A DNA stretch of 64,000 nt, taken from positions 9,356 through 73,355 of the forward strand of contig JAPLEB010000105.1 in NCBI GenBank assembly GCA_026391555.1, in the 5' to 3' direction. This stretch comes from Bacteroidia bacterium. GTDB lineage: Bacteria; Bacteroidota; Bacteroidia; Bacteroidales; VadinHA17. Positions within the stretch are counted from its first letter, which is position 1; each line of letters begins with the position of its first letter. The position numbers and the translations under genes are program-made. Shown here piece after piece: positions 1 through 64,000 of this stretch. The notes under the pieces are model-generated. The model was given only the letters and a program-made list of their open reading frames with translations. It made no database searches and was not told the DNA's origin.

Positions 1-1945
1 CTGTCGTCTTTGAGAAAAGGGTGGCTATAAGTACCGTCCACAGAGTGGGATTCTTTAAGTCCCATGCAGTGCTGGCCGTATGAAATTTGCTGTCTGCGAC
101 ACCCTGTGCAACAATAGCGCCAAAGCCACCATCAACATTGGCAATCATATAAACAATTGCCACTATGGCTCCTCCCACTAATACCAAAACCTGCATGGCA
201 TCAGTCCAGATAACCGCTTCGATACCACCCATAATAGTATATACAAGGCTCATTATACCCATCAGCCCGATACACACGAATATGTTGATCCCGGTAACTA
301 CATTAATGGCAATGGATGGCAGAAGTATTACTATCCCCATTCTCCCGACCTGGTAAAGAATATAGGAAATGCTGCAGATAAGTCTTGTTGGCATATTGAA
401 GCGCTGCTCAAGGTACTCATAGGCAGTTGTAAGGTTAAGCCTTCGGTAAAACGGGATGAAGAGGAAAATGATCAGAGGTGCTACAAAAATTATCCCCGCA
501 TTCATAAAGATATAGCTCCAGTCAGTTGCATAAGCCTTGGCCGGGATTGCCATGAAGGTGATAGAACTGAGGGCTGTACCAAAGATGCTTAGGCCGGCGG
601 CCCACCAGGGTATCCTTCCGCCACCCCTGAAATAATCATTTGATGTCTTCTGTCGTCTGGAAAAAAACCACCCTATCAGGACCAACACTCCGAAGTAAAT
701 GACCAGTACAAAGTTGTTAAGGGCCCCGAATGATTGTATGGTTCTCATCTGCTCAACAGATAAAATTTCGGGAGTTCTTACACCTGGTCTAATCTCTCCG
801 CTGGTAATGAAATAGCGGTTATCTGCTTTAACTGCATTTGTTGTTACGGGTAACAAAAAAGGAGCTATACTGTGGTTAACAACTGTATTGGTAATTGTAT
901 GGTACATAAGAACTTCCCTGCTAAATCCAGGATGATTTTCCAGAATATTTCGTATTTCGTCATTTAATATCTTTATACTGTCGTTTTCATTCTGTAAAGT
1001 GGTTTTTTCCAGTTGTTTTGCCAATTTCTGACGAAGGTTGTATTCCTCCATGGCCAACTTACCATCCACACCTCCAAAAAAAATGATGTGATTTGCCCCT
1101 GAAGATACCGCAGTTCCAGCCATCACTGGGAATTTTGATCCTTCAGGAGTGTCGAGTTTTTTCCATTTTTTCAACCTGGGATTATATTCATAACCATCAT
1201 TTAAAATTTCAAGTGATTTACCAGGACCATAATTTCTTCCGCTAAAAAGATAAAAACAGTTATCAAAGCCATCGCTTTGACCTGCGGCAACTGCAAAAGC
1301 ACGGTCTGGACCAGGCCACGATTCTAATTTTTGCCAACCATTTTCTTTGTTTTTAATATCAAGTACAAAGAAGTTATTAGTTGCAGCGGGTGTATTTAAA
1401 TCATCCTGTCCCCCGGCAATATATATCTTCCCATCTAAGAGAGTACCACACATGTTTGAAAGGGGTACTGGAAGTGATGGCCACAGATCAAACTCGATTG
1501 ATGAATTTGAATATCGAATCAAGAAAACTTCAGTATATGTTTTTTCAGCATCACATCCTCCAATGCATAGGATACCTTCAGACAGGCTGACGGATACACC
1601 ATAGGCAAGTGGACGAGGAAACATATTGGGGAAGACTTGCCATTCTTTTTTTGCATTATCGAGTGAATAAACGTAGATATCACTCCACCACTTTTTTGCT
1701 CCACCGTTCCATGGTAGTTCTCCCGGGAAGTTTGCTCCTCCAGCCACAACCAGATTCTTACCTATTATGCCGGAAAAAACACCGGCCAGTCCTCGCTGGT
1801 CTGACTCTCCAGGGGATACTGGCAACGTACTAAATTCCGTCCATAATAGCTTCTCCTGAGCAGGTAAAATTTTATTGTTTCCAAATACCAAATGAATTTG
1901 AATAAACAATAATAAAACACTGAGTATGATTTTTATAGTTCTCAT
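1..1945 (-). CDS. Fusion protein with an N-terminal NanM-like Kelch (cyclically permuted mutarotase) domain and a C-terminal sodium:solute symporter (SSS) domain. The C-terminus lies outside the window.
   Basis: Absent from the ORF track because it has no stop in-window. My translation from the ATG at 1945 (minus) gives a signal peptide MRTIKIILSVLLLFIQ and Kelch-like GGANFPGELPWNGGAKKWWSDIYVY...CGTLLDGKIYIAGG. It continues in the stretches I translated by hand, with no stop seen, into TM segments such as IPWWAAGLSIFGTALSSITFMAIPAKAYATDWSY (SSS-type). That no stop-bounded ORF is listed here supports a frame open to base 2. Confidence 0.8.
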   Translation of the reverse strand, partial: MRTIKIILSVLLLFIQIHLVFGNNKILPAQEKLLWTEFSTLPVSPGESDQRGLAGVFSGIIGKNLVVAGGANFPGELPWNGGAKKWWSDIYVYSLDNAKKEWQVFPNMFPRPLAYGVSVSLSEGILCIGGCDAEKTYTEVFLIRYSNSSIEFDLWPSLPVPLSNMCGTLLDGKIYIAGGQDDLNTPAATNNFFVLDIKNKENGWQKLESWPGPDRAFAVAAGQSDGFDNCFYLFSGRNYGPGKSLEILNDGYEYNPRLKKWKKLDTPEGSKFPVMAGTAVSSGANHIIFFGGVDGKLAMEEYNLRQKLAKQLEKTTLQNENDSIKILNDEIRNILENHPGFSREVLMYHTITNTVVNHSIAPFLLPVTTNAVKADNRYFITSGEIRPGVRTPEILSVEQMRTIQSFGALNNFVLVIYFGVLVLIGWFFSRRQKTSNDYFRGGGRIPWWAAGLSIFGTALSSITFMAIPAKAYATDWSYIFMNAGIIFVAPLIIFLFIPFYRRLNLTTAYEYLEQRFNMPTRLICSISYILYQVGRMGIVILLPSIAINVVTGINIFVCIGLMGIMSLVYTIMGGIEAVIWTDAMQVLVLVGGAIVAIVYMIANVDGGFGAIVAQGVADSKFHTASTAWDLKNPTLWTVLIATLFSKTT

Positions 1946-1970
1946 TCTTTGGGTATTGGGCTGTCTGAAA

Positions 1971-2720
1971 TCAATTATTCCCATTAGAATGATTCTTTTT
2001 CCGTAAAAAGCTATAGTAAGGTGCAAAATGTTTTACCATTGCCTGCGAAAAACCCTTTTTATCCTTTTTCTTAAGCAGATCAAGCAAGTCCATATGAGTT
2101 ACCCTCTTTCCTGTTTTTTCAATTTCCATATTTACGGGTAAAAAATAAGCCTTGAATTTTTCCTTCAGAAAGACAGAAACAGGCCGAATGACCTCCTGGA
2201 ATTCCATAATGGTTTTATTCCCTGTGATTTCGTAAAGTTTTGTATGAAACTCATATTCGCTTACAGGTGTATATTCTCCATAATTAAATACAACTCCCCT
2301 GTTTACGATGTTTTCAAGATCTTCAAGATGCTTATCATTAAGATTATTATATACCAATTCGCAAATTCCAATTTCAAGTGCCACCCTGAAACCGAGAAGA
2401 TCAAAGAGCGCTTCATCTCCAAGAATCCTGGGCAATATTACCCGCTTCATTCCACCCAGTATGGAAGGTTCTGTTAAAATCATACCTCTGCGGGTACGAG
2501 TTTCAACCAGTCCAAACATCCTAAGCCTGCTTAATGCTTCCCGCAGCACACTCCGCCCAACACCTAATGCATCTGCCAATTCCTGTTCTTTGGGAATAGA
2601 GTCACCAGGTTTAAGTTTCATAACTCTAAAATAATCCAGCAATTTTTCTTCTACCTGATCAACCAGGGTAATTTGATGATTTGTAATTTTCAGATTACTC
2701 AAAGCAGCCATATTTTCCAT
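1971..2720 (-). CDS. GntR/FadR-family transcriptional regulator (winged HTH plus FCD-type C-terminal domain)
   Basis: N-terminal LKPGDSIPKEQELADALGVGRSVLREALSRLRMFGLVETRTRRGMIL is a classic GntR HTH. Its stop is 25 nt upstream of the start of the mutarotase/symporter gene. Confidence 0.85.
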   Translation of the reverse strand: MENMAALSNLKITNHQITLVDQVEEKLLDYFRVMKLKPGDSIPKEQELADALGVGRSVLREALSRLRMFGLVETRTRRGMILTEPSILGGMKRVILPRILGDEALFDLLGFRVALEIGICELVYNNLNDKHLEDLENIVNRGVVFNYGEYTPVSEYEFHTKLYEITGNKTIMEFQEVIRPVSVFLKEKFKAYFLPVNMEIEKTGKRVTHMDLLDLLKKKDKKGFSQAMVKHFAPYYSFLRKKNHSNGNN

Positions 2721-2737
2721 TTTATCACATTTATCCT

Positions 2738-2752
2738 ATTTGTCTGACAAAT
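2738..2752. promoter_or_regulatory. Candidate GntR-type operator: 15-bp perfect palindrome atttGTctgACaaat
   Basis: Perfect palindrome 18 nt upstream of the GntR start codon. It fits the GT-N-AC core typical of GntR/FadR operators. Confidence 0.4.
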
Positions 2753-2924
2753 ATAAAATATAATTTAAATATTTCCAAATTTTTTTCTGAAATTGTGAAT
2801 TAAAATGGCAGGATAAAAACAAAACTTCGTTAACGTATTATTTATTAAAGAGTTAGAATAATACTAATCTGGCCTTTTCCGCAAGTTATGAATCGATGTT
2901 AGAAATATTTAATAATTGGCGCTG

Positions 2925-3356
2925 TTAATTCCCAAACTTCAGATACTCAATAGTTCGGTTAAAAAGTTGTGGTTGTATATCAGGGTGAGTCAGATTTTCA
3001 GGAAGATGATCCAGAAAAATAATTTCAGCAATTTCGGAAATGTCGGGTATTGGGCCAAGTTCAAAAACTTCTGCAAGATATAGTCTGCCATATCGGGTTT
3101 CTCCATCCATTTTTACCGAATAGGTTGCTATGCAATCGAGGTTAAACTTTACTGCACCGGTCTCCTCCATTAGTTCCCTGCCGGCTGCTTCCAGAGAGGT
3201 CTCTTCCTTTTCAATATGGCCCCCGGCAATCTCCCAGGTGGAACGTTTTTGATGGCGGACAAATATCCATCTGTTTTCAAATTTTGCTGTAATGATAGAA
3301 TAGGTAAGCTCTACATCAGGGATAAATAATGGGTCATATAATTTAACTTCGGTCAT
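2925..3356 (-). CDS. NUDIX hydrolase
   Basis: Nudix box GGHIEKEETSLEAAGRELMEETG (GX5EX7REUXEEXGU). Confidence 0.85.
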   Translation of the reverse strand: MTEVKLYDPLFIPDVELTYSIITAKFENRWIFVRHQKRSTWEIAGGHIEKEETSLEAAGRELMEETGAVKFNLDCIATYSVKMDGETRYGRLYLAEVFELGPIPDISEIAEIIFLDHLPENLTHPDIQPQLFNRTIEYLKFGN

Positions 3357-3443
3357 TTTTGAATATATCTTTTAACAGTTGCTAATGTAAGAATAATCGC
3401 CATAATTAATAATTAAGTACTTTTACACGCTAAATTATTTTCA

Positions 3444-4625
3444 ATGGGATTATTTATTATTCTGATCATTACTGAGGTTCTGACGCCGGTGGTTTTGCGA
3501 CAACATTTTTACAGCATATCAAGGGTAAAATACTTTATTTCAATCATAATTCATGTTATCCTGAGTCTTTGGCTCTGGATCCTTTTTATTGAAATTACCA
3601 CTGATAAAGGTTTTTTCGATACTCCCCGGCATATATGGATGTTGATGAATATGACAGGGATGATCTGTGCTGTTGTCGTGCCCAGAATAATATTGAATAT
3701 TTTACACTTTTCCGGTAGAATAATCAGAATTAAAACCGGCGGACATGTAAGATGGTTAACTAATACGGGCCTGACTATTATGATCCTGATTTTTTCGGTA
3801 ATCGCTATGGGAACTTTATATGGAAGATTTAATTTCAAAACAGATGCAGTTACTATAAAAATCAAAGGGTTAAATAAAGATCTTGACGGACTTAAAATTG
3901 TTCAACTGTCAGATATGCATTTAGCCGGGTTTTATCATCATAAAAAGTTACTGCAAAAGGTTATGGATGAGGTTAACACATATAAACCTGATTTAATACT
4001 TAACACCGGCGATTTTGTCAGCTATGGATGGAGGGAATTTGACAGGAATGACACAATCCTTTTTAAGGCAAAAAGCAGGTATGGCAATTTCGCTGTAATG
4101 GGCAACCACGATTTCGGAACTTACCATCCCGATTTCAGCGAAGCAGAAAGAGACAATAATGTACTAATAATGAATCAATTGATAACATCTTCAGGGTACA
4201 AAGTTCTCAATAATGAGTTTACAATACTCAAAATCGGAGATGCAAAAATCGGCCTGATAGGTGTAACCACAAAGGGGCGGCATCCGGATATTTTACATGG
4301 AGACCTTGGAAAAGCGATCACAGGGCTTGACAGTGTTGACCTTAAGATACTTCTCAGTCACGATCCTAACCAATGGGAGGAAGAGGTTACTGCAAAAACT
4401 GACATAGATATTACCCTCTCGGGACATACTCATGGTATGCAGATTGGTGTTCTTACAAAAAAATTCAGATGGAGTCCTTCAAAATATTTCTATCCTCACT
4501 GGAGTGGGCTTTACTCAGAGGGAAATCAATTTCAGTACGTTAACCGTGGGCTGGGAGTCCTGGCGATTACGTTCAGGATATGGATGCCACCCGAAATAAC
4601 AATAATAACGATTAAACCGGAATGA
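3444..4625 (+). CDS. Membrane-anchored metallophosphoesterase (calcineurin-like)
   Basis: Four N-terminal hydrophobic segments followed by the phosphoesterase motifs QLSDMHL, TGDFV, GNHD and GHTHG. Confidence 0.8.
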   Translation: MGLFIILIITEVLTPVVLRQHFYSISRVKYFISIIIHVILSLWLWILFIEITTDKGFFDTPRHIWMLMNMTGMICAVVVPRIILNILHFSGRIIRIKTGGHVRWLTNTGLTIMILIFSVIAMGTLYGRFNFKTDAVTIKIKGLNKDLDGLKIVQLSDMHLAGFYHHKKLLQKVMDEVNTYKPDLILNTGDFVSYGWREFDRNDTILFKAKSRYGNFAVMGNHDFGTYHPDFSEAERDNNVLIMNQLITSSGYKVLNNEFTILKIGDAKIGLIGVTTKGRHPDILHGDLGKAITGLDSVDLKILLSHDPNQWEEEVTAKTDIDITLSGHTHGMQIGVLTKKFRWSPSKYFYPHWSGLYSEGNQFQYVNRGLGVLAITFRIWMPPEITIITIKPE

Positions 4626-4655
4626 GTCTGGTTATGCCTTTTTCTTTCTGATTCC

Positions 4656-4687
4656 AAAAAAAAAGGTAGCAGAATTACCTGCTACCC
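4656..4687 (-). terminator. Rho-independent terminator of the 4803..5228 gene
   Basis: On the minus strand, gggtagcag-gtaatt-ctgctacc (8-bp stem) is followed by a run of nine T. Confidence 0.65.
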
Positions 4688-4802
4688 GCACTAATTACCC
4701 TACTGATTATTAACCTAAACTTATGACAAAATATAAGATATCTCTGAAAATAATTATTTTGAATAATTACCTAACCAACATAAGTACTGGTAAAGCAGGA
4801 GT

Positions 4803-5228
4803 TTAATTCTGTCCTTGTCCTTGTCCCTGTCCTTGTCCTTGTGGCCTTCCTGCTGCCCTTCTTTCAGCTTCTTTTGTTTTGAAGAGCTCAAAGTCTTTGT
4901 CTCCAAGAACAACTTTTAATTCTTTATCCCTGGCTACAGTAACTTCGGTCATTTTAGCTCTCATAGACTGCCTGTCTCCGGCTGCCATAAGCTTCTGCAT
5001 TTCTTCTGATGATTGCTTAGCATACTTCAGAACAACGTCATATACTTTCTTCTGAGTAGCTTCATTAAGTTTAAGGTCTGTTTTCATCCATTCTACCTGA
5101 GTTTTTGCAGACTCTTCAGGTGATCTTTGTACTCTCTGACCGCCTTGCTTCTGCCCCTGTTGTGCAGATAATGAACTCATTAGCATCGCCAAAACGATTA
5201 CTGATAAAAATCTCATTCCTGTTTTCAT
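4803..5228 (-). CDS. Small secreted protein, copy 1 (DUF4890/Spy-LTXXQ-like periplasmic protein suspected), with a C-terminal (GQ)n tail
   Basis: Start trimmed to MKTGMRFLSVIVLAMLMSSLSAQQ (signal peptide). The helical, charged body is ...AKTQVEWMKTDLKLNEATQKKVYDVVLKYAKQ.... The tail PQGQGQGQGQGQN is encoded by a CCTTGT hexamer run. Confidence 0.6.
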   Translation of the reverse strand: MKTGMRFLSVIVLAMLMSSLSAQQGQKQGGQRVQRSPEESAKTQVEWMKTDLKLNEATQKKVYDVVLKYAKQSSEEMQKLMAAGDRQSMRAKMTEVTVARDKELKVVLGDKDFELFKTKEAERRAAGRPQGQGQGQGQGQN

Positions 5229-5738
5229 AATATACGTTTTTAAAAGTTTAATTAATATAACGAATAGACAACATGAAACATGTAAATATTCCAAAAAAAA
5301 TAATTTTTAGATTTTGTTAACTTATCGCTATTAATATTTTAACATGAGTAAGATGCAAAACCGGAGGCTGTCTTAAATTTTGTTGTTATTCCGTCAACCT
5401 GCCGATATGAAGCTCTTTTTGTTTCTGGGTCATATCTTTGTATTTTTCCTGACTTCCGCATTTTTCTCCGCTCTAAAATTCAGATTCTGATAATGAGTGT
5501 GTTATAAAGGTTTTTTTAGTATTATTGGTGTCTCAGTGCGGAAGTCAGGAGTCTGGTTATGCCTTTTCCTTTCTTTCTGATTCTAAAAAAGAAAACGGGC
5601 AGCAGAATAAACTGCCACCCGCACTATATTACCCTACTCTGATTATTAACCTAAACTTCTGACCAAAGACAAAATATCTCTGAAAATAATTATTTTGAAT
5701 AATTACCTAAACAACATCAGTCCGGGTAACGTGAGAAT

Positions 5739-6161
5739 TTAATTTTTCCCTGATTTTTTCCCTTGTTTTTGTCCTTGTCCTTGTGGCTTTTCTGCCTCCT
5801 TTTTTTCAGCTTCTTTTGTTTTGAAGAGTTCATAGTCTTTATCTCCAAGAACAACTTTTAGTTCTTTATCCCTGGCTGCACCAATTTCGGTCATCTTAGC
5901 TCTTATGGCTTTCTTGTCTCCGGCTGCCGCAAGCTTCTGCATTTCCTCTTTTGATTGATTAGCATACTTCAGAACAACGTCATATACTTTCTTCTGTGTA
6001 GCTTCATTAAGTTTAAGGTCTGTTTTCATCCATTCTACCTGAGTTTTTGCAATCTCTTCAGGTGTTCTTTGAGCTCTCTGGCCCTTCGCCTGTTGTGCAG
6101 ATAGTGAACTCATTAGCATTGTTAAAACGACTACTGATAATAGTCTCATTCCTGTTTTCAT
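5739..6161 (-). CDS. Small secreted protein, copy 2 (paralog of 4803..5228), with a lysine-rich tail
   Basis: Closely similar to copy 1 over the aligned body by eye. Signal peptide MKTGMRLLSVVVLTMLMSSLSAQQ; the tail diverges to PQGQGQKQGKKSGKN. Confidence 0.6.
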   Translation of the reverse strand: MKTGMRLLSVVVLTMLMSSLSAQQAKGQRAQRTPEEIAKTQVEWMKTDLKLNEATQKKVYDVVLKYANQSKEEMQKLAAAGDKKAIRAKMTEIGAARDKELKVVLGDKDYELFKTKEAEKKEAEKPQGQGQKQGKKSGKN

Positions 6162-6864
6162 AATATAAATTTTAAAAAGTTTAATTAATATAATGAATAG
6201 ACAACTTGAAACATATAAATATTCCAATAAAAATTATTTTTAGATTTTTTTAACTTATCGCTATTGATATTTTAACATGAGCAAGATGCAAAACAGGAGG
6301 CTGTCATAAATTTTGTTGTTATTCCGGCAACCTGCCGATATGAAGCTTTTTTTATTCCTTGGTCATATCTGTAAATGCCGGTATATTGTGCATCTCATTT
6401 ACTCCTTTTTGGTAATTATTTACCTGTATTTATTCGGTAATGAAATTATTTCCCTTAAAGGTAGTACATAATTCTTTAAAGACGGACTGTTGATTCTTTT
6501 TAGCTGTGGAAATAAAGCCTTTAATTCTGGCATATCCTAAAAAACAAGTTTTTACAGCTAAAGTTATACAACACGAATGGCCCAAATTGTTGATATTCTT
6601 GCATTTTGGAATTTTATCCCCGCATGAAGGGCTTATTTGAATAAAAGTTTTTTGGTTCGCGCGAATAGTTAAAATGCCGGGAACATAAAATCACTGGAAA
6701 ACAGCATCTTATTAACAACTGCAACGCATATTTGTTAACAACACCTGGATTTTGAGGTTTATACTCAATTTAGAGCCGGGTGATTAGTAATATTCTTATA
6801 TTAGCAGCTAAACAATTACAAAAGTTCTATTTTAACGTTTTTATTTTCAACAGATTTTAATGCC

Positions 6865-8340
6865 ATGAACCAACTTAATCTCACAATCCTATTGGCTTTG
6901 TCGTATTCCTATTCAGCCAACCAACCGGAAACATCTCCAGAAAAAACGAATTCTCCTAACCTGCTGATCATTCAAACCGACGAACATAACTTCCGTACAT
7001 TGGGTTGTTATCGTGCACAGCTGAGCCATGAACAGGCTTTTATGTGGGGAGATGGCAATTATGTTGAAACTCCCAATATTGATTATCTGGCGAAGAGTGG
7101 AGTAATATTCACAAAATTTTATGCTGCCACACCTGTGTGTTCACCTTCCCGAGGCTCGCTTGTTTCAGGCATGTATCCTCAGTATACGGGCGCCCCGGTT
7201 AACGATGTACCCATGAACAGAAATATCGTAACCTTTGCCGAAGTTTTGAGCAAAGCTGGTTACCAAAATGGATTTATCGGGAAATGGCATCTCGATGGTG
7301 AAGATAAACCAGGCTGGGAACCTGTCAGTAAATTTGGTTTTGAAGACAATAAATACATGTACAATCGCGGACATTGGAAAAAACTGGTTGAATCAGTTGA
7401 TGGTCCGCAGGTGGGATCAGTAAACAGTAATGGAGATCCGATATATGACCTTAATGGCGCCGACGAGAAGTCGTTCACCACAGATTTTCTTACCGACAGG
7501 GCAATCCAATTTTTCAAAAGAAATGCATCTGTGCCTTTTTGTCTCTACCTGAGTTATCCTGATCCACACGGCCCCGACCTGGTGCGCCCACCTTACGACC
7601 AAATGTACACAAACCTGCCTTATGTAGCTCCGGCAAACTATTATGTGAATGGTGAAAATGCTCCTTCATGGGCTAAGCCTGAAAAAAATGCTGGTATCGA
7701 CCAGTCTCAATATTTTGGAATGGTCAAATGCATTGACGACAATATCGGGAGACTGCTCAAATATCTTAAATCAGAAAAATTGATCGAAAACACAGTTATC
7801 ATTTTTACTTCCGACCACGGTGATCTGCGCGCCGAACATCACCGCGAAAATAAAGGGGTCCCGCTTGAAGCTTCAGCCAAAGTTCCATTAATAATTTCGT
7901 ATCCTGCCAGGATTCCTTCCGGAGCGGTCGTAAATAAAGTGTTTAATACTGTTGATTTCGCCCCAACCATTTTAAGTTTCCTGAATCAAAAAGCGCCTGC
8001 CGAAATGCAGGGTCGCAATTTTGCAGATCTGCTGACAAATCCCGTCAATCAAAAAGATTGGGAGGATATCACGTTTATGCGTTCAACAGGCTTGGGAAAC
8101 ACCGGAAACTGGGTTGCTGCTGTTACTTCGCGGTACAAACTTATACTTTCGAAAAACGATGAACCCTGGCTGATTGATTTGCAGGAGGACCCTTATGAAT
8201 TAATTAATTTCATCAGTAAACCTGAAATGGAACCGGTGGTCAAAGAACTTGCAAAACAACTCAGCAATTATGCACAAAAACGCAATGACCCGTTTCTTCA
8301 GGGAACAAAAATGGCTGAGGATTTAAAAACTATATTGTAA
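6865..8340 (+). CDS. Sulfatase (Cys-type formylglycine sulfatase family)
   Basis: Signature TPVCSPSRGSLVSGMYP (C-x-P-x-R), plus LIIQTDEH, GKWHLDG and FTSDHGD metal/active-site motifs. Confidence 0.9.
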   Translation: MNQLNLTILLALSYSYSANQPETSPEKTNSPNLLIIQTDEHNFRTLGCYRAQLSHEQAFMWGDGNYVETPNIDYLAKSGVIFTKFYAATPVCSPSRGSLVSGMYPQYTGAPVNDVPMNRNIVTFAEVLSKAGYQNGFIGKWHLDGEDKPGWEPVSKFGFEDNKYMYNRGHWKKLVESVDGPQVGSVNSNGDPIYDLNGADEKSFTTDFLTDRAIQFFKRNASVPFCLYLSYPDPHGPDLVRPPYDQMYTNLPYVAPANYYVNGENAPSWAKPEKNAGIDQSQYFGMVKCIDDNIGRLLKYLKSEKLIENTVIIFTSDHGDLRAEHHRENKGVPLEASAKVPLIISYPARIPSGAVVNKVFNTVDFAPTILSFLNQKAPAEMQGRNFADLLTNPVNQKDWEDITFMRSTGLGNTGNWVAAVTSRYKLILSKNDEPWLIDLQEDPYELINFISKPEMEPVVKELAKQLSNYAQKRNDPFLQGTKMAEDLKTIL

Positions 8341-8569
8341 CCTTTAAAGCTATAAAGTCAGCATTGCAACGGATGGACTTTTTATTAAAAGAACTTCATG
8401 AAGAGCATGATGTGTCCGTGAAATTACCTGCCATCTGCGATGGGATTTCAGAAGAGCGCAACGAATAAGATTGGAGCTCATCAGTAAAATAGAAGGTGAT
8501 GAAAAAGCAACCCAATATTTAGAACAAAACATTGCTAATTTTGATTAGCCAATGTTTAAAATAGCATAA

Positions 8570-9277
8570 ATGTCAAGAGACCAAAGAACCCACAATATAC
8601 AGGATATAGAATTCAAAGTAATATATTCAAGAAGAAGGACCCTGGGGATCAGTGTCCTTCCCGATTCATCGGTGATAGTCAGGGTACCATATCTGACCTC
8701 TTTGAAAACAATAAACAGGATCGTTCAGGAAAAATCGGGTTGGATAATAAAACACAGAGATAGTTACAAAGAAAAAGAGAAGAGTAAGCTTAATGGATTG
8801 TATGTTACCGGTGAGACTCATCTTTTCCGTGGCAATGAGTCTGTTTTAAAGATTGAAAAATCCAGCAAAGCATATATCCGGTTTTACAATGGTATAATTG
8901 AGCTTGGACTCGAAAATACTGATGATAGCCGGGCTATAAAGTGGTGGTTGTATAAAGGGTATAAAAATGAAGCTTTGATTGTTTTTCCTGATATCATGAA
9001 TAAGGTTCTTAATAAGCATGATATACAAATGTTTAAGCCTACAGGGCTTGTTATACGTACTATGAAAAGACGCTGGGGAAGCTGTTCAAATAAAGGAATA
9101 ATAACACTGAGCACTGAACTCATTAAACTGCCTGATTTGTTTATTGAATATGTTATTCTTCATGAGTTATGCCACCTTAAACACCATAACCATGGTAAGG
9201 AATATTACAGATTATTATCTGAAGTATTTCCTGATTATAAACAGGTTAGAAAACAGTTGAGGAGGTACATTCAGTAG
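8570..9277 (+). CDS. YgjP-like M48/DUF45 metallopeptidase-fold protein
   Basis: C-terminal WGSCSNKGIITLSTELIKLP...YVILHELCHLKHHNHGKEYY (HExxH in the DUF45 context). Confidence 0.8.
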   Translation: MSRDQRTHNIQDIEFKVIYSRRRTLGISVLPDSSVIVRVPYLTSLKTINRIVQEKSGWIIKHRDSYKEKEKSKLNGLYVTGETHLFRGNESVLKIEKSSKAYIRFYNGIIELGLENTDDSRAIKWWLYKGYKNEALIVFPDIMNKVLNKHDIQMFKPTGLVIRTMKRRWGSCSNKGIITLSTELIKLPDLFIEYVILHELCHLKHHNHGKEYYRLLSEVFPDYKQVRKQLRRYIQ

Positions 9278-9300
9278 GGACAGGTCGCGACCTGTCCCTA
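9275..9300. terminator. 26-bp perfect palindrome (bidirectional terminator candidate) that includes both convergent stop codons
   Basis: tagggacaggtcgcgacctgtcccta. TAG of the plus-strand gene is 9275-9277; cta at 9298-9300 is the TAG of the minus-strand gene. Confidence 0.6.
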
Positions 9301-10698
9301 CACATCGTACTCCTGTCCTTTAGCCGGAATTTCAATATTTTTATAACCCTCATTCATTAGTGAAGCAGCATATTTTTTCTGTGTTTCATACTCACCATGA
9401 ACAATAAAGGTCTTCTCTAAGGCACTCTTATCCTGACAACTTAAAAAGCTGATCATTTCCTTATAATCTCCATGACCACTGAATGATTCGATTTTTTTCA
9501 CTTCAGCTCTTACTTCATAAACAGTTCCATGTATGGAAACCTCTTTATCCCCTCTGACTATTCTTGCTCCCAGTGTTGTTGGTGCACAATATCCCACAAT
9601 AAGAATGGTGTTCTTAGTATCCGATATATTATTTGCCAGATGATGTTTTACACGTCCGGCTTCCATCATACCTGAGGCAGAAATAATTACACAAGGCTTC
9701 TTGTGGTCGTTAAGTTTTTTTGAATCTTCAACCTTTGTGATATAAAACAGATTATCAAAACCAAAGGGATCAGGATCTGTTTCCAAAACATGGAGAAAAT
9801 TCTTATTGTAACATTCTGGATGCATCCTGAAGACTGTTGTCGCGTTTACTGCAAGAGGACTATCGACAAAAATATCAATTTTAGGCAGCCGACCCTGGTT
9901 AAAAAAGTTATTAAGGGCAAAAACAATCTCCTGTGTGCGTCCAACGCTGAAAGCAGGGATGATAAGCTTGCCACCTTTAGTTACACAGGTATCTACAACT
10001 ACCTTAAGAAGATCTTCTTCAGCCACCTGAACATCGTGATGCAACCTGTCTCCATAAGTTGATTCGGTAATAAGGATATCGGCCTGGGGAAAAGGCTGTG
10101 GTGTGGCGAGAATAGGGTCAACCGGCCTGCCAATATCTCCTGTGTAGGCTATCCTCTTAATCTGCCCGTTTTCGATAATCTGAAGATTTGCTACCCCGCT
10201 GCCAAGCATATGGCCGGTGTTTGTAAACTTAACCTTTATGTTTTCGTCAATCCTGAACTTCATTTCATTTGGTACTCCGATAAAGAGACTCATGCATTCA
10301 GTTGCATCGGCTTGTGTATAAATCGGGGTCACAAGGGGAATTCCATTTTTAGCTCTGCGTTTATTGAATGTAAGTGTATCATGTTCCTGTATAAAACCGG
10401 AATCGGCAAGCATTATGGCACAAAGATCGCGTGTTGCATTTGAACAGACCACAGATCCCCTGAAACCCATCTTGTACATATAAGGTATCAGTCCGGCATG
10501 ATCTATATGGGCATGAGTAAGAATTATATGATCTATCCGGGAAGGGTCGAACATCAGGTCCCTGTTCATACCATCGGTTTCGAGTCCTTTACCCTGGAAC
10601 ATACCGCAATCGAGTAGTATCCTTTTTCCTAAGTTTGTAGTTATAAGATGTTTACTTCCTGTAACCTCCCTCGCAGCGCCTATAAATTTGATTTTCAT
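9298..10698 (-). CDS. MBL-fold beta-CASP hydrolase (RNA-metabolising metallo-beta-lactamase family)
   Basis: HAHIDHAG zinc motif, N-terminal FIGAAREVTGSKHLI, and the length and C-terminal GHGDYKE pattern typical of beta-CASP proteins. Confidence 0.85.
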   Translation of the reverse strand: MKIKFIGAAREVTGSKHLITTNLGKRILLDCGMFQGKGLETDGMNRDLMFDPSRIDHIILTHAHIDHAGLIPYMYKMGFRGSVVCSNATRDLCAIMLADSGFIQEHDTLTFNKRRAKNGIPLVTPIYTQADATECMSLFIGVPNEMKFRIDENIKVKFTNTGHMLGSGVANLQIIENGQIKRIAYTGDIGRPVDPILATPQPFPQADILITESTYGDRLHHDVQVAEEDLLKVVVDTCVTKGGKLIIPAFSVGRTQEIVFALNNFFNQGRLPKIDIFVDSPLAVNATTVFRMHPECYNKNFLHVLETDPDPFGFDNLFYITKVEDSKKLNDHKKPCVIISASGMMEAGRVKHHLANNISDTKNTILIVGYCAPTTLGARIVRGDKEVSIHGTVYEVRAEVKKIESFSGHGDYKEMISFLSCQDKSALEKTFIVHGEYETQKKYAASLMNEGYKNIEIPAKGQEYDV

Positions 10699-10819
10699 AA
10701 TGTTGTAGAATATATTGGATTTTTATTATCAAAACTTATGGATTTAAAGATAATGAATTATTTCAAGAAGGCGACTGAAGACAGAGATACCAGGTAGTCT
10801 CATTTTTAAGTTAACATTA

Positions 10820-12136
10820 TTAAACAAAAAGACTCAGTACCATCACTCCTATCAATCCGGTAATACCTATTGATGTTTCCATTACAGTCCAGGTTTTCAA
10901 TGTATCTTTAATGCTAAGATTGAAGTATTCTTTAAAGAGCCAGAATCCACCATCATTCACATGCCCCAGCATAAGACTTCCTGAACCAATTGCGAGCACC
11001 ATTAACTCAGGTTTTACGGCTCCTCCGGAGACCAATGGCAGAATTATACCTGCAGTGGTAATGCCTGCCACTGTAGCCGAGCCTACACAAAAGCGCAAGA
11101 TAGTCGCGATAAGCCAACCAAGAAACAAAGGGGAAAGAGTAGATTGACTCAACAATTCGCCAATATATTTACTTACTCCTCCATCAACCAGAACTTGTTT
11201 TAAAGCGCCGGCACCGGCAATAAGGAGCATAATCATTGTGATACTGATTACCGAATGAGACAGGGAACTCATAATATCAGTTATTTTTCTTCCCCTGGCC
11301 AGTCCGAGTGTATAAATAGCAAATAAAACAGATAGCAGCATGGCAATAACCGGATTCCCGATATATCCCAACACTTTTCTGACCTCATTATCCTCTGTCA
11401 GCATGAATCCGGCAATGGTTGAAATAGTGATCAGGATAACCGGAAACAGGGCAGAAAAAAAACTTACCCAGAAGCCTGGCATCTCTTCGTTGGTTAAACC
11501 TTTCTGATTTATAAATTCCTGCAACGGTTTAGCCTCTATTTTACTAAGCACTTTTGACAGTACAGGTCCGGAAATGACTATTGCAGGAATTGCAACAATT
11601 ATTCCGTATACTAACGTTTTTCCCATATCTGCATTGAACATTGCTGTAATCGCTGTCGGAGCAGGATGAGGAGGCAGATAACCATGAGTGACAGAAAGTG
11701 CGGCTAACATCGGTAAGCCGACATATAATAATGGAAGACCGGTTGAAGCCGCGACTGTAAATACAAGTGGGATCATAATAAAAAATCCAACATCGTAAAA
11801 CAGAGAAACACCCACAATAAAACCTGTCAGCATTAAAGCCAGTTGTATGTGTTTTAAACCGAAAGCCTGTACCAGCCTTGAAGTTATTTTCTGTGCTGCA
11901 CCGCTTTCTGAAACCAGTTTACCAAGCATGGCGCCGAAACCAAGTATCAATACAAGAAAGCCCATTGTATTCCCAATTCCGTTTTCTATTGAGATAACCG
12001 CTTTGTCAAGGGGCATTCCTTCAGCAAGGGCAACCGCGAGAGAGACAATAACAAATGATAAAAATGAATTGAATTTTACTACGAGGATCAGGAAAAGCAG
12101 AAGGCAAATTCCCAGGATAACTATGAGTAGCGGCAT
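10820..12136 (-). CDS. GntP-family permease (gluconate/sugar-acid:H+ symporter)
   Basis: 438 aa, about 12 TM segments, with GntP-like blocks (GNTMGFLVLILGFGAMLGKL, GLPLLYVGLPMLAALSVTHGYLPPHPAP, GHVNDGGFWLFKEYF). Confidence 0.9.
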   Translation of the reverse strand: MPLLIVILGICLLLFLILVVKFNSFLSFVIVSLAVALAEGMPLDKAVISIENGIGNTMGFLVLILGFGAMLGKLVSESGAAQKITSRLVQAFGLKHIQLALMLTGFIVGVSLFYDVGFFIMIPLVFTVAASTGLPLLYVGLPMLAALSVTHGYLPPHPAPTAITAMFNADMGKTLVYGIIVAIPAIVISGPVLSKVLSKIEAKPLQEFINQKGLTNEEMPGFWVSFFSALFPVILITISTIAGFMLTEDNEVRKVLGYIGNPVIAMLLSVLFAIYTLGLARGRKITDIMSSLSHSVISITMIMLLIAGAGALKQVLVDGGVSKYIGELLSQSTLSPLFLGWLIATILRFCVGSATVAGITTAGIILPLVSGGAVKPELMVLAIGSGSLMLGHVNDGGFWLFKEYFNLSIKDTLKTWTVMETSIGITGLIGVMVLSLFV

Positions 12137-12154
12137 AATTCGGAATATATTAAG

Positions 12155-12214
12155 TTACAGATTACAGATTACAGATTACAGATTACAGATTACAGATTAC
12201 TACCTACTACCTGC
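12155..12214. repeat. Heptamer tandem repeat: (TTACAGA/GATTACA) x6 followed by tacctac/tacctgc units
   Basis: Read directly: ttacaga x6 from 12155 to 12196, then ttac tacctac tacctgc. It lies in the 88-nt spacer between the Gfo/Idh/MocA stop (12225) and the gntP-like start (12136). Confidence 0.95.
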
Positions 12215-12224
12215 TGCCAAATTC

Positions 12225-13319
12225 CTATTCCGGTTTCAGTGGAAATTTAACAGGCAGATTATCACGGGAAGAACGGTAGATTGCAGTAAAAAGTTCCACA
12301 GTTCTGCGACCTGCTTCCCCGGTTACAGATGGCTCATTATTATTCTCTATTGCATTAATAAAATCTTCAATCTGGTACTGTATATAGCGGACAGTAGGAT
12401 CGCAATTATTAAAAGTTTCCGTATCCTGTATTATCCATTCTTTCAGCATATTTTCTTCACCGGGAATTGTCCACAGATCATTTACAGGAGGTTCGGCAAC
12501 ACCTGTCCTGCCCGCGATGAACATTGCCCCACCATCGGTCTGGACACCGGCGGAAGCACCATTTTCACCATGCACATGTACTTTCCCGTAAAGACCGGGC
12601 TTTTGAGAGTTACTGACGAGTATATTCCCTATTGCACCGTTTTTAAACTTCACTATTGCAATAGCTGTATCGTCAACCTCAATGTAGGGATGATTCAGAT
12701 TTCTCCAGATTCCGTACACTTCGTCAATTTCACCCATATACCATAAAAGAATGTCGAGCTGATGGGGTGACTGGTTAACGAGCACCCCGCCACCTTCCGT
12801 TTTCCATGAACCTCTCCAGTCATCAGAATTATAGTAAGCTTTATCACGCCAACCCAACATTGTTACGGTTGCCAGAACAGGTTTCCCTATCTTGCCCTGT
12901 TCAATTGCCTCCCTGACTCTTTTCACCGGTTCGTACCACCTCCGCTGACTTATCACACCTAACCTGACCTGGCTTTCTTTACATGTTCTTATAATGTCAT
13001 CGCAATCATGAAGATCAGAAGCAAGTGGTTTCTCAACCAGTACATTAGCTCCTGCTTTTGCAGCTTCTACGGCAGGTTGCAAATGAAAAGGATGGGCCGT
13101 GCAGACAATCACGAGGTCAACACTGTTATCAGTCACCATCCGCGAAATATCTGAATAAGCCTGCGTTTTGTAAACTGAAGCAAAATCTTTTGCTGTCTGG
13201 GTTGTTCTGCTCCACACTCCCGCCAGACGTGCATTGGGAATACTCTTAATAGCTTTTGCATGCAGATGGGCCACTTTACTGCATCCGGCAATTGAAATAT
13301 TATAAATCCTCTCAGCCAT
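12225..13319 (-). CDS. Gfo/Idh/MocA-family NAD(P)-dependent oxidoreductase
   Basis: N-terminal Rossmann segment ISIAGCSKVAHLHAKAI, EKPLA motif (VLVEKPLASD) and the C-terminal alpha/beta domain pattern. Confidence 0.85.
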   Translation of the reverse strand: MAERIYNISIAGCSKVAHLHAKAIKSIPNARLAGVWSRTTQTAKDFASVYKTQAYSDISRMVTDNSVDLVIVCTAHPFHLQPAVEAAKAGANVLVEKPLASDLHDCDDIIRTCKESQVRLGVISQRRWYEPVKRVREAIEQGKIGKPVLATVTMLGWRDKAYYNSDDWRGSWKTEGGGVLVNQSPHQLDILLWYMGEIDEVYGIWRNLNHPYIEVDDTAIAIVKFKNGAIGNILVSNSQKPGLYGKVHVHGENGASAGVQTDGGAMFIAGRTGVAEPPVNDLWTIPGEENMLKEWIIQDTETFNNCDPTVRYIQYQIEDFINAIENNNEPSVTGEAGRRTVELFTAIYRSSRDNLPVKFPLKPE

Positions 13320-13331
13320 TTTATTAAAAAA

Positions 13332-14363
13332 TCAGGGTACAAGAATAACTTTATAAAGCTCTTCCTCTTTTCTGTAAAGTTTATTAAACCAGATAGCCCC
13401 TTCTGAAAGCGGGGCGACAGCTGAAATCTGATCATCCACACTTATCTTTCCCATATCAAGAAGATTAAGAACAACTTCATATTCACCCCTGATCGCGCAG
13501 CTGCCAAGTACTTTTAATTCCCTGGTAACAACTTTTTGAAGCGGAAAATCGACTTTAGGCGAAACATTCCCTACTAAAACAGCCTTTCCGCCTTTACGGA
13601 GAATATCAATCGCGATATTTACCGACTCGCTTTTACCAACTGCCTCAAATGATATATCTGCACCCCTGGTATTTGTAAGGATGTTTATTTTTTCAGCAAG
13701 ATTTTCTTCTGTTGAAAGGAAGGAATGGTCCGCTCCGGCTTTTTCAGCCTGTTCAAGGCGCTTTCGGTTAATATCAATTGCAATGACCTTTGAGGCACCT
13801 GACATCTTAAGAAGTTTCAGGATGAAAATCCCTATCATACCGACGCCAACCACAACACAATTATCTCCCATTTTAATTACGGAAATATTTACAGAATGAA
13901 GAGCAACGGCAACAGCTTCCACCATTGCAGCTTGTTTAAAAGTAACATTTTCAGGTATTTTGTACAGTATATGCTGAGGAATGGCAATATATTCAGCAAA
14001 GGCGCCATCTCTTTTATAGGTTCCGGGAGACACACCAAGTACTTCGCGGTTGTCGCTTAAATTATACATCCCTTCAAGAGTAAACCAGTCATCCAGAGGA
14101 TAAACCGTTGAATCGAAAGTCACCCTGTCTCCTGACTTCCAGCCTCTTACATCGGTCCCTGTTTTGACAATAACACCTGATGCCTCATGACCCATTATCA
14201 TAGGCGGGATCCTACGTCCGGTACTTCCGTCCATGCCATGAACATCTGATCCACAGATACCGCATGCCTTAACCTTTACAAGTACTTCATTACTATTAAT
14301 CTCCGGATCCGGAACATCTTTATAAACCAGCTCATTATATTTTTCAAGTACGAGAGCTTTCAT
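13332..14363 (-). CDS. Zinc-dependent medium-chain alcohol/polyol dehydrogenase (sorbitol/L-idonate/threonine dehydrogenase-like)
   Basis: GICGSDVHG, GHEASG, and VVVGVGMIGIF (GxGxxG). It is co-directional with the oxidoreductase, 12 nt apart. Confidence 0.85.
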   Translation of the reverse strand: MKALVLEKYNELVYKDVPDPEINSNEVLVKVKACGICGSDVHGMDGSTGRRIPPMIMGHEASGVIVKTGTDVRGWKSGDRVTFDSTVYPLDDWFTLEGMYNLSDNREVLGVSPGTYKRDGAFAEYIAIPQHILYKIPENVTFKQAAMVEAVAVALHSVNISVIKMGDNCVVVGVGMIGIFILKLLKMSGASKVIAIDINRKRLEQAEKAGADHSFLSTEENLAEKINILTNTRGADISFEAVGKSESVNIAIDILRKGGKAVLVGNVSPKVDFPLQKVVTRELKVLGSCAIRGEYEVVLNLLDMGKISVDDQISAVAPLSEGAIWFNKLYRKEEELYKVILVP

Positions 14364-14477
14364 GTTGATATCTTAAAGTAACCATCATAAGAATATTTTC
14401 GGGAGAAACAAAAATAGTACTTTTTATTTCCATTCAAGATTGTTTTGTGTCTTGATTTTGAGTATTTGTTTAACTAT

Positions 14478-14529
14478 GTTGTGAATTGCTTTTGCGATGG
14501 TTGTGAATTGCTTTCAGTTTGTATCTTTG
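14478..14529 (+). promoter_or_regulatory. Candidate regulated promoter: two 15-bp direct repeats (gttgtgaattgcttt) with a 22-bp period, followed by a TAnnTTTG -7 box
   Basis: Repeats lie at 14478-14492 and 14500-14514. tatctttg at 14522-14529 matches the Bacteroidota sigma-A -7 consensus TAnnTTTG. The start codon of the downstream gene is at 14584. Confidence 0.4.
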
Positions 14530-14583
14530 TCATATTGAGCACAACAAATGAATTCATAAATAAATATTTTAGAACTTCTGCTT

Positions 14584-16809
14584 ATGAAAAGAACAGGTTT
14601 GTTTTGTTATTCAGTTCTTTTTGTTATACTCGCTGTTGAACTGGTTATTCTGGCTGGTTGTAAAAAAGTCAAGGTCAGGATAGAAAGCGTAACGACCACT
14701 GAAGTAACCAATATTACATATACAACAGCTTCCAGTGGTGGCAATATAACAGATGACGGAGGCCACCTGATTACATCCAGAGGAGTATGCTGGAGTACTT
14801 CATCCGGGCCAACAATTGCCGATTCAAAAACTACTGATTCTTCCGGTACAGGTTCATTTACCAGCAGTATAACCGGACTAGAAGCCTCCACTGCTTACTA
14901 TTTAAGAGCATATGGTACAAACAGTGAAGGTACTGTATATGGTGACGAGGTGAGTTTCTCTACTTTGCAATTGGGAGCCAATCAGGTTCAGGATATTGAT
15001 GGTAATATATACAATACTATTACCATAGGCACACAGGTATGGATGAAGGAGAACCTTAAAACAACCAGGTACAGTAATGGTACAGCCATACCAAATGTTA
15101 CGGACCCTACAGCCTGGGAAAATTTAGGCACCACAGGTGCATACTGTGATTACGATAATGACCCTGCAAATTCTTCCATTTTCGGAAGATTGTATAACTA
15201 TTATGTATGTGAAAGGGTAAGTGATAACGTATGCCCTACCGGTTGGCATGTTCCCTCTGATAATGCTTGGGGAACACTCGCCATATATCTTGGCGGGACA
15301 ACAATAGCTGGTGGCAAACTTAAAGAAACCGGTACAGATCACTGGTCAGGTCCCAACACGGGAGCAACAAACGAAACCGGTTTTACGGCAATTCCAGGCG
15401 GTGCCCGTAGGAAAAGCAGTGGCCTTTTTTCCGATAAAGGAGGTGTATTATATTTGTGGGAGATACAGTTCAGCCAGTCAGTATATTTTAACCAAAGTTT
15501 GTCCTTTAATAGCAGCGGGTTGTATAGGAACGCCGTTGCCACTAATGTCACTGTCCTGGGCAATGGGTATTCCATACGTTGTATGAAGAATGATGAGATA
15601 CCAGTTCTAAATACTGCCGTTGTAACTAATATTACATCAACATCAGCCACCAGTGGAGGCAGTATAATAAGTGGAGGAACAATTTATGCAAAAGGCGTTT
15701 GCTGGAGTACATCTAACCTACCCACATTGAATGATAAAAAAACGAATGATGGTACAGGGCCAGGACCTTTCGTAAGTAACATCACGGATTTAATTGGATC
15801 CACAACATACTATGTCAGGGCATACGCTCAGGGCATTAATTACAGTTCAACTGGTTATGGCCCCGTTGTCAGTTTCACTTCAAATGATACCGAGGTTCCT
15901 GTTCTTACTACAACAGCTATCACTTCAATTACACCAGGAACTGCTAGCAGCGGTGGCAATGTTATATCAAATGGTGGATCTCCGGTTACATCAAGAGGTG
16001 TTTGCTGGAGCACTTCATCGAATCCCACAGCTTCTGATTCAAAGACCAGTGACGGGACAGGCAGTGGTTCATTTATTAGCAACTTAACAGGATTAACACC
16101 CAACACCATTTATTATTTAAAAGCTTATGCAACTAACAGTGTCGGCACAGGATATGGAAATCAAATTCAATTCAATACCAATGACTATACTGGCCAGACC
16201 GGAACAGTTAAAGATTTTGATGGAAATACTTACAAAACAATAGGAATTGGAAACCAAATATGGATGGCTGAAAACCTGAGGTCTACAAAATACAATGATG
16301 GTACAGCCATTTCTAATGTTACGGACCCTACAGCCTGGAGTAGCTTAGGCACCACAGGTGCGTACTGCTGGTATAATAATGATTCAGCCAGCTATAAGAA
16401 TGTATATGGTGCATTATACAACTGGTATGCTGTTAATACAGGTAAACTATGCCCTGTTGGCTGGCACGTTGCTGCTGATGCAGAATGGACAGTGCTTATA
16501 ACCTTTCTCGGTGGAGAAAGTATTGCCGGAGGAAAATTGAAAGAATCCGGAACCACACACTGGTTAAGCCCCAACTTAGGTGCAACCAATGAATCCGGCT
16601 TTACAGCAATGCCAGGCGGGTTACGTTATAAATTCGGAGGTGCAGTGTTTCTTTCGATGGGATCCTGGGTGAATTTTTGGACTGCCACAGATCAAATTTC
16701 CACTGAGGCAATCAGGCGTGCTTTAGTAAATACCACCAAAGAAGTGTACAGGGATGATCACAGCTCTAAGATGGACGGATATTCGGTTCGTTGTCTGAAG
16801 GATAATTAA
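14584..16809 (+). CDS. Lipoprotein with two FISUMP (Fibrobacter succinogenes major paralogous, TIGR02145-type) domains and three Ig/Fn3-like repeats
   Basis: Lipobox LILAGC. Repeats of the form T..IT.T.A.SGG.I...G..IT.RGVCWSTS..PT..D.KT.DG.G.G.F.S.ITGL...T.YY.RAY. Two blocks WM(K/A)ENL(K/R)(T/S)T(R/K)Y(S/N).GTAI...YG(R/A)LYN(Y/W)Y...CP.GWHV...W..L...GG..IAGGKLKE.GT.HW..PN.GATNE(T/S)GFTA.PGG. Confidence 0.8.
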   Translation: MKRTGLFCYSVLFVILAVELVILAGCKKVKVRIESVTTTEVTNITYTTASSGGNITDDGGHLITSRGVCWSTSSGPTIADSKTTDSSGTGSFTSSITGLEASTAYYLRAYGTNSEGTVYGDEVSFSTLQLGANQVQDIDGNIYNTITIGTQVWMKENLKTTRYSNGTAIPNVTDPTAWENLGTTGAYCDYDNDPANSSIFGRLYNYYVCERVSDNVCPTGWHVPSDNAWGTLAIYLGGTTIAGGKLKETGTDHWSGPNTGATNETGFTAIPGGARRKSSGLFSDKGGVLYLWEIQFSQSVYFNQSLSFNSSGLYRNAVATNVTVLGNGYSIRCMKNDEIPVLNTAVVTNITSTSATSGGSIISGGTIYAKGVCWSTSNLPTLNDKKTNDGTGPGPFVSNITDLIGSTTYYVRAYAQGINYSSTGYGPVVSFTSNDTEVPVLTTTAITSITPGTASSGGNVISNGGSPVTSRGVCWSTSSNPTASDSKTSDGTGSGSFISNLTGLTPNTIYYLKAYATNSVGTGYGNQIQFNTNDYTGQTGTVKDFDGNTYKTIGIGNQIWMAENLRSTKYNDGTAISNVTDPTAWSSLGTTGAYCWYNNDSASYKNVYGALYNWYAVNTGKLCPVGWHVAADAEWTVLITFLGGESIAGGKLKESGTTHWLSPNLGATNESGFTAMPGGLRYKFGGAVFLSMGSWVNFWTATDQISTEAIRRALVNTTKEVYRDDHSSKMDGYSVRCLKDN

Positions 16810-16909
16810 GGTAGTAAATGATTGGTCAGGTTGTATTTGCAGGGCGCTGTATTCCTGGAGGAGCTTTTCCTTATCTTCCACCTAATTTTGCCCACAACAT
16901 CCCCATTTT

Positions 16910-17436
16910 CTAATGAATAGCTTCTTCCAGCATTTCTTTATTTTCTGAAGCAGGGACCCACCTCCATGGATATATATGTGATCCATATTTCAGGATAAAA
17001 CTTGCAGGTGCAACAATTGGGTTGGTACCGGCTTTACGGAAGTGCATAACTGCCCGGGGCATTTGAATAGCTCTAGGAACTAAAATGAGACTATTTTTTG
17101 TCCCAAAATTCTTTACATATTCTTCCGCTTCCATTCAGGTATTTGAGGGTGTTGACTGAATGGACATAGAGGCAGAATCAATTCCAAGAATTATCGCTGT
17201 ACGGTAAAGAACAAGCGCATGTGACAACTCTGATCTTTTGCTGTAACCTGATGTGGTATGAGTCTGCTACCCCTGGTCATCCTGTGGATCCGTATTCCTT
17301 CAACCAGACACGACAGTGATATTGAGGATAACTGGTTATTAGGAGATAGGTTTTTATCATCATAGTTGTCTCCTCCAAGAACGATTATATCACATGAATC
17401 AGCGAGTTTATTTATGGATGATTCAGATAGTTGCAT
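16910..17436 (-). pseudogene. DUF218 (YdcF/SanA/ElyC-family) pseudogene with one frameshift and one in-frame TGA
   Basis: Three collinear pieces. 17436-17191: ...DIIVLGGDNYD...EGIRIHR...RLI. Shifted frame: TSGYSKRSELSHALVLYRTAIILGIDSASMSIQSTPSNT, ending at the TGA at 17135-17137. Same frame continues MEAEEYVKNFG...LILVPRAIQMPRAVMHFRKAGTNPIVAP. Joined, these reproduce the DUF218 pattern. Confidence 0.65.
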
Positions 17437-17497
17437 GATTCTGCATTTTCATGAGATGGTGATTGCAGGTACACTCCATGGCGTGTCCTAGCAGGGA

Positions 17498-18221
17498 TCA
17501 TGTTAAAAAGTTCTTATCAATGTAGTTTTGAAACTTACTTTTATACTGATCGCTAACCGGAATATAAACTTTCCCGTCGAAAATAATCCGGTTCCTTTCT
17601 ATAACCGAAATCTTAGAAAGGTTAACTATATAAGATCTATGATCTATGCACTCTCATGAACCTGTCAGATGGTAATATCTCCTCAACAGACTTCATGCTT
17701 AACAGCGTCATTACCGGCTTAGCGCTGGTAAGGTGAATTCTGATATACTCACTCATTCCCTCAATATACTTTATATCGTCAAAGTTGATTCTGAGTAATT
17801 TATAATCAGATTTGATAAATAGAAAATCTTTATTGCTCCTGACTTCATCTGACTTTTGATGATGCGAATCAAACCATGTTTTAACCTTATTGGCTGACTT
17901 TAAGAAATCAACATAGCTGATGGGTTTAAGCAGGTAGTCGATGGCATCAACCCTGAAACCTTCTAATGCATATTCGCTGTAAGCCGTGACAAATACTATC
18001 TTAGGAGGATTTTCAAGAGTTTTAACGAAATCCATTCCGTTAAGATCGGGCATATTTATATCAACATACATGAGGTCAACCGGGATATTTTCTAAAATCT
18101 CAATTGCCTGAAAGGCGCTTTCACACTGCCCAACCAACTCCAGAAAAGGTGTTTTCTTAACGTAATCAGCTATTTGCCTCAAAGCCAAAGGTTCGTCATC
18201 TATTGCTATGCATCTGATCAT
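17498..18221 (-). pseudogene. LytTR-family response regulator disrupted by a 7-bp tandem duplication (gatctat gatctat at 17634-17647)
   Basis: The track ORF stops after FMRVHRS. Removing one 7-bp copy restores FMRVHRSYIVNLSKISVIERNRIIFDGKVYIPVSDQYKSKFQNYIDKNFLT* (238 aa), collinear with the intact paralog at 19732..20448. Confidence 0.85.
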
Positions 18222-18388
18222 AATGGAATCGATAGGGTTTCACTACGTTTATAAGATAAAGAACCGGCAGTCTTTATTTCTGCGGAAAAGCAGAAACAAA
18301 TATAAAAAATTATTTCTGACCGACTAAAAGTATGAGATTCTTCGCTTCGCTCAGAATGACAAGCGTTTAGTGAGTTAGAGAGTCGAGG

Positions 18389-18421
18389 GGGGTGGTTGGA
18401 GGCACAGCCTCCAACCACCCC
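18389..18421. repeat. GC-rich perfect hairpin (14-15-bp stem) within a GC-rich intergenic island
   Basis: ggggtggttggagg-cacag-cctccaaccacccc, preceded by gattcttcgcttcgctcagaatgacaag. This island explains the spurious 66-aa track ORF 18218..18418. Confidence 0.75.
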
Positions 18422-18485
18422 AGATGATATGCTATGGAAGAAATAATTACTTATTGCTGACAGACAAATTCAGCTGTTGATAAAA

Positions 18486-19553
18486 TTAATTTCTCTGATA
18501 ATAAATATCGTAGGCAATCCAGTCGACAACATAAGCTGCAAAGTAAACCGAATGTAAAGAATCAAACAGGGTTTTTATGTTCTCAATTGAGTTACCAATT
18601 AAAGCAGAAACTGTTGAAGTCGTTCCATCTTCAAAAGTTATCTGGATATCTCGTTTTTTACAAACTGATGCTTCCGGGTCAGCTACCTTATCAACGATTG
18701 CAACTACAGCATCTGGTTGCAATAAACCATTTACGTATACTTCAACTGCTTTCGTGCCTGATTTTCTGATGATTTGTACATCACCGATGGTAAGAATGTA
18801 CTGGTGCTCGCGACCAAACCTGCCGGTGTCAATCTTTACAGTGAGTAATTTTTCTTCATATAATACCTTATTATCACCCGTAATTGTGAAGCTTGAAACA
18901 GTTGTATCGCCTGACTCATATTTATAATCTGCGGTATAGCTGCTGCTGAATGCATATTGAGAAGCATATTTGATACCCAGGGTCGGACTAACAAAATAAT
19001 TTATATTTAAGTTGCCAGCAAGAACATTATCCACACTGATCTCTGATGCCAGGATATAGTCAAAATCGTGATAACTGTTATAATTATTATGATAACCAGA
19101 TACAGCAATTGAAAAATTATTTGTCAGCAAAGAATCTGATGGTACATATTCTCTTAAATATCTTGGGTTCACAACTTTTTTTAATGGCATACGAACAATC
19201 ATCTTGCTGTTATCGGAAGCCTTATTGAAATACCTGATTAATGATAGTCCCCATCTGTCTGTTTTAGGTACAGGTTTATAATCATATACTCCTTTAACTG
19301 TATCAAGAGTAATATATACCCTATAATTTGAATCTGTAGTACTGGCAGACTTTTGAGTTCCGTCAGTTACAGTTAGAATACTATAAGCTTTGGAGGAGGA
19401 AATAGCATCCATAGCTGTATTTAAATTCAGAGCGCTCTGATTAATCGCTGATTTCAGAGAAAGGCTATTTACAATACCATCATTCTTTGCGCAACTCCAT
19501 AATAGTGCACTTAAGAAAGCAGTAACTAAAATGATTCGACCTTGATTTTTCAT
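18486..19553 (-). CDS. Hypothetical lipoprotein
   Basis: Signal/lipobox MKNQGRIILVTAFLSALLWSCAKNDG. Beta-rich S/T/N/Y composition; no motif recognised. Confidence 0.6.
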   Translation of the reverse strand: MKNQGRIILVTAFLSALLWSCAKNDGIVNSLSLKSAINQSALNLNTAMDAISSSKAYSILTVTDGTQKSASTTDSNYRVYITLDTVKGVYDYKPVPKTDRWGLSLIRYFNKASDNSKMIVRMPLKKVVNPRYLREYVPSDSLLTNNFSIAVSGYHNNYNSYHDFDYILASEISVDNVLAGNLNINYFVSPTLGIKYASQYAFSSSYTADYKYESGDTTVSSFTITGDNKVLYEEKLLTVKIDTGRFGREHQYILTIGDVQIIRKSGTKAVEVYVNGLLQPDAVVAIVDKVADPEASVCKKRDIQITFEDGTTSTVSALIGNSIENIKTLFDSLHSVYFAAYVVDWIAYDIYYQRN

Positions 19554-19731
19554 AACTAATAATTTTTAATTATTTCCATTAAATTTTTAAACATTACACT
19601 GTCAAAAGTACATCTGATACAAAGTAATAAAAAATATTTTCAACGAACACCTGTAACTATTCACCGAAACGCCATTTTTTATCTTCAAAATGATATTCAG
19701 ATGGATAAATAATAAGGAAGAACCTGGAGGT

Positions 19732-20448
19732 TTATCCCAAGGAATGCGAATGGATGTATTTTTGAAATATTTCTTTATATTGTTCACTTACAGGGATATA
19801 TACTTTACCCTCAAAAATTATCCTTGAATGGTCAATTGTGGTGATTTTCTCAAGGTTGACAATATATGAACGGTGTACTCTCATGAATTTATCTGAAGGT
19901 AGTTGTTCTTCAAGAACACGCAAACTTATAAGTGGCAAAAGAGATTTACCGTTTAGAAGATGAATGCGCACATATTCACGCATCCCTTCAATATAAATAA
20001 TGTCTTCCAGGCTGATACGGACCATTTTATACCCCGATTTTACAAACAAATATTCCCTGTCGCCCCCCTTTTTTGTTGCCTGTGGAAGAACATTTTCAAA
20101 ATAATTTCTGGCTTTATTAGCTGACTTTAAGAAATCACCATAACCGATTGGCTTAAGCAGGTAGTCGATGGCATCAACCCTGAAACCTTCTAATGCATAT
20201 TCGCTGTAAGCCGTGACAAATACTATCTTAGGAGGATTTTCAAGAGTTTTAACGAAATCCATTCCGTTTAGATCGGGCATATTAATATCAACAAACATCA
20301 GGTCAACCGGGATATTCTTTAAAACATCAATTGCCTTTAAGGCACTTTCACATTGTCCGGACAACTCGAGAAAAGGTGTTTTTTTAATGTAACCAATAAT
20401 CTGCCTCAAAGCAAGCGGCTCGTCATCTATTGCAATGCATCTGATCAT
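19732..20448 (-). CDS. LytTR-family response regulator (REC + LytTR DNA-binding domain)
   Basis: REC: IAIDDEPLAL...DLMFVDINMPDLNG...VFVTAY...LLKP. LytTR: ...IIYIEGMREYVRIHL...FMRVHRSYIVNL.... Its start overlaps the kinase stop by 4 nt. Confidence 0.9.
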   Translation of the reverse strand: MIRCIAIDDEPLALRQIIGYIKKTPFLELSGQCESALKAIDVLKNIPVDLMFVDINMPDLNGMDFVKTLENPPKIVFVTAYSEYALEGFRVDAIDYLLKPIGYGDFLKSANKARNYFENVLPQATKKGGDREYLFVKSGYKMVRISLEDIIYIEGMREYVRIHLLNGKSLLPLISLRVLEEQLPSDKFMRVHRSYIVNLEKITTIDHSRIIFEGKVYIPVSEQYKEIFQKYIHSHSLG

Positions 20449-21551
20449 AATGGTATTGATAGGTTAACAGTAAATAAATCTTTATTGTCGATTATATCAA
20501 GATGGTAATTATTACCGTACAGTAACTTTAAACGTTTTCGGGTGTTTTCAATACCTATCCCGGAAAATTCTTCAATCTGGCTTTTATCGGTTTTACTATT
20601 TTTCACAACCAACAGGAGTCGTTCTTCGCCTATAATAATATCTATATTGATAAACGATTCATCCTTATAACTGATACCATGCTTAAAAGCATTCTCAATT
20701 AATGAAGTAAATATAAACGGAGGTATCGTTTTTTCCGGAATAGTAGCAGGTAAATTAAGGGTAATGCTTACCTTCTCATTAAACCTTAACTTCATCAGGC
20801 TGATATAGCTTTCCAGAAATTCTATCTCTTTTTTTAATGTTGTTTTTTCAGTTTCTGTTTCATACAATAAGTAACGCATCATTTTCGATAGCTTAATTAT
20901 TGCCTCTTTGGCCTCCTCTGCATTAACATCAACCAGTGAATGGATATTATTCAAAGTATTCATCAAGAAATGGGGGCTAACCTGATTACGCAGAAGAACA
21001 AGTTGAGAAGCCACATTTTCTTTTTCAAGTCTTACTTTTTCATTTTCAATATTTATTCCTCTAAGACCTGAACGTAATCCTGTATCAAAGCCCACAAAAA
21101 GTATCGACAGAATCAGAAAGTTTGCAAAGGGAGGTATTGGCCTTGGTTGCCGGGTCTGTGCCGGACGCAAATTTCCAAACTGATCGACTCCCCCGGGAAA
21201 GGCATAAGGAGGTGACTTAATCTGATCCTCCAACGTGGGAACTTCAGGAGGCGGAACATTTTTGAATTTTGTATCGTAAATATAAGAACCTGCTGTGAAT
21301 AGAATTATAAGCCCCAACACTGACGCGATGAAAAAAACCTGCTTCCCCTTGAAAAGTAATCTGGGAACGAGTATGAACCGGTTTATAAGAAACACTACCA
21401 ATAGCGGGATAAGAATTTGCAGTTGCAAAAGTATGCTTCTTCGTATGGGACTGTAAATATCTTCCCTGAAAAGAATGGGAGTGAAAAGGAGAACCAGCCA
21501 AACGAAGATGATAAGAACTAATTCTGAATATTTTATTTTTATATTTTGCAT
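20445..21551 (-). CDS. Sensor histidine kinase of the LytS/YehU type (PF06580 His_kinase + HATPase_c) with an N-terminal TM region
   Basis: Multi-TM N-terminus, then QVSPHFLMNTLNNIHSL (the PHFL.N motif of PF06580) and a C-terminal ATPase block ...PPFIFTSLIENAFKHG...GIGIENTRKRLKLLYG. Confidence 0.85.
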   Translation of the reverse strand: MQNIKIKYSELVLIIFVWLVLLFTPILFREDIYSPIRRSILLQLQILIPLLVVFLINRFILVPRLLFKGKQVFFIASVLGLIILFTAGSYIYDTKFKNVPPPEVPTLEDQIKSPPYAFPGGVDQFGNLRPAQTRQPRPIPPFANFLILSILFVGFDTGLRSGLRGINIENEKVRLEKENVASQLVLLRNQVSPHFLMNTLNNIHSLVDVNAEEAKEAIIKLSKMMRYLLYETETEKTTLKKEIEFLESYISLMKLRFNEKVSITLNLPATIPEKTIPPFIFTSLIENAFKHGISYKDESFINIDIIIGEERLLLVVKNSKTDKSQIEEFSGIGIENTRKRLKLLYGNNYHLDIIDNKDLFTVNLSIPL

Positions 21552-21575
21552 TTCTTCTATTTAAAAAAATTAAAT

Positions 21576-21669
21576 GCGGAGAACCGCTGAGTTTTTCGCT
21601 GAGAACCGCAGAGTTAATCAATTAAATACTTTGCGTTTCTTTGCGATAGCTCTGCGTACCTCTGCGGTT
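21576..21669. repeat. Intergenic repeat island with direct GAGAACCGC(T/A)GAG repeats and a 10-bp inverted repeat aaccgcagag / ctctgcggtt
   Basis: gcggagaaccgctgag...cgctgagaaccgcagag...ctctgcgtacctctgcggtt. The inverted-repeat arms are at 21604-21613 and 21660-21669. It lies between the TPR-gene stop and the kinase start. Confidence 0.55.
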
Positions 21670-21686
21670 AAAAACAACTACTTTCA

Positions 21687-22298
21687 TTACTTTATCAGAC
21701 TAAGCCCCTCTTTTGCACTGGCATCCCCGGGGGAGTAAAGTAAAGCCTTATTAAAAAGAATTTTTGCTTCACGGGTTTTCCCTAACCTAAAGTTAGACCA
21801 TGCCAGCATAAGCACACTCTGATAATCGAAGGGATACAGGTTAACAACCTTTTCGAACTGCTGATATGCCAGCTTGTAATCCTTCTTATCGTATGAGATA
21901 AGTCCCATACGGTAAAGAGCTACCGTGTTGTTGGGATCAATAGTAAGTATTTTATTATACTGTTCTATAACTATATCCCAGTTACCAAGAGAAGAGGCAG
22001 GTAAAACTGCTCCAAGTCGGGGTTCAATAGCATAAGGCATCAAATCTATAGCCTTATTATAGTAGCCCAACGATTCGGAGAACTGCCCCTGAAGGTAGGT
22101 TAGCCATCCCAACCGGAGGTTAATCTCATAAGAATTAGCATCATAATATGCCTTAAGTGATGCTGAAGCATCGGCATACTTCTCCAGTTTTTCCTTCGCG
22201 TAACTATCGCTGAATGCTGCAGTTAGCTTCGTATAGTCCTGCGCTTTTGATAATAAAACCGTAAAAATAAAAATTGTAATTAATGTAATTCTTTTCAT
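21687..22298 (-). CDS. Secreted TPR-repeat protein
   Basis: Signal peptide MKRITLITIFIFTVLLSKAQ followed by TPR-like A..Y...G....A...Y.KAL..(D)P repeats throughout. Confidence 0.75.
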   Translation of the reverse strand: MKRITLITIFIFTVLLSKAQDYTKLTAAFSDSYAKEKLEKYADASASLKAYYDANSYEINLRLGWLTYLQGQFSESLGYYNKAIDLMPYAIEPRLGAVLPASSLGNWDIVIEQYNKILTIDPNNTVALYRMGLISYDKKDYKLAYQQFEKVVNLYPFDYQSVLMLAWSNFRLGKTREAKILFNKALLYSPGDASAKEGLSLIK

Positions 22299-22300
22299 GA

Positions 22301-23548
22301 TTATTTGATTTTGCAGGTTAATTTAAATGCGACTCCAAATGAATTAATATTCAGTTTATTAGTTCTTAAATAGGAATTGAGATTCCATGAGTAAATTTGA
22401 TTTTTACAATAGTATGGCGATATTGTAATGCTGAATTTTTTGTCAGGCAAAAGGATAATATTGCTGTAAATAGTTGTTTCCGGTATCTGGAATGAATTAT
22501 TTATCATATATCCCTGATTTCTTGCATATAGAAATGAGTTACCTTTAATTATGCCTGATTCCAGCCAGATCGACTTAGAAATCTTAAATCCTATCTCCTG
22601 ATTAATCTGATAAGTTCCCCCCCAGTACTTATCGCTCTGATACATTCCGCCTGATGTAAAATACAGATTTAGGTTCGCGAATGGCAGGTATGTTAAATAT
22701 CCTTCACCCCTTATCTGGTTTGAATTACTGAAATTGCTAAACGATAAGTTTGCTCCGGTTCGTATCTTCCACCCGTTTTTCGCAATTCCCAAACCACCCA
22801 GGTATTCGATGTTTGTTTGTGTCTGAGTAGTAACATAAGGATAAAATGCAACATGACCAAACCCGGAAAACTCCCAACCAGGGAAAATATAACCATTAAG
22901 TTTGGCATACAGCTGATGTTGGGTGAAGTTAAGACCTATTCCTGAAGTATCTGAAACAGAGTAAACTGTTCCTGTTTTGTGATAGTTTGTATAGGCAAAA
23001 GTTCCCTTGAATCTGGCTGAAAAATAACTTTCAAAACCGGCATTGAAACTTAAACTGCTTTTTACTGCTTCGTAGTATAAGTTATTGGTTTTATAAAGAG
23101 TTACATCGGAGCCCGAAGCAGAGGAACCTGCATAAACAGATGATAACCCTGGTTTGCCTATTGATTTAAGAATATTGTTTTTTTTGTACTTTGGTACAGA
23201 TTCAAGGTATAGATAAGCATCGGCTTTTCTTCCTGAAAAAAGATAGCTAAAGTAAATATACTCTCTTGAAATTGTATCTATTGAATTAAATTCCATTGCT
23301 CGTGTAAAATTTTTCAAAATACTGGAATAGAGTTGTTTATTATATGCAAGTATTCCCAGTCGCATACGCAGGTAATAGTAATCCATTCCGTGAGACAGCA
23401 TCGTGTCTGCTGTATTTTTCAGGTTCTTATAATCACCCTTTATGTAGTAATTATATGTTTGCTGATCGAGTGTCTTAAAATCGCTTTGAGCAGACAAATT
23501 TACTGAAAAGACCAGCAGAAGGGCTGTTATATTTAATAAGATTCGCAT
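22301..23548 (-). CDS. Secreted protein with an N-terminal TPR-like region and a putative outer-membrane beta-barrel
   Basis: Signal peptide MRILLNITALLLVFSVNLSAQ. The C-terminal ~280 aa has alternating aromatic/polar beta-strand patterning (FESYFSARFKGTFAYTNY, GWEFSGFGHVAFYPY, LNLYFTSGGMYQS). The barrel call is inference only. Confidence 0.45.
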   Translation of the reverse strand: MRILLNITALLLVFSVNLSAQSDFKTLDQQTYNYYIKGDYKNLKNTADTMLSHGMDYYYLRMRLGILAYNKQLYSSILKNFTRAMEFNSIDTISREYIYFSYLFSGRKADAYLYLESVPKYKKNNILKSIGKPGLSSVYAGSSASGSDVTLYKTNNLYYEAVKSSLSFNAGFESYFSARFKGTFAYTNYHKTGTVYSVSDTSGIGLNFTQHQLYAKLNGYIFPGWEFSGFGHVAFYPYVTTQTQTNIEYLGGLGIAKNGWKIRTGANLSFSNFSNSNQIRGEGYLTYLPFANLNLYFTSGGMYQSDKYWGGTYQINQEIGFKISKSIWLESGIIKGNSFLYARNQGYMINNSFQIPETTIYSNIILLPDKKFSITISPYYCKNQIYSWNLNSYLRTNKLNINSFGVAFKLTCKIK

Positions 23549-25710
23549 GTGGCTTCTAAATTCAAACTTTCATTTTCAAATTTCAAACTATTGTCGCTGT
23601 TCACCACGAGTTTAAATTCCCTGGCCCAAACCTGCCGGCTGAAAGAGTAGCCGGTAAGTTTTGTATAATACTCAAAGCTATCCACATCAAACTCTGATCC
23701 TATCATTTTCATCCTGACACTTGAATCTGATTTTAAGTACATGAAAAAGGGTGCTGTAATATCGTGCAGAAAGAGCCTCCATCCGGCAAATGTACGGTTT
23801 ACAGGTAAAGAATCTGTTGAGACATAACCATCAATATATAAAAGAGGAACTCTGAACGCCGCCAGATAAAAATAGTACAGCAACGATTTCCGGTCTCCGT
23901 CAAAATGGGTGAAACAGAAGTGAACACCATCGTACCGGAAGTTGGCAATTGATTTTGTATCATGACAGAATATATAGGATCTGTTATAAATATTGGTAAA
24001 GACCTCCCAGGTAATTTTATCTGTACCTTTTGAAGTTTTGACGTTCCAGTTCAGTTTTGTGCCAGGCATCAGATTGAACGTTATTTTAAGAATCAAATTT
24101 TCTTCAATGGGTTTCACACTCTGTCCTTTGGATGGATAGCTGAACGTTCTGAGTTCTTTCCCATTTTCTAAATACGCAAAAAGCGGGTATTTTAATGTTT
24201 TTGAACCAATATAAGGTGTTGTTTGAAGCTGAAAATGAAGGTGTGGGTATGGGGAGCGTCCGGAATTTCCAACCTTTGCTATGACCTGGCCATAATGGAC
24301 ATTATCGCCTGTTTTCACTGAAACCGATCCTTTCTGAAGATGACTAAGTTTTGAGTATAATCCTTCGGCATGTTTGATTATCACAGTATTTCCCCAGTTT
24401 TTAAATGTGTTAACATCTCCAATCTTATTATCGTCGATTCCATCCTCGGAAACAACTACTGATCCATCGGCTGGTGCAACTACATTCTGACCAAAACAGT
24501 AATAGTCCTTCAGGTTGTTTCCATTATCGTTATATTGAGCCAAATCTCTGTTGATAATTACAAAATCCCAGGCATTGGACCACTCGCCTTTGTGAGTGTA
24601 CTCACCGTTATGGCCCTGGCTGACATGCCACTCTCCAAAGAAAGGAAGTTTAATCTGCAACCAGCCAAAGTTCGGGAAACGTTTTGTAAAACTCTGGTAA
24701 GAGTATAGATTGCGCTCCGGTGTGCCCTCCTGAATTTGCACTTCCTTAAACTGACTCTGCACCGTTCTAAACCTTAACGAGTATATGAAAGTCAATATTA
24801 TTATGTTAAAAGGAAGCGATAGCAAAGTCAGATTAAAAGGTTTAAGCAAAACAAACAGACCTGCCGAAACTAAGGCTATAATAGGTGTAATGGCAAATGC
24901 CCAGAAGAACGACTGTTTAGATGGAATATAGAAATACCCGCCGATAGCAATGGCTCCTAAAATGAAATTAAATCCAATATAGTTATAACCCAACCGGGTC
25001 AGGTCCATACCAAAAAAGGAGTAAGCCAGCCAGGCAACGCTAAAACCCAGCAACGAAAGCATAAAAGCGATCCTGGAATAGAAAATCAATGCGACTGCTA
25101 CAACAAATCCCGCGAAAACATTAAACTGAAAGAATATTGCACCCAGGGAAAGAAAGTAGCTGTTTACAAAGTTGGATGTAATCTTCCCAACTAACCATTG
25201 ATGCAGATTTACAAGAGGATGTCCGCCAATAATAAAGAGTTTATTGAGAACATAAACCCCGCTTTGATTATCTTCCGTTCCGCTTAGCATCCCTCCGGCG
25301 CTTAAGACAATCCAGATACTTATAACGAATGGAATCGAGAGATATGGAAGGTAGTATTTGCCTAAAATACCCTGGAAAGTAATTGTGATTAAAAGGGTTA
25401 AAAACCCTGATAATATTGCTATTACAACGATTACAAAGGTTAATTCATAATAGTACCCTAACCCAAGTCCCACCAGAAGACTATTGAAACCGTAAAACCC
25501 TTTCGTTGTAGGTAATTTATCAAACTTCAATAACGAAGCAGTGATGTTTGCGGTCAGTACTGAAAGCAACCCGGCAAAACCGGCAGAAATATCGAGGAAG
25601 GAAACTATAACCAGGGGAATGGCAAACCAATAGCTCTCCGAGAAGAATATCTGGGAGTAGCTTCTTAATACTCCCTGGAAGAAAGTGGATATTGTGGCGT
25701 TTTTTAACAT
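23533..25710 (-). CDS. Fusion protein: urea-transporter (UT)-fold polytopic membrane domain + M23 metallopeptidase domain + ~200-aa C-terminal domain of unknown function
   Basis: N-terminal LRSYSQIFF...GFYGFNSLLVGLGLG and about 10 TM segments (UT-family-like). The central part carries M23 motifs: HKGEWSNAWDF (HxxxD region) and GNSGRSPYPHLHFQLQ (HxH). Confidence 0.75.
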   Translation of the reverse strand: MLKNATISTFFQGVLRSYSQIFFSESYWFAIPLVIVSFLDISAGFAGLLSVLTANITASLLKFDKLPTTKGFYGFNSLLVGLGLGYYYELTFVIVVIAILSGFLTLLITITFQGILGKYYLPYLSIPFVISIWIVLSAGGMLSGTEDNQSGVYVLNKLFIIGGHPLVNLHQWLVGKITSNFVNSYFLSLGAIFFQFNVFAGFVVAVALIFYSRIAFMLSLLGFSVAWLAYSFFGMDLTRLGYNYIGFNFILGAIAIGGYFYIPSKQSFFWAFAITPIIALVSAGLFVLLKPFNLTLLSLPFNIIILTFIYSLRFRTVQSQFKEVQIQEGTPERNLYSYQSFTKRFPNFGWLQIKLPFFGEWHVSQGHNGEYTHKGEWSNAWDFVIINRDLAQYNDNGNNLKDYYCFGQNVVAPADGSVVVSEDGIDDNKIGDVNTFKNWGNTVIIKHAEGLYSKLSHLQKGSVSVKTGDNVHYGQVIAKVGNSGRSPYPHLHFQLQTTPYIGSKTLKYPLFAYLENGKELRTFSYPSKGQSVKPIEENLILKITFNLMPGTKLNWNVKTSKGTDKITWEVFTNIYNRSYIFCHDTKSIANFRYDGVHFCFTHFDGDRKSLLYYFYLAAFRVPLLYIDGYVSTDSLPVNRTFAGWRLFLHDITAPFFMYLKSDSSVRMKMIGSEFDVDSFEYYTKLTGYSFSRQVWAREFKLVVNSDNSLKFENESLNLEATCESY

Positions 25711-25722
25711 TAATTGGGGGAT

Positions 25723-25785
25723 GTTTCGTGTTTCGTGTTTCGGGTTTCGATTTGACTTTTATCTTTTTACATTTGTCTTTTGTCT
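25723..25785. repeat. Nine-unit heptamer-periodic tract filling an intercistronic gap
   Basis: gtttcgt gtttcgt gtttcgg gtttcga tttgact tttatct ttttaca tttgtct tttgtct, read in phase. It lies between the decarboxylase stop (25786) and the UT/M23 start (25710). Confidence 0.9.
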
Positions 25786-27162
25786 TCAACCCAGGTACTC
25801 CGGTATTACCTCATTAGCTGATATATTTTCAAGTGTTTCAGCACGCCTGATTACATGAACCTCCCTGTTCTGATCTATTAAAACAACATTTGGCCGGGTG
25901 GTTATAAACTGCAGCCACTGGGTGTTATTGTAAGCTCCTGTTCTGGTTATTACAAACCTGTCGCCACGTTTCAATGCAGGGAACATAAGCGAAGGTCTGA
26001 TAACATCTATATTCATACAAAGCGGACCAAAGATTGTTGTCTCCTCAACCAAACCAGAATGAATGCTAACGGGGTGAATTTTATGATCGTACCAGAATGA
26101 TGTAAAAAGCAGATTCACACCAACATCAACAATGGTTGCTCTGTGACCATCCGAAAGATGTTTATTTGCAAGCACAGAACCAGCAATGTACCCTGCGTTA
26201 TCTATTAGCGCACGTCCGGTTTCCAGTATTAATGTCGGCAGTTTATCGGGTTTAATCTGAGAATTGATAATTGCTGATGTTATAGCCTCTGCGTATTCAT
26301 CGAACGAAGGAGTTGTATCCTCACCCGAAAGGTAGGCTCCCCTCAGAGTATTCTTCGATGCAAATCCTCCGCCCATATCGATATATGAAATATGATGATC
26401 AAATTTCTGAGCTATATTGTAAGTCAGATCAGCAAGCTTTGTAGCCGCGACCCGGTAAGCATCAACACTCATTATATAGGTACCTATATGAGTATGTAAA
26501 CCCATTAGTTTTAGTTTTGGGTTCATCATAATGCGATTTATTGCATCCCATGCTTCACCGTTCTCGTAGTTTAATCCGAACCTGTCCCATTTGGGATAAA
26601 TTCCAATATCCATATTTACCCTGACGGCTACCCTGGCCTCAATATTTTTTCTCTGACAGACATCCGATAACATGAACAGCTCATCTATATGATCGATGTG
26701 AATGAACGATCCATTCCTTACGGCTTTCTCCAGATCATTAATACTTTTACCCGGTCCGTTAAAAATAATATTTTCTCCTTTTACACCATTCCCGATCGCT
26801 TTATCGTACTCAAAACCCGATACAACCTCGGCCCACGATCCTTCCTGATGGAAAATCCGGCAGATGGAATCTAAATAATTGGTTTTGTAACTCCATGCCA
26901 TCTGGACTTTTTGATATCTGAGGTTGAATGCTCTTTTGATATCCTCCATCCCTTTTCTAATTGTCCGTTCAGAAAAAACATAAAGAGGTGATCCATATTT
27001 GTCAAGGAGATCATCTACCTTAACTCCGTCTATAAAAGGCAATGGGGCAACTACCGTTCCAACCCCATGCTTCGATGGAACACCCGGATTTAAACGGGTT
27101 ATTGTTGGTCTTTCGAACATTAATTTTGACATGATATTGTGTTTATTATTTTCGTTCTGCAA
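25786..27162 (-). CDS. Fold-type III PLP-dependent decarboxylase (Orn/DAP/Arg decarboxylase family, DAP-decarboxylase-like)
   Basis: PLP-lysine motif WSYKTNY, glycine loop IDMGGGF, active-site GPLCMNID, and HTHIGT. Confidence 0.85.
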   Translation of the reverse strand: MQNENNKHNIMSKLMFERPTITRLNPGVPSKHGVGTVVAPLPFIDGVKVDDLLDKYGSPLYVFSERTIRKGMEDIKRAFNLRYQKVQMAWSYKTNYLDSICRIFHQEGSWAEVVSGFEYDKAIGNGVKGENIIFNGPGKSINDLEKAVRNGSFIHIDHIDELFMLSDVCQRKNIEARVAVRVNMDIGIYPKWDRFGLNYENGEAWDAINRIMMNPKLKLMGLHTHIGTYIMSVDAYRVAATKLADLTYNIAQKFDHHISYIDMGGGFASKNTLRGAYLSGEDTTPSFDEYAEAITSAIINSQIKPDKLPTLILETGRALIDNAGYIAGSVLANKHLSDGHRATIVDVGVNLLFTSFWYDHKIHPVSIHSGLVEETTIFGPLCMNIDVIRPSLMFPALKRGDRFVITRTGAYNNTQWLQFITTRPNVVLIDQNREVHVIRRAETLENISANEVIPEYLG

Positions 27163-27175
27163 TTTTCAAACTCTT

Positions 27176-28222
27176 CTATAGCTCCCCTGAAGTGGTTAGC
27201 CTGGAGAAAAGTTCCAGGTCCACAATCATATCGTAGGAGTACCTCACAAACATTTTACCCACATCGTAACGGGTGAAGGGTTTCACTTCCAGACCCAATG
27301 TCAGCTTCAGCAGTGCTTCAGGAATATTCTGACCGGCGCCAACTGCCAGATAAACCCATGCAGGAATTCTCGGGTTAATTTCAAGGAGGTAAAGTTTATT
27401 GTCATCTGATCTTATAAGTTCCAGCTCCATTCCCCCTTTCCATTTTGTTTGTGATATTATCTTTTTTGCCAGATCAAGTAAAGTGTGATCTTCAATAGTT
27501 ATGCCTCCCCATGCCTTACCCTTATCGGTAATGTATTGTTTACGCATTGGTACTGCTGCTATCAGATTGCCTTTCCCATCACCAAGTGCAATAACATTCA
27601 CCTCGGTTCCCCTGATATATTCCTGAACAATAACGGGAAGGCCCCATTTAGCTGTCATCTTTGAGAAGTAGATTGCTGCTTGTTCCACTGAGTGAGCAGC
27701 ATAAGCATCGTAGTATTTCCCCTTTATCATCACCGGATAGTTCATCGATTTAAGGGTATTATTTAAATCAGATACGCTAAAAACCTCAGTACCGGAAGGG
27801 ACATTAACACCATATTTTTTCCCGTAAGCAGGAAGATTTGATTTATTTCTCTCATCAAACTGTTCCATTGTAGGCAGATAGGTTTTTATCCCGATTCCCT
27901 CAAGCCTTTTTTCAAGTTTTATAAATGAAAAGAGCTCAGCATCAAAATTCGGGATAATAACATCTAACTTCTCTTTATGGTGTATTTCCAATAATCTATT
28001 GAATAAAGCGTCCTTCCCTTCCGCCGGGTAAGGAATCATATATGTTTTATCAACCAGGTCGCTCATGTAAATACCAGGTTCAAGATGCTCGTATGCCAAT
28101 CCGATTATCCTGACGTCGAAATCCTTTGATTCACGAATTCCGCGTATCACAGGAATCCCCGGACCCGGGCTGTCAATGTTGTTAAGACCCGTTACTGCAA
28201 CCGTTACTTTCTGAGGGTTCAT
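27176..28222 (-). CDS. ATP-grasp ligase
   Basis: Pre-ATP-grasp N-domain, then YPVMIKGKYYDAY, VIVQEYIRGTEVNV and MELELIRSDDNKLYLLEINPRIP (the ATP-grasp E..N Mg-binding block). Confidence 0.8.
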   Translation of the reverse strand: MNPQKVTVAVTGLNNIDSPGPGIPVIRGIRESKDFDVRIIGLAYEHLEPGIYMSDLVDKTYMIPYPAEGKDALFNRLLEIHHKEKLDVIIPNFDAELFSFIKLEKRLEGIGIKTYLPTMEQFDERNKSNLPAYGKKYGVNVPSGTEVFSVSDLNNTLKSMNYPVMIKGKYYDAYAAHSVEQAAIYFSKMTAKWGLPVIVQEYIRGTEVNVIALGDGKGNLIAAVPMRKQYITDKGKAWGGITIEDHTLLDLAKKIISQTKWKGGMELELIRSDDNKLYLLEINPRIPAWVYLAVGAGQNIPEALLKLTLGLEVKPFTRYDVGKMFVRYSYDMIVDLELFSRLTTSGEL

Positions 28223-28224
28223 TT

Positions 28225-28467
28225 TTATTCCTCCAGTAGATTATTTACACTAAGGTCATTCACAAAATCGGACAGATATCTTTCCAGTGAAATTTTATCC
28301 ACATCGTATTTTCCCAGCAACAAATCGGTTATCTGACTAATATTTTTCCCTTCTTTAATCAGCATAAGTACCTCTTTACCGATATTATTCAATGTAAATG
28401 AGTCGCCTGTAGAGGGGTTAAAAACGAATCCGTTTTCACTGAGCGCTATGTTTCCTTTAATAAGCAT
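28225..28467 (-). CDS. PqqD-family small protein (peptide-binding RRE-like)
   Basis: 80 aa: ...GFVFNPSTGDSFTLNNIGKEVLMLIKEGKNISQITDLLLGKYDVDKISLERYLSDFVNDLSVNNLL fits the PqqD pattern (x-LN-x-G-x-I-W/L...tv.eI...L...Y.vd...l..Dv..Fl..L...gL). Its stop is 2 nt from the ATP-grasp start. Confidence 0.75.
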   Translation of the reverse strand: MLIKGNIALSENGFVFNPSTGDSFTLNNIGKEVLMLIKEGKNISQITDLLLGKYDVDKISLERYLSDFVNDLSVNNLLEE

Positions 28468-28742
28468 AAAAGTATTTTTATGTTTTTATTATCGTTCAAA
28501 ATTTAACTTTAATAATAATCTGAACAAACGTAGTCCCAAATAAAATCTTACACAAAACTAATCAACGAATTGGGAGGTTGTGTATGTATAACCGGGGTTT
28601 TTATCAGTAGAAAGATAACCCATCACAACCTGTCCGCAGGGAGAAGTTCTCAAAACCAACGGAACAAGGTAATACAGTAAGATCAAAGAATTTGATAAGA
28701 CGATAAAATTTTTTTGTTATAAAACATATAATCACGAATAAC

Positions 28743-29639
28743 CTACTTATAATGCTCATCCTTAGCCTTTAATGATAAAAAAACGCTTGGCATCGGCGAT
28801 TTGACTGTTATCAATTCACCATTTACAGGATGAGGAAATGAAAGGGAATAGGCATGAAGCCTGACACGACGTACATAATCACTTGAAGCGCCATATTTGC
28901 GATCTCCTACTATCGGGCAGCCAATATCTGAAAGATGCACTCTTATCTGGTTTTTACGGCCGGTATCTGTTTTAATATCAAGGAGGGCGTAATTATTCAA
29001 AAGTCTGATGGTTTTATAGTGTGTAATGGCAAATTTAGCATTTGCTGTTTCAGTAACTGAATGCATTTTCAACGATTTATCTTCGATGAGCCAACTTTTA
29101 ATGGTGCCTTCGGGACTTACAGGGATTCCTTCAACGAGAGCAAAATAATGTTTTTCTGTTTCTATCCACTTGTCTTTAATAGTATTCATTGCAATATCCG
29201 ACTTGGCAAATAACAACACTCCCGATACCTCCTTATCAATCCGGTGCACAACAAACGCTCTCACTTTTCCTTTACTTATCTGTTTTAAAAACTGAGAAAT
29301 GATTTGTAGTATACTTTTGCTGCCATCGGTACTCGATGTAGAAATGCCGGCAGGTTTATCAATCACAATTACATGCTGGTCCTCATATAAAACAGGAAAA
29401 GGAAGCCTGGCTTTGGCAGAAATTCCGGGATGTAGGTTGATGTCAACGATATCTCCCGGGTTTAATGGATATGAATGTAAAGTGATTGATTCATTATTTA
29501 CACGAATTGTACCGCTTTGCAACAACTTTTTTATCCTGGCTCTTGGTGAGTCAGGATATTGTTCAGAAAGAAATTCAAAAAGAGTAAATGATTTATTTAT
29601 TGTTGTTTTCACGTAGTTATATGTTAATTGAAGAATCAC
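28743..29639 (-). CDS. RluA-family pseudouridine synthase with an N-terminal S4-like domain
   Basis: HRIDKEVSGVLLFAK (the HRLD..TSG catalytic Asp motif), KHYFALVEG and GRKNQIRVHL. Confidence 0.85.
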   Translation of the reverse strand: MILQLTYNYVKTTINKSFTLFEFLSEQYPDSPRARIKKLLQSGTIRVNNESITLHSYPLNPGDIVDINLHPGISAKARLPFPVLYEDQHVIVIDKPAGISTSSTDGSKSILQIISQFLKQISKGKVRAFVVHRIDKEVSGVLLFAKSDIAMNTIKDKWIETEKHYFALVEGIPVSPEGTIKSWLIEDKSLKMHSVTETANAKFAITHYKTIRLLNNYALLDIKTDTGRKNQIRVHLSDIGCPIVGDRKYGASSDYVRRVRLHAYSLSFPHPVNGELITVKSPMPSVFLSLKAKDEHYK

Positions 29640-29865
29640 ATTCGGGTTGCTTAATAACCGGTCAAAAGGTGTAAAACACTTAAACTATTACACCACCTTC
29701 TTCAGTACGCCGAAGACACCTCTTATAAATGTTGCGCTTATAAATACTTTAACAAGCTCCTCCTGGGTATCGTGCTTCAAAAAAGTGTCCAACCCCAATA
29801 AGGTTTAGTTATTGTGTACCAATACGGATCAAGAACAGTATACAGAACAGCTATAATAATTTTAG

Positions 29866-30363
29866 TTACTGAAAAGTCTGATGTGGAATGGGGTTTCGCG
29901 GATCATTTATTTTTGTTGAACCGATGACATTGCACACACAAAGGACATAATTAAAAACATAACGAACATCTCCCTGGGGACCGAGGTAGGCAGGAAAATT
30001 TGCAGGATCTCCGGTCTTAGGATCGCTTCTTTGTGCCCCGGCTCCATGCACATCCCTAAGATATCCATTCATTTTTCCCTGTGCTTTTCCAAATGCAATA
30101 TAAACAGCAGCTTTATAAGGATTTGTACCATCAAGATGAGTAGTACTGGTCCAAAAATAAGGATATTGACCTGATTGGCCGTTTGGATCAATTATCGCAG
30201 TCGTTGAAAACAAGGGGTCTGAAATTATTGCCGAATTGTTGTAGAAGACGTGAACCCCCGTTTCAACAATCGGATAAGTCAGGTTTTGGCTTTGTCCGGT
30301 GAAACTTGTTGATGTTGCAAGAAAAACAGATAGCATTAGTATGTAATGCAGACTTCTCTTCAT
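29866..30363 (-). CDS. Secreted DUF1566 (Lcl C-terminal-like) domain protein, apparently short
   Basis: Start trimmed to MKRSLHYILMLSVFLATSTSF. C-terminal YFWTSTTHLDG...AVYIAFGKAQG...DVHGAGAQRSDPKTGDP...GPQGDVRYVFNYVLCV resembles DUF1566 proteins. Confidence 0.5.
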   Translation of the reverse strand: MKRSLHYILMLSVFLATSTSFTGQSQNLTYPIVETGVHVFYNNSAIISDPLFSTTAIIDPNGQSGQYPYFWTSTTHLDGTNPYKAAVYIAFGKAQGKMNGYLRDVHGAGAQRSDPKTGDPANFPAYLGPQGDVRYVFNYVLCVCNVIGSTKINDPRNPIPHQTFQ

Positions 30364-30462
30364 GGTTTTTCTATCTATCCGGGGAAAAAATAACCCAACA
30401 TTAATAAATATTTTATGCGATAAACTTAGCATCTGTGACTAGGAACCCGCCAAGGCGTGTCC

Positions 30463-31527
30463 CTACTGGTATAAATAAATTTCTGATACTGATTTTATCG
30501 CCCTGTCGGAGAAAAAATCAGCAGCAGCAAAGATACGGAAAAGACCTCCATCTTCCTCATCCTTCGTTTTTATCAGCATGAATTCCTGCTGGTCATTTCT
30601 GTTAAATAGTTCAGAATATGAAACAGCACACCTGTAACCATCTTTACCGGCAAAACACATTACTCCTGATTGCAGATTCTTCCTGTTAATGGGATAATAC
30701 TTCAATAGCATATCTTTAAGGAGAACCCCTGTAAAGGGTGAAGTACTGTGAATGCCTTTACCCCTGCCATAGAAAATTGTATTAAAAGTGATGAGGTCTT
30801 TTGCCATTTCAGGAGCCAGAACAGCAAGCTGTTTATCTCTGCTGAATATCTTAAAATCTGAAGAATACATCGGCGACATACCCTTTACTACAGGAAATGA
30901 TTTCCGAATTGATCTTACCGTGATTTTCACCGGATATGAAATGTTTCTTTCAGTCACAAGATCGCACGCGGAAACAATTCTACTCTCTCCAGGGAGTGGC
31001 CATAACTCTTTTGTTTTGGAAGGTACTATCCGCGACACATTAGTGGCTATAATAATCTTATGAAGGTTGTTTGGATAGTAAATTTCGCCCCAACTGAAAA
31101 CTACCTTTTCACCTTTTTCATTTTCAATTTCAACATAAATATCAATAATTGGATTAAACTCAGCAGTGTTCACCTTTTTAAGAATTATTTTATTGAGTAC
31201 ATCAAAAAGTGAATACCCGTCATACCTGTAAGCGCCAACAAATATGTCACTACCGGCACTGTCGAGAAGTGTCTCTTTGACGATAACCGAATGTATAAGA
31301 AGCTCTGAAAAATCTACTTTCCCCGGATTTGCTATCTCTCCATCAATAATTAAATCCTTTACAGGAAGGGCATAGGTTTCTGTATTATCATAAAAATTAT
31401 TGGTCATGTCTGATGTGTCAATGAATTGTAACCCTAACTGGGTAACTTTACCTGAGTTTTGTCCCGGTCGGGTGTTACACGAAATCAAACTTAGTGAAAA
31501 TACAATGAACAAAGTTATTGATCTCAT
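30463..31527 (-). CDS. Hypothetical lipoprotein, possibly with two SUOX/molybdopterin-oxidoreductase-like fold domains lacking obvious cofactor motifs
   Basis: Lipobox SLSLISCN. Two repeats have a pattern L.V.G.V..P..v....L...(x)...G....G.Y.Y.G..L.D.L.... Function not supported. Confidence 0.45.
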   Translation of the reverse strand: MRSITLFIVFSLSLISCNTRPGQNSGKVTQLGLQFIDTSDMTNNFYDNTETYALPVKDLIIDGEIANPGKVDFSELLIHSVIVKETLLDSAGSDIFVGAYRYDGYSLFDVLNKIILKKVNTAEFNPIIDIYVEIENEKGEKVVFSWGEIYYPNNLHKIIIATNVSRIVPSKTKELWPLPGESRIVSACDLVTERNISYPVKITVRSIRKSFPVVKGMSPMYSSDFKIFSRDKQLAVLAPEMAKDLITFNTIFYGRGKGIHSTSPFTGVLLKDMLLKYYPINRKNLQSGVMCFAGKDGYRCAVSYSELFNRNDQQEFMLIKTKDEEDGGLFRIFAAADFFSDRAIKSVSEIYLYQ

Positions 31528-31537
31528 TTTTTTAAGA

Positions 31538-32854
31538 TTAATTCACAATCACAACGATAATATCCATTACATTGGTCATAGTGGGACCGGTAATGATCTG
31601 GCCTCCTGCTTTTTTAAAGAAATGATATGAATCGAACTCCATGAGATATAATGCAGGATCATAATTTTTCGAAAGGGCTTCTGGAAAGGTATCCGAGTCA
31701 ACAACAGCTCCGGCGGCACCAGTTGACCCGTCGGTACCATCTGTTCCTGCAGAAAGTATTGTTATTCCAGGATGGTCCTTAAGCAGATCGGCACACAATA
31801 ACGCTAAATGCTGGTTTCTTCCGCCATGCCCTTTACCTGTCATTTTAATTGTTGTCTCTCCTCCGAATAAAAGGCAGACCGGCTTAACCTCATACTTATC
31901 CTCTTTAAATTTTAATGATGTCCCCACGATATACTCTGCAACACTGGAAGCATCGCCTTGCAGTTGATCGTCGATAATAACTGCATTAATATTATACTCT
32001 AATGCTTTCTGTTTCGCTGCTTCAAGTGCCAGCCTGTTATTACCGATTAAAAGGTTAAAGGTCTTCTCAAAAACAGGATCCGCGGGTTTTGTTGTCTCTT
32101 GTCTGATTCCGGTTGCTCCTTCCTTTAGATATTTAATAATTCCACTTGTCACAGATGCTGTTAAATTAAATTTATCTAAAACAGTCAGCGCCTGAAGAAA
32201 TGTTGTGGGGTCGGGAGTTGTTGGCCCGGAGGCAATTACATCTAATGGATCGCCAGGCACATCAGATAAGATAAGACTTACGAGTGTAGCCGGACTAACG
32301 GCACTGGCAAGCTGACCACCTTTAACAACTGACAAATGTTTGCGTACCGCATTAATCTCACTAATACAGGCTCCGCTATTAACAAGCAGAGCATTAACTG
32401 AAATCATATCTTCTGGAGAAGAGCCTTCGGGAAAATCAGGAAGAAGTGCTGAGCCACCGCCAGATAAGAGGCATATTACCAGATCATTAATGTTGGCCTT
32501 ATCGGCAATTTTCAGTATTATTTCAGTTGCTTTGAACCCGTTTGAATCGGGTATAGGATGGCCCGCTTCCATAACCTTAATATATTTGAGGTTACAGGAA
32601 TGTCCATATTTTACAACGATACGCCCTTCAGTAATCCGGTTGCCCAGTATCTTTTCTACCTCAGCACCCATCATGGCGCTTGCTTTACCTGCACCGATAA
32701 CATAAATATTATCAATTACTTCCAGGGAGAAGTTCAGAGAACCGATAGCCAGACAATTATCTTTTAAGGCCATCACCTTTGTTATCAGTCTTTCAGGAAG
32801 AACACTCTCTACTCCTGCCAGAAAAATCTGTTCAGCAATTGTTCTGTGATTCAT
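31538..32854 (-). CDS. Glycerate 2-kinase / hydroxypyruvate-reductase-like protein (DUF4147 + MOFRL)
   Basis: IYVIGAGKASAMMG, CLLSGGGSALL, LLFGGETTIKMTGKGHGGRNQHLAL and ILSAGTDGTDG. Confidence 0.85.
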   Translation of the reverse strand: MNHRTIAEQIFLAGVESVLPERLITKVMALKDNCLAIGSLNFSLEVIDNIYVIGAGKASAMMGAEVEKILGNRITEGRIVVKYGHSCNLKYIKVMEAGHPIPDSNGFKATEIILKIADKANINDLVICLLSGGGSALLPDFPEGSSPEDMISVNALLVNSGACISEINAVRKHLSVVKGGQLASAVSPATLVSLILSDVPGDPLDVIASGPTTPDPTTFLQALTVLDKFNLTASVTSGIIKYLKEGATGIRQETTKPADPVFEKTFNLLIGNNRLALEAAKQKALEYNINAVIIDDQLQGDASSVAEYIVGTSLKFKEDKYEVKPVCLLFGGETTIKMTGKGHGGRNQHLALLCADLLKDHPGITILSAGTDGTDGSTGAAGAVVDSDTFPEALSKNYDPALYLMEFDSYHFFKKAGGQIITGPTMTNVMDIIVVIVN

Positions 32855-32863
32855 TTTAAAGGT

Positions 32864-34096
32864 TTAAGTAAAGAAGAGATATGCAACAAATATTGCAGTA
32901 GTAAAGCCAGCAAGATCAGCAAGTAAGCCACATCCTATCGAGTACCTTGTGTTTTTTATTCCTACCGAACCGAAATAAACTGCAACAATGTAGAATGTTG
33001 TATCAGTTGTTCCCTGCATTGTACATGCTAATCGTCCAAGGAACGAATCGGCTCCATGGGTTGTCATGGCATCAATCATAAGTCCGCGGGCGCCGCTTCC
33101 GGAAAGAGGTTTCATAAATGCAACAGGCAGTGCGCCTGTGAATTGGGTATCAACACCAAGCCATGCAAAGAATTTAGCAATACCGGCAATAATAAAATCC
33201 ATTGCACCTGAGGCTCTGAAAATTCCGATCGCCACCAGAATGGCAACCAGAAATGGAATGATTTTGATGGCAATACTAAATCCCTCTTTTGCACCCTCAA
33301 TGAATGCGTCATAAACATTCACCTTTTTTATGAATGCCAATACAATAAAAAGTACAATAACCGACATTAGGACGAAATTTGCTGCAAATGTTGAAATTGT
33401 CGATATCTGCTCCTTAGGAAGTCCGCTGAAATAGATTATTATACCGGTAATTATTGCTGTAAATCCTCCGAGATAAGCCAGGATAACTTTGTCGAATAAA
33501 TTGATTTTCTGGATAATAGCAACACTGACCATCCCGGTGAGTGAGGCAGCAAACGTTGAAATAAGTATCGGAATAAAAATGTCAGCCGGGTTAACGGCGC
33601 CAAGCTGTGTCCGGTAAACAATAATGCTGACAGGAATAATTGTGAGACCGGCAGCATTCAGAACCAGGAACATGATCTGGGCATTTGAGGCAGACTCTTT
33701 ATCGGGATTGACCTCATGCATCTCTTTCATTGCCTTAAGTCCTACCGGAGTTGCAGCATTATCGAGACCCAGCATGTTGGCAGATATGTTAAGCATAATT
33801 GATCCATATGCCGGATGACCTTTCGGCAGCCCGGGAAAAAGCTTTTCAAAAAGTGGACCAATAAGTCTGCCAAGGATGGCCACAACTCCCCCTTTCTCTC
33901 CCACTTTCAGCAGACCCATCCAGAGTGTAAGTGCACCTGTCAATCCGAGTGATATTTCAAAACCGGTTTTGGCGTTTGAAAAAACAGCACTAACCATCTC
34001 GTTGAATATATGTGTATTACCTGCGAATATTAACTGACCGAGAGCAACAAGGAATCCGACAATAACGAATGCGATCCAGATGTAGTTTAGCGCCAT
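32864..34096 (-). CDS. Nucleoside-recognition (Gate) domain membrane protein, SpmA/SpmB-like fusion
   Basis: MALNYIWIAFVIVGF..., polytopic, with NISANMLGLDNAATPVGLKAM and PLSGSGARGLM blocks typical of the family. Confidence 0.7.
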   Translation of the reverse strand: MALNYIWIAFVIVGFLVALGQLIFAGNTHIFNEMVSAVFSNAKTGFEISLGLTGALTLWMGLLKVGEKGGVVAILGRLIGPLFEKLFPGLPKGHPAYGSIMLNISANMLGLDNAATPVGLKAMKEMHEVNPDKESASNAQIMFLVLNAAGLTIIPVSIIVYRTQLGAVNPADIFIPILISTFAASLTGMVSVAIIQKINLFDKVILAYLGGFTAIITGIIIYFSGLPKEQISTISTFAANFVLMSVIVLFIVLAFIKKVNVYDAFIEGAKEGFSIAIKIIPFLVAILVAIGIFRASGAMDFIIAGIAKFFAWLGVDTQFTGALPVAFMKPLSGSGARGLMIDAMTTHGADSFLGRLACTMQGTTDTTFYIVAVYFGSVGIKNTRYSIGCGLLADLAGFTTAIFVAYLFFT

Positions 34097-34134
34097 GCTG
34101 ATAGATTGAGTTGCTAAGATAATTATAATAGAAT

Positions 34135-34185
34135 ATAAAAGATAAAAGACAAAAGTAAAAAGTTGAAAAAGTCTAAAGTTTAGAG
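34135..34185. repeat. Heptamer-periodic A-rich tract, the reverse complement of the CTTTTAT-type units
   Basis: G recurs at 34141, 34148, 34155, 34162, 34171 and 34178 (spacing 7,7,7,9,7): ataaaag ataaaag acaaaag taaaaag ttgaaaaag tctaaag. Confidence 0.7.
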
Positions 34186-34389
34186 TTCTTTTATGGGAGA
34201 GCCTGTAACGATTTATCAGGTTTATATGATCGTACCCTCAGATTCTGATAATGCATCCTGATTTTTATCATAGAAAAGATGATTTAATAGTTGTAATTTC
34301 GATGATTGCATTTTTTTTTCCCCTGAAAAGATTCTGATGATCAGATTATTAAAATTCCTAAAAAGTATCACTCTATAAACTTTTAAATT

Positions 34390-35703
34390 ATGCCTAAAGT
34401 TACAAAAGAAGACGCACTTCTTTACCATAGCAGGTGCCGTCAGGGAAAAGTAGAAGTAATTCCTACCAAACCTTATTTTACACAATACGATTTAAGCCTT
34501 GCTTATACGCCTGGCGTTGCCTTCCCATGCCTCGAAATAGAGAAGAATCCTGAGGATGCTTACAAATATACTGCAAAGGGAAATCTGGTTGCAGTTATTT
34601 CTAATGGAACTGCTGTTTTGGGATTAGGAGATATCGGTACCCTGGCCGGAAAACCTGTTATGGAAGGTAAGGGTCTGCTTTTCAAAGTGTTTGCCGATGT
34701 TGATGTATTTGATATTGAAGTAGATGAAAAAAATCCTGAGAAACTGATTGAATTTTGCAGACAGATTGCGCCCACATTCGGAGGAATAAATCTTGAAGAT
34801 ATAAAAGCTCCTGAGTGTTTCGAGGTTGAAGAAAAGTTAAAAAAAATGCTTGATATTCCAGTATTTCATGACGATCAGCATGGTACCGCGATTATATCTG
34901 CAGCAGGTCTCCTGAATTGTCTTGAAATAACCGGCAAAAAGATAGAAAATATCAGATTGGCGGTTTGCGGTGCAGGTGCAGCTGCTATTTCATGCTCCAG
35001 ATTATATGTTTCCCTGGGACTGAAGAGGGAGAATATTGTAATGGTTGATACCAAAGGAGTAATTAATAGAAAAAGGAAAGACCTTAATAAATATAAGCAG
35101 GAGTTTATTACCGACAGGGATATTGACACCTTAGCCCAGGCTGTAATAGGTGCGGATATTTTCCTCGGCCTTTCAGCAGCCAATATGATGACAAAAGAGA
35201 TGCTGGCATCCATGGCAAAAAATCCAATTGTTTTTGCAATGGCAAACCCGAATCCGGAAATCTCATTTGAGGATGCAATGGCAACAAGGACCGACCTCAT
35301 TTTTGCCACCGGAAGATCAGACTATCCGAATCAGATAAATAATGTCTTGGGATTCCCTTATATTTTCAGGGGAGCACTCGATGTAAGAGCCTCAACCATT
35401 AATGAAGAGATGAAACTTGCAGCCTCAAAAGCGCTTGCTGCACTTGCCAGGGAACCCGTACCTGATGTAGTAGCTAAAGCTTATAATGTTGATAAACTGG
35501 CGTTTGGCAAGGATTATATTATTCCAAAACCACTCGATCCAAGACTCATATCAAGAGTTGCTTCTGCTGTTGCAAGAGCTGCAATTGAAACAGGAGTTGC
35601 AAAAATCATAATTAAAGACTGGAAAGCTTATGAAAATAGTCTGGATCAAAGAACCAGCGTGCACATAAGAAAGATTGGAGAGATTAGTGCGCTTTGCGTT
35701 TAA
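34390..35703 (+). CDS. NAD(P)-dependent malic enzyme (short MaeB-type form)
   Basis: [20 protein letters not shown]...[11 protein letters not shown]...[11 protein letters not shown]...[21 protein letters not shown]...[15 protein letters not shown]...[10 protein letters not shown]. Confidence 0.9.
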
Positions 35704-35740
35704 ATCAATTTTAAATACATTTGTGCAAACAAAAAATATT

Positions 35741-36415
35741 ATGGCACGGTTTACAAGAATAGATGTTATCCTTAAGATGCGGGAAGCAGGAATTGTACCT
35801 GTATTCTATCATAAAGATCAGGAAATATGCAGGAACGTGATTAAAGCATGCTTTGACGGTGGTATTAAAGTTTTTGAGTTTACCAATCGCGGTGATTATG
35901 CTCATGAGTTATTCAGCGAACTGAATAAATGGGCTGAAAAAGAGGTTCCCGGGTTGGTGATGGGTGCAGGATCGGTAGTTGATGCAGGAACTGCTTCACT
36001 ATATATACAGCTCGGTGCAAATTTTATTGTCTCTCCGGTATTGAATCCTGAAATGGCAAAAGTTTGTAACCGCAGAAAAATTCTGTGGTCGCCTGGCTGC
36101 GGATCACTGTCAGAAATCAGCTATGCCGAGGAGCTTGGCGCTGAGATAGTTAAAATATTTCCCGGTTCATCCGTCGGAGGTCCCGATTTTGTAAAAGCAA
36201 TAAAAGGGCCCTGCCCCTGGACAAGCATTATGCCTACCGGAGGTGTTGAACCAACCGTTGAAAATTTAAGGGAGTGGTTTGAAGCAGGTGTTACCTGTGT
36301 CGGTATCGGTTCCAATCTTATCACGAAAGAATTGATTCAGAAAAGAGACTGGAAAGGACTTACCAAAAGAATTGCAGGAGCAGTTAAAGTGGCAAGGATG
36401 TTTCAGATAGTGTAA
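35741..36415 (+). CDS. eda: KDPG/KHG aldolase
   Basis: Start trimmed to MARFTRIDVILKMREAGIVPVFYH. Also has GIKVFEFTNR, GAGSV and VKIFPG...MPTGGV, typical of Eda. Confidence 0.8.
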   Translation: MARFTRIDVILKMREAGIVPVFYHKDQEICRNVIKACFDGGIKVFEFTNRGDYAHELFSELNKWAEKEVPGLVMGAGSVVDAGTASLYIQLGANFIVSPVLNPEMAKVCNRRKILWSPGCGSLSEISYAEELGAEIVKIFPGSSVGGPDFVKAIKGPCPWTSIMPTGGVEPTVENLREWFEAGVTCVGIGSNLITKELIQKRDWKGLTKRIAGAVKVARMFQIV

Positions 36416-36495
36416 ATCAATTAAGCCTGCCTACCGCTGGCAGTCTTAAAAGAATCACAAAGAAGAACTGACACAGTGGATACTAAACTGTTTGA

Positions 36496-38643
36496 TCAGG
36501 AACTGCCCTGAAGCGGAGTTGAATCCTTCATTGATAACTGAATACGTTTCCTTTCAATATCTACTGCCAGGACTTTTACCATAACATGCTGATGGAGTTT
36601 CACAACAGTTGAGGGGTCTGATATGTAGGTTTTGCTCATATTTGAAATATGTACCAGTCCATCCTGTTTAATACCGATATCAACAAAAGCACCAAATTTT
36701 GTAATATTTGTTACAATTCCGGGAACAATCATTCCCTGGATAAGATCCTCCATAGTATGAACATCAGCAAACCGGAACTCTTTTATTTTTGAACGTGGAT
36801 CGCGGCCGGGTTTAGCCAGCTCTTCCATTAAATCTTTAAGTGTCGGCAGCCCGGTTACCGGAGTAATATAACGGTCGAGTTTAATCTCTTTTCGCTTGTT
36901 ATCATCTGTAATAAGTTCCTTAACATCACATCCCATATCTTTCGACATTTGCTCTACAACATGGTAACTCTCCGGATGCACTGCGCTGGCGTCGAGTGGA
37001 TTCTCAGCATTTCGTATCCGGAGGAACCCTGCACTTTGCTCAAAAGCTTTTGCTCCCATCCGCTTTACCTTCAGAAGTTCTTCACGTGACTTGAATGGTC
37101 CGTTTTCTGCACGGTAATCAACAATGTTCTGTGCAAGCTGTGGTCCGAGACCAGAAACATAAGTCAACAGATGACTGCTTGAAGTATTCACCTCAACGCC
37201 AACTGCATTAACACAACTCATAACAACATCATCCAGCGATTTTTGCAGTTTCTGCTGATCAACATCATGCTGATACTGACCCACCCCTATTGATTTAGGA
37301 TCGATCTTAACCAACTCAGCCAACGGGTCCATAAGTCTTCGTCCTATCGATACAGCACCCCGGACGGTTACATCATAATCGGGAAATTCATCACGTGCAG
37401 CTTTTGAAGCAGAATATATTGAAGCCCCGGCCTCGCTGACAACAAAAACCTGAATATCATTCTCAAACTTGATCCATTTCATAAAATCTTCGGTCTCGCG
37501 GCTTGCAGTTCCATTACCGATAGCAATAGCCTCAATCTTGTAAGCATTGACAAGTGAAAGTATCTTTTTTATCGACATTGCAGTTTCATTCTGCGGGGGA
37601 TGAGGATAAATTGTCTCATTATGAATAAGATTCCCCTGCCTGTCGAGACAAACAACCTTACACCCCGACCTGAAACCAGGGTCAATAGCCAGAACAGTTT
37701 TTTCGCCTAATGGTGATCCAAGAAGAAGCTGGCGAAGGTTTTCAGCAAATACCATAATTGCCTCAATATCAGCCTTTCCCTTGGTAATATTTCTGAACTC
37801 TGTTTCCATTGAAGATGAAAGAAGTCTTTTCCAACTATCTTTTACGGCAACAGCAACGATGCCAGATGAAGCGTTCCGCTCCTTAATGAAAATATGGTTT
37901 AGTATATCAAGTGCATTCTCTTCAACAGGTTCCACCGACAGTCTCAGGAAACCCTCATCCTCTCCCCTCCTCATTGCAAGCAGCCTGTGCGACGGACACT
38001 TCTTAAGAGGCTCTGACCAATCATAATAATCGCTGTATTTAATACCTTCAGCCTCTTTCCCTTTTACAACCCTTGAGTAAATAACTGCCTCTTTTTCAAA
38101 AAGATATCTCAGTTGTTTTCTTACATTTTCGTCCTCATTTATCCATTCGGCGATAATGTCAGATGCACCGGCCAGAGCATCTTCAACAGTTGTAACATCG
38201 TCATTGAGATACTCCTCAGCTTTAAGAGACAGATCATTCTCCTTCTGATCCAAAATGATAACCGCGAGCGGCTCAAGCCCTTTTTCCCTGGCAATCGTTG
38301 CCCGTGTTCTGCGTTTTGGCCTGTAAGGCAGATAGATATCCTCAAGCTCAGCCATTGTTACTGCAGCTTCAATTTTTTGCCTGAGCTCCGGAGTCATCTT
38401 TTCCTGTTCCTCAATAGACTTTAATACACTTTCCCTGCGGGCATCAAGCTCTTTGAGCCGATCGTATTCCTCCTTGATTTGCATCAGTTTGACCTCATCA
38501 AGACTGCCGGTCATCTCTTTCCTGTATCTGCTAATAAATGGAATGGTAGCTCCGCCATCCATCAGCCTGATTGTGTTTTCGACCTGCCATTCGTGGAGTC
38601 CAAGCTTTTTCGCAACAATTTCAATATGTTTATTCGCACCCAT
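36496..38643 (-). CDS. tex: Tex-like transcription accessory protein (YqgF/RuvC-like + HhH + S1 domains)
   Basis: N-terminal WQVENTIRLMDGGATIPFISRYRKE, LAIDPGFRSGCK, and C-terminal S1 GMIVPGIVTNITKFGAFVDIG...DGLVHIS. Confidence 0.9.
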   Translation of the reverse strand: MGANKHIEIVAKKLGLHEWQVENTIRLMDGGATIPFISRYRKEMTGSLDEVKLMQIKEEYDRLKELDARRESVLKSIEEQEKMTPELRQKIEAAVTMAELEDIYLPYRPKRRTRATIAREKGLEPLAVIILDQKENDLSLKAEEYLNDDVTTVEDALAGASDIIAEWINEDENVRKQLRYLFEKEAVIYSRVVKGKEAEGIKYSDYYDWSEPLKKCPSHRLLAMRRGEDEGFLRLSVEPVEENALDILNHIFIKERNASSGIVAVAVKDSWKRLLSSSMETEFRNITKGKADIEAIMVFAENLRQLLLGSPLGEKTVLAIDPGFRSGCKVVCLDRQGNLIHNETIYPHPPQNETAMSIKKILSLVNAYKIEAIAIGNGTASRETEDFMKWIKFENDIQVFVVSEAGASIYSASKAARDEFPDYDVTVRGAVSIGRRLMDPLAELVKIDPKSIGVGQYQHDVDQQKLQKSLDDVVMSCVNAVGVEVNTSSSHLLTYVSGLGPQLAQNIVDYRAENGPFKSREELLKVKRMGAKAFEQSAGFLRIRNAENPLDASAVHPESYHVVEQMSKDMGCDVKELITDDNKRKEIKLDRYITPVTGLPTLKDLMEELAKPGRDPRSKIKEFRFADVHTMEDLIQGMIVPGIVTNITKFGAFVDIGIKQDGLVHISNMSKTYISDPSTVVKLHQHVMVKVLAVDIERKRIQLSMKDSTPLQGSS

Positions 38644-38670
38644 CGTTAAATGATTTCTACATATTCAAAA

Positions 38671-38723
38671 ACCCACCCCTAACCCCCCGCCGAAGCGGGG
38701 CAGGCTCTCCAGGGAGGGGAACT
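38671..38723. repeat. GC-rich hairpin repeat element, copy A
   Basis: acccacccctaaccccccgccgaagcggggcaggctctccagggaggggaact. Inner hairpin ccccgc-cgaa-gcgggg. About 49 of 53 positions are identical to 58960-59012. Confidence 0.85.
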
Positions 38724-38757
38724 GGTTTTGCCTTTGTACCTTTGCACTATTGTGCCT

Positions 38758-39939
38758 TTATTCAACATAAATAACCAAACCTTTCAGATACTCGCTCTCC
38801 GGGTGATAAATATTTACCGGATGGTCAGGCGGCTGACTCATCTGGTGTAAGATTCTGACACTGCGACCCGTATTGGCAGCTGCAGCAAAAACCGATTTTC
38901 TGAAGTTCTCTTTTGTCACCACCTGCGAACACGAGAATGTAAAAATAATACCACCTGGTTTAATTTGCTCAATTGCCTTAATATTAAGCCTTTTATATCC
39001 CTGAAGGGCATTTGCAAGAACATTATTATGCTTTGCAAATGCGGGTGGGTCGAGTATTATCAGATCGTACTTATCTTTAATATGATTCAGATAATCAAAT
39101 GCATCAACCTGAAATGATTCATGCCGGGGATCATCTCCATAATTAAGTTTAATATTTTCATTAGCCAGTTCAATAGCCGGGAAAGAACTGTCAACTGTAT
39201 GAACTAAAGCTGCATTTTTCATAGCATAGACTGAAAATGCGCCTGTATAACCAAACATGTTGAGGACACTCTTTCCTTCAGTAAATCTTTCAAGCAGTTT
39301 TCTGTTCTCCCTCTGATCGATGAAGAATCCGGTTTTCTGACCTGTAGTCCAGTCAATTTTAAATTTATAACCGTATTCCGTGACAATCACAGGGTCAGAA
39401 TTTCCATACAGAAATTCATTTACACCTGTTATACCGGACATGTGCGGAATAGTTGTTTCGCTCTTATCGTAAACAGCAATAAGCTGACCTTTCATTAGTT
39501 CAACCAGGATAGCTGCAATTTCCCCGCGTATCCTGTAAAACCCGATTGAATGCATCTGGATCACAGCAACTCCGTTATAGAAATCAACAATAAGACCTGG
39601 TAATCCATCGCCTTCAGCATGAATAAGCCTGAACACATTAATCTGAGGATTATCTATAATACCCAGTGATTTTCTGTAATTAATTGCCTTTTTTATTTTA
39701 TCCCTGAAAAAATCAATGTCCGGAGTTACCTGCACAAATGAGAGTATTCGTACTGCAATGGAACTGGGTTGATAATGTCCGACAGCGAGGAAAGAATCTT
39801 TATTATCATAGACATCCACCAGGTCGCCTTCTGCAGGATTACCATAGATTTTTTTTATAGCTCCCGAAAATATCCACGGGTGATACCTGCGGAGTGACTG
39901 CTCTTTTCCTGATTTAAGGACAATTTTTACTCGCTCCAC
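38758..39939 (-). CDS. rlmI: Class I SAM-dependent rRNA (cytosine-C5) methyltransferase, RlmI-like (PUA + MTase)
   Basis: KSGKEQSLRRYHPWIFSGAI (PUA-type N-terminus), NMFGYTGAFSVYA and IILDPPAFAK. Confidence 0.75.
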   Translation of the reverse strand: MERVKIVLKSGKEQSLRRYHPWIFSGAIKKIYGNPAEGDLVDVYDNKDSFLAVGHYQPSSIAVRILSFVQVTPDIDFFRDKIKKAINYRKSLGIIDNPQINVFRLIHAEGDGLPGLIVDFYNGVAVIQMHSIGFYRIRGEIAAILVELMKGQLIAVYDKSETTIPHMSGITGVNEFLYGNSDPVIVTEYGYKFKIDWTTGQKTGFFIDQRENRKLLERFTEGKSVLNMFGYTGAFSVYAMKNAALVHTVDSSFPAIELANENIKLNYGDDPRHESFQVDAFDYLNHIKDKYDLIILDPPAFAKHNNVLANALQGYKRLNIKAIEQIKPGGIIFTFSCSQVVTKENFRKSVFAAAANTGRSVRILHQMSQPPDHPVNIYHPESEYLKGLVIYVE

Positions 39940-39982
39940 ATTATTGTATTGTTATTCGAATAAGTTTATACAATATTCTAAA

Positions 39983-40570
39983 TCAACTATTTTCAGTTAA
40001 TTTATTATATATCTGATGGCATACCCACGCATCAGTTGCTGCATATATCTGCTGGGCCTCAGTAAGTTGCTCTGCTTCCCAGTCGGTCACCTGTTGGCGC
40101 TTTGATATTCTGAATCCAAGAACAATTGCTGCAAGCTTTTTAAGTCCCGAGCTCTTAATACCATAATCCCTGACAAAACTCTGCAGATCAACAAATCCGT
40201 CGGGGGAAAACTTTTTTACTCCCTTAAGGAACCTGATATCATCATGTACAGCGACTCCTGCTTTTATTACAGAATGATCGGACAACAATTTAATCAGCTC
40301 CTCAGGAAAGCCAATTTTATTGATCCGGAACAGACATGCGAGATTATCAGTAGAAAGCTGAATAAGAGAAACTGAATTTTTTCTTCCTTTTTTGAAATTG
40401 GGTTTAGTCTCAGTATCAAAACCCAGTAATTCTGATCCAAGCAACCTTGGAAAAACTTCATAATAAGTTTTAGGATTATCAACCAATACTATTTCACCTT
40501 TGAACCATGAGAGCTCACATTCAGCAATTTCCTCAACAGTAATATTCTCCTGATATTTATTATTCACCAT
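39983..40570 (-). CDS. 3'-5' exonuclease (RNase D/WRN-exonuclease DEDDy-type domain)
   Basis: Start trimmed to MVNNKYQ. Motifs LGFDTETKP, GVAVHDDIRFL and YAATDAW. Confidence 0.8.
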   Translation of the reverse strand: MVNNKYQENITVEEIAECELSWFKGEIVLVDNPKTYYEVFPRLLGSELLGFDTETKPNFKKGRKNSVSLIQLSTDNLACLFRINKIGFPEELIKLLSDHSVIKAGVAVHDDIRFLKGVKKFSPDGFVDLQSFVRDYGIKSSGLKKLAAIVLGFRISKRQQVTDWEAEQLTEAQQIYAATDAWVCHQIYNKLTENS

Positions 40571-41183
40571 CTCCCCTGAATTCCTTTTGTCTTCTCGCGA
40601 TAAACCAGTCTGAAGTATTTCTTTTTTCATCATTTTCATCAACATCATTTTCAACTTTTCTAATCTCCTCTCCTGAGTATATGAACTTATGAATAGCTCT
40701 CATTGAATTTACAAGCTTCTGACCCCAGAAGTTTTCGAAATTCATCCTGCATTCCCACACGGCATCATTCATTACCTCGATAGTACCTGTCTGGTAAAGC
40801 AGAAGAAAGTCTTTCATATCCTGGTAAATGTCTGCCATATTCTCTGAAATGCCCGATAAAACAGGTCCTTCCGATTCGTTTATTTGTTCATCAAATACTT
40901 CGAGATAATCATTTGCTGTACCGAATTTTTCTTTAAGAGTATCATTAATTCTGATCCAGTCAGATTCTGTAACGAATTTCTCATTACCATCTTCAAAATA
41001 AGGGTTCATCTTCGGCAAAAGAGAGGCCTTGAGGTACATCAAAGGCAAAATACGTTGCAGTATCTTCAGTAACTCATCTCCTTTCAGCTCTGAAGCGTGT
41101 TCGGTGTATTTACAGAACTCATTTGCAACAGCCACAAATTCAATGACATTCCTTGAATACACCGGATCTGAACTGGAGTCCAT
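40560..41183 (-). CDS. DUF5063-like protein, the usual upstream partner of the exonuclease in Bacteroidota
   Basis: 207 aa, acidic and helical (VIEFVAVANEFCKYTEH...). Overlaps the exonuclease start by 11 nt. The family name comes from memory of the conserved gene pair, not from a search. Confidence 0.5.
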   Translation of the reverse strand: MDSSSDPVYSRNVIEFVAVANEFCKYTEHASELKGDELLKILQRILPLMYLKASLLPKMNPYFEDGNEKFVTESDWIRINDTLKEKFGTANDYLEVFDEQINESEGPVLSGISENMADIYQDMKDFLLLYQTGTIEVMNDAVWECRMNFENFWGQKLVNSMRAIHKFIYSGEEIRKVENDVDENDEKRNTSDWFIARRQKEFRGDGE

Positions 41184-41236
41184 AATTTTTAGTTAATCGT
41201 GGTACAAAATTAGACATTTTTTATGTGGATATAATC

Positions 41237-42034
41237 CTATTTCTTCTTTGTAGAGCTCAATAGGATATCCGTCAGATTTTCAGCAGCTTTGCGATTTTCA
41301 AAACTTACCGGGAGACGGTCATGATCAATATATTCATTATAAATCCAGGGGTCGCCTATTGCAAAAACATATCCTTTTCCATACCTGTTTTCAGCCATAA
41401 GAACTCTCCCGTTTTCAGTCAGTACAGCCTTCGCGGTACCCGACAAGTTAATATCTGAAACCTCTTTGATATAGATTTTTGATACACCTTTAAAAAGAGA
41501 ATGATCGGGCAGATTCTTACAAGCTCCCATTTCAAAGTTGGTACCGGTAACCGGATGTAATGTAACATGGTTAAAGGTCATTCCAAACAGTGAAGTCAGT
41601 TGATTCAAATGAGTGAATTCACAATTTGGAGCATCATTTGCGAGTATTGCAAGAACTCCGCCATTTTTGACCCATTGTTCAATGGCCTTTGCATCCTCTG
41701 GCATGATGTAATTCGGTGATTTACTTTCAGTTGTGGTATCAGGGTCAACTATTATATATATATCCACCTTACTCAACACATTGGCATCTGGTTTTTCAAG
41801 TGTTGTGAGTTTAGCTCCCATGCCGGTGAATATTTCCCCCCAGCGGGAGTAGCCGCTGAATTCGGTATCAGTCCAGAGATAATGAAATGGCTTTCCGGTT
41901 ATAGCCCTGGTTTCTTTGTTGTACCAGTTATCTAACCCGACAAACGGTTGTGATATTGCGTTTTGGACAATGAAACCAAATACTACCAGCAATATCAATA
42001 GAAAATGTCTTTTAAAAAGTTTCTGCTTTCCCAT
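41237..42034 (-). CDS. Secreted hypothetical protein (DUF4350/class-I-amidotransferase-like fold suspected)
   Basis: Start trimmed to MGKQKLFKRHFLLILLVVFGF. Contains VDIYIIVDPD...WVKNGGVLAILAND...GKGYVFAIGDPW. Function not supported. Confidence 0.45.
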   Translation of the reverse strand: MGKQKLFKRHFLLILLVVFGFIVQNAISQPFVGLDNWYNKETRAITGKPFHYLWTDTEFSGYSRWGEIFTGMGAKLTTLEKPDANVLSKVDIYIIVDPDTTTESKSPNYIMPEDAKAIEQWVKNGGVLAILANDAPNCEFTHLNQLTSLFGMTFNHVTLHPVTGTNFEMGACKNLPDHSLFKGVSKIYIKEVSDINLSGTAKAVLTENGRVLMAENRYGKGYVFAIGDPWIYNEYIDHDRLPVSFENRKAAENLTDILLSSTKKK

Positions 42035-42176
42035 AATTTTTTCAGGTTTAATTACCTCAAAAGTATAAAACATTAGCGATGAATCAACCATATTCTGAAA
42101 CATATTGCCCGTATGAAATGAATAATTATCTTTGCTATACCATAATACATAAAATTAATTATTAAACCAAATAACA

Positions 42177-42929
42177 ATGAAGAGACTGATCTATGTTTTT
42201 GCAGCATTGCTGGTTTTCCTTTCAGCTGGAAATATAGCTAAAGGCCAGCCAAATAATGTCGACAATACACTTACTGCAAAGGAAGTGAAAGACGGGTGGA
42301 AGCTATTGTTTGACGGAAAAACATCGGGCGGATGGATGAACCCAAAGAGTAAAGCTTTCCCGTCTGGCGGCTGGACTATACAAGATGGAATCCTTAGTGT
42401 TAATCCGGCTAAGGGGGTACAAAATACCGGTGGCGATATTGTAACAGTTGAGAAATACAAAGATTTCGAGCTTGGCGTAGACTTTATGTACACTCCCGGA
42501 GCTAACAGCGGTATTAAATATTTTGTTGATACTGAAACAAAGAACGGAGCTTTAGCCTCTATTGGCTGTGAATACCAGGTTCTCGACGACAAACTTCATC
42601 CCGATGCAAAGCTGGGAAAAAACGGTAACCGCACCCTGGCCGGACTTTATGACCTTATCCCTCCAAAAAGCAGTAAAATTGATAATGGCCCTGATAAATG
42701 GAACCATGCAACAATTATTGTAAAAGGTAACCACATACAGCACTGGCTTAACGGACAGATTACAGTTGAGTATGACAGGGGCACTCCGGCATGGAAAGAG
42801 CTTGTTGCTACCAGTAAGTTTAAGACATCTCCCGGTTTTAGTGAAGTAACTGAAGGACGTATTCTTCTACAGGATCACGGGAATGCGGTATCATTTAAGA
42901 ATATAAAGATAAAGGAGATAAAGAATTAG
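42177..42929 (+). CDS. DUF1080 (3-keto-disaccharide hydrolase-like) domain protein
   Basis: EVKDGWKLLFDGKT..GW, GGDIVT...YKDFEL, NSGIKY, EYQVLDD, AGLYDLIPP, HWLNG and ILLQDHGNAVSFKNIKIKEI. Confidence 0.85.
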   Translation: MKRLIYVFAALLVFLSAGNIAKGQPNNVDNTLTAKEVKDGWKLLFDGKTSGGWMNPKSKAFPSGGWTIQDGILSVNPAKGVQNTGGDIVTVEKYKDFELGVDFMYTPGANSGIKYFVDTETKNGALASIGCEYQVLDDKLHPDAKLGKNGNRTLAGLYDLIPPKSSKIDNGPDKWNHATIIVKGNHIQHWLNGQITVEYDRGTPAWKELVATSKFKTSPGFSEVTEGRILLQDHGNAVSFKNIKIKEIKN

Positions 42930-42956
42930 ACCCAGTATAAGGTACAAAACACGACT

Positions 42957-43367
42957 ATGAAAAACTTTGCATTACTATTACTCATATCAGGTATCTTTTT
43001 TGCATCCGCATGCAATAAAGAAGAAAAGTCCGAACGGTTCTTGCTGTTAACCGCACCTGAATGGGAAACTGACAGCCTTCTTGCCAACGGGGATGATGCT
43101 AGCGTACCAGGTGGTATGCTGGAGAAATTCAAGGGAAATGCAAAATTCAAAGAAGACGGCACTGGAACTTTCGGTACTTATACCGGGTCATGGAGATTTA
43201 ATATTGATGAAACTGAACTCGTAATTGTCACTGATTCCATGCCGCTTCCGATTATCACCGACATTATAGAATTGACGAATGCCTCACTGAAAATTAAAAC
43301 ACTTGTCTCTGATACAGCTATTTCCATCGAGCCGATAAGAATCCGTATGACTTTTAAGGCTAAATGA
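42957..43367 (+). CDS. Small lipocalin-like lipoprotein
   Basis: Lipobox FFASACNKE. 136 aa, beta-rich; overlaps the TonB-receptor start by 4 nt. Confidence 0.5.
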   Translation: MKNFALLLLISGIFFASACNKEEKSERFLLLTAPEWETDSLLANGDDASVPGGMLEKFKGNAKFKEDGTGTFGTYTGSWRFNIDETELVIVTDSMPLPIITDIIELTNASLKIKTLVSDTAISIEPIRIRMTFKAK

Positions 43368-45595
43368 TGCGTTATATCCTTATTGTTATTATCTTTTCAG
43401 TAAGTTTTAGCTTAAATGGTTCTGATATTAGTGGTATCGTCAAAGGCAAAGTTGTAGATAACAGTACAGGCGAACCATTACCCGGAGTTTATGTTATTTA
43501 TGGAAAAAATCTCGGGACAACGACCGATAAAAATGGTTTATATATTATTATAACAGATTTTGAAAAACTGAGAATAACTTTTCAATTTGTTGGCTATGAA
43601 TCTATTACTAAAGAAATAGTCATCAAATCAAATGAAACGACTGAACTTGATGTCGGGTTGGAAATGAAAATCCGGGAGATCGACCAGATAGTCGTGAGTG
43701 CAAACAAAACCGACCAAAAGGTTGCTGAATTGACTGTATCCATGGATATCATCAAAACGTCATTCCTTTCAAACAATCATATTACAGATGCACAGGAACT
43801 TATAAATAAAATACCTGGAATTGAAGTAATGGACGGGCAGGCTTCCATCAGAGGAGGCAGCGGTTTCAGCTATGGTGTCGGCAGCAGAGTTCTGGCTTTA
43901 ATTGATGGCTTACCGGTTTTGTCAGCTGATGCCGGGAACATCAAATGGCAGTTTCTTCCTCTTGAAAACCTCTCCCAGATCGAAATAATTAAAGGGGCCT
44001 CATCAGTATTATACGGATCATCAGCCCTGAACGGAATAATAAACTTTCGCACTGCCGATGCTACAAATATTCCTGTTACTCAATTTTTTACGGAGACAGG
44101 TATATATGGCAAACCAAAAAACAGGAACTGGATATGGTGGGATACTCCCAGGGTCTTTACAAGTGCCTCATTCTCTCATTTACAGAAATTCGGGAGAACA
44201 GATATCGGTTTTGGCAGTAACCTGCTTATCGATGAGGGATACCGCAGACTGAATGGAGAAAAGCTTGCAAGAGCCAGCCTCAGGTTAAAACACTTCAACA
44301 GTAAGGTTGAAGGGTTGACTTATGGATTGAACCTGAATGCAGGTTATACTATAAAAAGGGACTTCGTGCTTTGGGAGAATGCTGACTCAGGTGCCCTGAA
44401 ACAGAATGAATCGGCTACAATTGAGCTTCATGGGGATTTCCTGGCAATCAACCCATATATTTCATTGAAAAAAAGTGACCGTTACAGGCATGACTTGCGG
44501 ATGCAAATTCAGTCATCCCGTAACAGGTTCCCGGAGAGTAAAAAAAATAACAGTAATGCCATTTCTGCTTTCTCAGAATACCAGCTCTGGTACAGGTTAT
44601 CCAAGTTTCTTGACCTTACAGCCGGAGCTTCAGAGAATTACAGCCTTGTAACCTCGAATTTTTTCGGAGATCATACCGGATTGAATGTTGCCGGCTTTGC
44701 ACAGTTTGAGATCCGGCCCCTCTACCGTCTAAAAGCTGTAGCAGGCTTGAGGGTTGAAAATAATTCCCTCGACGGTAAAAACGATAAGGTCGTTCCGGTT
44801 TTCAGGGCAGGTCTCAACTGGCAGGCTGCGGACTATACTTTTCTGCGGGCATCAGTCGGACAAGGTTACCGCTACCCCTCAATAGCTGAAAAGTATGCAA
44901 CAACTACACTTGGATCTGTTACCATATTACCCAGCCCGGGTATAGTGCCTGAATCAGGATGGAGTTCGGAAGCAGGTATCAAACAGGGTATCCTGCTTGG
45001 AAAAATGAGAGGGCAAGCCGACTTCTCCCTGTTCATGTCTCAGAATGTAAATATGATCGAATACTTTCTTGCTCAGGGAGATGGGGTCACCGGCTTTAAG
45101 GCGACAAATATTGAACAATCGAGGGTATACGGGGGTGAACTTGAATTCATGCTGAACGGATCAATTGGTAATATAAATACTACAATCAGCGGAGGCTATA
45201 CATACATTTACCCCGTAGAGTTTAATAAAATGACCAATAAAAATACTGGTAACTACTTAAAATACAGGAGAAAACATTCTGGAAAAATAAGCTTAAACAC
45301 TTCATGGAAAAAGTTTGAGTCAGATTTAAGCCTGTACGCAAAATCCAAAATACTTAGAATTGATAAATTTTTTACGGATGATATAGGTGAAGGCATCCTT
45401 CCGGGTTTCCCTGACTACTGGCAGAAGAATAATACAGGATATTATCTTATTGATGGAACCATTGGTTATAAATTAAATAGTCAGTTAACCCTTTCATTTG
45501 CTCTAAAGAACATAACCAATACAGAATACATGGGCCGTCCCGGAGATATCCAGCCTCAAAGAAATTTCAGCATCCGGTTATCAGGAAAATTTTGA
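43364..45595 (+). CDS. TonB-dependent receptor (CarboxypepD_reg-like N-terminus + plug + barrel)
   Basis: GIVKGKVVDNSTGEPLPGVYV, the plug segment IPGIEVMDGQASIRGGSGFSYGVGSRVLALIDGLPV, and a C-terminal ...FSIRLSGKF aromatic terminus. Confidence 0.85.
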   Translation: MMRYILIVIIFSVSFSLNGSDISGIVKGKVVDNSTGEPLPGVYVIYGKNLGTTTDKNGLYIIITDFEKLRITFQFVGYESITKEIVIKSNETTELDVGLEMKIREIDQIVVSANKTDQKVAELTVSMDIIKTSFLSNNHITDAQELINKIPGIEVMDGQASIRGGSGFSYGVGSRVLALIDGLPVLSADAGNIKWQFLPLENLSQIEIIKGASSVLYGSSALNGIINFRTADATNIPVTQFFTETGIYGKPKNRNWIWWDTPRVFTSASFSHLQKFGRTDIGFGSNLLIDEGYRRLNGEKLARASLRLKHFNSKVEGLTYGLNLNAGYTIKRDFVLWENADSGALKQNESATIELHGDFLAINPYISLKKSDRYRHDLRMQIQSSRNRFPESKKNNSNAISAFSEYQLWYRLSKFLDLTAGASENYSLVTSNFFGDHTGLNVAGFAQFEIRPLYRLKAVAGLRVENNSLDGKNDKVVPVFRAGLNWQAADYTFLRASVGQGYRYPSIAEKYATTTLGSVTILPSPGIVPESGWSSEAGIKQGILLGKMRGQADFSLFMSQNVNMIEYFLAQGDGVTGFKATNIEQSRVYGGELEFMLNGSIGNINTTISGGYTYIYPVEFNKMTNKNTGNYLKYRRKHSGKISLNTSWKKFESDLSLYAKSKILRIDKFFTDDIGEGILPGFPDYWQKNNTGYYLIDGTIGYKLNSQLTLSFALKNITNTEYMGRPGDIQPQRNFSIRLSGKF

Positions 45596-45648
45596 ATTTT
45601 CATTCTTCTGATAATTTTATTAGTTTCATGTTCTAAAACTATCCTAAT

Positions 45649-48600
45649 ATGAAAACGACAGGAACCAAGCAACTGCTACTTATTCTGACTCTATTTGCAT
45701 GTGAAATCATTTTTAATTCATGTAAAAAAAATGTAATCAACGAGGTCAAAGTGCCTGATTTTGTTACTCTTTCATCGCAATTCAGCGAACCACCCAGGGA
45801 ATACACAACCGCCCCTTTCTTTGTATGGAACGCTGAAATTACAAAGGAGGAGATCGACAATTATATGACCGGTTTTAAAAATGCCGGCTCATCGCAGGTG
45901 TTTATTCATCCGCGTCCCGGATTGATTACTGAATATCTCTCCGAAAACTGGTTCGAACTTTATCAATATACAGTCGAAAAAGGTAAAGAACTTGGTATGA
46001 ATGTATGGATATATGACGAAAACTCCTACCCCAGCGGTTTTGCCGGCGGACATGTTCCTGATGAAATGCCAGAATCGTACAACCAGGGACAAGGGTTGAA
46101 AATGACAAGATTTGAAACTCTTCCTGATACCAGCGATAAGTATTATCTCTGCCTGAAAGAAGAAAATGGAGCTTATTCAGATATTACCGCTTCACTCTCA
46201 AATGAGAAAGGAAAAACAGGAAAATATCTTCTCTTCTCAAAAACATATAATGGGAAGTCGGACTGGTATGGTGGATTTTCTTATGTCGACCTCCTCTATC
46301 CTGGTGTTACTCAGAAATTTATCGAGGTTACGATGTCAGGCTACGAGAAATATCTTGGTACAGAATTCGGAAAAACCATTCCCGGCACATTTACCGATGA
46401 GCCCGAGATCAACTCCCCCGGTGGCATCCGCTGGACCCCGGATTTATTTGAAGTTTTCATGAAGCAATGGCACTATGATCTTAAGACTCAGTTACCTTCT
46501 CTATATGAAGAGGTTGGTGACTGGAAAAAGATCAGACATAACTACACACAGACCCTGCTTCAACTTTTCATTGACAGGTGGGCGAAACCATGGTATGCAT
46601 ATTGTGTAGAAAAAGGACTGAAGTTTACCGGCCATTACTGGGAACATGAATGGCCAAATATGCGACCTGGTGGCGACAATATGGCAATGTATGCCTGGCA
46701 CCAGGTTCCGGCTATTGACATGCTGTTCAATCAGTGGGATGATTCAACAACAAAAGCCCAATTTGGAAATATCAGGGCAGTTAAGGAATTGGCAAGTGCT
46801 GCAAACCAGACCGGCAGACAGAGAAAACTTAGTGAGACTTATGGAGGCTCAGGCTGGGACCTGACATTTACCGATATGAAACGCAATGGCGACTGGGAAT
46901 ATGCCCTGGGAGTTAACCTTATGAACCAGCATCTTACCTATTTCACTCTTGCCGGAGCCAGGAAATATGACTACCCTCCTACATTCGACTATCATGAGCC
47001 ATGGTGGAACGATTACAAATATCTGAATGACCATTATGCAAGACTTTCACTGGCATTATCGGCAGGTAGACAGATAAACGACATTCTGATTATCGAGCCC
47101 ACCACATCTGCCTGGCTGTATGATTCTTACGCTAAACGAAACCAAAAGTATGCAGAGATCGGCCAGTCTTTCCAGACTCTTGTTACAAAACTCGAAAAAA
47201 GCCAGGTCGAATATGATCTGGGCTCAGAAAATATGATCAAAGATATAGGTAGTGTTTCAAAAGGTAAGTTTGTGGTTGGACAGGCAGGTTATTCAAGGGT
47301 TGTCATCCCTCCGATGACTGAGAACCTCGATCTTACTACCTATAAGCTTCTCGAGAGATTTGTTTCGACCGGAGGAAGTTTAATTGCGTTCTCGGTACCT
47401 ACTCTGGTTGATGGTTCATTAAGCGAAGGATTGAAAGAATTTTTTAATAAGGAATCTGATAAGATCATCATTATCGATCAATTAACTCCTGAGATTATGT
47501 CAAAGTACTTCACCAATCCGGACCTCGGGTTTGATGGCGTAACCGGAGGAGCCCTTTACCATCATGGCAGGGTGCTGGCAGACGGAAAGATTCTATTCCT
47601 CGTAAATTCAAGCCTTACTGAATCTGTGAACGGTTCGCTTAAGACAAAAGGAAAAGATGCTGTTGAGATGAACACTCTGACAGGTGAAATTAGCGGTTAC
47701 ACGAATAAGTCTATCGGCGATGAGATCGGTCTCTCCTACTCCATTCCACCAGCGGGAAGTCTTTTGCTTTTCATTCCAAATACCAAAAAGGCTGATTCCC
47801 CGGTCGCGGCAAAAACACAGACACTGATTCCTGTTCAGTCATCCTCACCTGTCACTGTTACAAGAAACGAGGAGAATGTCCTTATGATCGATTTCTGTGA
47901 TATTGAGGTTGGTAACGAGTTGTCAAAAGATATTCATACATACTATGCAGCTGATAAAGTCTATAAATATTATGGATTTAAAAACGGCAATCCATGGAAC
48001 ACATCTGTTCAGTTCAGGACAAATTTAGTTGACAGGGATACTTTCGGTCTGAACAGCGGTTTCGCAGCGACATATCATTTCACCATCAAGGGCAAATTTG
48101 ACGTTACTAACTTGAAAGCTGTTGTGGAACGCACCAATTTATGGACAGTTTCTGTTAATGGCACTGAAATGAAACCGGAAGACGGTAAATGGTGGTTAGA
48201 CAGGTCATTCGGCGTTTTCAATATCGGCCCGGTGGTTAAGACCGGAGATAACACCATTACATTGAAAGTTTCTCCAATGAAGATACATGCGGAGGTTGAA
48301 CCGGTTTATATCGTTGGTGATTTTTCTGTGAAGCCTGCTGAAAAAGGCTGGGTAATTGAAGCACCTGCCTCCGTTTACACCATAGGAAGCTGGAAGACGC
48401 AGGGGTTGCCATTCTATTCATGGGGAATCACCTACAGTAAAGAATTCAATATTGAAAGAGTTGAAGGAACATGGTCTGTTTCACTGGGTAACTGGAATGG
48501 CACCATTTCAGAAGTATCTGTAAATGGGCAACCTGCAACTGTAATAGCATTCCCTCCCTACAATACTGATGTCACCGGATTAATAAAACCCGGAAAGAAT

Positions 48601-48783
48601 AAAATTGATGTAAAAGTTATTGGCAGTCTGAAGAATCTGATGGGTCCTCATCATAATAATCCCAAACCGGGGTTTGTCTCGCCAGGGTCCTGGAGAAATG
48701 TGAAAAGCTATCCGTCAGGAAAGGATTACCAGATGATTGACTATGGGCTGATGGTTGATTTTACCCTGTACAAGGGAGAATAG
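45649..48783 (+). CDS. Large secreted glycoside-hydrolase-like protein (GH106-like/jelly-roll type suspected)
   Basis: Lipoprotein-type signal LFACEIIFNSCKK. PPREYTTAPFFVWNAEITKEEID...AGSSQVFIHPRPGLITEYLSENWF...MNVWIYDENSYPSGFAGGHVP resembles the N-terminal TIM-barrel region of ~1100-aa Bacteroidota glycosidases. Family assignment is uncertain. Confidence 0.5.
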   Translation: MKTTGTKQLLLILTLFACEIIFNSCKKNVINEVKVPDFVTLSSQFSEPPREYTTAPFFVWNAEITKEEIDNYMTGFKNAGSSQVFIHPRPGLITEYLSENWFELYQYTVEKGKELGMNVWIYDENSYPSGFAGGHVPDEMPESYNQGQGLKMTRFETLPDTSDKYYLCLKEENGAYSDITASLSNEKGKTGKYLLFSKTYNGKSDWYGGFSYVDLLYPGVTQKFIEVTMSGYEKYLGTEFGKTIPGTFTDEPEINSPGGIRWTPDLFEVFMKQWHYDLKTQLPSLYEEVGDWKKIRHNYTQTLLQLFIDRWAKPWYAYCVEKGLKFTGHYWEHEWPNMRPGGDNMAMYAWHQVPAIDMLFNQWDDSTTKAQFGNIRAVKELASAANQTGRQRKLSETYGGSGWDLTFTDMKRNGDWEYALGVNLMNQHLTYFTLAGARKYDYPPTFDYHEPWWNDYKYLNDHYARLSLALSAGRQINDILIIEPTTSAWLYDSYAKRNQKYAEIGQSFQTLVTKLEKSQVEYDLGSENMIKDIGSVSKGKFVVGQAGYSRVVIPPMTENLDLTTYKLLERFVSTGGSLIAFSVPTLVDGSLSEGLKEFFNKESDKIIIIDQLTPEIMSKYFTNPDLGFDGVTGGALYHHGRVLADGKILFLVNSSLTESVNGSLKTKGKDAVEMNTLTGEISGYTNKSIGDEIGLSYSIPPAGSLLLFIPNTKKADSPVAAKTQTLIPVQSSSPVTVTRNEENVLMIDFCDIEVGNELSKDIHTYYAADKVYKYYGFKNGNPWNTSVQFRTNLVDRDTFGLNSGFAATYHFTIKGKFDVTNLKAVVERTNLWTVSVNGTEMKPEDGKWWLDRSFGVFNIGPVVKTGDNTITLKVSPMKIHAEVEPVYIVGDFSVKPAEKGWVIEAPASVYTIGSWKTQGLPFYSWGITYSKEFNIERVEGTWSVSLGNWNGTISEVSVNGQPATVIAFPPYNTDVTGLIKPGKNKIDVKVIGSLKNLMGPHHNNPKPGFVSPGSWRNVKSYPSGKDYQMIDYGLMVDFTLYKGE

Positions 48784-48801
48784 TCTGAGAACTTGGAAAA
48801 A

Positions 48802-48871
48802 GGCGACAGGCGACAGGAATATTGGAAAGAGACAGGGTTTAATTTCTTCCTAATGCCTGTCGCCTGTTGCC
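48802..48871. repeat. Inverted heptamer-repeat hairpin (ggcgacaggcgacagg ... cctgtcgcctgttgcc) between convergent genes
   Basis: The arms at 48802-48817 and 48856-48871 are complementary with one mismatch, with a 38-nt loop. Each arm consists of two 7-nt units. Confidence 0.7.
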
Positions 48872-48872
48872 T

Positions 48873-49226
48873 TTATTTCGATCTATGCCTGATCAAACCT
48901 GTCAACATTGCACTGATATTATCACATATTTTTTCAAGCTCTTTGTACTTTTCAGATGAGATATATTCAATTTCCATTGAGATAACAAGTTGTGTCCTCA
49001 ACTCAGCAATCGAACCCCTGGCGATATAAAAATGTCTGATACTCTGCTTGTCAGTATCCAGATCATCGCCTTCAGCGATATTTGAAGATACAGATACAGA
49101 TGATCTTCTCATTTGATCTCTGAGTCCGAAATCTTTAATAAATAGACCCTGATCAGTAAGTCTGTAAATGTCAACCGCAAGATCTTTTGATTGTTGCCAA
49201 ACCTTTAAATCTTTATAATTTCCCAT
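48873..49226 (-). CDS. Four-helix-bundle protein (23S rRNA intervening-sequence protein family, TIGR02436-type)
   Basis: YKDLKVWQQSKDLAVDIYRLT...LRDQMRRSSVSVSSNIAEG...IARGSIAELRTQL. Confidence 0.85.
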   Translation of the reverse strand: MGNYKDLKVWQQSKDLAVDIYRLTDQGLFIKDFGLRDQMRRSSVSVSSNIAEGDDLDTDKQSIRHFYIARGSIAELRTQLVISMEIEYISSEKYKELEKICDNISAMLTGLIRHRSK

Positions 49227-49324
49227 AATGCAGCGTATTAAATAATGAAAGAAACCACATACAATTCCACATTGTAATATTTTTACAATTTAATAAATAT
49301 AAATCACTTATGCCGTCCCTGATG

Positions 49325-49359
49325 CCTGTCGCCCGTCGCCTGTAGCCTTTAATTTTAGT
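49325..49359. repeat. Heptamer tract: cctgtcg cccgtcg cctgtag cctttaa ttttagt
   Basis: Read in phase. Its first 19 nt are the inverted complement of 48802-48817 on the other side of the four-helix-bundle gene. Confidence 0.7.
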
Positions 49360-49603
49360 ATCCACAGTCCCAAACATTACAATCAATTTTCGAATACTCT
49401 TCGACAATCCCCTCCAATTAACTTACCATCAATATATTATTTTAGACCTATTGCAGGAATGAAATATTTTTATATATTTGACTCGATTTATATTATTGTT
49501 CTTTGAATATAATCGAATAATTGAAATTAATGTTAAATGAAAAGGCGGAAAATTTGTACCTGTGTACAGAGACCCGCTTAAACTTAAACCTAAATCTTTA
49601 ATT

Positions 49604-50992
49604 ATGAGAAAACTTTTAACTTTTGTTGCCGGGATATTGATTACCGGTAGTGTGCTTGCAGGCGGGCTGGTGACTAACACAAACCAGAGTGCTATGTTTA
49701 CACGTCTTCAGAACCGCAATGCCTCAACCGACATTGATGCAGTTTATTTCAACCCGGCAGGCTTAACAAGACTTTTTGGTGATGGTTTGTATGTTTCACT
49801 AAACAGTCAGACAATCAGTCAGACAAAAACTATTTTAAGCGACTACAGTATTCTTTCCGGGACAAAACCGAGAGAATATATCGGAAAAGTAAGCGCTGCT
49901 GTTTTTCCCGGTGTCTATGCTGCCTATAAGAAAGGTAAATTAGCATTCTCAGCCGGCTTTAACCCTATTGGTGGCGGAGGTGGAGCTAAATATGATGCCG
50001 GACTACCATCAATTGAAACAAGGGTTGCAGACCTTAAACCCCTTCTGACAAGTATGGGCTTAACAACCACACAATACACAGCTGACATTTTCTTTGAGGG
50101 TAAGTCAAATTACATTGGTTTCCAGGCGAACGTATCTTATGAGATCAACGATATGATTTCTGCTGCAATTGGTGCCAGGATGGTGAGTGCTAAAAACACA
50201 TACAACGGACATATTAAAAGTGTCATGATCAACCCGTTTCACCCTCTTGTCAACCCTACATCAACTCTAATGTCAGCACCGACATTTTTTACAACTATTG
50301 GTCAAACTAAATATGCAGCAATGACATCAGACATGTTAGTTATTGCAGAGATGAATGGCAAAGGTTTTACCCCGATTCTTTCTGTAAATATTGCTCCATC
50401 GGAAAAGCTTAATGTTGCTGTTAAATATGAATTCCAAACAAAACTCAATCTTACAACCACAGTTAAACCGGGCGAAGATGGAGGAGGAATGTTCATTCAG
50501 GATTCAGTCGCGATTGCTGATATGCCTGCCATGCTGGCTGTTGGTGCTAATTTTAAACCATTTGACAAACTTATGCTTTCCGGTAGTTTCGGCTATTACT
50601 TTGACAAAAAGGTAGATTATGATGGTCAGTCTGACTTAGTGTTAAATAAAATTGATAAAAACTTTATTGAGTTTGGACTTGGAGCTGAATATGGTCTCAG
50701 CGAGAAATTGAGAGTCAGCGCAGGATGGGTTCACACAATTACCGGCGTTAACAGCAACTATCAGAGTGATATGACTTATAGCACCAACACTAATTCTTTT
50801 GGTGGAGGATTTGGCTTCAGGATATCCCCGATGATTGATCTTAATTTAGGTGGCCAGTACACTGTTTACGAAGAAGGTACAAAATCGTTTGGTCATGCAT
50901 TAAGTCCAACTGTTTCAATTCCAATTGTTGAAACATACAAAAAAAATACATGGTTAATTGGTGTAGGTCTTGATATTTCTTTCGGAAAATAA
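49604..50992 (+). CDS. Outer-membrane transport protein of the OMPP1/FadL/TodX family
   Basis: Start trimmed to MRKLLTFVAGILITGSVLAGG. Contains NQSAMFTRLQNRNASTDIDAVYFNPAGL and ends with a C-terminal beta-strand ...IGVGLDISFGK. Confidence 0.75.
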   Translation: MRKLLTFVAGILITGSVLAGGLVTNTNQSAMFTRLQNRNASTDIDAVYFNPAGLTRLFGDGLYVSLNSQTISQTKTILSDYSILSGTKPREYIGKVSAAVFPGVYAAYKKGKLAFSAGFNPIGGGGGAKYDAGLPSIETRVADLKPLLTSMGLTTTQYTADIFFEGKSNYIGFQANVSYEINDMISAAIGARMVSAKNTYNGHIKSVMINPFHPLVNPTSTLMSAPTFFTTIGQTKYAAMTSDMLVIAEMNGKGFTPILSVNIAPSEKLNVAVKYEFQTKLNLTTTVKPGEDGGGMFIQDSVAIADMPAMLAVGANFKPFDKLMLSGSFGYYFDKKVDYDGQSDLVLNKIDKNFIEFGLGAEYGLSEKLRVSAGWVHTITGVNSNYQSDMTYSTNTNSFGGGFGFRISPMIDLNLGGQYTVYEEGTKSFGHALSPTVSIPIVETYKKNTWLIGVGLDISFGK

Positions 50993-51015
50993 AAATTAAC
51001 AGATATTATTAATCT

Positions 51016-51047
51016 GAGGCTGGCTTTCCTGAGTCAGCCTCTTTTTT
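51016..51047 (+). terminator. Rho-independent terminator of the FadL-like gene
   Basis: gaggctg-gctttcctgagt-cagcctc followed by tttttt. Confidence 0.7.
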
Positions 51048-51093
51048 ACCCCTATCCCGATAGCTATCGGGACTCCCTGGGGGGTTTGGGGGT
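51048..51093. repeat. GC-rich island with the 16-bp palindrome cccgatagctatcggg and C/G-run arms
   Basis: acccctatcccgatagctatcgggactccctggggggtttgggggt. The style resembles the 38671/58960 element in inverse orientation, but the sequence is not alignable throughout. Confidence 0.5.
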
Positions 51094-51785
51094 TAGTAGT
51101 TAATGCCCTGTGTATTAAGATGTTTAATATACAATTCGAACCTTGGCGAACCTGATGATTTCAGCCTGTTGTACCATTCGGCAGCTTTAGCAGTATTACC
51201 TGTTTCTCTTGCAAGCTTAATAATGTTAATATAAACAAGACCTTCAATTCCCAGGTTCTTATTATCTGTTTCTTCAGCAATATTAATGAAACCGGCTAAT
51301 GCTTTAGCCGGTTCATTATTTTCAACAAGACCAAAGGCATCATCAATCTTTTTATTCAGATTGTCGTCAAGAGTAATCCCATAAAATGAAAAACAGTTTT
51401 CTGAACAATCCTCGATCAGATCAATCCATTCAGTACCTTTGTTCAATGGGGGAAATTTCAGAACGAAATCGAGCTTCTCCCCTAATGTTTTGAATTTATA
51501 GGTTTCGGGACAAACAGGAATACTACGCGATGAAGTTAGTTTGCTTCGTGTTCCATCGGGATAAATAATGAAAATGTTTTTATCGGCACAGAAGTTTCCT
51601 CCATTAATCCGGTTCTCAACTGTCAGAAATACCACAGTATTCTCCTCTGTGAGCTCAACCTTTGAAATTTCGAGTGTCTCATGACTTTTTAGAGCATAGT
51701 TGGGTTGAGTTACAAACTGTGAAAAGATCGTAGACAGATTCACCGTCAATGATATGATAGATAATATTAACGCTTTTATTTTCAT
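51093..51785 (-). CDS. Secreted hypothetical protein
   Basis: Start trimmed to MKIKALILSIISLTVNLSTIFSQ. The C-terminus is helical and TPR-like (AKALAGFINIAEE...AKAAEWYNRL). No family recognised. Confidence 0.5.
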   Translation of the reverse strand: MKIKALILSIISLTVNLSTIFSQFVTQPNYALKSHETLEISKVELTEENTVVFLTVENRINGGNFCADKNIFIIYPDGTRSKLTSSRSIPVCPETYKFKTLGEKLDFVLKFPPLNKGTEWIDLIEDCSENCFSFYGITLDDNLNKKIDDAFGLVENNEPAKALAGFINIAEETDNKNLGIEGLVYINIIKLARETGNTAKAAEWYNRLKSSGSPRFELYIKHLNTQGINY

Positions 51786-51940
51786 TAAATCAATAGTTAA
51801 AGGAGTGCAAGTTACAAATTTGTAACATTTAAGTAACACGAATACGATTACTGTAACAATAAATGAGGTTACCTTTACAAGAAAAAGTATATTTAAAATA
51901 ACAACCAGTTAAATATCGAAAAAGTTTAATACTATCAGGA

Positions 51941-52654
51941 ATGAAAACAAAGAGAGAAGAATCTATACTCGATATTATCGCTACTTTTGAAGAGATGGCA
52001 GACTTAATACTGATCCAGCTTACGCTTCTTGAAAAATATATGGCCGGACCGGCGAAAGAAGAACGCGACCGGATCAGACTTGAGATAACGGGAAATGAAG
52101 ATAAGGTTGACAAATTTGAAGTTCTGATAAGCGACAAGTTTATCAGCTCCATAGTTCTTTATCAGCCCGTTGCATCGGATATCCGCAAAATTGTAGCAAT
52201 CTACAGGATGACTATAAACCTCGAACGGATTGGCGATCTTGTCATGAACATTCTAGATTCAATTGAAAATATTAAGGATTCTGAAGAATACAAAGCCATG
52301 ATTGAGGTGCTTAGCGTAATGCTTCTGTCGGGAATTTCAATGGTTGAAAAATCGCTGCTCTCATTTATAAACAATGATAATGAGTATGCAATCTGGACCA
52401 TAAAAAATGATGAAATAGTTGACGACATGAACCGTAAACTACTCATAAACAGCATCTCTAAGGCAAAAGTCAGCGATAGAACAAAAGAAATGTTACTCAG
52501 TTATATTGATCTGAAGAATATTATTACAAATATTGAAAGGATTGCAGACCATGCCACAAATATTGCCGAGGCCTCGATATATTCAATTCAGGGTACCGAT
52601 ATCAGACATTCGGGACTGAATTCGAATCTGGCAATTCCTGACGAGAATAATTAA
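51941..52654 (+). CDS. phoU: Phosphate signalling complex protein PhoU
   Basis: Two PhoU repeats with ...RMTINLERIGDLVMNI... and ...ITNIERIADHATNIAE.... Confidence 0.85.
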   Translation: MKTKREESILDIIATFEEMADLILIQLTLLEKYMAGPAKEERDRIRLEITGNEDKVDKFEVLISDKFISSIVLYQPVASDIRKIVAIYRMTINLERIGDLVMNILDSIENIKDSEEYKAMIEVLSVMLLSGISMVEKSLLSFINNDNEYAIWTIKNDEIVDDMNRKLLINSISKAKVSDRTKEMLLSYIDLKNIITNIERIADHATNIAEASIYSIQGTDIRHSGLNSNLAIPDENN

Positions 52655-52667
52655 TACCTGTGCCACC

Positions 52668-53354
52668 ATGGAACCGAAAGGGAAACGAATTCTTATTGTG
52701 GATGATGAAGAGGATCTTTGCGAAATCCTTCAATATAATCTCAGCAATGAAGGTTATTGTACCGAGATTGAACATTCTGCGGAAGAGGCTCTGAAGAGGC
52801 CGCTTGTTAACTTCGACCTGGTTCTTCTCGATGTAATGATGGGGCCTATGTCGGGGTTTAAATTTGCCGACAAGCTGAGAAAAGAATTGAAAATTGATAT
52901 CCCTGTGATTTTTCTTACTGCAAAGGATACGGAGAATGATATTCTTACGGGGTTCAGTCTGGGTGCTGATGACTATATATCCAAACCTTTCTCTGTTAAT
53001 GAATTAACAGCCAGGGTAAAAGCAGTCCTTAAAAGGTCACATACAGATAAAATTGAAAACAAATCTATTCTGCAATTCAATGGTATTGATCTGGATACAG
53101 TACGAAAGAGATTAATAATTAATGATGAACGCGTTGAACTTACAAAAAAGGAATATGAAATCCTGAAACTTCTCCTCGATAACCAGGGGAAAGTCTTTTC
53201 CAGAGAAGATCTTCTGATGAGGGTGTGGGGCCAGGATGTAATAGTAACTGAACGAACTGTTGATGTAAACATTACAAGACTACGAACAAAACTCGGGCAA
53301 TACGCTTCTTCATTGAGAAACAAGACCGGTTATGGCTACTTTTTTGAATTCTAA
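52668..53354 (+). CDS. OmpR/PhoB-family response regulator
   Basis: REC (ILIVDDEEDL...DLVLLDVMMGPMSG...IFLTAK...DDYISKPF) plus winged helix (LTKKEYEILKLL...TVDVNITRLRTKL). Its position between phoU and a PhoR-like kinase suggests PhoB. Confidence 0.85.
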   Translation: MEPKGKRILIVDDEEDLCEILQYNLSNEGYCTEIEHSAEEALKRPLVNFDLVLLDVMMGPMSGFKFADKLRKELKIDIPVIFLTAKDTENDILTGFSLGADDYISKPFSVNELTARVKAVLKRSHTDKIENKSILQFNGIDLDTVRKRLIINDERVELTKKEYEILKLLLDNQGKVFSREDLLMRVWGQDVIVTERTVDVNITRLRTKLGQYASSLRNKTGYGYFFEF

Positions 53355-53372
53355 TGAGTTAATCTATCAGAA

Positions 53373-55133
53373 ATGATCACAAGGAATAAGTTCAGAAATA
53401 ATCTTTTCATTTACTATTCATCAATATTTGTATTGTTCACACTCCTGATACTTAGCTATCTGTATTCAAGGGAAAAAGAGTTCAGGATTTCAACTCTGAA
53501 TGATGAACTTGACAATATCACAAAAGTTATTGATAACTATATCAAATCAAATTCAATTTATGAAACGGGCAACTGGTTTCTTGCAGACTCCATTGTTAAA
53601 CTATTGCCGCAGGAGAATCTGCGCATTACGATACTAAATCCTTCAGGAGATGTTTTATATGATAGCTCAGTCCGCGACTGGAAGAATATGGAGAATCATA
53701 AAACCAGGCCTGAGATAAGTGAATCGCTCTACTCAGACTTTGGTACAACAATCCGAAAATCAGGGACAACTGGTGAGGAATACTATTACTATGCAAAATA
53801 TTATAACAGGTACTATATAAGAGCAGCTGTAGTTTATGATATTAAAATCATCAGTTTCCTTACTGCAAAAAAATATTTTATCTTCATTATATCTCTCTCA
53901 TTTATTGCAATCTGGATTATCTTACTGGCGGTCACAAACAAATTCGGGAAATCGATAGCCAAACTCAAGGATTTCGCTGTGCGGGTAGCTAACAATGAGC
54001 CCTTCGATTCCGATTCAAAATTTCCTAAAAACGAACTCGGTGTTATAGGCGAGGAGATACTTGAGATCTATAACAAAATGCTTAAAACGCAGAATGATCT
54101 GGCAAATGAAAAGGAGAAACTTTTCAGCCACCTGAATGCATTAAATGAAGGAATAGCATTTTTTTCTAAAGACAAAACAAAAATTCTCACAAACAACCAC
54201 TTCATACAGTTCATGAACATGATTTCGGGTGAACTAACAATATCTTCAACAAATTTTTTCAAAGTACAGGAGTTTTTTCCCGTTATTGAATTCATCGAAA
54301 AACAGTCAGATATTGAAATAAAATCATCAGACCTGCCAAAGATGGAATATCAGATTGGAAAGAACGGCAAGTTTTTTCGGGTCCAATGCGTTGTATTTCA
54401 TGATAATAGTTTTGAGGTCATACTGAGTGATATAACAGTATCGGAAAAAGGTCGTTTGATTAAACAGGAGATGACATCTAATATTGCTCATGAACTGAAA
54501 ACTCCGGTATCTTCAGTCAAAGGTTATATTGAAACCCTTATTAATGAACCAGGCATGGAACCGGAGAAGCAAAAATATTTTCTTGAAAAAGCTTTGGCTC
54601 AAAACGACAGGCTCACTGAACTGATTAATGATATAGTTGTTATCAATAAAATTGAAGAGGCCGGCAGCTCCTTTTCCAGAGAGAAAATAAACGTCAGGGA
54701 TATTTTGCGCGAGGTCAAAGATAACTTCAAATCGGCTATTGAAACCAAAGGGATGAAGGTAGTACTTGGGGTGAATGATGATGTTTTTATCACGTGTAAC
54801 CGTTCTCTTATCACCTCTGTATTCCAAAACCTGCTTGAAAATTCTGTTAACTATTCTGGGAACGATACAAGTGTAACAATTACACTTTATAATCAGGATG
54901 ATAAATTCTGCCATTTTTCATTTTCAGATAATGGCGTTGGTATTCCTGAAGAACATATGGGGAGGGTATTCGAACGGTTTTACCGGATTGATTCCGGCAG
55001 GTCGCGAAAGAGTGGTGGTACCGGACTTGGACTGGCCATAGTTAAGAATGCTATACTGTTACATAAGGGCGACATTCAGGTAAGAAACAAAACAGGCGGA
55101 GGAATTGAATTCCTTTTCTCTCTGCCAAAATAA
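53373..55133 (+). CDS. Sensor histidine kinase (PhoR-like)
   Basis: Two TM segments, H-box [22 protein letters not shown]-box [10 protein letters not shown], and G-boxes [10 protein letters not shown] / [11 protein letters not shown]. Confidence 0.8.
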
Positions 55134-55149
55134 GGTGCGCTTACCGGCA

Positions 55150-55908
55150 TTATCCAAATCGTCCTGAAATATAATCTTCAGTCTGCTTTTTGGCCGGGTT
55201 GGAAAAGATTACTTCAGTCCTGTTCATCTCAACAAGATCACCCATATAAAAGAGAGCTGTTAAATCACTTGTCCGTGCGGCCTGTTGCATGTTATGGGTA
55301 ACAATAATTATTGTGTATTGCTTTTTTAATTCATGAATAAGCTCTTCAATCTTTGCAGTTGAAATCGGGTCAAGAGCGCTTGCAGGTTCATCCATGAGTA
55401 TTATCTCAGGATTAACTGCAAGCGACCTTGCGATACATATTCGCTGTTGCTGTCCGCCTGAAAGGCTCAGAGCAGAGTTAAACAGCCTGTCTTTTACTTC
55501 ATCCCAGATTGCTGCCTGCTTTAATGAGTGTTCGACTATTTCATCGAGTATGCTTTTCTGACTGATACCATTAATTCTAGGGCCAAAAGCAATATTGTCA
55601 TAAACTGATTTTGCAAAAGGATTCGATTTCTGAAAGATCATTCCCACCTTCTTTCTAAGGTTAACGACATCAATATTCTTATCGTAAATATTAATATTAT
55701 CGATAAGAACTTCCCCTTCAATAGTAACATTATCAATCAGATCGTTCATGCGGTTAAGAGTTCTGAGGAATGTTGATTTACCGCATCCCGACGGTCCGAT
55801 AAACGCTGTTACCATTTTTTCAGGGATATCCATTGAAATGTTTTTCAATGCAAGGTTGGTTCCATACCGGAGTGACAAATCTTTGACTTTTACTTTAATA
55901 TCGTTCAT
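55150..55908 (-). CDS. pstB: Phosphate ABC transporter ATP-binding protein
   Basis: Walker [10 protein letters not shown], signature LSGGQQQR, Walker [12 protein letters not shown], and the PstB-typical FGPRINGI and C-terminal [10 protein letters not shown]. Confidence 0.95.
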
Positions 55909-55918
55909 TAAGAAATGG

Positions 55919-56818
55919 TTATTTTGCTCTTTTTCTTATTTTGAATCTTAATGTCACAGCGACTGCATTCAGTGAAAAGGTGAGAAGTAACAATACCAGG
56001 GTGGTCGCAAACTGGATAGGCAGAGTTGCATCAACATTCGATGACTGAGTTGACATAATATATATATGGTATCCGAGCGACATGAACTGGTCGCTTAATG
56101 ATTTTGGAAGATCGGAAAGGAAGTAAGCTGCTCCGGTAAACAGGATCGGGGCAACTTCACCGGCACCACGACTAACTGCGAGGATTGTTCCTGTTAATAT
56201 TCCTGAAACTGAGCCTGGCAATACAACACTTTTGATTGTCTGCCACTTAGTTGCTCCAAGAGCCAGGCTGGCTTCGCGCATCTCTCTCGGTATTGTTCTT
56301 ATTGCCTCTTCAACAGATACGATCACTACAGGTAGCGTTAACAGTGCCATAGTAAAGCTTGCCCAAAGCATATTGGGTTGACCCCATTTCAGCTCTCCTC
56401 CATTTAAAAGCGCATCCATATTTTTTCCTATAAAACCAATAAAAAAACCCAGTCCGAATAGCCCAAAAATAATTGATGGTACAACGGCAAGCGTCTTTAC
56501 AGCGAACCGGATTGTTTTAGCAATTACCGACTTCTCACTGGCATATTCCGCAAGATATATTGCTGTAATAACGCCAAATGGAACAGCCGCGACAGCCATA
56601 ATAATTGTCATAACGGCCGTTCCGACAATTGCCGGGAAAATGCCTCCTTTTGTCATGCCGTCCTTGGGAAATTCTGATAGAAATGTCCAGTTCAGGTTTG
56701 GCCATCCACCAACAATCGTAACTGCCAGAATTGAAACAATTATGAATATTATCAACAGGACTGAAACGCCGGTTATACCTTCGACTATTGTATCTTTTAC
56801 ATTTCTATCCATTTCCAT
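55919..56818 (-). CDS. pstA: Phosphate ABC transporter permease PstA
   Basis: Six TM segments, EAA-type loop [20 protein letters not shown], and operon position. Confidence 0.9.
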
Positions 56819-56833
56819 TTATTCCTTCCCGGG

Positions 56834-57925
56834 TTACTTTTTTGACTGATAGCGTCTGATTACCATATTCTTAAAATAGAATTCCGCCAGGGCATTGAGT
56901 GCAAATGTGAAGATGAAAAGCAATGAACCTATCAAAAACAGTACGTTATAGTGCGTATCGCCGAAAACCACCTCTGCCATTTCCGCACCGATTGTAGCTG
57001 ATAAGGTTCTGACAGAATCGAATGGATTCATTGAAATCATAGCAGCATTCCCGGTAGCCATAAGAGCTATCATAGTCTCACCAAAGATTCTTCCGATACC
57101 CAGTACTACAGCAGCAAAAATACCAGGCACTGCTGCCGGTAACACTACATAGAATGCTGTCTGTCTTCTGCTTGCGCCTAATCCAAGGCTGGCCTCTGTA
57201 AAAGTTTTGGGTACAGCAGTTAAAGCATCTTCGGTAAGAGTATAAATAATGGGAATTGCTGCAAGTCCCATTGCAATTCCTCCCACGAAACCGTTTAACC
57301 TGCTTGCATAGCCGAAAATATCCTGAAATACGGTAGCCATGACCATTAAAGCAAAGAATCCGATTACAACGGAAGGAAACCCTGCAAGCAATTCAATAAC
57401 CGGCTTAATTATTTCTCTGATCCTTGGTTTTGCAAACATTGATGTGTAGATCGCAGCAAGTATAGAAAGCGGTGCTGCAAACAGCAATGCAATAAGTGTA
57501 ACTTTAAGGGTACCAAGAAATAACGGCCACATTCCATAACGAGGATTGTCAGATACCGGCATCCATGTATTTGAAAGAAGTGTGGAAGAAGGTTTCTCTT
57601 CCTGCCCATGGATTATATTGGAATTGGCAACCTGGTTGTCAGCAACCTTAACTGATCCACTTTCGGTCTCCGCGCCACCATAACTTTCCTGTACCAGCAC
57701 TTCAGTCGCCACCACTTCCTTTTTATCCATTTTGAAAATCGGGAATGCCTCGCGAAAAACAAAAACAAAGATCAGAACAACAACGGCAATCGAAAGAAAG
57801 GCCACGGCCTTGATTACTTTTTCTGCAAACCAGTCCGAAAAACGAAACTTTTTTTTGTTAAAAGTTACTATATCCATTTCTGCGTCTTGCTCCTTACTTT
57901 TCAATCTGATAAGTTCCATTATCAT
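56834..57925 (-). CDS. pstC: Phosphate ABC transporter permease PstC
   Basis: EAA-type loop EASLGLGASRRQTAFYVVLPAA. Has an extended N-terminal region and the expected operon position. Confidence 0.9.
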   Translation of the reverse strand: MIMELIRLKSKEQDAEMDIVTFNKKKFRFSDWFAEKVIKAVAFLSIAVVVLIFVFVFREAFPIFKMDKKEVVATEVLVQESYGGAETESGSVKVADNQVANSNIIHGQEEKPSSTLLSNTWMPVSDNPRYGMWPLFLGTLKVTLIALLFAAPLSILAAIYTSMFAKPRIREIIKPVIELLAGFPSVVIGFFALMVMATVFQDIFGYASRLNGFVGGIAMGLAAIPIIYTLTEDALTAVPKTFTEASLGLGASRRQTAFYVVLPAAVPGIFAAVVLGIGRIFGETMIALMATGNAAMISMNPFDSVRTLSATIGAEMAEVVFGDTHYNVLFLIGSLLFIFTFALNALAEFYFKNMVIRRYQSKK

Positions 57926-57948
57926 ACCTTTTTCTTTCTCTTCTTTTT

Positions 57949-58011
57949 CCTGTTGCCTGTCGCCTGTCTTTCTACTTTTATCTTTTTACTTTTATCTTTT
58001 ATCTTTAAAAT
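57949..58011. repeat. Nine-unit heptamer-periodic tract between pstS and pstC
   Basis: cctgttg cctgtcg cctgtct ttctact tttatct ttttact tttatct tttatct ttaaaat, read in phase. Confidence 0.9.
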
Positions 58012-58079
58012 AATCACACCTGTCAGTGTTTTTCTGACAAGCCCGGCCATTAACCTTAAACTATCACTTCTAAAAACGA

Positions 58080-58910
58080 TTATTTATATGGGAAGTATCC
58101 TACTTCTGTAGCGACCATCTGTCCCTCCTGACTAAGTATCCAGTCGATGTACTTTTTGTTTTCGCCTGTTGGCCTGTTTCTCAGGTACATATACAGGTAG
58201 CGGGTTATCGGATATTCACCTTTCCCGATTGATTCTGCTGTAGGAAGAAATGCCGGGCCGTTTGTATCATTTTTTACTTTGGCATGTTTTACGCCTACTG
58301 CATAAGCTGCTCCACCATAACCGATACCATTTACATCTTTTTTTACTGCATTTACAACAGCTGCTGTTCCGGGAAGTGTCTGAACAGTTGCAGCATAATC
58401 GCCCTTAACTACCTCATCGTGAAAATAAACATAGGTACCCGAGCTGTTTTCACGGCCATAAACTGTAATCGGAGCATCATTCCCACCAACATCTTTCCAA
58501 TTTTTTACCTTAGCCTGATAAATATCACTTAACTGTTTGAGAGTAAGTTCCTGAACTTTATTAGCTTCGTTCAGAAAAATAGTTATCCCGTCTTTTGCAC
58601 AAGGGATCTGTACGCCAAGTGTATTGTAACGCGCCTTAAGCTTTTCTATTTCGGTCTGTTTCATGGGACGGCTTGAGTTGCAGATATCAGTAGTCCCGTT
58701 AATCAGCGCTGTTATGCCAACACCTGAACCACCTCCGGTAACCTGGATTGATGCTGACGGATTACTCTTCATATACAGTTCAGCCCATTTCTGAGCGAGG
58801 ATAACCATTGTATCAGAACCTTTCACGGTAATTTTTTGCTGTGAAAATCCTGTTGCTGAAACCATTAGAACTGTTATCAGCATTATTGTGAAAATTTTGT
58901 TGTTTTTCAT
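58080..58910 (-). CDS. pstS: Phosphate-binding protein PstS
   Basis: Signal peptide, then ITVKGSDTMVILAQKWAE...VTGGGSGVGI..L..GT.DI..SSR... (PBP-like_2 pattern), at the head of pstCAB. Confidence 0.9.
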   Translation of the reverse strand: MKNNKIFTIMLITVLMVSATGFSQQKITVKGSDTMVILAQKWAELYMKSNPSASIQVTGGGSGVGITALINGTTDICNSSRPMKQTEIEKLKARYNTLGVQIPCAKDGITIFLNEANKVQELTLKQLSDIYQAKVKNWKDVGGNDAPITVYGRENSSGTYVYFHDEVVKGDYAATVQTLPGTAAVVNAVKKDVNGIGYGGAAYAVGVKHAKVKNDTNGPAFLPTAESIGKGEYPITRYLYMYLRNRPTGENKKYIDWILSQEGQMVATEVGYFPYK

Positions 58911-58959
58911 TTTATTTATTTATTTAAAATTAAACCTAAAACTTCTGTCATTGTTATTA

Positions 58960-59012
58960 ACCCACCCCTCGCCCCCCGCCGAAGCGGGGCAGGCTCTCCC
59001 AGGAGGGGAACT
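58960..59012. repeat. GC-rich hairpin repeat element, copy B
   Basis: acccacccctcgccccccgccgaagcggggcaggctctcccaggaggggaact. Followed by the heptamer units gcctttt gcctttt gtcttga accttga actttta (59021-59055). Confidence 0.85.
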
Positions 59013-59052
59013 TTGGATTCGCCTTTTGCCTTTTGTCTTGAACCTTGAACTT

Positions 59053-60276
59053 TTAGAATTTTGCCTGAATTCTTACTCCAAGAACATTATCCTTCTTTTC
59101 GGTTGAGTTTGATGCATTGATTTCGTTCTTAGGCATTTCGTAGTTCAGTGAGATCCTGATATTGTCGTTAAGATAATGTTGCAATGAAACAGTCCAGGTT
59201 GTGTAATAAATATTATTTCCTGCAGCATCACCGCTTAATTTGGTATTAGGATCATAATAATCATACCGTGCAATAAACTGATCTTTGGGCCCGATATTCT
59301 TTATAAAATATAGATAATATCCTGAAAAATTATTAAATAAATTCGGACTTGCTTTCATTTGAGCCATAGTAGATGTTCCGGCAATTGTACTTGCAGTTGA
59401 ATTTATTCCTGCTATATATTCGGCCTTTATGGCCATTCCGCCAAGAACATCTGCAAATATCTGTACTTCACCACCTACCCAATTTTTATCAAGATAACTC
59501 CAAACTTTAACACTATCTGCAGTCCCATCGCTATTACTAATATATGGGTTAGTTTTTGCTAAGTTCCCACCAAAATAACCATTTGCTCCAAAGTCAATTC
59601 CTATACCTGCATCGGGAAGTTTAATTGAATATACAATACGTCCCATGAGGTCTTTCTTGGAATCAACATCTTTTGCCTGCGCTGCTGTGAAATTGCCATT
59701 CATTGCCATCAACTGAACTTTTAATGGAATTGTGGATCCTACATACTCAAGCTTAACGCCTATTTCCCTTTCGCCAGGATATATCGTCCTGATAACCCTT
59801 GAACGCTCCAGAACTTCCCTTTGACTTGAAGAATATTCAACTTCATAATCAGGCCTGTTAAACTGACCTGTCCATAAAGTGAAATCCTTTAGTTTTGGAA
59901 TATTAACCACTGCATAAGCATCTTTCAAAACAAGGTTTCCTGTACTGAAATCGGGCTGTAAAACGAATTTAACTCCATCAAGAGCCTCATAAGTAAACTT
60001 CACTCTTGCCCTTCTGATATAAAATGTATTGTTATATCCATTTGATTTTTCCAGATCCTTACCATAACTCTCCCATTGTGCCTGGATGTAACCTGATACT
60101 TTTATTTTGTTAAGTTTACCGAGGTCGGCTTCATTAACTAAAACTCTTTCATCCAGTGCATTAAGCCTTCCTTCATGTTTCTCGATTACTTCCTTAAGTG
60201 AATCGGGATTTTGTTTTTGTGAGTACCCATAGACTGACACCATCATAAAAATTGTAATTGCTAAAAGTTTCTTCAT
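59053..60276 (-). CDS. Porin, phosphate-selective OprO/OprP-like
   Basis: Signal peptide MKKLLAITIFMMVSVYGYSQ (an alternative start exists at 60306). Has a coiled N-terminal segment, then GYIQAQWESYG...FYIRRARVKFTYEA, and ends ...GVRIQAKF. Located directly upstream of pstS. Confidence 0.7.
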   Translation of the reverse strand: MKKLLAITIFMMVSVYGYSQKQNPDSLKEVIEKHEGRLNALDERVLVNEADLGKLNKIKVSGYIQAQWESYGKDLEKSNGYNNTFYIRRARVKFTYEALDGVKFVLQPDFSTGNLVLKDAYAVVNIPKLKDFTLWTGQFNRPDYEVEYSSSQREVLERSRVIRTIYPGEREIGVKLEYVGSTIPLKVQLMAMNGNFTAAQAKDVDSKKDLMGRIVYSIKLPDAGIGIDFGANGYFGGNLAKTNPYISNSDGTADSVKVWSYLDKNWVGGEVQIFADVLGGMAIKAEYIAGINSTASTIAGTSTMAQMKASPNLFNNFSGYYLYFIKNIGPKDQFIARYDYYDPNTKLSGDAAGNNIYYTTWTVSLQHYLNDNIRISLNYEMPKNEINASNSTEKKDNVLGVRIQAKF

Positions 60277-60428
60277 TTCTAATACTTTAAGTTTGACTTT
60301 TTTCATGATACAAAAATCAGCGATTATTATTACAAACAGGTTGCAAAGAGGTTAAGAAAATATTACAAAAGAGACAAACAAGGTAAAAACTTGCAGGATA
60401 ATCAGTTATGAGAATCGGAATAATAAAA

Positions 60429-61469
60429 TTAATTTTCTATATGAAGATTTCTCCCCTTAAAATCAATTACTTCTCCAATTACTGTTGCAGTAGTCAATCC
60501 TGCTGCATGTAAATCTGGCAGAACTGCCTCAACCATTTTTGGTGATACACTCATCAGAAGTCCACCAGATGTCTGGGCATCAAAGGCGATCATCTTAAGA
60601 TTATAATCGATACCGGGTGCGAAATAAGTATCCTTTTCGGCAAATTCAAGGTTACTGAATGAAGCCCCGGGAATACATCCTTCATCAATTAATTTGTAAG
60701 TATTTCCGATCAGTGGAACTTTCTGCATATCTATTTTTAATGATACCTTGCTTGCTTTTGCCATTTTAAGAGCATGACCCGCAAGTCCGAATCCGGTAAC
60801 ATCAGTGGCACCTTTAACTTTATATTTATTCATGACCTCCGCTCCTGTTTTGTTAAGGAGTTTCATGAGACTTATTGCCTCAGCAATATCAGCAGCATCC
60901 GCCATTCCAAGCCTTTGACCTGCCATAATGATCCCTGTCCCGATTGGTTTTGTAAGAATCAGATAATCACCAGGCTTGGCACCGGCATTAGTAATAATTT
61001 TTTTTGGATGAATATACCCGACAACAGCCAGTCCGTATTTAGGAGGAAAATCATCAATGGTGTGCCCTCCGATAATTCTCACGCCTGCTTCAGTTGCCTT
61101 GTCGAATCCTCCTTTCAATATTTCTTCATAAGCCTCCATCGGAAGTTTTGCAGCCGGGAACATCATGATGTTGAGCGCCAGAACCGGGTCACCTCCCATT
61201 GCATATACATCACTGATTGAGTTTGCAGCAGCTATCTGTCCGAATTCATAAGGATCGCTGCAAACAGGAGGGAAAAAATCGGTGGTCAGTACAAGAGCAA
61301 GTTCATCATTCACCCTGTAAACACCTGCATCGTCATGAGTGTCAATATCAACCAGGATATTCGGGTCACTGGGCAAAGGGAGATATTTAAGGATCTCCTC
61401 GAGCTGTTTTGGTGATATTTTAGCTGAACAACCACCATATTCCACCATCTGAAGAAGGTCAATTTTCAT
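60429..61469 (-). CDS. selD: Selenide, water dikinase (Cys-type)
   Basis: N-terminal VEYGGCSAKISPKQL (Cys/Lys active-site loop), DDAGVY, and an AIR-synthase-like fold (GGHTIDD, TDVTGFGL). Confidence 0.9.
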   Translation of the reverse strand: MKIDLLQMVEYGGCSAKISPKQLEEILKYLPLPSDPNILVDIDTHDDAGVYRVNDELALVLTTDFFPPVCSDPYEFGQIAAANSISDVYAMGGDPVLALNIMMFPAAKLPMEAYEEILKGGFDKATEAGVRIIGGHTIDDFPPKYGLAVVGYIHPKKIITNAGAKPGDYLILTKPIGTGIIMAGQRLGMADAADIAEAISLMKLLNKTGAEVMNKYKVKGATDVTGFGLAGHALKMAKASKVSLKIDMQKVPLIGNTYKLIDEGCIPGASFSNLEFAEKDTYFAPGIDYNLKMIAFDAQTSGGLLMSVSPKMVEAVLPDLHAAGLTTATVIGEVIDFKGRNLHIEN

Positions 61470-61487
61470 ACAACAATATCAGTATTT

Positions 61488-62102
61488 TCAGGGTCTTACA
61501 ATATTTCCGGCCGAAGCCATTACTTCAACAATAGAATACATGTTGCTCAGAGTACCTGCCCCGACAACAGACTCAAGCGAGTAATGATTTACACAAGTTG
61601 CGCAAAGCAGCAATTCAACTCCCATTTTCTCCATATCCTTCAGATGGTCAATAACCGGGGAACCGTTTGTGGCAAGTTTGACCCCGCCGTTATAGAAAAC
61701 CATCTTCTGTGGTAATCTGTCAATATCCTTTAATGCTTTAATGAAATTACTCATCAGCAGATGACCAAGTTCATCATCGCCCTCTCCCATTTTATCAGAT
61801 GACAAAACAATAATAAAATTACCCTTTTGGAAATGTGAAATTGATGTAGCACAATACTCCTCTGCTTTAGCCGGAGTAGTGTCGCCGGTAGTTTTGGTTA
61901 TCTTAAGAGTCCATATTCCTCCAGTCTCACTTACCTGGGAATCCGCGTTATTATCTTTAAGGAACCGGCTTAAATTGTTAAATGATGTTTGATTATCAGT
62001 TAAAACTATGAACGATTCTCCCACAACTGTCTCTTTAAGAGCCTTCTTAGTCGCAATCAACGGGGCAGGACACAGCTGCCCTTTTGTATCTACTATTCTC
62101 AT
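61488..62102 (-). CDS. yedF: YedF-type selenium-metabolism protein (TusA/SirA-like N-domain + DsrE-like C-domain)
   Basis: DTKGQLCPAPLIATKKAL (CPxP motif of TusA-like proteins), a C-terminal redox-like domain, and its position adjacent to selD. Confidence 0.7.
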   Translation of the reverse strand: MRIVDTKGQLCPAPLIATKKALKETVVGESFIVLTDNQTSFNNLSRFLKDNNADSQVSETGGIWTLKITKTTGDTTPAKAEEYCATSISHFQKGNFIIVLSSDKMGEGDDELGHLLMSNFIKALKDIDRLPQKMVFYNGGVKLATNGSPVIDHLKDMEKMGVELLLCATCVNHYSLESVVGAGTLSNMYSIVEVMASAGNIVRP

Positions 62103-62201
62103 TGTTTCTAAATAATAATGATCCGTAAAAGTACTAAAGAAATGTTGAAATGTTGAAGAAGGTTAAGGGTTTTAGAATCGGGTGTGTTAAAGAATTTAAG
62201 A

Positions 62202-63200
62202 TTATAACTGGTTGGATTTTGGGTTTATAGGAATTTCAGCGAGTTTCTTAAGAATCATCCGCCCACGGGAAGTAATACCGGCGGATCCATCTTCCAGCAG
62301 TATCCGGATTGATGCTGAAAGTTCATTTGCAAGTCCGGGATAAATCAGAGAAAGCCGGTATAATATCTCCATCGAATAGGCTTTAACCGCAATTGCAGTA
62401 AACCCTGATTTTAAAACATTAAAGCAAAAATCTGCCAGCTTCCCATGCTGAAAGTTGTTTATCTTTTCAACATCGCTCAGAGAAATTATTCTAAGAAAAG
62501 AGCGGAGTGCGCTTTCATTGTCAAGCTTGCTTAAAGTGTCAACCATCTGTGAAAGATAAGGATAGATAATCTCAGGGAATTTATCGCAAACTTTTGTAAG
62601 TGTCCATGACGCACGAAAAGCAAGTTTTTTATCTGGAGAATACGAATATTCAAATAGTTTCAGGAAGATAGCAGGATTCTCAATTGCAGAAGTTGCAACC
62701 CATTCAGCTTCCTTCATGCTCATCATGTTGTTTACCATAGACTGAAGATCAGCATCATCAATAAATGTCTGTGCTGCTTCATTAATACTTTGAAGCTCAG
62801 GAAAATCTTCTTTTTTGATATTTTTCAGATAATTGTCAGCAACAAAGACATCTGCTTCTGAAAAATCGACCGATATTAAATCAGTTGCCGGTAACCACTT
62901 GTAAGCCAAATGCTCTGAGAGTAATGGCAATTCATCGAGAGTATCGCAGATAAACGGAATGAGTTTAATCTGCTTTATTCCGTAATCATATTCAACTTCA
63001 GGTAGTCGCCCGCATATTACAATGTCTATCGATAATTCTTCTTCAACTTCACGAATTATGCACTCCTCTGCAGTTTCTTCAGATGTAAGTTTCCCTCCAG
63101 GGAATTCCCATTTAAAGGGATGATCGGTTGCCTCTCCCCTCTGGACAACCAAAACCTCATTCTCTTCATTTCTAATAACAGCACACGTAACACTAATCAT
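62202..63200 (-). CDS. MutT-type NUDIX hydrolase fused to a ~200-aa helical-repeat C-terminal domain
   Basis: WEFPGGKLTSEETAEECIIREVEEELSIDI Nudix box. The C-terminal half is all-helical, HEAT/AlkD-like by composition only. Confidence 0.7.
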   Translation of the reverse strand: MISVTCAVIRNEENEVLVVQRGEATDHPFKWEFPGGKLTSEETAEECIIREVEEELSIDIVICGRLPEVEYDYGIKQIKLIPFICDTLDELPLLSEHLAYKWLPATDLISVDFSEADVFVADNYLKNIKKEDFPELQSINEAAQTFIDDADLQSMVNNMMSMKEAEWVATSAIENPAIFLKLFEYSYSPDKKLAFRASWTLTKVCDKFPEIIYPYLSQMVDTLSKLDNESALRSFLRIISLSDVEKINNFQHGKLADFCFNVLKSGFTAIAVKAYSMEILYRLSLIYPGLANELSASIRILLEDGSAGITSRGRMILKKLAEIPINPKSNQL

Positions 63201-63209
63201 AATAAAATA

Positions 63210-63665
63210 TCAGGCTAAAAGATCTTCATAAAGTGGGATAACGAGTAAATATTCAAATTTCATTTCCTGGTGATCAATTTTACAGGCATAATGATGCAAC
63301 CCATTTGTAACTACCAGATATGGAACTTTATATTTCATGTTATAAGTTGCTATTTGTTCAAATACCTTTTCGTCAATTTTAATATCAGTTGATTTACATT
63401 CCACTATCATAACCGGTTCACCAGACCTGTTGTGCACCAGGATATCGACCCTTCTTTTTAATTTATTAAATCTGAACATAACTTCAATGCCAAGAAGCCC
63501 GACCGGATATTTCCCCTCATTAACAAGGTACCGGACAAAATTCTGCCTGACCCACTCCTCAGGTGTGAGCTTTACATATTTTCTCCTGACCGGATCAAGA
63601 ATCATTTCGCTTCCCTCTTTCCCGGTTATTTTGAATGAATATGTTGGCAGATTTAACTGTTTCAA
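63210..63665 (-). CDS. Type I restriction enzyme HsdR N-terminal-domain-like small protein (PD-(D/E)xK-type)
   Basis: EEWVRQNFVRYLVNEGKYPVGLLGIEV...RVDILVHNRSGEPVMIVECK fits the HSDR_N-type pattern (D...ExK). Confidence 0.55.
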   Translation of the reverse strand: MKQLNLPTYSFKITGKEGSEMILDPVRRKYVKLTPEEWVRQNFVRYLVNEGKYPVGLLGIEVMFRFNKLKRRVDILVHNRSGEPVMIVECKSTDIKIDEKVFEQIATYNMKYKVPYLVVTNGLHHYACKIDHQEMKFEYLLVIPLYEDLLA

Positions 63666-63730
63666 CTTAGTTTTGTATTTTTGAGGCCTGATACAAATAT
63701 ATTGAGATAATTATTAACTGAGATGACGAT

Positions 63731-64000
63731 ATGAAAACCAAAGAGGAAATTGTTAATAACTGGCTCCCACGATACACAGGCAAATCGATTGACAGCTTCG
63801 GCAAATACTTTCTCCTGACCAATTATCTGTATTATGTTGAGCTATTTGCAAAATGGCACAATGTCCAGGTTGAAGGGAAAGATAAAAACATGCCAAGTGC
63901 CACTGCAAATGGGATAACTATTATAAATTTTGGTATGGGTAGTCCCAATGCAGCAACCATTATGGATCTTCTGAGTGCGGTGAATCCAAATGCAGTTCTG
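63731..64000 (+). CDS. amn: AMP nucleosidase (N-terminal part; continues beyond the window)
   Basis: My translation: MKTKEEIVNNWLPRYTGKSIDSFGKYFLLTNYLYYVELFAKWHNVQVEGKDKNMPSATANGITIINFGMGSPNAATIMDLL, typical of the short Bacteroidota Amn N-terminus. The frame is open to the window end. Confidence 0.75.
   Translation, partial: MKTKEEIVNNWLPRYTGKSIDSFGKYFLLTNYLYYVELFAKWHNVQVEGKDKNMPSATANGITIINFGMGSPNAATIMDLLSAVNPNAVL

Follow-up and report, generated by a model that had tools for sequence, protein, structure and literature searches.

A response regulator gene in a 64-kb stretch of a Bacteroidia genome, hereafter the window, carries an exact 7-bp tandem duplication that shifts its reading frame and leads at once to a stop codon. 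This gene, RR2, belongs to a locus with one kinase and two LytTR regulators, of which RR2 is the ancestral type. We consider it likely that the frameshift has made RR2 a young null allele, or incipient pseudogene, and that replication misalignment is the most likely source of the duplication. Between positions 17625 and 17655, the plus strand reads ACTATATAA GATCTAT GATCTAT GCACTCTC, and after the second GATCTAT it continues GCACTC. The elements of the broken gene are the following.

17498-18221, minus strand: RR2, a frameshifted LytTR-family response regulator gene (Response_reg plus LytTR), 724 nt at present and 717 nt with one heptamer removed

17634-17640 and 17641-17647: exact 7-bp tandem duplication, GATCTAT twice on the plus strand and ATAGATC twice in the gene sense

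17637-17639, minus strand: premature TAG resulting from the frameshift, directly after residue 194

17498-17636, minus strand: out-of-frame 3′ tail of RR2, with the last 44 LytTR codons and the original TGA in the +1 frame

The periodic run is 15 nt long (17634 to 17648), with 1 nt of flanking microhomology, and Tandem Repeats Finder reports 2.1 exact copies at the site. The duplication falls at codon 195 of the 238 in the gene, among the codons of the conserved HRSYIVN motif. As sequenced, the minus-strand open reading frame (17637 to 18221) encodes 194 amino acids and ends in ...FMRVHRS; removal of either heptamer gives a protein of 238 amino acids that ends in ...HRSYIVNLSKISVIERNRIIFDGKVYIPVSDQYKSKFQNYIDKNFLT*. 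The restored length is that of RR1, the other regulator of the locus (19732 to 20448), and of 114 of the 120 best listed homologues. RR2 starts with ATG, its original TGA stop is at the orthologous position, and the tail downstream of the shift is free of additional stops and indels. A preliminary description of this DNA had placed the GATCTAT doublet at exactly these coordinates, had read the frame as ending in FMRVHRS*, and had restored a protein of RR1's length by deleting either copy, all of which we reproduced. Its statement that no other defect is visible holds for RR2, where the ATG, the receiver residues, and the original TGA are all in place.

A lone heptamer doublet in a stretch of this length is unsurprising, because second-order Markov simulations give about 4.8 ± 2.1 exact heptamer doublets by chance per 64 kb. 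We regard the case for a true insertion event as comparative, not statistical. With the heptamer removed, a further 44 codons become open again, as far as the stop shared with the orthologues and at 84-91% identity to them, and chance cannot account for these conserved codons together with the single copy in all orthologues. At the site, 10 of 10 orthologous DNA loci read CAY AGR TCT TAT, which is one copy, and each of the 120 listed RR2-type homologues keeps an uninterrupted F(M/L)R(V/I)HRS(Y/F)I(V/I). When GTDB representative genomes were scanned with a codon-degenerate pattern that allowed 0-14 inserted bases at the site, three matches were obtained, all of them one-copy and none from the source contig, and a codon-degenerate pattern that required 1-14 inserted bases had no match in 241 million metagenome records. 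Judged from these alignments, the one-copy state is ancestral and the two-copy state is derived. The preliminary description had pointed to orthologues as a means of judging the lesion, and every relative that we examined was one-copy; in RR2 itself, no compensating change accompanies the duplication, and the tail stays in the +1 frame to the original stop.

The tail that is now out of frame still shows the signature of purifying selection. In a comparison with orthologues whose power is limited by the size of the tail (44 codons, about 106 non-synonymous sites) and by a dS near 1, dN/dS was 0.045-0.08 in the 44-codon tail and 0.044-0.07 in the upstream 194 codons. Because the out-of-frame tail is as constrained as the gene body and is without further lesions, the substitution pattern clearly shows that the lesion is young. 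Its age is bounded by these data only to a small fraction of the divergence from the relatives, the nearest available of which stand at a dS of 0.7-1.1, near saturation, and at about 85% nucleotide identity. Recent inactivation, one of the options raised earlier for this gene, is thus supported by the ancestral one-copy state and by the unrelaxed dN/dS of the tail.

The receiver domain of RR2 matches PF00072 with E = 4.6e-18, and D8, D9, D54, T79, and K99 are all present. In the restored protein, PF04397 (LytTR) is matched at residues 141-232 over profile positions 2-97 of 98, with E = 6.9e-23. As sequenced, the frame stops at residue 194 and no complete PF04397 domain remains in one frame. 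Alignment to the solved LytTR structures 3d6w and ComE 4cbv indicates that the fold reaches about residue 230; a stop after residue 194 strips the last ~40% of the domain, from within its most conserved motif. We propose that a spontaneous 7-bp tandem duplication entered the HRSYIVN codons, most likely through replication misalignment (slippage), with just the single flanking nucleotide of microhomology. Translation would then shift by +1, meet the TAG at once, and yield the 194-residue product, which, having lost this part of the LytTR fold, should not bind DNA.

Two other sources for the additional 7 nt were examined and rejected. One is a transposon, whether through an excision footprint or through duplication of its target site. 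Neither inverted repeats nor remnants of an element are present, and excision footprints are rarely left by bacterial mobile elements. The other is template switching to RR1, where the corresponding site reads CGT TCA TAT ATT, with just 5 nt in common with the junction.

One could also envision that the frame is recovered during translation, by programmed +1 ribosomal frameshifting at UCA UAG A, which would give a full-length RR2 with two extra residues. In prfB-type +1 frameshifting, a 0-frame stop directly follows the shift site. RR2 has a stop in the same place, and beyond it the shifted frame runs without interruption to the normal stop. However, tRNA-Ser would have to leave UCA and re-pair unfavourably with CAU, the sequence shows no evident stimulatory element, and the two additional residues would fall inside the invariant HRSYIV motif. 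No orthologue has such an arrangement, and we think that frameshifting of this kind is extremely improbable.

The position of RR2 in its locus bears on what has been lost. The gene order on the minus strand is kinase, RR1, a gene for a protein of 355 amino acids, RR2, and a DUF218 remnant. The locus is on an 88.7-kb contig of the source metagenome-assembled genome (MAG), whose locus tags have the form NT144_*.

20445-21551, minus strand: LytS-type sensor histidine kinase (PF06580 His_kinase plus GHKL domain), the only kinase of the locus

19732-20448, minus strand: RR1, an intact LytTR response regulator of 238 amino acids, with a 4-nt overlap with the kinase stop

18486-19553, minus strand: 355-residue protein between RR1 and RR2, without a Pfam match

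18318-18421, minus strand: perfect hairpin with a 15-bp stem (18389-18421) and, after it, a REP-like element, both in the RR2 upstream spacer

16880-17436, minus strand: DUF218 pseudogene directly downstream of RR2, its domain spread over two frames

The gene arrangement suggests that the kinase presumably serves RR1 as well as RR2, so that the two regulators would be two output branches of one sensor. Linkage of the regulator to the kinase is also found in L003, L006-L013, and L018 (orthologous loci of relatives are given L numbers), and the 355-residue protein keeps its position in the two-regulator relatives. RR1 and RR2 are 89% identical in amino acid sequence over the receiver (residues 1-110) and only 61% identical over the LytTR domain. 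Such a difference points to one sensor that probably has two outputs of different DNA specificity. Because the DNA-binding domains differ to this extent, redundancy alone leaves the tolerated loss of RR2 unexplained.

In the preliminary description, the broken gene was treated as a LytTR paralog of the intact one, but comparison with relatives reverses this emphasis. Each of the 120 best listed database proteins, nearly all of them with 238 amino acids, matches the restored RR2 at 81-93% identity, and RR1 is only 65-72% identical to the same RR2-type proteins. RR1-type proteins are rarer, with about a dozen at 81% identity or above. In the single-regulator relatives (L003/L004 and L006-L009), the regulator beside the kinase is of the RR2 type, at 88-90% identity, and the flanking genes are 82-86% identical. 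In L010-L013 and L018, the layout is kinase, RR1, a protein of about 350 amino acids, and RR2, and here RR2 is intact with 238 amino acids. We conclude from these comparisons that RR2 is the conserved, ancestral-type regulator of the kinase, because its type is widespread and sits beside the kinase in single-regulator relatives, and that RR1 is a lineage-restricted, divergent second regulator. A practical consequence is that annotation transfer by synteny would be misleading in this genome, since the intact copy beside the kinase and the regulator that occupies that place in the relatives are not orthologues. This correction of orthology is one of the three most useful outputs of the analysis, together with a gene-conversion tract and the pointer to heptamer arrays, both described below.

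RR1 and RR2 share one long stretch of perfect identity.

17926-18041, minus strand: 116-nt tract on the RR2 side (gene nucleotides 181-296), 100% identical to RR1 20153-20268

20153-20268, minus strand: 116-nt tract on the RR1 side, a perfect match to RR2 17926-18041

In the flanks of the tract, the two genes are 80-90% identical on the 5′ side and about 60% identical on the 3′ side. The tract indicates a recent gene conversion that is specific to this genome, because the paralogs of L010 and L018 are only 85.5% identical over the same interval; their longest identical runs in the whole genes are 22-26 nt. The combination of receivers that are 89% identical, a converted tract, and outputs that have diverged to 61% resembles branched pathways in which one kinase serves two regulators and the receivers evolve in concert, with the difference that here gene arrangement is the ground for proposing phosphotransfer to both regulators. 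The locus is of modest value for the study of two-component-system evolution, in that an ancestral-type regulator has just been lost, a lineage-restricted paralog has been kept, and a fresh conversion tract joins the two receivers.

Because the lesion is known from a single assembled sequence, we considered the possibility that the true gene has one GATCTAT and that metagenome assembly, scaffolding, gap closing, or polishing added the other. In favour of this, the sequence comes from a MAG, RR2 is flawless apart from the 7 nt, as an artefact would also leave it, and no other public assembly contains a product truncated in exactly this way. Moreover, an independent assembly of a run in which this strain is present is interrupted to the left and to the right of RR2, next to which it shows strain heterogeneity. 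However, an exact 7-bp duplication outside repeats and homopolymers is not known as a typical error of either short-read or long-read data. The site is about 290 nt away from the 116-nt tract shared with RR1, the sole repeat that might confuse an assembler, and the two copies are only about 60% identical at the site itself. An assembly that is error-prone looks different, as illustrated by that of L018, which splits many neighbouring genes at once and nonetheless has an intact RR2; a Logan contig with the same regulator as L018 has an intact 343-residue ADH, whose gene is split in the L018 assembly.

The only other broken gene in the 64 kb also argues against an artefact, as it is the adjacent DUF218 remnant and carries several different lesions, a clustering that random error would not produce. 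An in-frame TGA at 17135-17137 interrupts the DUF218 domain, and a TAG close to the 3′ end of the gene is probably premature as well. In the NCBI record, its pieces are entered as a pair of hypothetical proteins (NT144_09995 and NT144_10000), one with 81 and one with 74 amino acids. The DUF218 gene is an older pseudogene than RR2, and its multiple independent lesions fit local relaxed selection better than they fit random sequencing error. In L008 and L018, the ADH gene directly follows RR2, whereas here the DUF218 remnant and a FISUMP gene are inserted. No broken gene other than RR2 and DUF218 was seen in the window. Three candidate split genes (39983/40560, 51093/51829, and 1-1970) resolved into distinct intact genes or into a long open reading frame that leaves the edge of the window. 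A chimeric join at the REP-like element was ruled out as well, as the order of the 355-residue protein gene and RR2, and that of RR2 and ADH, are shared by L010-L013, L008, and L018. Rfam and tRNA scans of the window gave no matches.

Searches of public records for the allele itself were uniformly negative within their scope. The truncated product of 194 amino acids was not on record in a protein look-up, nor were residues 90-194, the partial product expected on a Logan contig assembled with k=31, nor the open reading frames of the DUF218 remnant, which are possible contig-mates of the site. A homology search with residues 90-194 returned no 100%-identical fragment, and a strain-specific DNA pattern with 0-14 inserted bases, which would detect either allele, had no match in metagenome contigs. 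With the indirect arguments favouring a lesion that is real in the DNA of the organism, we think that an artefact is unlikely, although it deserves some weight.

The deposited record appears to be in agreement with our reading of the gene. The locus tag NT144_10005, which lies between NT144_10000 and NT144_10010, has no protein, and the protein accessions are consecutive across the gap. RR2 very probably corresponds to NT144_10005. The gap therefore suggests that the pipeline of the depositor also treated RR2 as non-coding or pseudo, and RR2 is probably already annotated as a pseudogene in the record.

The Logan contig L014 (run SRR20698647), which was assembled independently, is 100% identical to the window over 1,762 nt, from 20182 down to 18421. 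It diverges exactly at the start of the hairpin and REP-like element, which is absent from L014. We therefore conclude that a co-occurring haplotype is structurally different just upstream of RR2, and the two-copy allele of RR2 may accordingly be polymorphic in the population rather than fixed.

A different reading of the same duplication, also raised in the preliminary description, is that it forms a reversible ON/OFF contingency locus in which gain and loss of a heptamer by slipped-strand mispairing toggles RR2. In a variant of this idea, the truncated, receiver-only product would perhaps influence signalling by the shared kinase. Precise reversion of a tandem duplication through loss of one unit is possible in principle, and the rest of RR2 is intact. 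Heptamer arrays in this lineage also show real instability of copy number. There is, moreover, a precedent in the family, since the LytTR regulator AgrA can be reversibly inactivated by slippage in a repeat tract (PMC6686034). Against this reading, the two units at the site fall far short of the tract lengths of known phase-variable repeats, and no orthologue has a repeat or an insertion at the position, so there is no sign that a hypermutable tract has evolved. The duplication also strikes the most conserved motif of the domain and not a region that would tolerate it.

AgrA of Staphylococcus aureus offers the best precedent. In that species, agrA mutants arise readily and persist in populations, and frameshifts in poly(A) tracts of agrA revert at measurable frequency, but a duplication within agrA, unlike the poly(A) changes, gave no revertants (Gor et al. 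2019, PMC6686034). RR2 resembles AgrA in belonging to the receiver-plus-LytTR family and in having become a null through a small slippage or duplication event with the remaining locus intact. It differs in that the reversible agrA cases concern a homopolymer tract and RR2 a two-unit heptamer, and in that the RR2 locus has a second regulator, RR1, on the same kinase.

A comparison with established contingency loci leads to the same view. The hmw promoters of Haemophilus influenzae contain 7-bp repeats and belong to the simple-sequence-repeat contingency loci. RR2 shares with such loci a unit of 7 nt and the property that a change of one unit would toggle its frame, but they have many units in a conserved tract whose number varies among strains, and RR2 has two units in an invariant motif, with no tract in the relatives. 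Since there are only two units, since the orthologues show neither a tract nor variation in copy number, and since the scan of metagenome contigs for insertions alone was empty, the suggestion of a reversible switch finds no support, and we judge it very unlikely. Occasional precise reversion is possible for any tandem-duplication allele, and this does not make a contingency locus.

We therefore return to the interpretation of RR2 as a young null allele. Like ordinary young pseudogenes of bacteria, it has a single lesion, intact syntenic orthologues, and undegraded sequence downstream of the lesion; the only unusual feature is that the widely conserved copy has been inactivated and the lineage-restricted paralog survives. 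The event is of an ordinary kind and in all likelihood adds one more young pseudogene in a MAG, not a genetic switch.

The more interesting biology of the window lies in its heptamer arrays. Exact heptamer arrays of at least two copies occur 16 times in the window, against 4.8 ± 2.1 expected, a 3.3-fold excess, and period-8 arrays are at expectation. The excess is entirely intergenic, with 12 arrays against about 0.5 expected in approximately 10% of the sequence, whereas the 4 coding doublets are at chance level (about 4.3 expected). Intergenic arrays often occupy the whole spacer immediately before a start codon, and their units recur: GCCTGTC is found at four places, and there are ATAAAAG and AGACAAA families. 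In the spacer between the ornithine decarboxylase and M23 genes, AGACAAA is present in about 9 copies in L003 and in 2 copies here, and L006 has different units. Because orthologous spacers differ in array copies, heptamer copy number is unstable in this lineage.

These arrays had led to the earlier suggestion that their period, which equals the length of the RR2 duplication, hints at a common duplication mechanism. The coincidence of period is confirmed; the common mechanism, for which length is the sole point of agreement, is not. A single lineage-specific process with a period of 7 might have made both the intergenic arrays and the duplication in RR2. The 3.3-fold enrichment of heptamer arrays without enrichment of period 8, the diversity of units, which suggests specificity for period and not for sequence, and the difference in copy number between orthologous spacers of relatives would all be in keeping with such a process. 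However, the excess is confined to intergenic DNA and coding doublets are at chance, none of the array units in the window can be turned into GATCTAT/ATAGATC by rotation or complementation, and no orthologue shows instability at the RR2 site. A single event of length 7, among the many lengths that a small duplication can take, is weak evidence for a shared origin, and we consider this possibility quite improbable. Slightly less probable still is the extended proposal that the process which duplicates and deletes 7 nt in the arrays occasionally strikes coding DNA, so that the RR2 null would be revertible and its receiver-only protein would perhaps act as a phosphate sink on the kinase.

Intergenic arrays of heptameric direct repeats, including TAACTGA and others, have been described upstream of start codons in Beggiatoaceae, Cyanobacteria, and some Bacteroidetes, and the mechanism behind them is not known (MacGregor 2015, PMC4679880). 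The RR2 duplication agrees with these arrays in its period of 7 and differs in being intragenic, in having an unrelated unit and two copies only, and in being absent from relatives. The window around it, in contrast, is rich in arrays of just this kind, placed immediately upstream of start codons and differing in copy number between relatives.

The window is strongly enriched in tandem arrays of period 7: 16 exact arrays of at least two copies were observed, against an expected 4.8 ± 2.1. Unlike that of period 7, the count of period-8 arrays matches expectation. The excess in the window is wholly intergenic; the period-7 arrays often occupy the full length of a short spacer between same-strand genes, immediately 5′ of the start codon, and the unit families GCCTGTC, ATAAAAG/CTTTTAT, AGACAAA/TTTGTCT and TTACAGA recur. 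The arrays resemble both the direct heptamer repeats that MacGregor described (2015; PMC4679880) and the STRR repeats of cyanobacteria.

Heptamer arrays in the window
12155-12212, period-7 tandem array
25722-25786, period-7 tandem array
34135-34160, period-7 tandem array
49324-49348, period-7 tandem array
57949-58006, period-7 tandem array
59021-59050, period-7 tandem array
2749 and 3402, also period-7 tandem arrays
48801-48817 and 48850-48870, a pair of heptamer arrays with one shared unit, inverted relative to each other, between convergent genes

The inverted pair at 48801-48870 reads AGGCGAC AGGCGAC ... GCCTGTC GCCTGT, and the two arrays could form a hairpin that serves as a bidirectional terminator.

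Orthologous copies of the spacer that separates the ornithine/DAP decarboxylase gene from the UT/M23 gene were compared in the window (25700-25800) and in loci of relatives, L003 (595-740) and L006/L009 (1520-1720). Each of the three lineages has heptamer arrays there, differing in copy number and in unit. About nine copies of AGACAAA occur in L003 versus two in the window, CGAAACA is present in two versus three copies between the compared lineages, and the L006 spacer carries AGACGGA-type units together with three copies of ACTTCGG. Because the arrays of this spacer differ between lineages, heptamer copy number at a fixed position changes quickly in evolution.

RR2, the frameshifted LytTR-family regulator gene, and its intact paralog RR1 are 100% identical over 116 nt (17926-18041 and 20153-20268, respectively), the rest being 60-85% identical. 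No such tract was found in the paralog pairs of the relatives L010 and L018, where identity over this region is 85.5% and the longest identical runs are 22-26 nt. The 116-nt tract indicates that RR1 and RR2 recently underwent gene conversion in the halves that encode their receivers. L014, a Logan contig from run SRR20698647 and an independent k=31 assembly, is broken exactly 30 nt into this tract.

Features flanking RR2
18318-18421, upstream of RR2, perfect hairpin followed by a REP-like element
16880-17436, minus strand, DUF218 (YdcF/SanA-like) pseudogene, domain split over two frames

The upstream hairpin has 15-bp arms (GGGGTGGTTGGAGGC TGT GCCTCCAACCACCCC), and the REP-like element, GTCATTCTGAGCGAAGCGAAGAATC, is present in a single copy in the window. 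L014 matches the window at 100% over 1,762 nt and then departs exactly at the hairpin/REP-like element (L014 1763-1815), which makes 18318-18421 a strain-level structural polymorphism.

Downstream, the DUF218 pseudogene contains an in-frame TGA (17135-17137) and probably also a premature TAG; GenBank splits its annotation into NT144_10000 (81 aa) and NT144_09995 (74 aa), each a hypothetical protein of its own. The region was compared between the window (14584-17436), L008 (3284-4065) and L018 (7717-7727). In these relatives, a zinc alcohol dehydrogenase (ADH) gene follows the RR2-type gene directly or within about 0.8 kb, whereas in the window an opposite-strand gene for a 741-aa FISUMP (Fib_succ_major) protein and the DUF218 remnant separate RR2 from the ADH gene. 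The stretch 3′ of RR2 is thus a variable insertion site.

In the contig of the relative L018 (7727-11294), the ADH, GFO/IDH/MocA and GntP genes are each broken into two or three ORFs. L018 looks like an error-prone assembly, since a Logan contig with the same regulator has an intact ADH of 343 aa. Probably derived from long reads, L018 is a useful contrast, showing the pattern of error-driven frameshifts. L001 (1-8008) carries an RR2-type regulator, P0005 (89% identical), without a kinase. Its neighbours are DUF1670 genes, a DUF4143 fragment, three consecutive tyrosine-recombinase genes and a DDE transposase, and P0005 is an orphan RR2-type copy amid mobile elements.

Follow-up and report, generated by a model that had tools for sequence, protein, structure and literature searches.

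The window analysed here is a stretch of 64,000 nucleotides from a Bacteroidia bacterium. It carries an operon of six genes with tight or overlapping junctions, arranged in the order PqqD-like protein, ATP-grasp ligase, FslC-like decarboxylase, UT-M23-X, TPR/beta-barrel outer-membrane protein and periplasmic TPR protein. The fourth gene, called here UT-M23-X, is an ORF of 725 aa with an ATG start (23533..25710, minus strand), located exactly where the original prediction had placed it. Its translation contains all four strings quoted there: LRSYSQIFF (aa 15-23), GFYGFNSLLVGLGLG (aa 71-85), HKGEWSNAWDF (aa 373-383) and SPYPHLHFQ (aa 486-494). Three parts follow each other on the minus strand: a urea-transporter-fold (UT) channel domain (aa 1-345; 24676..25710), supported by Pfam UT, PDB phmmer and Foldseek; a M23 (LytM-fold) metallopeptidase domain (aa ~350-505; 24196..24663), supported by Pfam M23, invariant residues and fold; and a family-specific, beta-rich domain, Domain X (aa ~506-725; 23536..24195). 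The AF2 model of the whole protein is confident (pLDDT 90.8, pTM 0.85). The UT + M23 + X architecture, first read as a fusion of a UT fold, a M23 peptidase and an unmatched C-terminal domain, is real and well above chance expectation, with highly significant Pfam matches for the first two parts and none for the rest. The bare UT+M23 architecture is already catalogued (2026 survey), while there is so far no description of the operon, of the third domain or of what UT-M23-X does.

The six-gene order is the same in 50/50 species-level genomes of Bacteroidota and Chlorobiota wherever the flank suffices, down to 41% identity, and is also carried by the cultured Williamwhitmania taraxaci. No other gene is comparably conserved around the cassette in the loci compared. 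The fusion is therefore common without being scattered, since it is tied to the genes for PqqD, ATP-grasp and decarboxylase in each of the 50 related genomes whose flanking DNA is long enough. A candidate Bacteroidota-type promoter is found ~50-60 nt 5' of the PqqD start codon (28525..28556, minus strand), with a -33 box TTTG (28556-28553) and a -7 box TAcgTTTG (28532-28525). The Bacteroides promoter consensus is TTTG / TAnnTTTG, and both boxes are in register in closer relatives. Directly downstream of the cassette, on the minus strand (19732..21551), are encoded a histidine kinase (His_kinase PF06580-type; 20445-21551) and a LytTR response regulator (19732-20448). About 11 close loci, and also Williamwhitmania taraxaci, have this pair next to the cassette, and distant loci lack it; it is possible that both are dedicated regulators in the closer relatives only.

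The N-terminal domain does score against the UT profile, as expected from the original prediction: the match to PF03253 covers aa 12-310 and profile positions 2-289 of 292 (E=5.2e-53, 180.6 bits vs a cut-off of 25). In the AF2 model, it is composed of ten TM helices and two half-helices, Pa and Pb, in an inverted-repeat 5+5 TM fold, and superposes on dvUT, the UT of Desulfovibrio vulgaris (Foldseek, 3K3F/3K3G, E~1e-15, TM-score normalised to target 0.84-0.86), in line with the PDB phmmer match to 3K3F across aa 2-337 (E~1e-24). With dvUT and the SLC14 channels UT-A/UT-B, the N-terminal 345 aa have in common the fold, two LPxx(T/S)xPF half-helix motifs, the GFN motifs, the pore phenylalanines and a complete cytoplasmic pocket; the conserved C-terminal 'SPExNLY' helix is also present in dvUT, as a TPExNL tail. 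The half-helix motifs of our sequence are LPYLSIPF and LTLLSLPF, Ser replacing in both the Thr of LPxxTxPF. Q20, F23, N76, the two LPxxSxPF motifs, F194 and N248 are kept in 41-54/54 homologues, and P122, P127, F128, F301, N76, N248, F23 and F194 in 50-54/54. This conservation of the pore residues indicates that the channel pore is under selection.

The selectivity of this pore is another matter. In hUT-A2, the urea-recognition motif consists of two pockets, Q67/V68/Y123/T176 and Q231/V232/F287/T338, and mutation of the Q231-type pocket Gln lowers urea flux in human UTs (PMC11589576). UT-M23-X keeps the first, cytoplasmic pocket (Q20, I21, F75, S125), but at the Q231 position of the second, extracellular pocket, where dvUT has a Glu, A191 is found, this position being Ala in 33, Ser in 12 and Gly in 5 of the 54 homologues (50/54 in total). 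The complete two-pocket motif is hence absent. As the pocket Gln is lost and its mutation cuts urea flux, the selectivity of the channel has probably changed relative to urea channels, judging from its residues. Moreover, the protein is not an equivalog of the bacterial urea transporter Yut (NCBIfam TIGR03441, 102 bits vs a 274.6-bit cut-off). The earlier view that ordinary urea transport is unlikely thus receives some support from both the Yut score and the missing Gln. A true urea, ammonia or small-amide channel, with M23-X as a regulatory plug or sensor and an operon using or making urea or ammonia (e.g., via a CPS-like ATP-grasp), would agree with the full-length profile match and the intact cytoplasmic pocket. 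It would also agree with the C-terminal regulatory modules borne by other UTs, whose partners there are ankyrin and EF-hand domains (PMC12998343). Nevertheless, UT-M23-X, which has ~390 extra C-terminal residues (M23 + X) compared to dvUT and SLC14, never adjoins urea-metabolism genes: in every locus, the cassette and its borders are free of genes for urease, urea amidolyase, arginase/agmatinase or nitrogen regulation. Furthermore, a purely regulatory domain would not keep the five catalytic residues described below invariant, and we consider this possibility to be very unlikely.

These residues belong to the M23 domain, whose Pfam match (PF01551, aa 407-497, E=1.8e-18, 67 bits vs a cut-off of 28.7) is accompanied by NCBIfam matches that include Pgp3, ShyC, MepM and DipM. 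The integrity of the zinc ligands had been put forward as a check, and the catalytic set H373, D382, H457, H490 and H492 is indeed intact and invariant in 54/54 homologues at 31-82% identity. By family profile, H457 and H490/H492 align with the catalytic His of C. jejuni Pgp3, zoocin A and lysostaphin; H490-L-H492 and H457 correspond to PHLHF and YYHL of Pgp3, where 6JN1 and 6JN7 are mutants. The first motif, T-H373…D382-F, is of the H-x8-D instead of the H-x3-D type, and sequence profiles leave this half unaligned, so that H373 and D382 were assigned from their invariance and their position in the AF2 model. The M23 part superposes on the LytM-type domains of EnpA, DipM, EnvC and lysostaphin (Foldseek, TM-score normalised to target 0.63-0.77). 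As all the catalytic residues are invariant and H457, H490 and H492 align with positions mutated in Pgp3 active-site structures, an enzyme is indicated rather than an EnvC/NlpD-like activator, and the domain is, from its sequence, apparently active. A degenerate LytM activator of the EnvC/NlpD/ActS type is excluded by the five intact residues and by scores far under the EnvC, NlpD and ActS cut-offs.

Compared to known M23/LytM endopeptidases (lysostaphin, LytM, MepM/ShyA, Pgp3, DipM), the LytM fold is common, the zinc and catalytic His are intact and the …GN.i.I.H…Y.HL…G..G.SG…PHLHF half is conserved. UT-M23-X differs from them by its T-H-x8-D-F first motif, by ~18 residues inserted ahead of the PV.AP.DG strand, by a cysteine-rich M23 domain and by the position of this domain after a polytopic channel, without signal peptide or extra TM helix.

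The last ~220 residues (~503-725) have neither a Pfam nor a NCBIfam match, and Pfam recognises this region in none of 30 members. The AF2 model of Domain X (pLDDT 91.9) contains about 13 strands and 3 short helices; no solved PDB fold resembles it at E<=0.001, and its weak likenesses are to LolA, RseB, LolB and CRABP2 (E>=6e-3, TM~0.3). An exhaustive HMMER search with Domain X returned 270 clusters at 50% identity. All full-length matches are between ~690 and ~750 aa long, most of them 720-748 aa, and carry the domain at ~470-720; the 12 shorter matches inspected are N-truncated fragments of the same fusion; neither this search nor the inspection yielded a stand-alone secreted M23-X. Domain X is seen only in the UT-M23-X architecture, and is a new, family-specific beta-rich domain.

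The three upstream genes, all on the minus strand, are those previously named from the sequence, as confirmed by Pfam. The first encodes a PqqD-like (RRE-fold) protein of 80 aa (28225..28467; PF05402, E=9.4e-10, 39.1 bits vs a cut-off of 23.4), kept as first gene in 36 related loci, in all of which it has an acidic C-terminal tail (here …NNLLEE). Its stop is 2 nt from the start of the second gene, which encodes an ATP-grasp carboxylate-amine ligase of 348 aa (27176..28222; ATPgrasp_Ter, 9.6e-14; ATP-grasp_3, 2.6e-8), 50-91% identical across loci and without close relative among solved structures. The third encodes a fold-type III PLP decarboxylase of 458 aa (25786..27162), whose nearest relative is the N-citrylornithine decarboxylase FslC: 7KH2 (FslC) ranks first in the PDB (E=3.1e-54), ahead of DAP decarboxylases (about 1e-37 to 4.5e-37) and BtrK (1e-30). 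Likewise, its GPLCMNID motif resembles the GPSCMQHD of FslC (CMxxD) and not the GGLCESSD of DAPDC (CESxD). As its score against the NCBIfam FslC model, 215.9 bits, is below the cut-off of 500, the enzyme is, by sequence, FslC-like but not FslC.

This gene set is reminiscent of the rhizoferrin (Francisella FslA + FslC) and butirosin (BtrI, ATP-grasp BtrJ, BtrK) pathways, which likewise combine an ATP-dependent carboxylate-amine ligase with a DAPDC-fold decarboxylase. FslC and BtrK both use an amino acid whose side chain is the point of tethering, and in butirosin a small carrier protein (~80-90 aa) is encoded alongside, comparable to the 80-aa protein found here. However, our ATP-grasp is not closely related to any characterised ligase, the small protein is of the PqqD/RRE fold instead of being an ACP, and neither pathway has a UT channel, a M23 peptidase or TPR/OMP partners.

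A stand-alone PqqD/RRE protein as first gene could alternatively point to a RiPP leader-peptidase/exporter, a channel analogue of PCATs. The PqqD-like RRE would present a precursor whose gene lies elsewhere, for modification by the ATP-grasp and the decarboxylase, and M23, as a Gly-Gly-type endopeptidase, would trim the leader of this precursor during export. M23 enzymes do cut Gly-Gly, like double-glycine leader peptidases, and ATP-grasp and RRE co-occur in RiPP and scaffold-peptide pathways (PMC8939145; PMC13622209). Several observations make this very improbable: (i) in ~45 loci, no conserved small ORF (>=30 aa) for a precursor or scaffold peptide precedes the operon (whose 5'UTR has only ~50 nt), follows it or sits between its genes; (ii) the UT pore is much too narrow for a peptide; (iii) PLP decarboxylases need a free alpha-amino acid, unusual on a peptide; and (iv) RiPP clusters are not typically so highly conserved (50-91% for ATP-grasp), nor distributed in single copy in a housekeeping-like manner. 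The logic of PCATs and of scaffold-peptide pathways (3-thiaglutamate/PEARL, fosfazinomycin), where a dedicated or fused hydrolase frees the product from its carrier at export and a RRE/PqqD protein guides the modifying enzymes, is nonetheless the same. Differences are the lack of an ABC/ATPase module, of a C39 domain and of any precursor or scaffold gene found, and a conduit which is here a passive, urea-sized channel.

Downstream of UT-M23-X, and translationally coupled to it, are two envelope genes that had been overlooked in the original prediction. The first (22301..23548, minus strand), whose start overlaps the UT-M23-X stop by 16 nt, encodes a putative outer-membrane protein of 415 aa with a signal peptide, an N-terminal TPR and a beta-rich C-terminal region. 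It belongs to no Pfam family, OMP families included; its family profile matches TPR proteins at aa ~62-115, and it is syntenic in 44 loci. Most of its homologues carry an OMP-type terminal motif, as TPR/barrel exporters do (…GGIKWKF/…GLKWKL in distant ones), whereas the copy of the window ends in …CKIK. The second, last gene of the cassette (21687..22298, minus strand), encodes a periplasmic TPR protein of 203 aa with a signal peptide (TPR_2, 5.9e-18, and other TPR families), syntenic in ~39 loci at 46-86% identity. The combination of TPR and predicted C-terminal beta-rich region behind a signal peptide recalls the TPR + beta-barrel outer-membrane exporters Slam/type XI, PgaA and BcsC, as does the separate periplasmic TPR protein at its side. 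On the other hand, no DUF560 (Slam) or PgaA match is obtained, and genes for a polysaccharide synthase or a lipoprotein cargo are absent nearby.

Coupling to two envelope proteins raises the question of the membrane side of M23-X and keeps alive a periplasmic role in the cell wall. With UT termini outside, M23-X could be an anchored peptidoglycan DD-/LD-endopeptidase which, with its TPR and OMP partners, forms an envelope-remodelling or tethering complex. The cytoplasmic enzymes would make a small effector or a wall-precursor modification reaching M23-X through the UT pore. This is the main rival to the model that we favour, although we regard it as unlikely. All characterised M23 enzymes with intact ligands, those of the NCBIfam matches included, act on peptidoglycan outside the cytoplasm; the OMP gene, overlapping, and the TPR gene are always downstream; the likeness of Domain X to LolA, RseB and LolB, weak as it is, would fit, as would the frequent co-occurrence of C582 with a C-terminal Cys. 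An AT3/HGSNAT-type membrane acyltransferase recurs in 11 loci, and AT3 acyltransferases normally modify extracytoplasmic acceptors. The K/R count in short loops (5.5 'outside' vs 2.3 'inside') also favours termini-out, but dvUT and human UT-A2 show the same pattern, and UT termini are cytoplasmic in mammalian UTs, homologous UTs of established topology having both ends inside. The ankyrin and EF-hand domains joined to the C-terminus of other UTs point the same way. In addition, UT-M23-X has no signal peptide and, in the AF2 model, no TM helix beyond the UT fold, nor does any member have either; fused in this way after the channel, M23 is probably cytoplasmic. The cysteines of M23-X (1 to 10 per sequence, odd in 22/54, at variable positions, one being in the active-site loop CGNSGRS in 28/54) count against this rival, the H-x8-D motif and the ~18-aa insertion set the domain apart from wall hydrolases, and a cell-wall endopeptidase would give no role to the conserved channel pore. 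By homology with UTs of known topology, we therefore place M23-X on the cytoplasmic face with reasonable, though not high, confidence.

Our results are best accommodated, with a probability of roughly 0.35, by a channel-tethered, cytoplasm-facing amidase which frees a small ligase/decarboxylase product for export. UT-M23-X would be the inner-membrane part of an envelope-spanning six-gene operon, whose cytoplasmic enzymes would assemble a small amide-linked conjugate: the ATP-grasp ligase would attach a carboxylate to a diamino acid through the side-chain amine of the latter, the FslC-like PLP decarboxylase would next strip the alpha-carboxyl, and the PqqD-like protein could serve as chaperone or carrier. 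A precedent exists among M23 enzymes, MepM and ShyA for instance hydrolysing amide bonds formed on a diamino acid at its side-chain amine. On the cytoplasmic face, right after the last UT helix, the M23 domain could in the same way cut an amide or isopeptide bond of the conjugate at the mouth of the UT pore. The small uncharged fragment would then diffuse via the modified channel to the periplasm, where the co-translated TPR protein and TPR/beta-barrel protein, with in some species the AT3/HGSNAT-type acyltransferase, may process it further. Both the class of substrate and the link between cleavage and permeation are inferred here. A UT pore passes only urea-sized, planar, uncharged solutes, and the free amines made by a decarboxylase would be charged; this speaks against the amidase model, as does the lack of any scaffold or precursor peptide gene in or around the operon, with which the PqqD-like protein finds no explanation. 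The K/R loop count, the coupling to exported TPR proteins, the LolA/LolB/RseB likeness and AT3 fit a periplasmic M23-X equally well.

The single conserved operon with ligase, decarboxylase and outer-membrane proteins makes a role in product release probable, and UT-M23-X, instead of only moving urea, probably hands on a product that is a small amide or amine. That a cytoplasmic M23 zinc amidase fused to a passive UT channel constitutes a new kind of product-release machine is a bolder proposal, and a distinctly doubtful one. If true, the last hydrolysis of a PqqD-like/ATP-grasp/decarboxylase pathway would take place at the pore mouth, and the cytoplasm would at no time contain the free product. 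UT-M23-X would then be the energy-independent equivalent, built on a channel, of the peptidase-containing ABC transporters, and would supply a dedicated outer-membrane route of the TPR/beta-barrel type.

UT-M23-X (725 aa, from a urea-transporter (UT) channel domain through an M23 peptidase domain to a C-terminal domain X) is a real, widespread and well-conserved fusion within an uncharacterised envelope-spanning operon. Its ORF, with an ATG start, occupies 23533..25710; these coordinates are exactly those of the original prediction, the strand was found to be minus, and all the strings quoted there are found in the translation. Pfam assigns aa 12-310 to a full-length UT domain (E=5.2e-53) and aa 407-497 to an M23 peptidase domain (E=1.8e-18), and neither Pfam nor NCBIfam has a match for aa ~503-725. 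The AlphaFold2 model built from 54 homologues is confident (pLDDT 90.8, pTM 0.85). Its N-terminal part superposes on dvUT, the urea channel of Desulfovibrio vulgaris (TM-score normalised to target 0.84-0.86), and also on human, bovine and zebrafish UTs, and its middle part on the LytM domains of EnpA, DipM, EnvC and lysostaphin. These matches confirm the fusion proposed earlier, and UT-M23-X is thus, by profile and by structure, a member of both the UT fold family and peptidase family M23. An assembly or gene-calling artefact is ruled out, as well over 100 independent assemblies encode the fusion with an unchanged length of 725 aa.

The UT domain aligns to dvUT over residues 2 to 337, and the C-terminal tail of dvUT, TPEDNL, resembles SPExNLY in UT-M23-X, where E332 and Y336 are invariant. 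Among 54 family members sharing 31-82% identity, the channel residues Q20 (41/54), F23 (50/54), N76 (50/54), F194 (52/54) and N248 (54/54) are conserved, and both LPxx(S/T)xPF half-helix motifs are kept. Judged from this alignment, the channel signature is under strong selection. A urea-recognition motif has been defined for human UT-A2, in which Ala substitutions, Q231 being among those named, reduce urea flux (PMC11589576). When this motif is mapped onto UT-M23-X by pairwise alignment, the cytoplasmic pocket is intact, Q67/V68/Y123/T176 of UT-A2 corresponding to Q20/I21/F75/S125. In the second pocket, however, Q231 corresponds to A191, a position that holds Ala, Ser or Gly in 50 of the 54 sequences, whereas dvUT has a Glu. 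The score against the Yut urea-transporter equivalog (102 bits) is also below the cut-off of 274.6. As UT-M23-X departs from canonical UTs at this urea-recognition position and in this score, it is probably a functional UT-fold channel that is not tuned as a canonical urea pore.

The catalytic residues of the predicted M23 domain, H373, D382, H457, H490 and H492, are all invariant in the 54 sequences, which rules out a degenerate, EnvC/NlpD-type activator. In the family profile of the M23 region, the counterparts of H457 and H490/H492 in C. jejuni Pgp3, zoocin A and lysostaphin are the histidines of YYHL and PHLHF, and the deposited structures of Pgp3 mutants (6JN7, 6JN1) carry substitutions at exactly these histidine positions. 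The first motif deviates from the usual H-x3-D, reading T-H-x8-D-F, and is followed by an insertion of ~18 residues; since sequence profiles leave this half of the domain unaligned, the assignment of H373 and D382 rests on their invariance. UT-M23-X is unlikely to be a genuine urea or ammonia channel whose tail is regulatory, because its M23 catalytic residues are invariant and no urea-metabolism genes accompany it. M23-X, the portion comprising the M23 domain and domain X, has conserved cysteines at positions aligned with aa 405, 480, 582 and 722 of the window's protein: C405 (in DYYC) is conserved in 45/54 sequences, C582 in 46/54 and a C-terminal Cys in 25/54. The active-site loop CGNSGRS has its Cys in 28/54 sequences and a Val (aa 480) in the protein of the window.

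Domain X (aa ~506-725), modelled alone, is predicted with confidence (pLDDT 91.9) to be beta-rich, its model consisting of some 13 strands and three short helices. No solved structure matches it significantly; the best hits are LolA, RseB, LolB and CRABP2, with E of at least 6e-3 and TM~0.3. Searched exhaustively with HMMER, 1.84 billion cluster representatives yielded 270 clusters. The full-length matches are all ~690-750 aa long (mostly 720-748), with the domain at ~470-720, and the 12 shorter matches that were inspected are N-truncated UT-M23-X fragments, so that stand-alone or secreted M23-X variants are rejected and domain X is seen only in the UT-M23-X architecture.

As no TM helix follows the UT fold in the model, M23-X would lie on the same side of the membrane as the UT termini. 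Both termini of mammalian UTs are cytoplasmic, and UT-A1 has two UT domains in tandem with a cytoplasmic linker between them (PDB 8BLO). A 2026 survey reports ankyrin repeats and EF-hands as the other domains joined C-terminally to UT domains (PMC12998343). In the short loops, K/R residues average 5.5 'outside' versus 2.3 'inside', and both the N-terminus and the segment after the channel are basic. Since the conserved lysines of these loops recur in dvUT and human UT-A2, this bias is a family trait and not a topology signal, and the positive-inside rule is uninformative here. M23-X contains 1-10 cysteines per sequence, the number being odd in 22/54; because their positions vary, their counts are often odd and one of them lies in the active-site loop in half of the family, the pattern fits a reducing compartment slightly better. 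We consider a cytoplasmic M23-X rather likely.

UT-M23-X is encoded by the fourth of six closely packed minus-strand genes. It is preceded by the genes of a PqqD-like protein (28225-28467), an ATP-grasp ligase (27176-28222) and a PLP-dependent decarboxylase (25786-27162), and followed by those of an exported protein of 415 aa that has TPR at the N-terminus and is beta-rich in its C-terminal region (OMP, 22301-23548), whose start overlaps the UT-M23-X stop by 16 nt, and of a 203-aa exported TPR protein (21687-22298). With one genome sampled per species, 50 loci of Bacteroidota (Bacteroidales, Cytophagales) and Chlorobiota (L001-L050), at 41-82% identity, have the identical six genes in the same order wherever flanking DNA exists. 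All-against-all clustering of every ORF in the loci reveals no other widely conserved gene near this cassette. In the cultured Williamwhitmania taraxaci (L051, GCA_900096565.1, contig FMYP01000069.1, 387-9282), the full cassette is found with the adjacent histidine kinase and LytTR regulator, in the gene order of the window.

The decarboxylase is nearest to FslC, an N-citrylornithine decarboxylase (7KH2, E=3e-54), and has an FslC-like GPxCMxxD motif in contrast to the CESxD of DAP decarboxylases. Among its next relatives is BtrK, which decarboxylates glutamate tethered to a carrier. This relatedness and this motif point to an amino acid acylated or tethered via its side chain as the putative substrate. 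A second homologue search with the ATP-grasp ligase returned close orthologues only, without informative distant context. In the window and related loci the PqqD-like gene abuts the ATP-grasp gene, and the PqqD-like proteins of the window and of L001-L050 all end in a short acidic tail (…NLLEE, …LTEPQA, …QADEKN, …ETDEEKGN). The pair resembles LysW/LysX carrier-ligase pairs, although the terminal residue of these tails is unconserved. As tail length also varies and the most conserved Glu is a Gln in some lineages, a LysW-like carrier role was rejected and kept only as a sub-hypothesis.

The OMP family has no match to any Pfam OMP model. In the window's close group the OMP terminates in …KLTCKIK, and distant orthologues (e.g. 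L021, L026, L028, L046) end in a classical OMP beta-signal (…GGIKWKF, …GLKWKL, …LNFQW). A recurrent seventh gene encodes a polytopic, ~345-aa AT3/HGSNAT-type membrane acyltransferase (Pfam PF01757 3e-16, PF07786 1e-13). Absent from the window, it lies beside or within the cassette in 11 of ~45 related loci, in three positions and both orientations (L019:2345-3388, L028:8934-9977, L048:3914-4954, L003:14058-15077, L043:14339-15397, L034:7881-8933 and five more), and suggests extracytoplasmic acetylation of the pathway product or target.

No conserved small ORF that could encode a precursor or scaffold peptide is present upstream of the PqqD-like gene or downstream of the TPR gene, and none of at least 30 aa anywhere in the 51 loci. 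A RiPP leader-peptidase/exporter would call for such a precursor and for a wider pore, and is therefore a poor candidate. Rfam finds no riboswitch or RNA leader (E<=1, window 20000-31000), and matches in a sigma-70 promoter and terminator scan are no commoner than in shuffled sequence. Alignment reveals a conserved candidate Bacteroidota-type promoter (-33 TTTG, -7 TAcgTTTG) ~50-60 nt upstream of the PqqD start. Two more boxes in the same upstream region (28525-28607, minus), CTGATAAAA (28607-28599) and TTGAT (28565-28561), are conserved in register among closer relatives, with 42 nt from the start of one to that of the other; they may be regulator-binding sites, perhaps for the adjacent LytTR protein. 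The two LytTR response regulators encoded at 17637-18221 and 19732-20448 (minus) are paralogues whose N-termini are nearly identical (MIRCIAIDDEPLALRQI…), and the gene of an exported protein of 355 aa (18486-19553) lies between theirs. One of the two, of 194 aa, breaks off at …FMRVHRS, ~44 residues short of the end of the LytTR domain, and may be truncated or frameshifted.

In our best model, to which we give a probability of roughly 0.35, a channel-tethered M23 amidase releases a fragment of an amide conjugate through the UT pore. The ligase and the decarboxylase would build an amide-linked conjugate, assisted by the PqqD-like protein in a chaperone or carrier role, the amidase would cut it at the cytoplasmic mouth of the pore, and the small uncharged fragment would exit via the modified UT pore to the TPR/OMP pair. 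The original prediction of coupled export and processing, or import and release, of a small amide- or peptide-linked product is supported in part. The model combines the observed architecture, completeness of catalytic residues, pore conservation and invariable synteny with a location of M23-X, a substrate class and a coupling of cleavage to permeation that we infer. Against the model, no scaffold peptide gene was found, and the pore passes only urea-sized neutral solutes. The translational coupling of the UT-M23-X gene to exported-protein genes, the weak likenesses of domain X, all to periplasmic proteins, and the recurrence of the AT3 acyltransferase near the cassette also speak against it. 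The main alternative, a periplasmic M23-X acting as a membrane-anchored peptidoglycan endopeptidase with the TPR and OMP proteins as partners, is somewhat less probable than the best model. That UT-M23-X represents a genuinely new type of 'cleave-and-release' channel is rather unlikely.

To our knowledge, the only role known for UT channels is that of passive urea pores, and intact M23 enzymes are known solely as hydrolases of the cell wall that act outside the cytoplasm. One 2026 domain survey lists the bare UT+M23 architecture but neither gives its genomic context nor analyses its function (PMC12998343), and we found no paper in which UT is combined with ATP-grasp or PqqD. What appears to be undescribed is the operon of six genes, the alteration of the pore, domain X as a domain specific to this family, and an intact M23 enzyme that is likely to be cytoplasmic. 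A strictly conserved UT/M23 fusion, tied to an operon that also encodes a ligase, an FslC-like decarboxylase, a PqqD-like protein and outer-membrane proteins, implies an undescribed envelope-spanning pathway, present in many environmental Bacteroidota and Chlorobiota, for which Williamwhitmania taraxaci is a cultured, experimentally accessible host. A cytoplasmic M23-X would mean that M23 chemistry extends to substrates that are small molecules or bound to a carrier, and that UT pores pass cargo other than urea; a periplasmic one would represent a new mode of anchoring, and perhaps of chemically gating, a wall hydrolase. Either outcome would give a function to about six 'hypothetical' gene families.

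Follow-up and report, generated by a model that had tools for sequence, protein, structure and literature searches.

Heptanucleotides are reported to be the most abundant class of long SSRs in many prokaryotes (Mrazek 2007, as quoted in PMC4679880 and PMC4692102), and slippage has been proposed as the cause, about 7 nt being the length of DNA that contacts the polymerase (relayed in the same two papers). An early description of three heptamers came from Calothrix (cited in PMC4692102). The GGGAATC arrays of Xanthomonas and the GGGGAYT arrays of Nostoc are intergenic, variable among close relatives and sometimes inverted, and one such heptamer array sits between pecE and pecF (PMC4692102). TAACTGA arrays, found in Beggiatoaceae, Cyanobacteria and five Bacteroidetes, are mostly forward, lie near start codons and have relatives without them; S1, Csp or CsrA have been proposed as binders of the arrays upstream of start codons, with one Csp per heptamer (PMC4679880). 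[quoted passage not shown] The 7-nt repeats of hmw1A and hmw2A of Haemophilus influenzae are single, gene-specific contingency loci with demonstrated expression effects (PMC8262952, PMC12721329), and phase variation by a 7-nt SSR in Haemophilus involves a 5'-UTR and RNase III (PMC12721329).

Repeats of the kind considered in the present study are thus known from Cyanobacteria, from Xanthomonas and Beggiatoaceae, and from a few Bacteroidetes. The present one is a tract of tandem heptamers found in a 64-kb stretch of DNA, the whole of which is referred to below as the window (G+C content of ~39%). Like the STRR, Xanthomonas and Nostoc arrays, the repeats of this lineage are intergenic tandem 7-nt units with a genome-specific dominant family and variation at the same site; inverted arrays occur occasionally, and pecE–pecF provides an operon-internal example. 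Unlike the STRR-type repeats, the units of the tract are A-rich (AGACAAA and GAAAC types), neither G-rich nor G-quadruplex-forming; they occur in an uncultured Bacteroidia MAG, and related Bacteroidota have an excess of period 8 as well. The tract units (AGACAAA, AGATAAA, AGTCAAA and NCGAAAC) are presumably distinct from the cyanobacterial STRR1–3 units.

REP/BIME elements of enterobacterial operons are also short repeats colonising intercistronic and 3' regions, and their hairpin versions can affect mRNA stability or termination; they are imperfect palindromes of ~35 bp mobilised by RAYT transposases, not tandem heptamers. The family of the tract likewise consists of short repeated elements in intercistronic DNA, but the tract has no palindrome, and no RAYT, transposase or reverse transcriptase gene was found in the window, the latter two having been sought with a templated origin in mind. 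With the TAACTGA repeats the tract shares an intergenic position near a downstream start and the existence of Bacteroidetes relatives with shorter, repeat-free spacers. No TAACTGA array was found in the window, from which TAACTGATAACTGA is absent, and a likeness appears in one related locus (L022), where a GATAACT array ends 4 nt before the decarboxylase start. Like the hmw1A/hmw2A loci, the tract is a 7-nt SSR 5' of a gene, with a copy number that may shift by slippage and that varies between the genomes of the window, L001 and L008; unlike them, the arrays of this lineage are genome-wide, occur in housekeeping operons and are missing in close relatives. The protein family PF05635 of the Coxiella IVS is also present in cassettes described below, but these sit in mRNA operon spacers and not in rRNA, and the tract itself has neither an ORF nor a complementary arm.

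The heptamer tract and its operon

The features of the window discussed here are listed in Table 1. On the mRNA strand, the A-rich half of the tract (25785–25751) reads AGACAAA, AGACAAA, TGTAAAA, AGATAAA, AGTCAAA, and the GAAAC-type half (25750–25723) reads TCGAAAC, CCGAAAC, ACGAAAC, ACGAAAC. The TGA stop codon of the decarboxylase gene (25788–25786) directly precedes the tract, and the ATG of the UT-M23 gene (25710) lies 12 nt beyond its end; the intervening leader is without a Shine-Dalgarno sequence.

Table 1. Repeats, genes and putative signals of the window that are discussed in the text (positions in the window).
Feature	Position	Strand	Remarks
Short array of ~2.7 units, mRNA AAGACAAAAGGCAAAAGGC	59021..59039	-	porin–PstS gap; AGACAAA and AGGCAAA units
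PstS–PstC gap array	57941..58009	-	shares an exact 16-mer with the tract
Upstream arm array AGGCTAC AGGCGAC GGGCGAC AGGC	49322..49350	-	inverted relative to array 48799–48820
PF05635 / TIGR02436 four-helix-bundle gene ("23S rRNA intervening sequence protein", S23p, Avd-like), 117 aa	48873..49226	-	
Hairpin of AGGCGAC heptamers and their complement, T or A runs at both ends	48799..48874	.	inverted repeat, 22 nt arms, 91% complementary
A-rich array AGATAAA, AGACAAA, AGTAAAA	34127..34164	+	divergent intergenic region; same unit family as the tract
Match to the Bacteroidetes-type promoter consensus (TTTG-N20-TAcgTTTG)	28525..28556	-	58 nt 5' of PqqD (28225–28467), the first gene of the cluster
PLP-dependent Orn/DAP/Arg-type decarboxylase, 448 aa, upstream cistron	25786..27132	-	Pfam PF02784, PF00278
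Heptamer tract	25723..25785	-	nine in-phase 7-nt units, spacer decarboxylase / UT-M23
Non-repeat leader ATCCCCCAATTA, 12 nt	25711..25722	-	directly upstream of the UT-M23 start codon
Urea-transporter-like (UT) and peptidase M23 fusion, 725 aa, downstream cistron	23533..25710	-	Pfam PF03253, PF01551
Heptamer array, + strand TTACAGA, six complete units (6.6 by TRF), then TTACTAC, CTACTAC	12150..12212	-	

The genes around the tract are all on the minus strand and include, in order, those of a PqqD-like protein, an ATP-grasp protein, the PLP decarboxylase, UT-M23, an unknown protein and a TPR protein. The true start of the decarboxylase is probably ATG 27132, not TTG 27162, and a database protein (P0001) is 100% identical to it over its 448 aa. 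Among 160 related loci examined, from Bacteroidota and from MAGs labelled Chlorobiota, Rhodothermaceae and Balneolaceae, the UT-M23 gene is located immediately 3' of the decarboxylase gene in 150. The putative operon (PqqD, ATP-grasp, PLP decarboxylase, UT-M23 and further genes) is conserved in Bacteroidota.

It is likely that the tract is transcribed together with both flanking genes, since a scan of the spacer detected neither a terminator nor a sigma-70-type promoter site, and a match to the promoter consensus lies 5' of the first gene of the cluster. The window contains 6 such matches versus 3.7 expected (spacers of 17–23 nt allowed), so that position is the sole argument for the match at 28525–28556. 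The antisense motif TAcaTTTG at 25768–25775 was considered as a promoter and rejected: it lies 13 nt, not ~19–21 nt, from the upstream TTTG and is not among the matches.

The periodicity of the tract is well beyond chance. The lag-7 identity is 41/56, compared to 22.3 ± 2.9 in shuffles that preserve dinucleotides; of 20,000 such shuffles none was as high, and none of 5,000 shuffles reached the observed score when the best of lags 4–12 was allowed. Even the degenerate A-rich half alone has a lag-7 identity of 20/28, matched by only 6 of 20,000 shuffles. TRF reports two abutting period-7 arrays, at 25722–25749 with 95% matches and at 25751–25786 with 72% matches. Successive units show 0, 1, 1, 5, 2, 3, 3 and 0 in-phase differences, and the step of five is the junction of two sub-arrays, one of the GAAAC type and one of the A-rich type, joined in phase.

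When the sequence was re-read, the nine in-phase heptamers reported by the sequence-only reading, with their coordinates, phase and distances to the stop and start codons, proved to be correct throughout. Its statement that neighbouring units differ by one to three bases is incorrect, the steps including identical neighbours and a single step of five. The stepwise drift that it proposed is not supported as descent from one ancestral unit, the tract consisting of two sub-arrays joined in phase; the junction shows it to be more than a single array in decay. The recurrence of tract units that it placed at 57977–57990 is real, and extends to an exact 16-mer, ACTTTTATCTTTTTAC, common to the tract and the array at 57.9 kb and with no other copy in the window.

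Period 7 in intergenic DNA and variation of the spacer

Counts of exact runs being too sparse in the window, a windowed lag score was used together with shuffles. In the window, 9.1 kb are intergenic, and these gave 8 period-7 hits, compared to 0.01 in shuffles. They fall in five intergenic gaps, and a weaker period-7 signal is present in two further gaps, so that 7 of the 31 gaps with a length of 35 nt or more show the signal (local lag-7 score ≥15/21). Among periods 4–16, no other period gave hits in this intergenic DNA except 14, the double of 7, and no period-7 hit was found in the 54.7 kb of coding DNA. Averaged over the intergenic regions of the window, the autocorrelation has only a weak bump at lag 7 because the arrays are few.

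The same preference was found at the homologous locus in 80 representative genomes, where the tandem arrays are mostly of period 7 (29) and period 8 (22). In 225 kb of intergenic DNA from 81 related Bacteroidota genomes, exact tandem duplications are over-represented 3.5-fold at period 7 and 4.5-fold at period 8, with chance level at periods 4–5; among the 16 arrays with three or more exact copies, 10 are of period 7. Thus, arrays of period 7 are specifically over-represented in intergenic DNA of the lineage. The excess of period 7 over shuffled controls, on which the sequence-only reading had staked its proposal, is real both in the 64-kb window and in the 81 genomes. Having at least three tandem units beyond chance, in intergenic DNA with an excess of period 7, and varying among relatives, the tract is a heptanucleotide long SSR.

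The array at 12150–12212 lies between the genes of a GFO/IDH/MocA oxidoreductase and a GntP permease. That at 57941–58009 reads, on the mRNA strand, AGATAAA twice, AGTAAAA, AGATAAA, AGTAGAA, AGACAGG, CGACAGG, CAACAGG. Units of the form AGNCRRA are enriched among arrays of the Bacteroidota loci (10 of 53 versus 1.85 expected). Heptamer arrays frequently end a few to a few tens of nucleotides 5' of start codons. Selection on the orientation of arrays was considered and dropped, the A-rich sense orientation (24 of 33 arrays) being no more common than in ordinary co-directional spacers (64%; p = 0.37).

The decarboxylase / UT-M23 spacer varies from 0 to 797 nt in the 150 homologous operons, with a median of 34 nt, and is of at most 20 nt in 61 of them. 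In L001 (92% decarboxylase identity), the orthologous array contains eight copies of AGACAAA instead of the two in the window, and its GAAAC block is one unit (7 nt) shorter; in L008 (86% identity), AGACAAA is present twice and the GAAAC block is two units (14 nt) shorter. The degenerate interior units are conserved in both genomes, the 12-nt leader is kept in L001 (ATCCCCCAATAA) and partly in L008 (ATCCTCTTATC), and 14-mers are common to the window, L001, L008 and L009. Such whole-unit differences in homogeneous blocks are read here as the signature of slipped-strand gain and loss. About a dozen sister genomes have arrays orthologous to the tract, which open with AGAC or AGTC directly behind the stop codon of the decarboxylase gene and keep the same phase.

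Other close relatives have no repeat at the same site or differing units, most of which keep the phase set by the stop codon. The spacer of one of them holds ~27 copies of (AGTCAGA)n, which break the assembly; arrays of others consist of six GTAAGAA, of ATGCAAA/ACGCAAA units, or of TTAGAGN with a GC-rich insertion. In L082, L091–L093 and L097, AGACGGA AGTCGGA (AGACAAA) is followed by a complementary CTTCGGT/CTTCGGA array, so that the spacer is a hairpin (folding z of -2.1 in L093). The tract is missing in L081, which of the relatives sampled is the nearest (decarboxylase identity of 93%), and in many others. By these comparisons, the spacer as a whole is not conserved, and the tract, judging from the hypervariability of the spacer and its absence from many close relatives, is dispensable and not an essential element. 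The suggestion that a process of heptamer gain and loss acts on the spacers between cistrons is supported by the period-7 excess in intergenic DNA, by the whole-unit differences and by the range of spacer lengths.

The predicted fold of the window spacer alone has an MFE of -1.8 kcal/mol and a z of +0.07; for a region of 121 nt, z is +0.61. No inverted repeat or complementary arm was detected in 25650–25850, and Rfam gave no match at gathering thresholds in the whole window and none at E up to 1 in 25600–25900. The earlier proposal of an unstructured linker is in accordance with this fold, but as a required element the linker is contradicted by the absence of the tract in many close relatives; ideas of an RNA function of the tract have no support beyond the lack of structure. 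Bacteroidia start translation without Shine-Dalgarno pairing, and mRNA structure tunes initiation (PMC6847099), hence an A-rich, structure-free linker 5' of UT-M23 would be at least harmless to initiation.

PF05635 genes between inverted heptamer arrays

The gene at 48873–49226 was assigned to its family with E-values of 1.4e-35 (Pfam) and 1.7e-34 (TIGR02436). Its product, like the decarboxylase, has an NCBI protein with 100% identity. The best PDB match of the product is 2GSC, a Xanthomonas pentamer (E-value of 1.6e-14), and there is a weak similarity to the DGR accessory protein Avd. Two mutually inverted arrays of the AGGCGAC family bracket the gene. The hairpin at 48799–48874 has a predicted MFE of -43.9 kcal/mol and a z of -7.9; following both the four-helix-bundle gene and a GH106 gene, it looks like a bidirectional terminator. 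In the orthologous cassettes (L161–L196), a purine-rich array always lies ~95 nt 5' of the ATG and a complementary array lies after the stop codon, and both arms change their unit together across lineages (AGGCGAC/GTCGCCT, AGGCGTC/GACGCCT, GGGCGCC/GGCGCCC). The segment 48870–49350 of the window is inverted relative to L191, with both flanks collinear (lineage L191–L196).

A search of 1.9 Mb of related loci found only two further PF05635 genes, both of them in the spacer between decarboxylase and UT-M23. This spacer consists in L085 (88% decarboxylase identity) of a hairpin, a PF05635 gene and a complementary array, and in L152 (62% identity) of three GAAAAAT units, a PF05635 gene and three ATTTTTC units; the two proteins are 21–28% identical to that of the window. 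The sampling of PF05635 genes also covered plasmids of Nostoc, Calothrix, Anabaena, Pseudanabaena, Geminocystis, Stanieria and Aulosira, a Riemerella plasmid and the 23S rRNA IVS of Azospirillum. Twenty genes (the window's own, those of L085 and L152, and 17 on plasmids) were scored with flanks of 140 nt. Period-7 arrays were found on both flanks of 10 of these 20 genes (13 with a looser cut-off) compared to 3 of 1505 control genes (0.2%), and on at least one flank of 14 of 20 compared to 6% of controls. In a 50-kb stretch of the plasmid pNPUN01 of Nostoc punctiforme, 5 of the 7 period-7 arrays abut the two four-helix-bundle genes. The rRNA IVS of Azospirillum has arms of the GGACAGA/GGACGGA type.

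A second PF05635 lineage of Bacteroidota, ~80% identical within itself, occupies five different operon spacers in different genomes: tsaE/ald, ftsA/ftsZ, wza/wzc, after cheBR, and decarboxylase/UT-M23. Its genes always run in the direction of the host genes and lie within GGAAGNC / CTTCNGA arrays, which often form two F-loop-R hairpin modules; one of these has an MFE of -63.4 kcal/mol and a z of -8.4. In L229, AGACAAA is found as a unit within true cassette arms. The AGNCRRA family thus builds both hairpins in sister spacers and arms around PF05635 genes. Three units of the tract (AGACAAA twice and AGTCAAA) fit AGNCRRA and the remaining six do not, and its first units share their phase with the AGACGGA/AGTCGGA arms of L082, L091 and L093.

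Heptamer arrays nevertheless arise or persist without a PF05635 gene in cis, since most of them are orphan and no such gene was found in 264 kb of DNA from 27 viral contigs with such arrays. In the Bacteroidota loci, a PF05635 gene adjoins only ~5 of 53 arrays. The viral contigs were chosen for GAAGTCGGAAGWCGGAAG arrays and scanned with an HMM that recovers all known positives. No PF05635 ORF is present within 25711–25785. In the open-access literature, a link between S23p or four-helix-bundle proteins and heptamers was found only for the Coxiella IVS (PMC4990558). The relation of the repeat family to hairpin modules and PF05635 cassettes does not appear in the sequence-only reading.

Origin and meaning of the tract

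It is likely, with a probability of about 0.6, that the tract is an orphan heptamer SSR of the STRR type, resized by slippage and serving at most as a passive A-rich linker, with the sequence type of a 5' arm and without a partner arm or gene. Units would be gained and lost by slipped-strand mispairing in replication or repair, and the degenerate interior units would act as stabilising interruptions. Expansion would be limited only by selection on the upstream stop codon and on the translation-initiation region of ~12 nt downstream. Without a promoter consensus or terminator inside, the array would be co-transcribed with both genes, and in the mRNA it would form a purine- and A-rich, structure-free linker of 63 nt with no sequence-specific role. 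Such a linker would be in keeping with initiation independent of Shine-Dalgarno pairing, as in Bacteroidia, which it may slightly favour. Slippage alone does not account for the preference for periods 7 and 8, nor for the occurrence of one unit family at unlinked loci and across phyla.

That the decarboxylase / UT-M23 spacer holds a PF05635 gene between inverted heptamer arrays in two relatives, and gene-less F-loop-R hairpins in five others (L082, L091–L093 and L097), with 5' arms in phase with the units of the window, suggests that the tract could be a footprint or solo arm, i.e., the remnant of an IVS-like PF05635 cassette or of a gene-less hairpin module that has lost its 3' arm and gene. 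The use of AGACAAA in true cassette arms points in the same direction, as do the both-flank arrays at half of the PF05635 genes scored and at hardly any controls, the position of most arrays of the Nostoc plasmid stretch next to its two PF05635 genes, and the spread of one lineage over five operon spacers. However, the spacer of the window has no complementary arm or gene remnants, its z of +0.07 is far from the -7.9 and -8.4 of true modules, most arrays are orphan, and the absence of the gene from all 27 viral contigs lowered this reading further, so that such an origin is rather unlikely for the tract. A wider proposition, also rather unlikely, is put forward tentatively: the STRR-type repeats of Bacteroidota and Cyanobacteria, tandem heptamers with some octamers, may be cis elements of a widespread family of horizontally moving IVS-like cassettes that encode Avd-like PF05635 proteins, and not generic products of slippage, the orphans being solo arms or non-autonomous derivatives maintained in trans. 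The cassettes would lodge in transcribed spacers between inverted arrays, and the arrays would recombine, as the inversion of the window's cassette relative to a close relative suggests. Arrays may attract the cassettes, the cassettes may be the seed of the arrays, or both may be products of a factor in trans.

A regulatory role, in which the copy number of units tunes the expression of UT-M23 or the uncoupling of the cistrons through spacer length or protein binding, seems improbable. It would be modelled on the heptanucleotide contingency loci, and S1, a Csp or the four-helix-bundle protein itself could be the binder in a 7-nt register. The copy number of AGACAAA does differ among close relatives, arrays frequently end shortly before start codons, and the TAACTGA arrays (PMC4679880) and the 7-nt SSR phase variation of Haemophilus (PMC12721329) are precedents. 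Against this, the tract is missing in L081, at 93% identity, and in many other genomes, the spacer is of 20 nt or less in 61 of 150 operons, the units at the same site are completely different among relatives, and the orientation bias is no greater than the background. Moreover, the same kind of array occurs in unrelated housekeeping operons (pst, ftsA–ftsZ, wza–wzc). It is scarcely credible that the tract arose by chance or merely reflects the composition of AT-rich intergenic DNA, or that it is a cryptic coding sequence. The A-rich units do leave one frame open (ORF 25520–25789, 89 aa, TTG start), but this frame overlaps the conserved start of UT-M23 in another frame, and conservation of the ORF is excluded by the relatives, in which the spacer is missing or has another sequence; chance is opposed by the shuffles, none of 20,000 of which reach the observed periodicity, and by period 7 being the sole enriched period in the window.

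The orphan, slippage-resized SSR being preferred, the tract alone is an ordinary example of a known repeat class, which shows that such arrays can fill the entire gap between two cistrons of a conserved operon and can change in length by whole units among close relatives. The association with PF05635 is the part worth following. Genes of this family, homologues of the 23S rRNA IVS protein and of Avd, lie in inverted heptamer arrays far more often than controls, in Bacteroidota chromosomes, in cyanobacterial plasmids and in an alphaproteobacterial rRNA IVS; related unit sequences occur across phyla, and one lineage of the gene is found in different operon spacers. If this link is general, it would join two old puzzles, namely why heptamers are preferred and what the S23p/IVS elements are, in a form testable in cultured strains.

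The decarboxylase / UT-M23 operon and its spacer

The cluster containing the tract comprises PqqD-like, ATP-grasp, PLP decarboxylase, UT-M23, unknown and TPR genes, a make-up that suggests that it makes a small product, a modified amino acid or peptide, and exports or processes it. Of 160 related loci, taken from Bacteroidota and from MAGs labelled Chlorobiota, Rhodothermaceae and Balneolaceae, 150 have the decarboxylase and UT-M23 genes side by side. Within the tract, the unit TGTAAAA gives a minimal AUG-UAA upstream ORF (window 25767-25772, minus strand); two relatives with an orthologous array, L001 and L008, carry AGTAAAA at this position.

Other sequences were observed at related loci. 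In L022, a Bacteroidales MAG, a TAACTGA-type array (9933-9993; GATAACT x4 and variants) stops 4 nt upstream of the decarboxylase start codon, and its heptamer is the one reported for repeats in Beggiatoaceae and Cyanobacteria. The decarboxylase / UT-M23 spacers of L002 (approximately 4490-4680) and L083 (approximately 5420-5600) contain a GC-rich, hairpin-rich insertion, which is flanked by two different heptamer arrays and looks like a MITE.

Heptamer arrays and the PF05635 cassette in the window

Heptamer arrays and associated genes in the window
Positions	Feature	Details
12155-12200	TTACAGA array	perfect, six complete units (6.6 by TRF), then TTACTAC and CTACTAC
21687-28467	gene cluster	PqqD-like / ATP-grasp / PLP decarboxylase / UT-M23 / unknown / TPR
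48799-49350	PF05635 four-helix-bundle (S23p, Avd-like) gene cassette	inverted AGGCGAC-type heptamer arrays either side
57941-58009 and 59021-59039	heptamer arrays	two consecutive intercistronic gaps of a phosphate-uptake cluster (porin O/P, PstS, PstC)

A GFO/IDH/MocA oxidoreductase gene and a GntP permease gene lie 88 nt apart, and the TTACAGA array with the two units after it takes up most of this gap; its unit family is unlike that of the remaining arrays. The first array of the phosphate-uptake cluster contains both A-rich AGATAAA units and CGACAGG units, the latter belonging to the family of the cassette arms. In the cassette, the heptamer unit co-varies between both arms when lineages are compared. 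Relative to the orthologous cassettes of L191-L196, the window cassette in its entirety lies in the opposite orientation, with both flanks collinear.

Arrays and four-helix-bundle genes in other replicons

On cyanobacterial plasmids (L197-L214), four-helix-bundle genes are lodged between cas6 and cas4, between the genes for the two RNR subunits and between cas10 and cmr3. Most have inverted heptamer arrays on either side, some adjoin integrase and XisH/XisI genes, and some units, including GAAGTCG (N. punctiforme) and AGTCAGG (Aulosira), are similar to those of Bacteroidota. A search for a PF05635 gene in the IMG/VR contigs with GAAGTCG-type arrays (L232-L258) found none. Some of these viral contigs are visibly G+C-rich, several (L242, L247, L251) contain serially abutting heptamer types, and a few of their arrays may lie inside coding sequence. 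In some related genomes (L078, L079, L021, L005, L207), period-8 tandem arrays almost match those of period 7 in frequency, and in Gemmatirosa a PF05635 gene is flanked by period-8 arrays in direct orientation.

A PF05635 lineage in Bacteroidota operon spacers

One PF05635 lineage (~80% identity; L215-L231 and L085) occupies five different operon spacers, including that of ftsA-ftsZ, in different Bacteroidota genomes. Its genes are co-directional with the host genes in every case, with GGAAGNC / CTTCNGA heptamer hairpin modules on both sides. This pattern of occupation suggests that the lineage is mobile. Many homologues are carried by very short contigs, a result to be expected should assemblies break at the arrays.

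Follow-up and report, generated by a model that had tools for sequence, protein, structure and literature searches.

The two GC-rich repeats found in intercistronic spacers of the window (the whole stretch of Bacteroidales DNA analyzed here, 64 kb in length) are, judged by the pattern of their sequence blocks, Bacteroidales members of the BoxC/PIT/triplex-motif class that carry a nested hairpin. Copies A and B are solo, non-coding members of a dispersed DNA repeat family, and both are recent gains in spacers in which heptamer arrays were already present or arose afterwards. The explanation that we favor as a whole, with a probability of roughly 0.55, is that they are solo long-form repeats of the BoxC type, whose spread would be linked to a nuclease of the DUF559 family and which would be carried passively in operon transcripts. 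BoxC/PIT repeats have been known since the 1990s from hundreds of genomes, and we know of no function, partner protein or means of spread for them. The nested module, the preference for the sense orientation, the company of heptamer arrays and, most important, the bracketing of DUF559 genes by the repeat appear to be new. Within the window, both elements ride as lineage-specific passengers in the spacers of operons and are not regulators common to its relatives.

Copy A occupies positions 38671..38723 and copy B positions 58960..59012, both on the minus strand. The two sequences are identical at 49 of 53 positions (93% over 54 nt), and 100 shuffles produced no chance match to the 53-mer, so the identity beyond chance and the coordinates given in the sequence-only reading are both sound. 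The four mismatches fall in the linker (TT vs CG) and in the first loop (CT vs TG), and the 16-nt hairpin CCCCGC-CGAA-GCGGGG, already recognized in that reading, is exact in both copies, at 38685-38700 and 58974-58989. The copies are the GC-richest stretches of the window (39% GC), and a profile search built from relatives found these two (nhmmer E-values of 1.6e-15 for copy A and 5.2e-14 for copy B) and no third copy in the 64 kb. Two further candidates, a weak match of 11 nt to GGGAGAGCCTG (34195-34205) and the 9-mer GGGGGATGT (25716-25724), were rejected as being at chance level. The scan for tRNA and tmRNA genes found none in the window, and the element had no match in a viral contig scan or in a search of a plasmid collection.

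As had been proposed from the sequence, both copies have one orientation and lie in spacers separating co-directional minus-strand genes. Upstream of copy A is a gene for an RlmI-like SAM methyltransferase (38758..39939, minus strand; Pfam PUA_3 and Methyltrans_SAM), and downstream is tex (36496..38643, minus strand; Pfam Tex domains; product 100% identical to MCX6326979.1), the ATG of which lies 27 nt beyond the element. Copy B is preceded by a phosphate-selective porin O/P gene (59053..60306, minus strand; Pfam Porin_O_P) and followed, with 49 nt to the ATG, by pstS (58080..58910, minus strand; Pfam PBP_like_2; product 100% identical to MCX6326997.1). Two plus-strand open reading frames, 38571-38774 and 58888-59106, cross and translate the element (NPPLTPRRSGAGSPGRG and THPSPPAEAGQALPGGE); they run antisense into the neighboring genes and are therefore spurious, in agreement with the sequence-only reading. 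For annotation, the repeat explains such spurious reading frames over elements as well as some assembly breaks.

The basic unit of the family, read on the gene-sense strand, consists of the pyrimidine block CCCCTCC, a short loop, the purine block GGAGGGG, a second loop of 2-3 nt (often TTA), and the mirror block GGGGTGG followed by GT. We parsed the variants with a block-logic script that looks for a pyrimidine block, a purine block complementary to it and a second purine block in mirror order, under the criterion for triplex motifs of stems of 6-15 nt, loops of 1-6 nt, and the triads G*G-C and T*A-T or A*A-T. In the order pyrimidine/purine/mirror, the blocks are CCCCTCC/GGAGGGG/GGGGTGG in the type 1 short form, CCCCCTT/AAGGGGG/GGGGGAT in the type 2 short form, CCCCCTT/AAGGGGG/GGGGGTT in the variant of locus L200, CCCCCCT/AGGGGGG/GGGTGGT in that of locus L072, and CCCTCT/AGAGGG/GGGTGA in the E. 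coli copy. All four short-form types and E. coli BoxC parse with 6-7 triads, with no mismatches for the short forms in L142, L193, L041 and L200 and one for that in L072. All three blocks co-vary from type to type, and their joint change is good evidence for conservation of the three-block relation itself.

No contiguous parse was obtained for copies A and B, but after removal of 19 nt (AGCCTGCCCCGCTTCGGCG) each gives seven triads with no mismatches. The window copies are thus interrupted derivatives of the triplex motif, in which the outer cccct/agggg pairing belongs to the original element, the purine arm of which houses the stem-loop as a nested module. Both structures had been noted before; the outer complementarity is real but is one part of a three-block motif rather than the complete one, and the stem-loop is a real hairpin but an insert rather than the core of the element. 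The gene-sense strand of copy A (AGTTCCCCTCCCTGGAGAGCCTGCCCCGCTTCGGCGGGGGGTTAGGGGTGGGT) reads AGTTCCCCTCC-CTG-GAG, the insert AGCCTG CCCCGC TTCG GCG, and then GGGGG-TTA-GGGGTGGGT. In minus-strand coordinates, its pyrimidine arm TCCCCTCC, as parsed without the insert, is at 38713..38720, the first loop together with the initial GGAG of the purine arm at 38706-38712, and the nested insert at 38685..38707, with the conserved GAGCCTG at 38701-38707 and the hairpin CCCCGC-UUCG-GCGGGG at 38685-38700. The second loop TTA (38680-38682) and the G-rich mirror block, or tag, GGGGTGGGT (38671-38679) complete the element. In E. coli BoxC/TM_ECO, a TTA second loop such as that of copy A is known as type A. 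Copy B has TG as its first loop and CGA as its second, and its insert (58974..58996, minus strand) likewise combines GAGCCTG with the inner hairpin at 58974-58989.

BoxC, PIT and TM_ECO are names for one intrastrand triplex motif (PMC4666352, Holder et al. 2015, with Bergler 1992 and Hoyne/Maher 2000 cited there). Its E. coli consensus is CCCTCNCCC N3-6 GGGNGAGGG N3 GGGNGAGGG, with TTA or CCG as the second loop, and its mirror purine block can occupy the groove as a third strand (PMC4666352). The Bacteroidales element shares with this class the three blocks, the short loops (the second often TTA), the G/C-rich composition, the multi-copy and strictly intergenic occurrence, the inverted pairs, and loci that vary between close relatives, all of which place it within the class. 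It represents a different sequence subfamily, with CCCCTCC/GGAGGGG/GGGGTGG in place of CCCTCNCCC/GGGNGAGGG/GGGNGAGGG; the E. coli consensus pattern had no match in the window, and matched next to ycjD and in four metagenome loci. In the window copies, unlike in BoxC, the purine arm is broken by the 19-nt hairpin. Furthermore, the Bacteroidales element is strongly sense-biased, which E. coli BoxC is not, and it differs also in its co-occurrence with heptamer arrays. For the E. coli motif, the authors of PMC4666352 found neither an in vivo triplex nor a strand bias, nor any association with mobile elements; the paper is silent on Bacteroidetes, endonucleases and ycjD.

The nested module is 19 nt in length (AGCCTG followed by CCCCGC-UUCG-GCG) and sits inside the purine arm of the long form. 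Tabulated by script, 46 distinct long forms fall into 15 stem/loop versions, with inner loops TTCG, ATAA, GATA, GACA and TTTT, stems such as CCACGC/GCGTGG, CCCCGAC/GTCGGGG, CCCCGAG/CTCGGGG and CCCCGGG/CCCGGGG, and one group that has a U-A pair plus tandem G-A pairs. Compensatory double changes occur at inner-stem pairs 3, 4, 6 and 7, so the structural covariation that had been proposed as a check is found across the 15 variants. Since the T-G and tandem G-A pairs work solely on the sense strand, the folding strand is the G-rich one, as RNA or single-stranded DNA. The folding energy is no better than that of same-composition shuffles (z = -0.1 to -0.8), so the support for the structure comes from the comparison of copies and not from thermodynamics. 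An alternative pairing of GCCUGCCCC with the tag, proposed by RNAalifold on a MAFFT alignment, was rejected, as it needs three G-U pairs and is not conserved in type 2 copies; MAFFT also misaligned the variable stems of the hairpin variants. The long form interrupts the contiguous triplex motif, which counts against the favored explanation insofar as triplex-dependent recognition may not survive in the window copies. Elhai et al. are said to have described in 2008 small dispersed repeats (SDR) in Nostoc and other cyanobacteria, reportedly hairpin modules of about 20-27 nt that show compensatory changes, are nested in other repeats and lie within tandem heptamer arrays. By this description they resemble the 19-nt insert and its setting; their sequences and phylum are different.

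The family is widely dispersed. When a sample with one genome per species was scanned for exact matches to the 23-nt core GAGCCTGCCCCGCTTCGGCGGGG, 71 occurrences were found at 68 loci in about 17 assemblies, nearly all of them Bacteroidales MAGs, with at most 10 occurrences per MAG; the two window copies are therefore far from alone. A metagenome scan in which the outer blocks alone were fixed found at least 120 loci. The 29-nt short form was the commonest version among the outer-motif matches listed, and in the metagenome scan it was present in high-GC contigs too, where it frequently formed inverted pairs or tandem arrays. The core occurs in the type 1 setting, which is that of the window and ends in GGGGTGGGT, in the type 2 setting, with arms CCCCCTT/AAGGGGG and the end GGGGGATGT, and also within two longer repeats, while core-bearing loci hold core-less short forms as well (for example, TCCCCTCCCTGGAGGGGCTGGGGGTGGGT). 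Inverted doublets that enclose no gene, with the mirror blocks facing each other, were found at L005/L031 and in metagenome contigs; among Bacteroidales, solo copies are far more numerous than doublets. A search with the 4227 Rfam models at the gathering threshold gave nothing for the window and likewise nothing on the element at the 18 loci searched, and a permissive threshold added only sub-threshold chance matches (E = 0.5-8), so the element corresponds to no RNA family in Rfam. The earlier description of a REP/MITE-like dispersed element is supported and right in kind, given the many copies in Bacteroidales genomes, the empty orthologous sites, the compensatory changes in the inner stem and the lack of an Rfam match, and neither of the outcomes named in advance as refuting it was observed. 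In the strict sense, the copies have neither the GTAG/CGTC of REP nor the characteristics of a MITE.

Comparison of orthologous sites points to gain and loss. The rlmI-tex spacer is 114 nt long in the window and 6, 7, 63 and 74 nt long in four relatives with Tex proteins 90-92% identical, all of them element-free; the 63-nt spacer holds an octamer array and no GC-rich element, the 74-nt spacer is plain AT-rich DNA, and at L191 and L192 the entire upstream spacer of copy A is missing. At the porin-pstS site, the closest relative (L193, PstS 92% identical) keeps a homologous heptamer array without the element, and two further relatives have merely 53-54 nt of AT-rich DNA. The gain of the window relative to L193 at this site is 66 nt (12 nt plus the element), and alignment of the filled and empty sites defined no target-site duplication or exact insertion edge. 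Conversely, L193 has a short-form copy in the pstS-pstC spacer, where the window has only arrays. Some sites keep a copy across species in which the flanking genes are only about 75% identical, and one orthologous site has type 1 in one species and type 2 in the other, each being the predominant type of its own genome. Presence and absence, together with this swap of types by genome, indicate that copies are gained, lost and homogenized.

DUF559, whose E. coli member is YcjD, is among the larger bacterial domains of unknown function, and 17,582 representative clusters belong to it at E <= 0.001. When open reading frames within 1.2 kb of the copies were clustered, DUF559 (PF04480) was the sole small family that recurred in unrelated contexts. 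Its members have a Vsr-like PD-(D/E)XK fold related to PDB 3hrl, with an intact E..D...H catalytic motif. All 11 DUF559 genes inspected on both sides (L078, L081, L085, L102, L142, L177, L196, L198, L199, L072 and L200) are preceded by forward copies at 8-26 nt from the start codon, and further reverse copies cover or follow the stop codon, although any estimate of enrichment from these loci is rough, as they had been selected by the presence of the repeat. On either side, it is the mirror block that is turned toward the gene. In nine cases the repeats are of type 1, including one on a contig with 68% GC; the genes at L072 and L200 have their own cognate repeat variants, and those at L102 and L177 are flanked by long-form copies. 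The window itself contains no DUF559 gene, and many of the DUF559 genes come from very short contigs.

The reading frames of these flanked genes extend into the reverse copy, so that their proteins end in translated repeat. The repeat-derived C-terminus PTPxPSxEG[N/S] is present in 84 of the 120 closest homologues by a strict pattern and in about 100 by eye (roughly 70-85%), as well as in 37 of 119 diverse representatives of the family, compared with 0/120 and 5/118 in the controls. Some tails (PTPDPPINRGRLSEEGN) are translated long forms. This origin explains the odd Pro/Gly-rich C-terminal tails of proteins annotated as ‘endonuclease domain-containing’. The synteny cysS-DUF559-ispG is conserved in at least five Bacteroidales contigs, and the gene thus looks resident rather than hopping. 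The NCBI family name of the flanked gene comes from E. coli YcjD (DUF559), and in E. coli K-12 a BoxC-like hairpin covers the stop codon of ycjD, with a consensus copy following 168 nt downstream. The arrangement is partial there, with no BoxC copy upstream of ycjD; by our own rough estimate, the chance of such an adjacency is about 1%, given 23 copies in the genome. A survey of inverted-repeat-flanked regions found DUF559 genes enriched among them (PMC9881135), and our literature search, which was incomplete in coverage, found no paper linking the DUF559 family to BoxC-type repeats.

From this bracketing we infer, by analogy, that DUF559 and the repeat may form a partnership similar to that of REP/REPIN elements with RAYT. 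The two systems are alike in having short GC-rich palindromic intergenic repeats that occur as singlets, inverted doublets and arrays, a single resident gene between inverted copies, repeat variants that go with gene variants, and a repeat type that follows the genome rather than the site. They differ in that the flanked gene encodes a PD-(D/E)XK (Vsr-like) nuclease and not an HUH Y1 transposase, the two proteins being unrelated, and in that the palindrome here comes without GTAG/CGTC in its consensus and has a 9-nt G-rich mirror block instead. The DUF559 nuclease would recognize the folded structure of arms plus mirror block and nick or cut there, and repair and recombination at the cut sites would spread, homogenize and delete copies. 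Such turnover would also account for the reported hypervariability of BoxC loci. A broader proposal, which we put forward tentatively as possible rather than probable, is that BoxC-type repeats and DUF559 could constitute a cross-phylum cis/trans pair, that is, a second, nuclease-based REP/RAYT-like system in which the 19-nt hairpin would be an SDR-like rider. If so, it would provide a function for a very large protein family and a cause for the ‘genomic instability’ of BoxC loci. If the flanking reflects a working partnership, the puzzles of BoxC and of DUF559 both become testable with one assay, namely the nuclease on a folded oligonucleotide. Adjacency could also mean that the DUF559 gene targets the repeat rather than moving it.

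Other accounts of the spread seem less satisfactory. DUF559 might be a selfish homing-type endonuclease that parasitizes inverted doublets, with the repeat spreading by other means or being an old structural motif. This is unlikely in our view, though it agrees with the placement of DUF559 in the Vsr-like/EDxHD group, to which homing endonucleases also belong (PMC3424549, PMC3239194), with the gene-less doublets at L005/L031 and in metagenome contigs, and with the frequency of DUF559 genes on very short contigs. The conserved cysS-DUF559-ispG synteny suggests vertical inheritance instead, distinct DUF559 clades have their own repeat variants, and the excess of solo copies over doublets in Bacteroidales does not suit a parasite of doublets. 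That the element is a classical MITE, an internally deleted IS mobilized through its terminal inverted repeats by a conventional transposase, we regard as very improbable. Its small size, intergenic position, copy number and polymorphism between relatives are what a MITE would show, but the unit is just 29-54 nt long, most copies occur singly, as asymmetric units, and not as paired ends, no target-site duplication could be made out from the filled and empty sites, and no transposase family or IS-like neighbor recurs beside the copies, DUF559 being the sole recurrent neighbor.

A further possibility is that the element is kept mainly for an RNA role, as an intercistronic stabilizer or terminator hairpin selected site by site. 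The orientation of the copies speaks for it: between co-directional genes in low-GC contigs, sense copies outnumber antisense copies 58:5, and the gene upstream of long forms is co-oriented in 38 of 44 cases. The stable GC-rich hairpin with its UUCG loop, the usual location, 8-140 nt past a stop codon with 10-60 nt left to the following ATG, the presence of T-G and G-A pairs that suit the transcribed strand, and the copy retained at one orthologous site between flanking genes 75% identical all point in the same direction. However, no orientation bias exists in high-GC contigs, the folding energy does not exceed that of shuffled sequence, and the element is missing at the orthologous sites of close relatives, two of which have rlmI-tex gaps of 6-7 nt. 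The intrinsic terminator scan made no minus-strand call at copy A or B, and the consensus is without a U-tract, the 3' flank differing among copies (TTTTTGAA, TAATAAC, AAAAAAA and others), while canonical hairpin-plus-T terminators exist elsewhere in this genome. The E. coli relatives have neither promoter nor terminator activity, according to earlier work cited in PMC4666352. The suggestion of a terminator is therefore not supported, and an RNA role in general, which would also leave the mirror block and the DUF559 flanking unexplained, is in our estimation quite improbable as the main reason for keeping the element.

If copies spread through DUF559 and are otherwise passive, as we prefer to think, the two window copies would be read through within the rlmI-tex and porin-pstS transcripts and would act at most as passive RNA hairpins; an intercistronic RNA hairpin as a side effect is possible. 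The sense orientation would be favored in Bacteroidales because with an antisense copy the operon RNA would contain a long unpaired tract rich in C, similar to a Rho-loading site, while a sense copy presents a G-rich hairpin. By analogy with Rho loading, we infer that the orientation bias may reflect selection on the transcript in this way.

The T-rich periodic tail, which the sequence-only reading attached to the element, consists of real though weak arrays that are independent of it. On the sense strand the tail is a purine-rich array with a period of 7-8. The upstream spacer of copy A (38724..38757, minus strand) holds an octamer-like array (CAAAGGTA CAAAGGCA AAACC) straight after the rlmI stop codon, where TRF reports a period of 8 in 3.6 copies at 38731-38759 (66% matches, score 30); about 12 nt of this spacer (GGCAAAACCAG) align with a similar counterpart in copy B. 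The upstream spacer of copy B (59013..59052, minus strand) has the heptamer arrays GTTCAAG x2 and CAAAAGG x2, with a TRF period of 7 in 2.7 copies at 59021-59039 (score 31). Homologous arrays occur without the element, and element-free arrays are found at the same sites in L189 and L193, so we rejected the tail as a part of it. At one orthologous site the unit sequence of the array differs and the GG phase is kept.

Arrays and elements nevertheless keep company. In low-GC contigs, an array was found in 43 of 131 upstream and 35 of 131 downstream flanks of the element, compared with 4 of 131 shuffled flanks and 69 of 1000 random 70-mers. Beside elements the predominant period is 7, and of the 43 upstream arrays, 30 are rich in purines on the sense strand. 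Heptamer tandem repeats are known as the STRR of cyanobacteria and, with the unit TAACTGA, from Beggiatoaceae, Cyanobacteria and some Bacteroidetes (PMC4679880). The tails agree with this kind of repeat in that they are intergenic and consist of units of about 7 nt joined head to tail, with a period of 7-8, a frequent position just 5' of start codons, orientation with the gene, and site-specific units. What sets them apart is that they are short, at 2.7-6.6 units, and rich in purines on the sense strand, and that their cores are GG or AAAG and not TAACTGA. Other spacers of the window contain arrays as well, namely TTACAGA x 6.6 at 12155-12200 and those at 25722-25786, 34135, 48801/48849, 49324 and 57949-58006. 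By TRF, the arrays at 12155-12200, 25722-25786 and 57949-58006 are stronger than the tails of copies A and B.

Many intergenic spacers of the window genome are filled with short tandem arrays of period 6-8, and within the window these were found at 12155-12200, 25722-25786, 34135-34160, 48801-48817, 49324-49348, 57949-58006, and 62139-62157. Relative to the adjacent genes, most of the arrays have their purine-rich strand on the sense side, and the repeated unit varies in sequence between sites. In the spacer of a convergent gene pair (48801-48872), plus-strand AGGCGAC units face GCCTGTCGCCTGTTGCC, the two together forming a long inverted repeat built from heptamer arrays.

Heptamer arrays were also observed at a locus from outside the window (L196, 1170-1500), where three consecutive modules, each consisting of an array followed by one copy of the BoxC-type element, lie upstream of a gene for the Vsr-like nuclease DUF559 (PF04480). 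It follows that duplication can involve the array and the element together. In another such locus (L084, about 800-1300, reverse strand), a DUF559 domain is located inside a long ORF; two CCCCCTCTCAAGAGGGGG repeats continue in frame after it, with a methyltransferase-like region beyond them.

The 23-nt core of the element is also found within two longer repeat families, which we termed types 3 and 4. The type 3 repeats (L003, L004, L047, L064, and L065) run on into opposite-strand DUF559 genes or gene fragments at their 5' end, and the type 4 repeats (L001, L009, L014, L016, L025, L029, L037, L040, L048, L050, L053, and L056) contain the conserved TTAGGTTGACGGCTATG. No family matching either type was found in Rfam.

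Several other GC-rich repeats were also noted. At about 18340-18421 of the window, two 15-bp arms form a perfect GC palindrome, GGGGTGGTTGGAGGC-ACA-GCCTCCAACCACCCC. The sequence preceding it, GATTCTTCGCTTCGCTCAGAATGAC, belongs to a different family of hairpin repeats (GATTGCTTC-hairpin-TCGCAATGAC), which is also present in L006, L017, L059, and L062. At 51015-51092, ACCCCTATCCCGATAGCTATCGGGACTCCCTGGGGGGTTTGGGGG comes after a canonical hairpin-plus-T terminator; it too is a GC-rich hairpin, ends in a G-rich block, and may be distantly related to the BoxC-type element. A further GC-rich family, TTAGCGAGGAGCCAGACTGCAGGGGAGAYTTTGTGGTGGGG, occupies spacers of the same kind as those of the element in L012, L032, L039, L165, and L194.

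The window additionally contains larger duplications. A tandem pair of segments, each about 940 nt long (4700-6400), shows 81-89% identity, and each segment carries a small ORF; a TGTCCT array of 5.5 units was identified at 4810-4842. A pair of 300-nt repeats (17869-18168 and 20096-20395), located 2.2 kb apart, is 89% identical.

In a relative (L190, 1336-2426), the rlmI-like gene was called as two ORFs of 94 and 266 aa, a split that may reflect a frameshift or an assembly error. In the fabI-ycjD spacer of E. coli K-12 (L201, 5041-5407), the final ~40 nt of ycjD, the DUF559 member in this species, are duplicated in degenerate form downstream of the gene; BoxC fragments and a full BoxC copy follow this duplicate.
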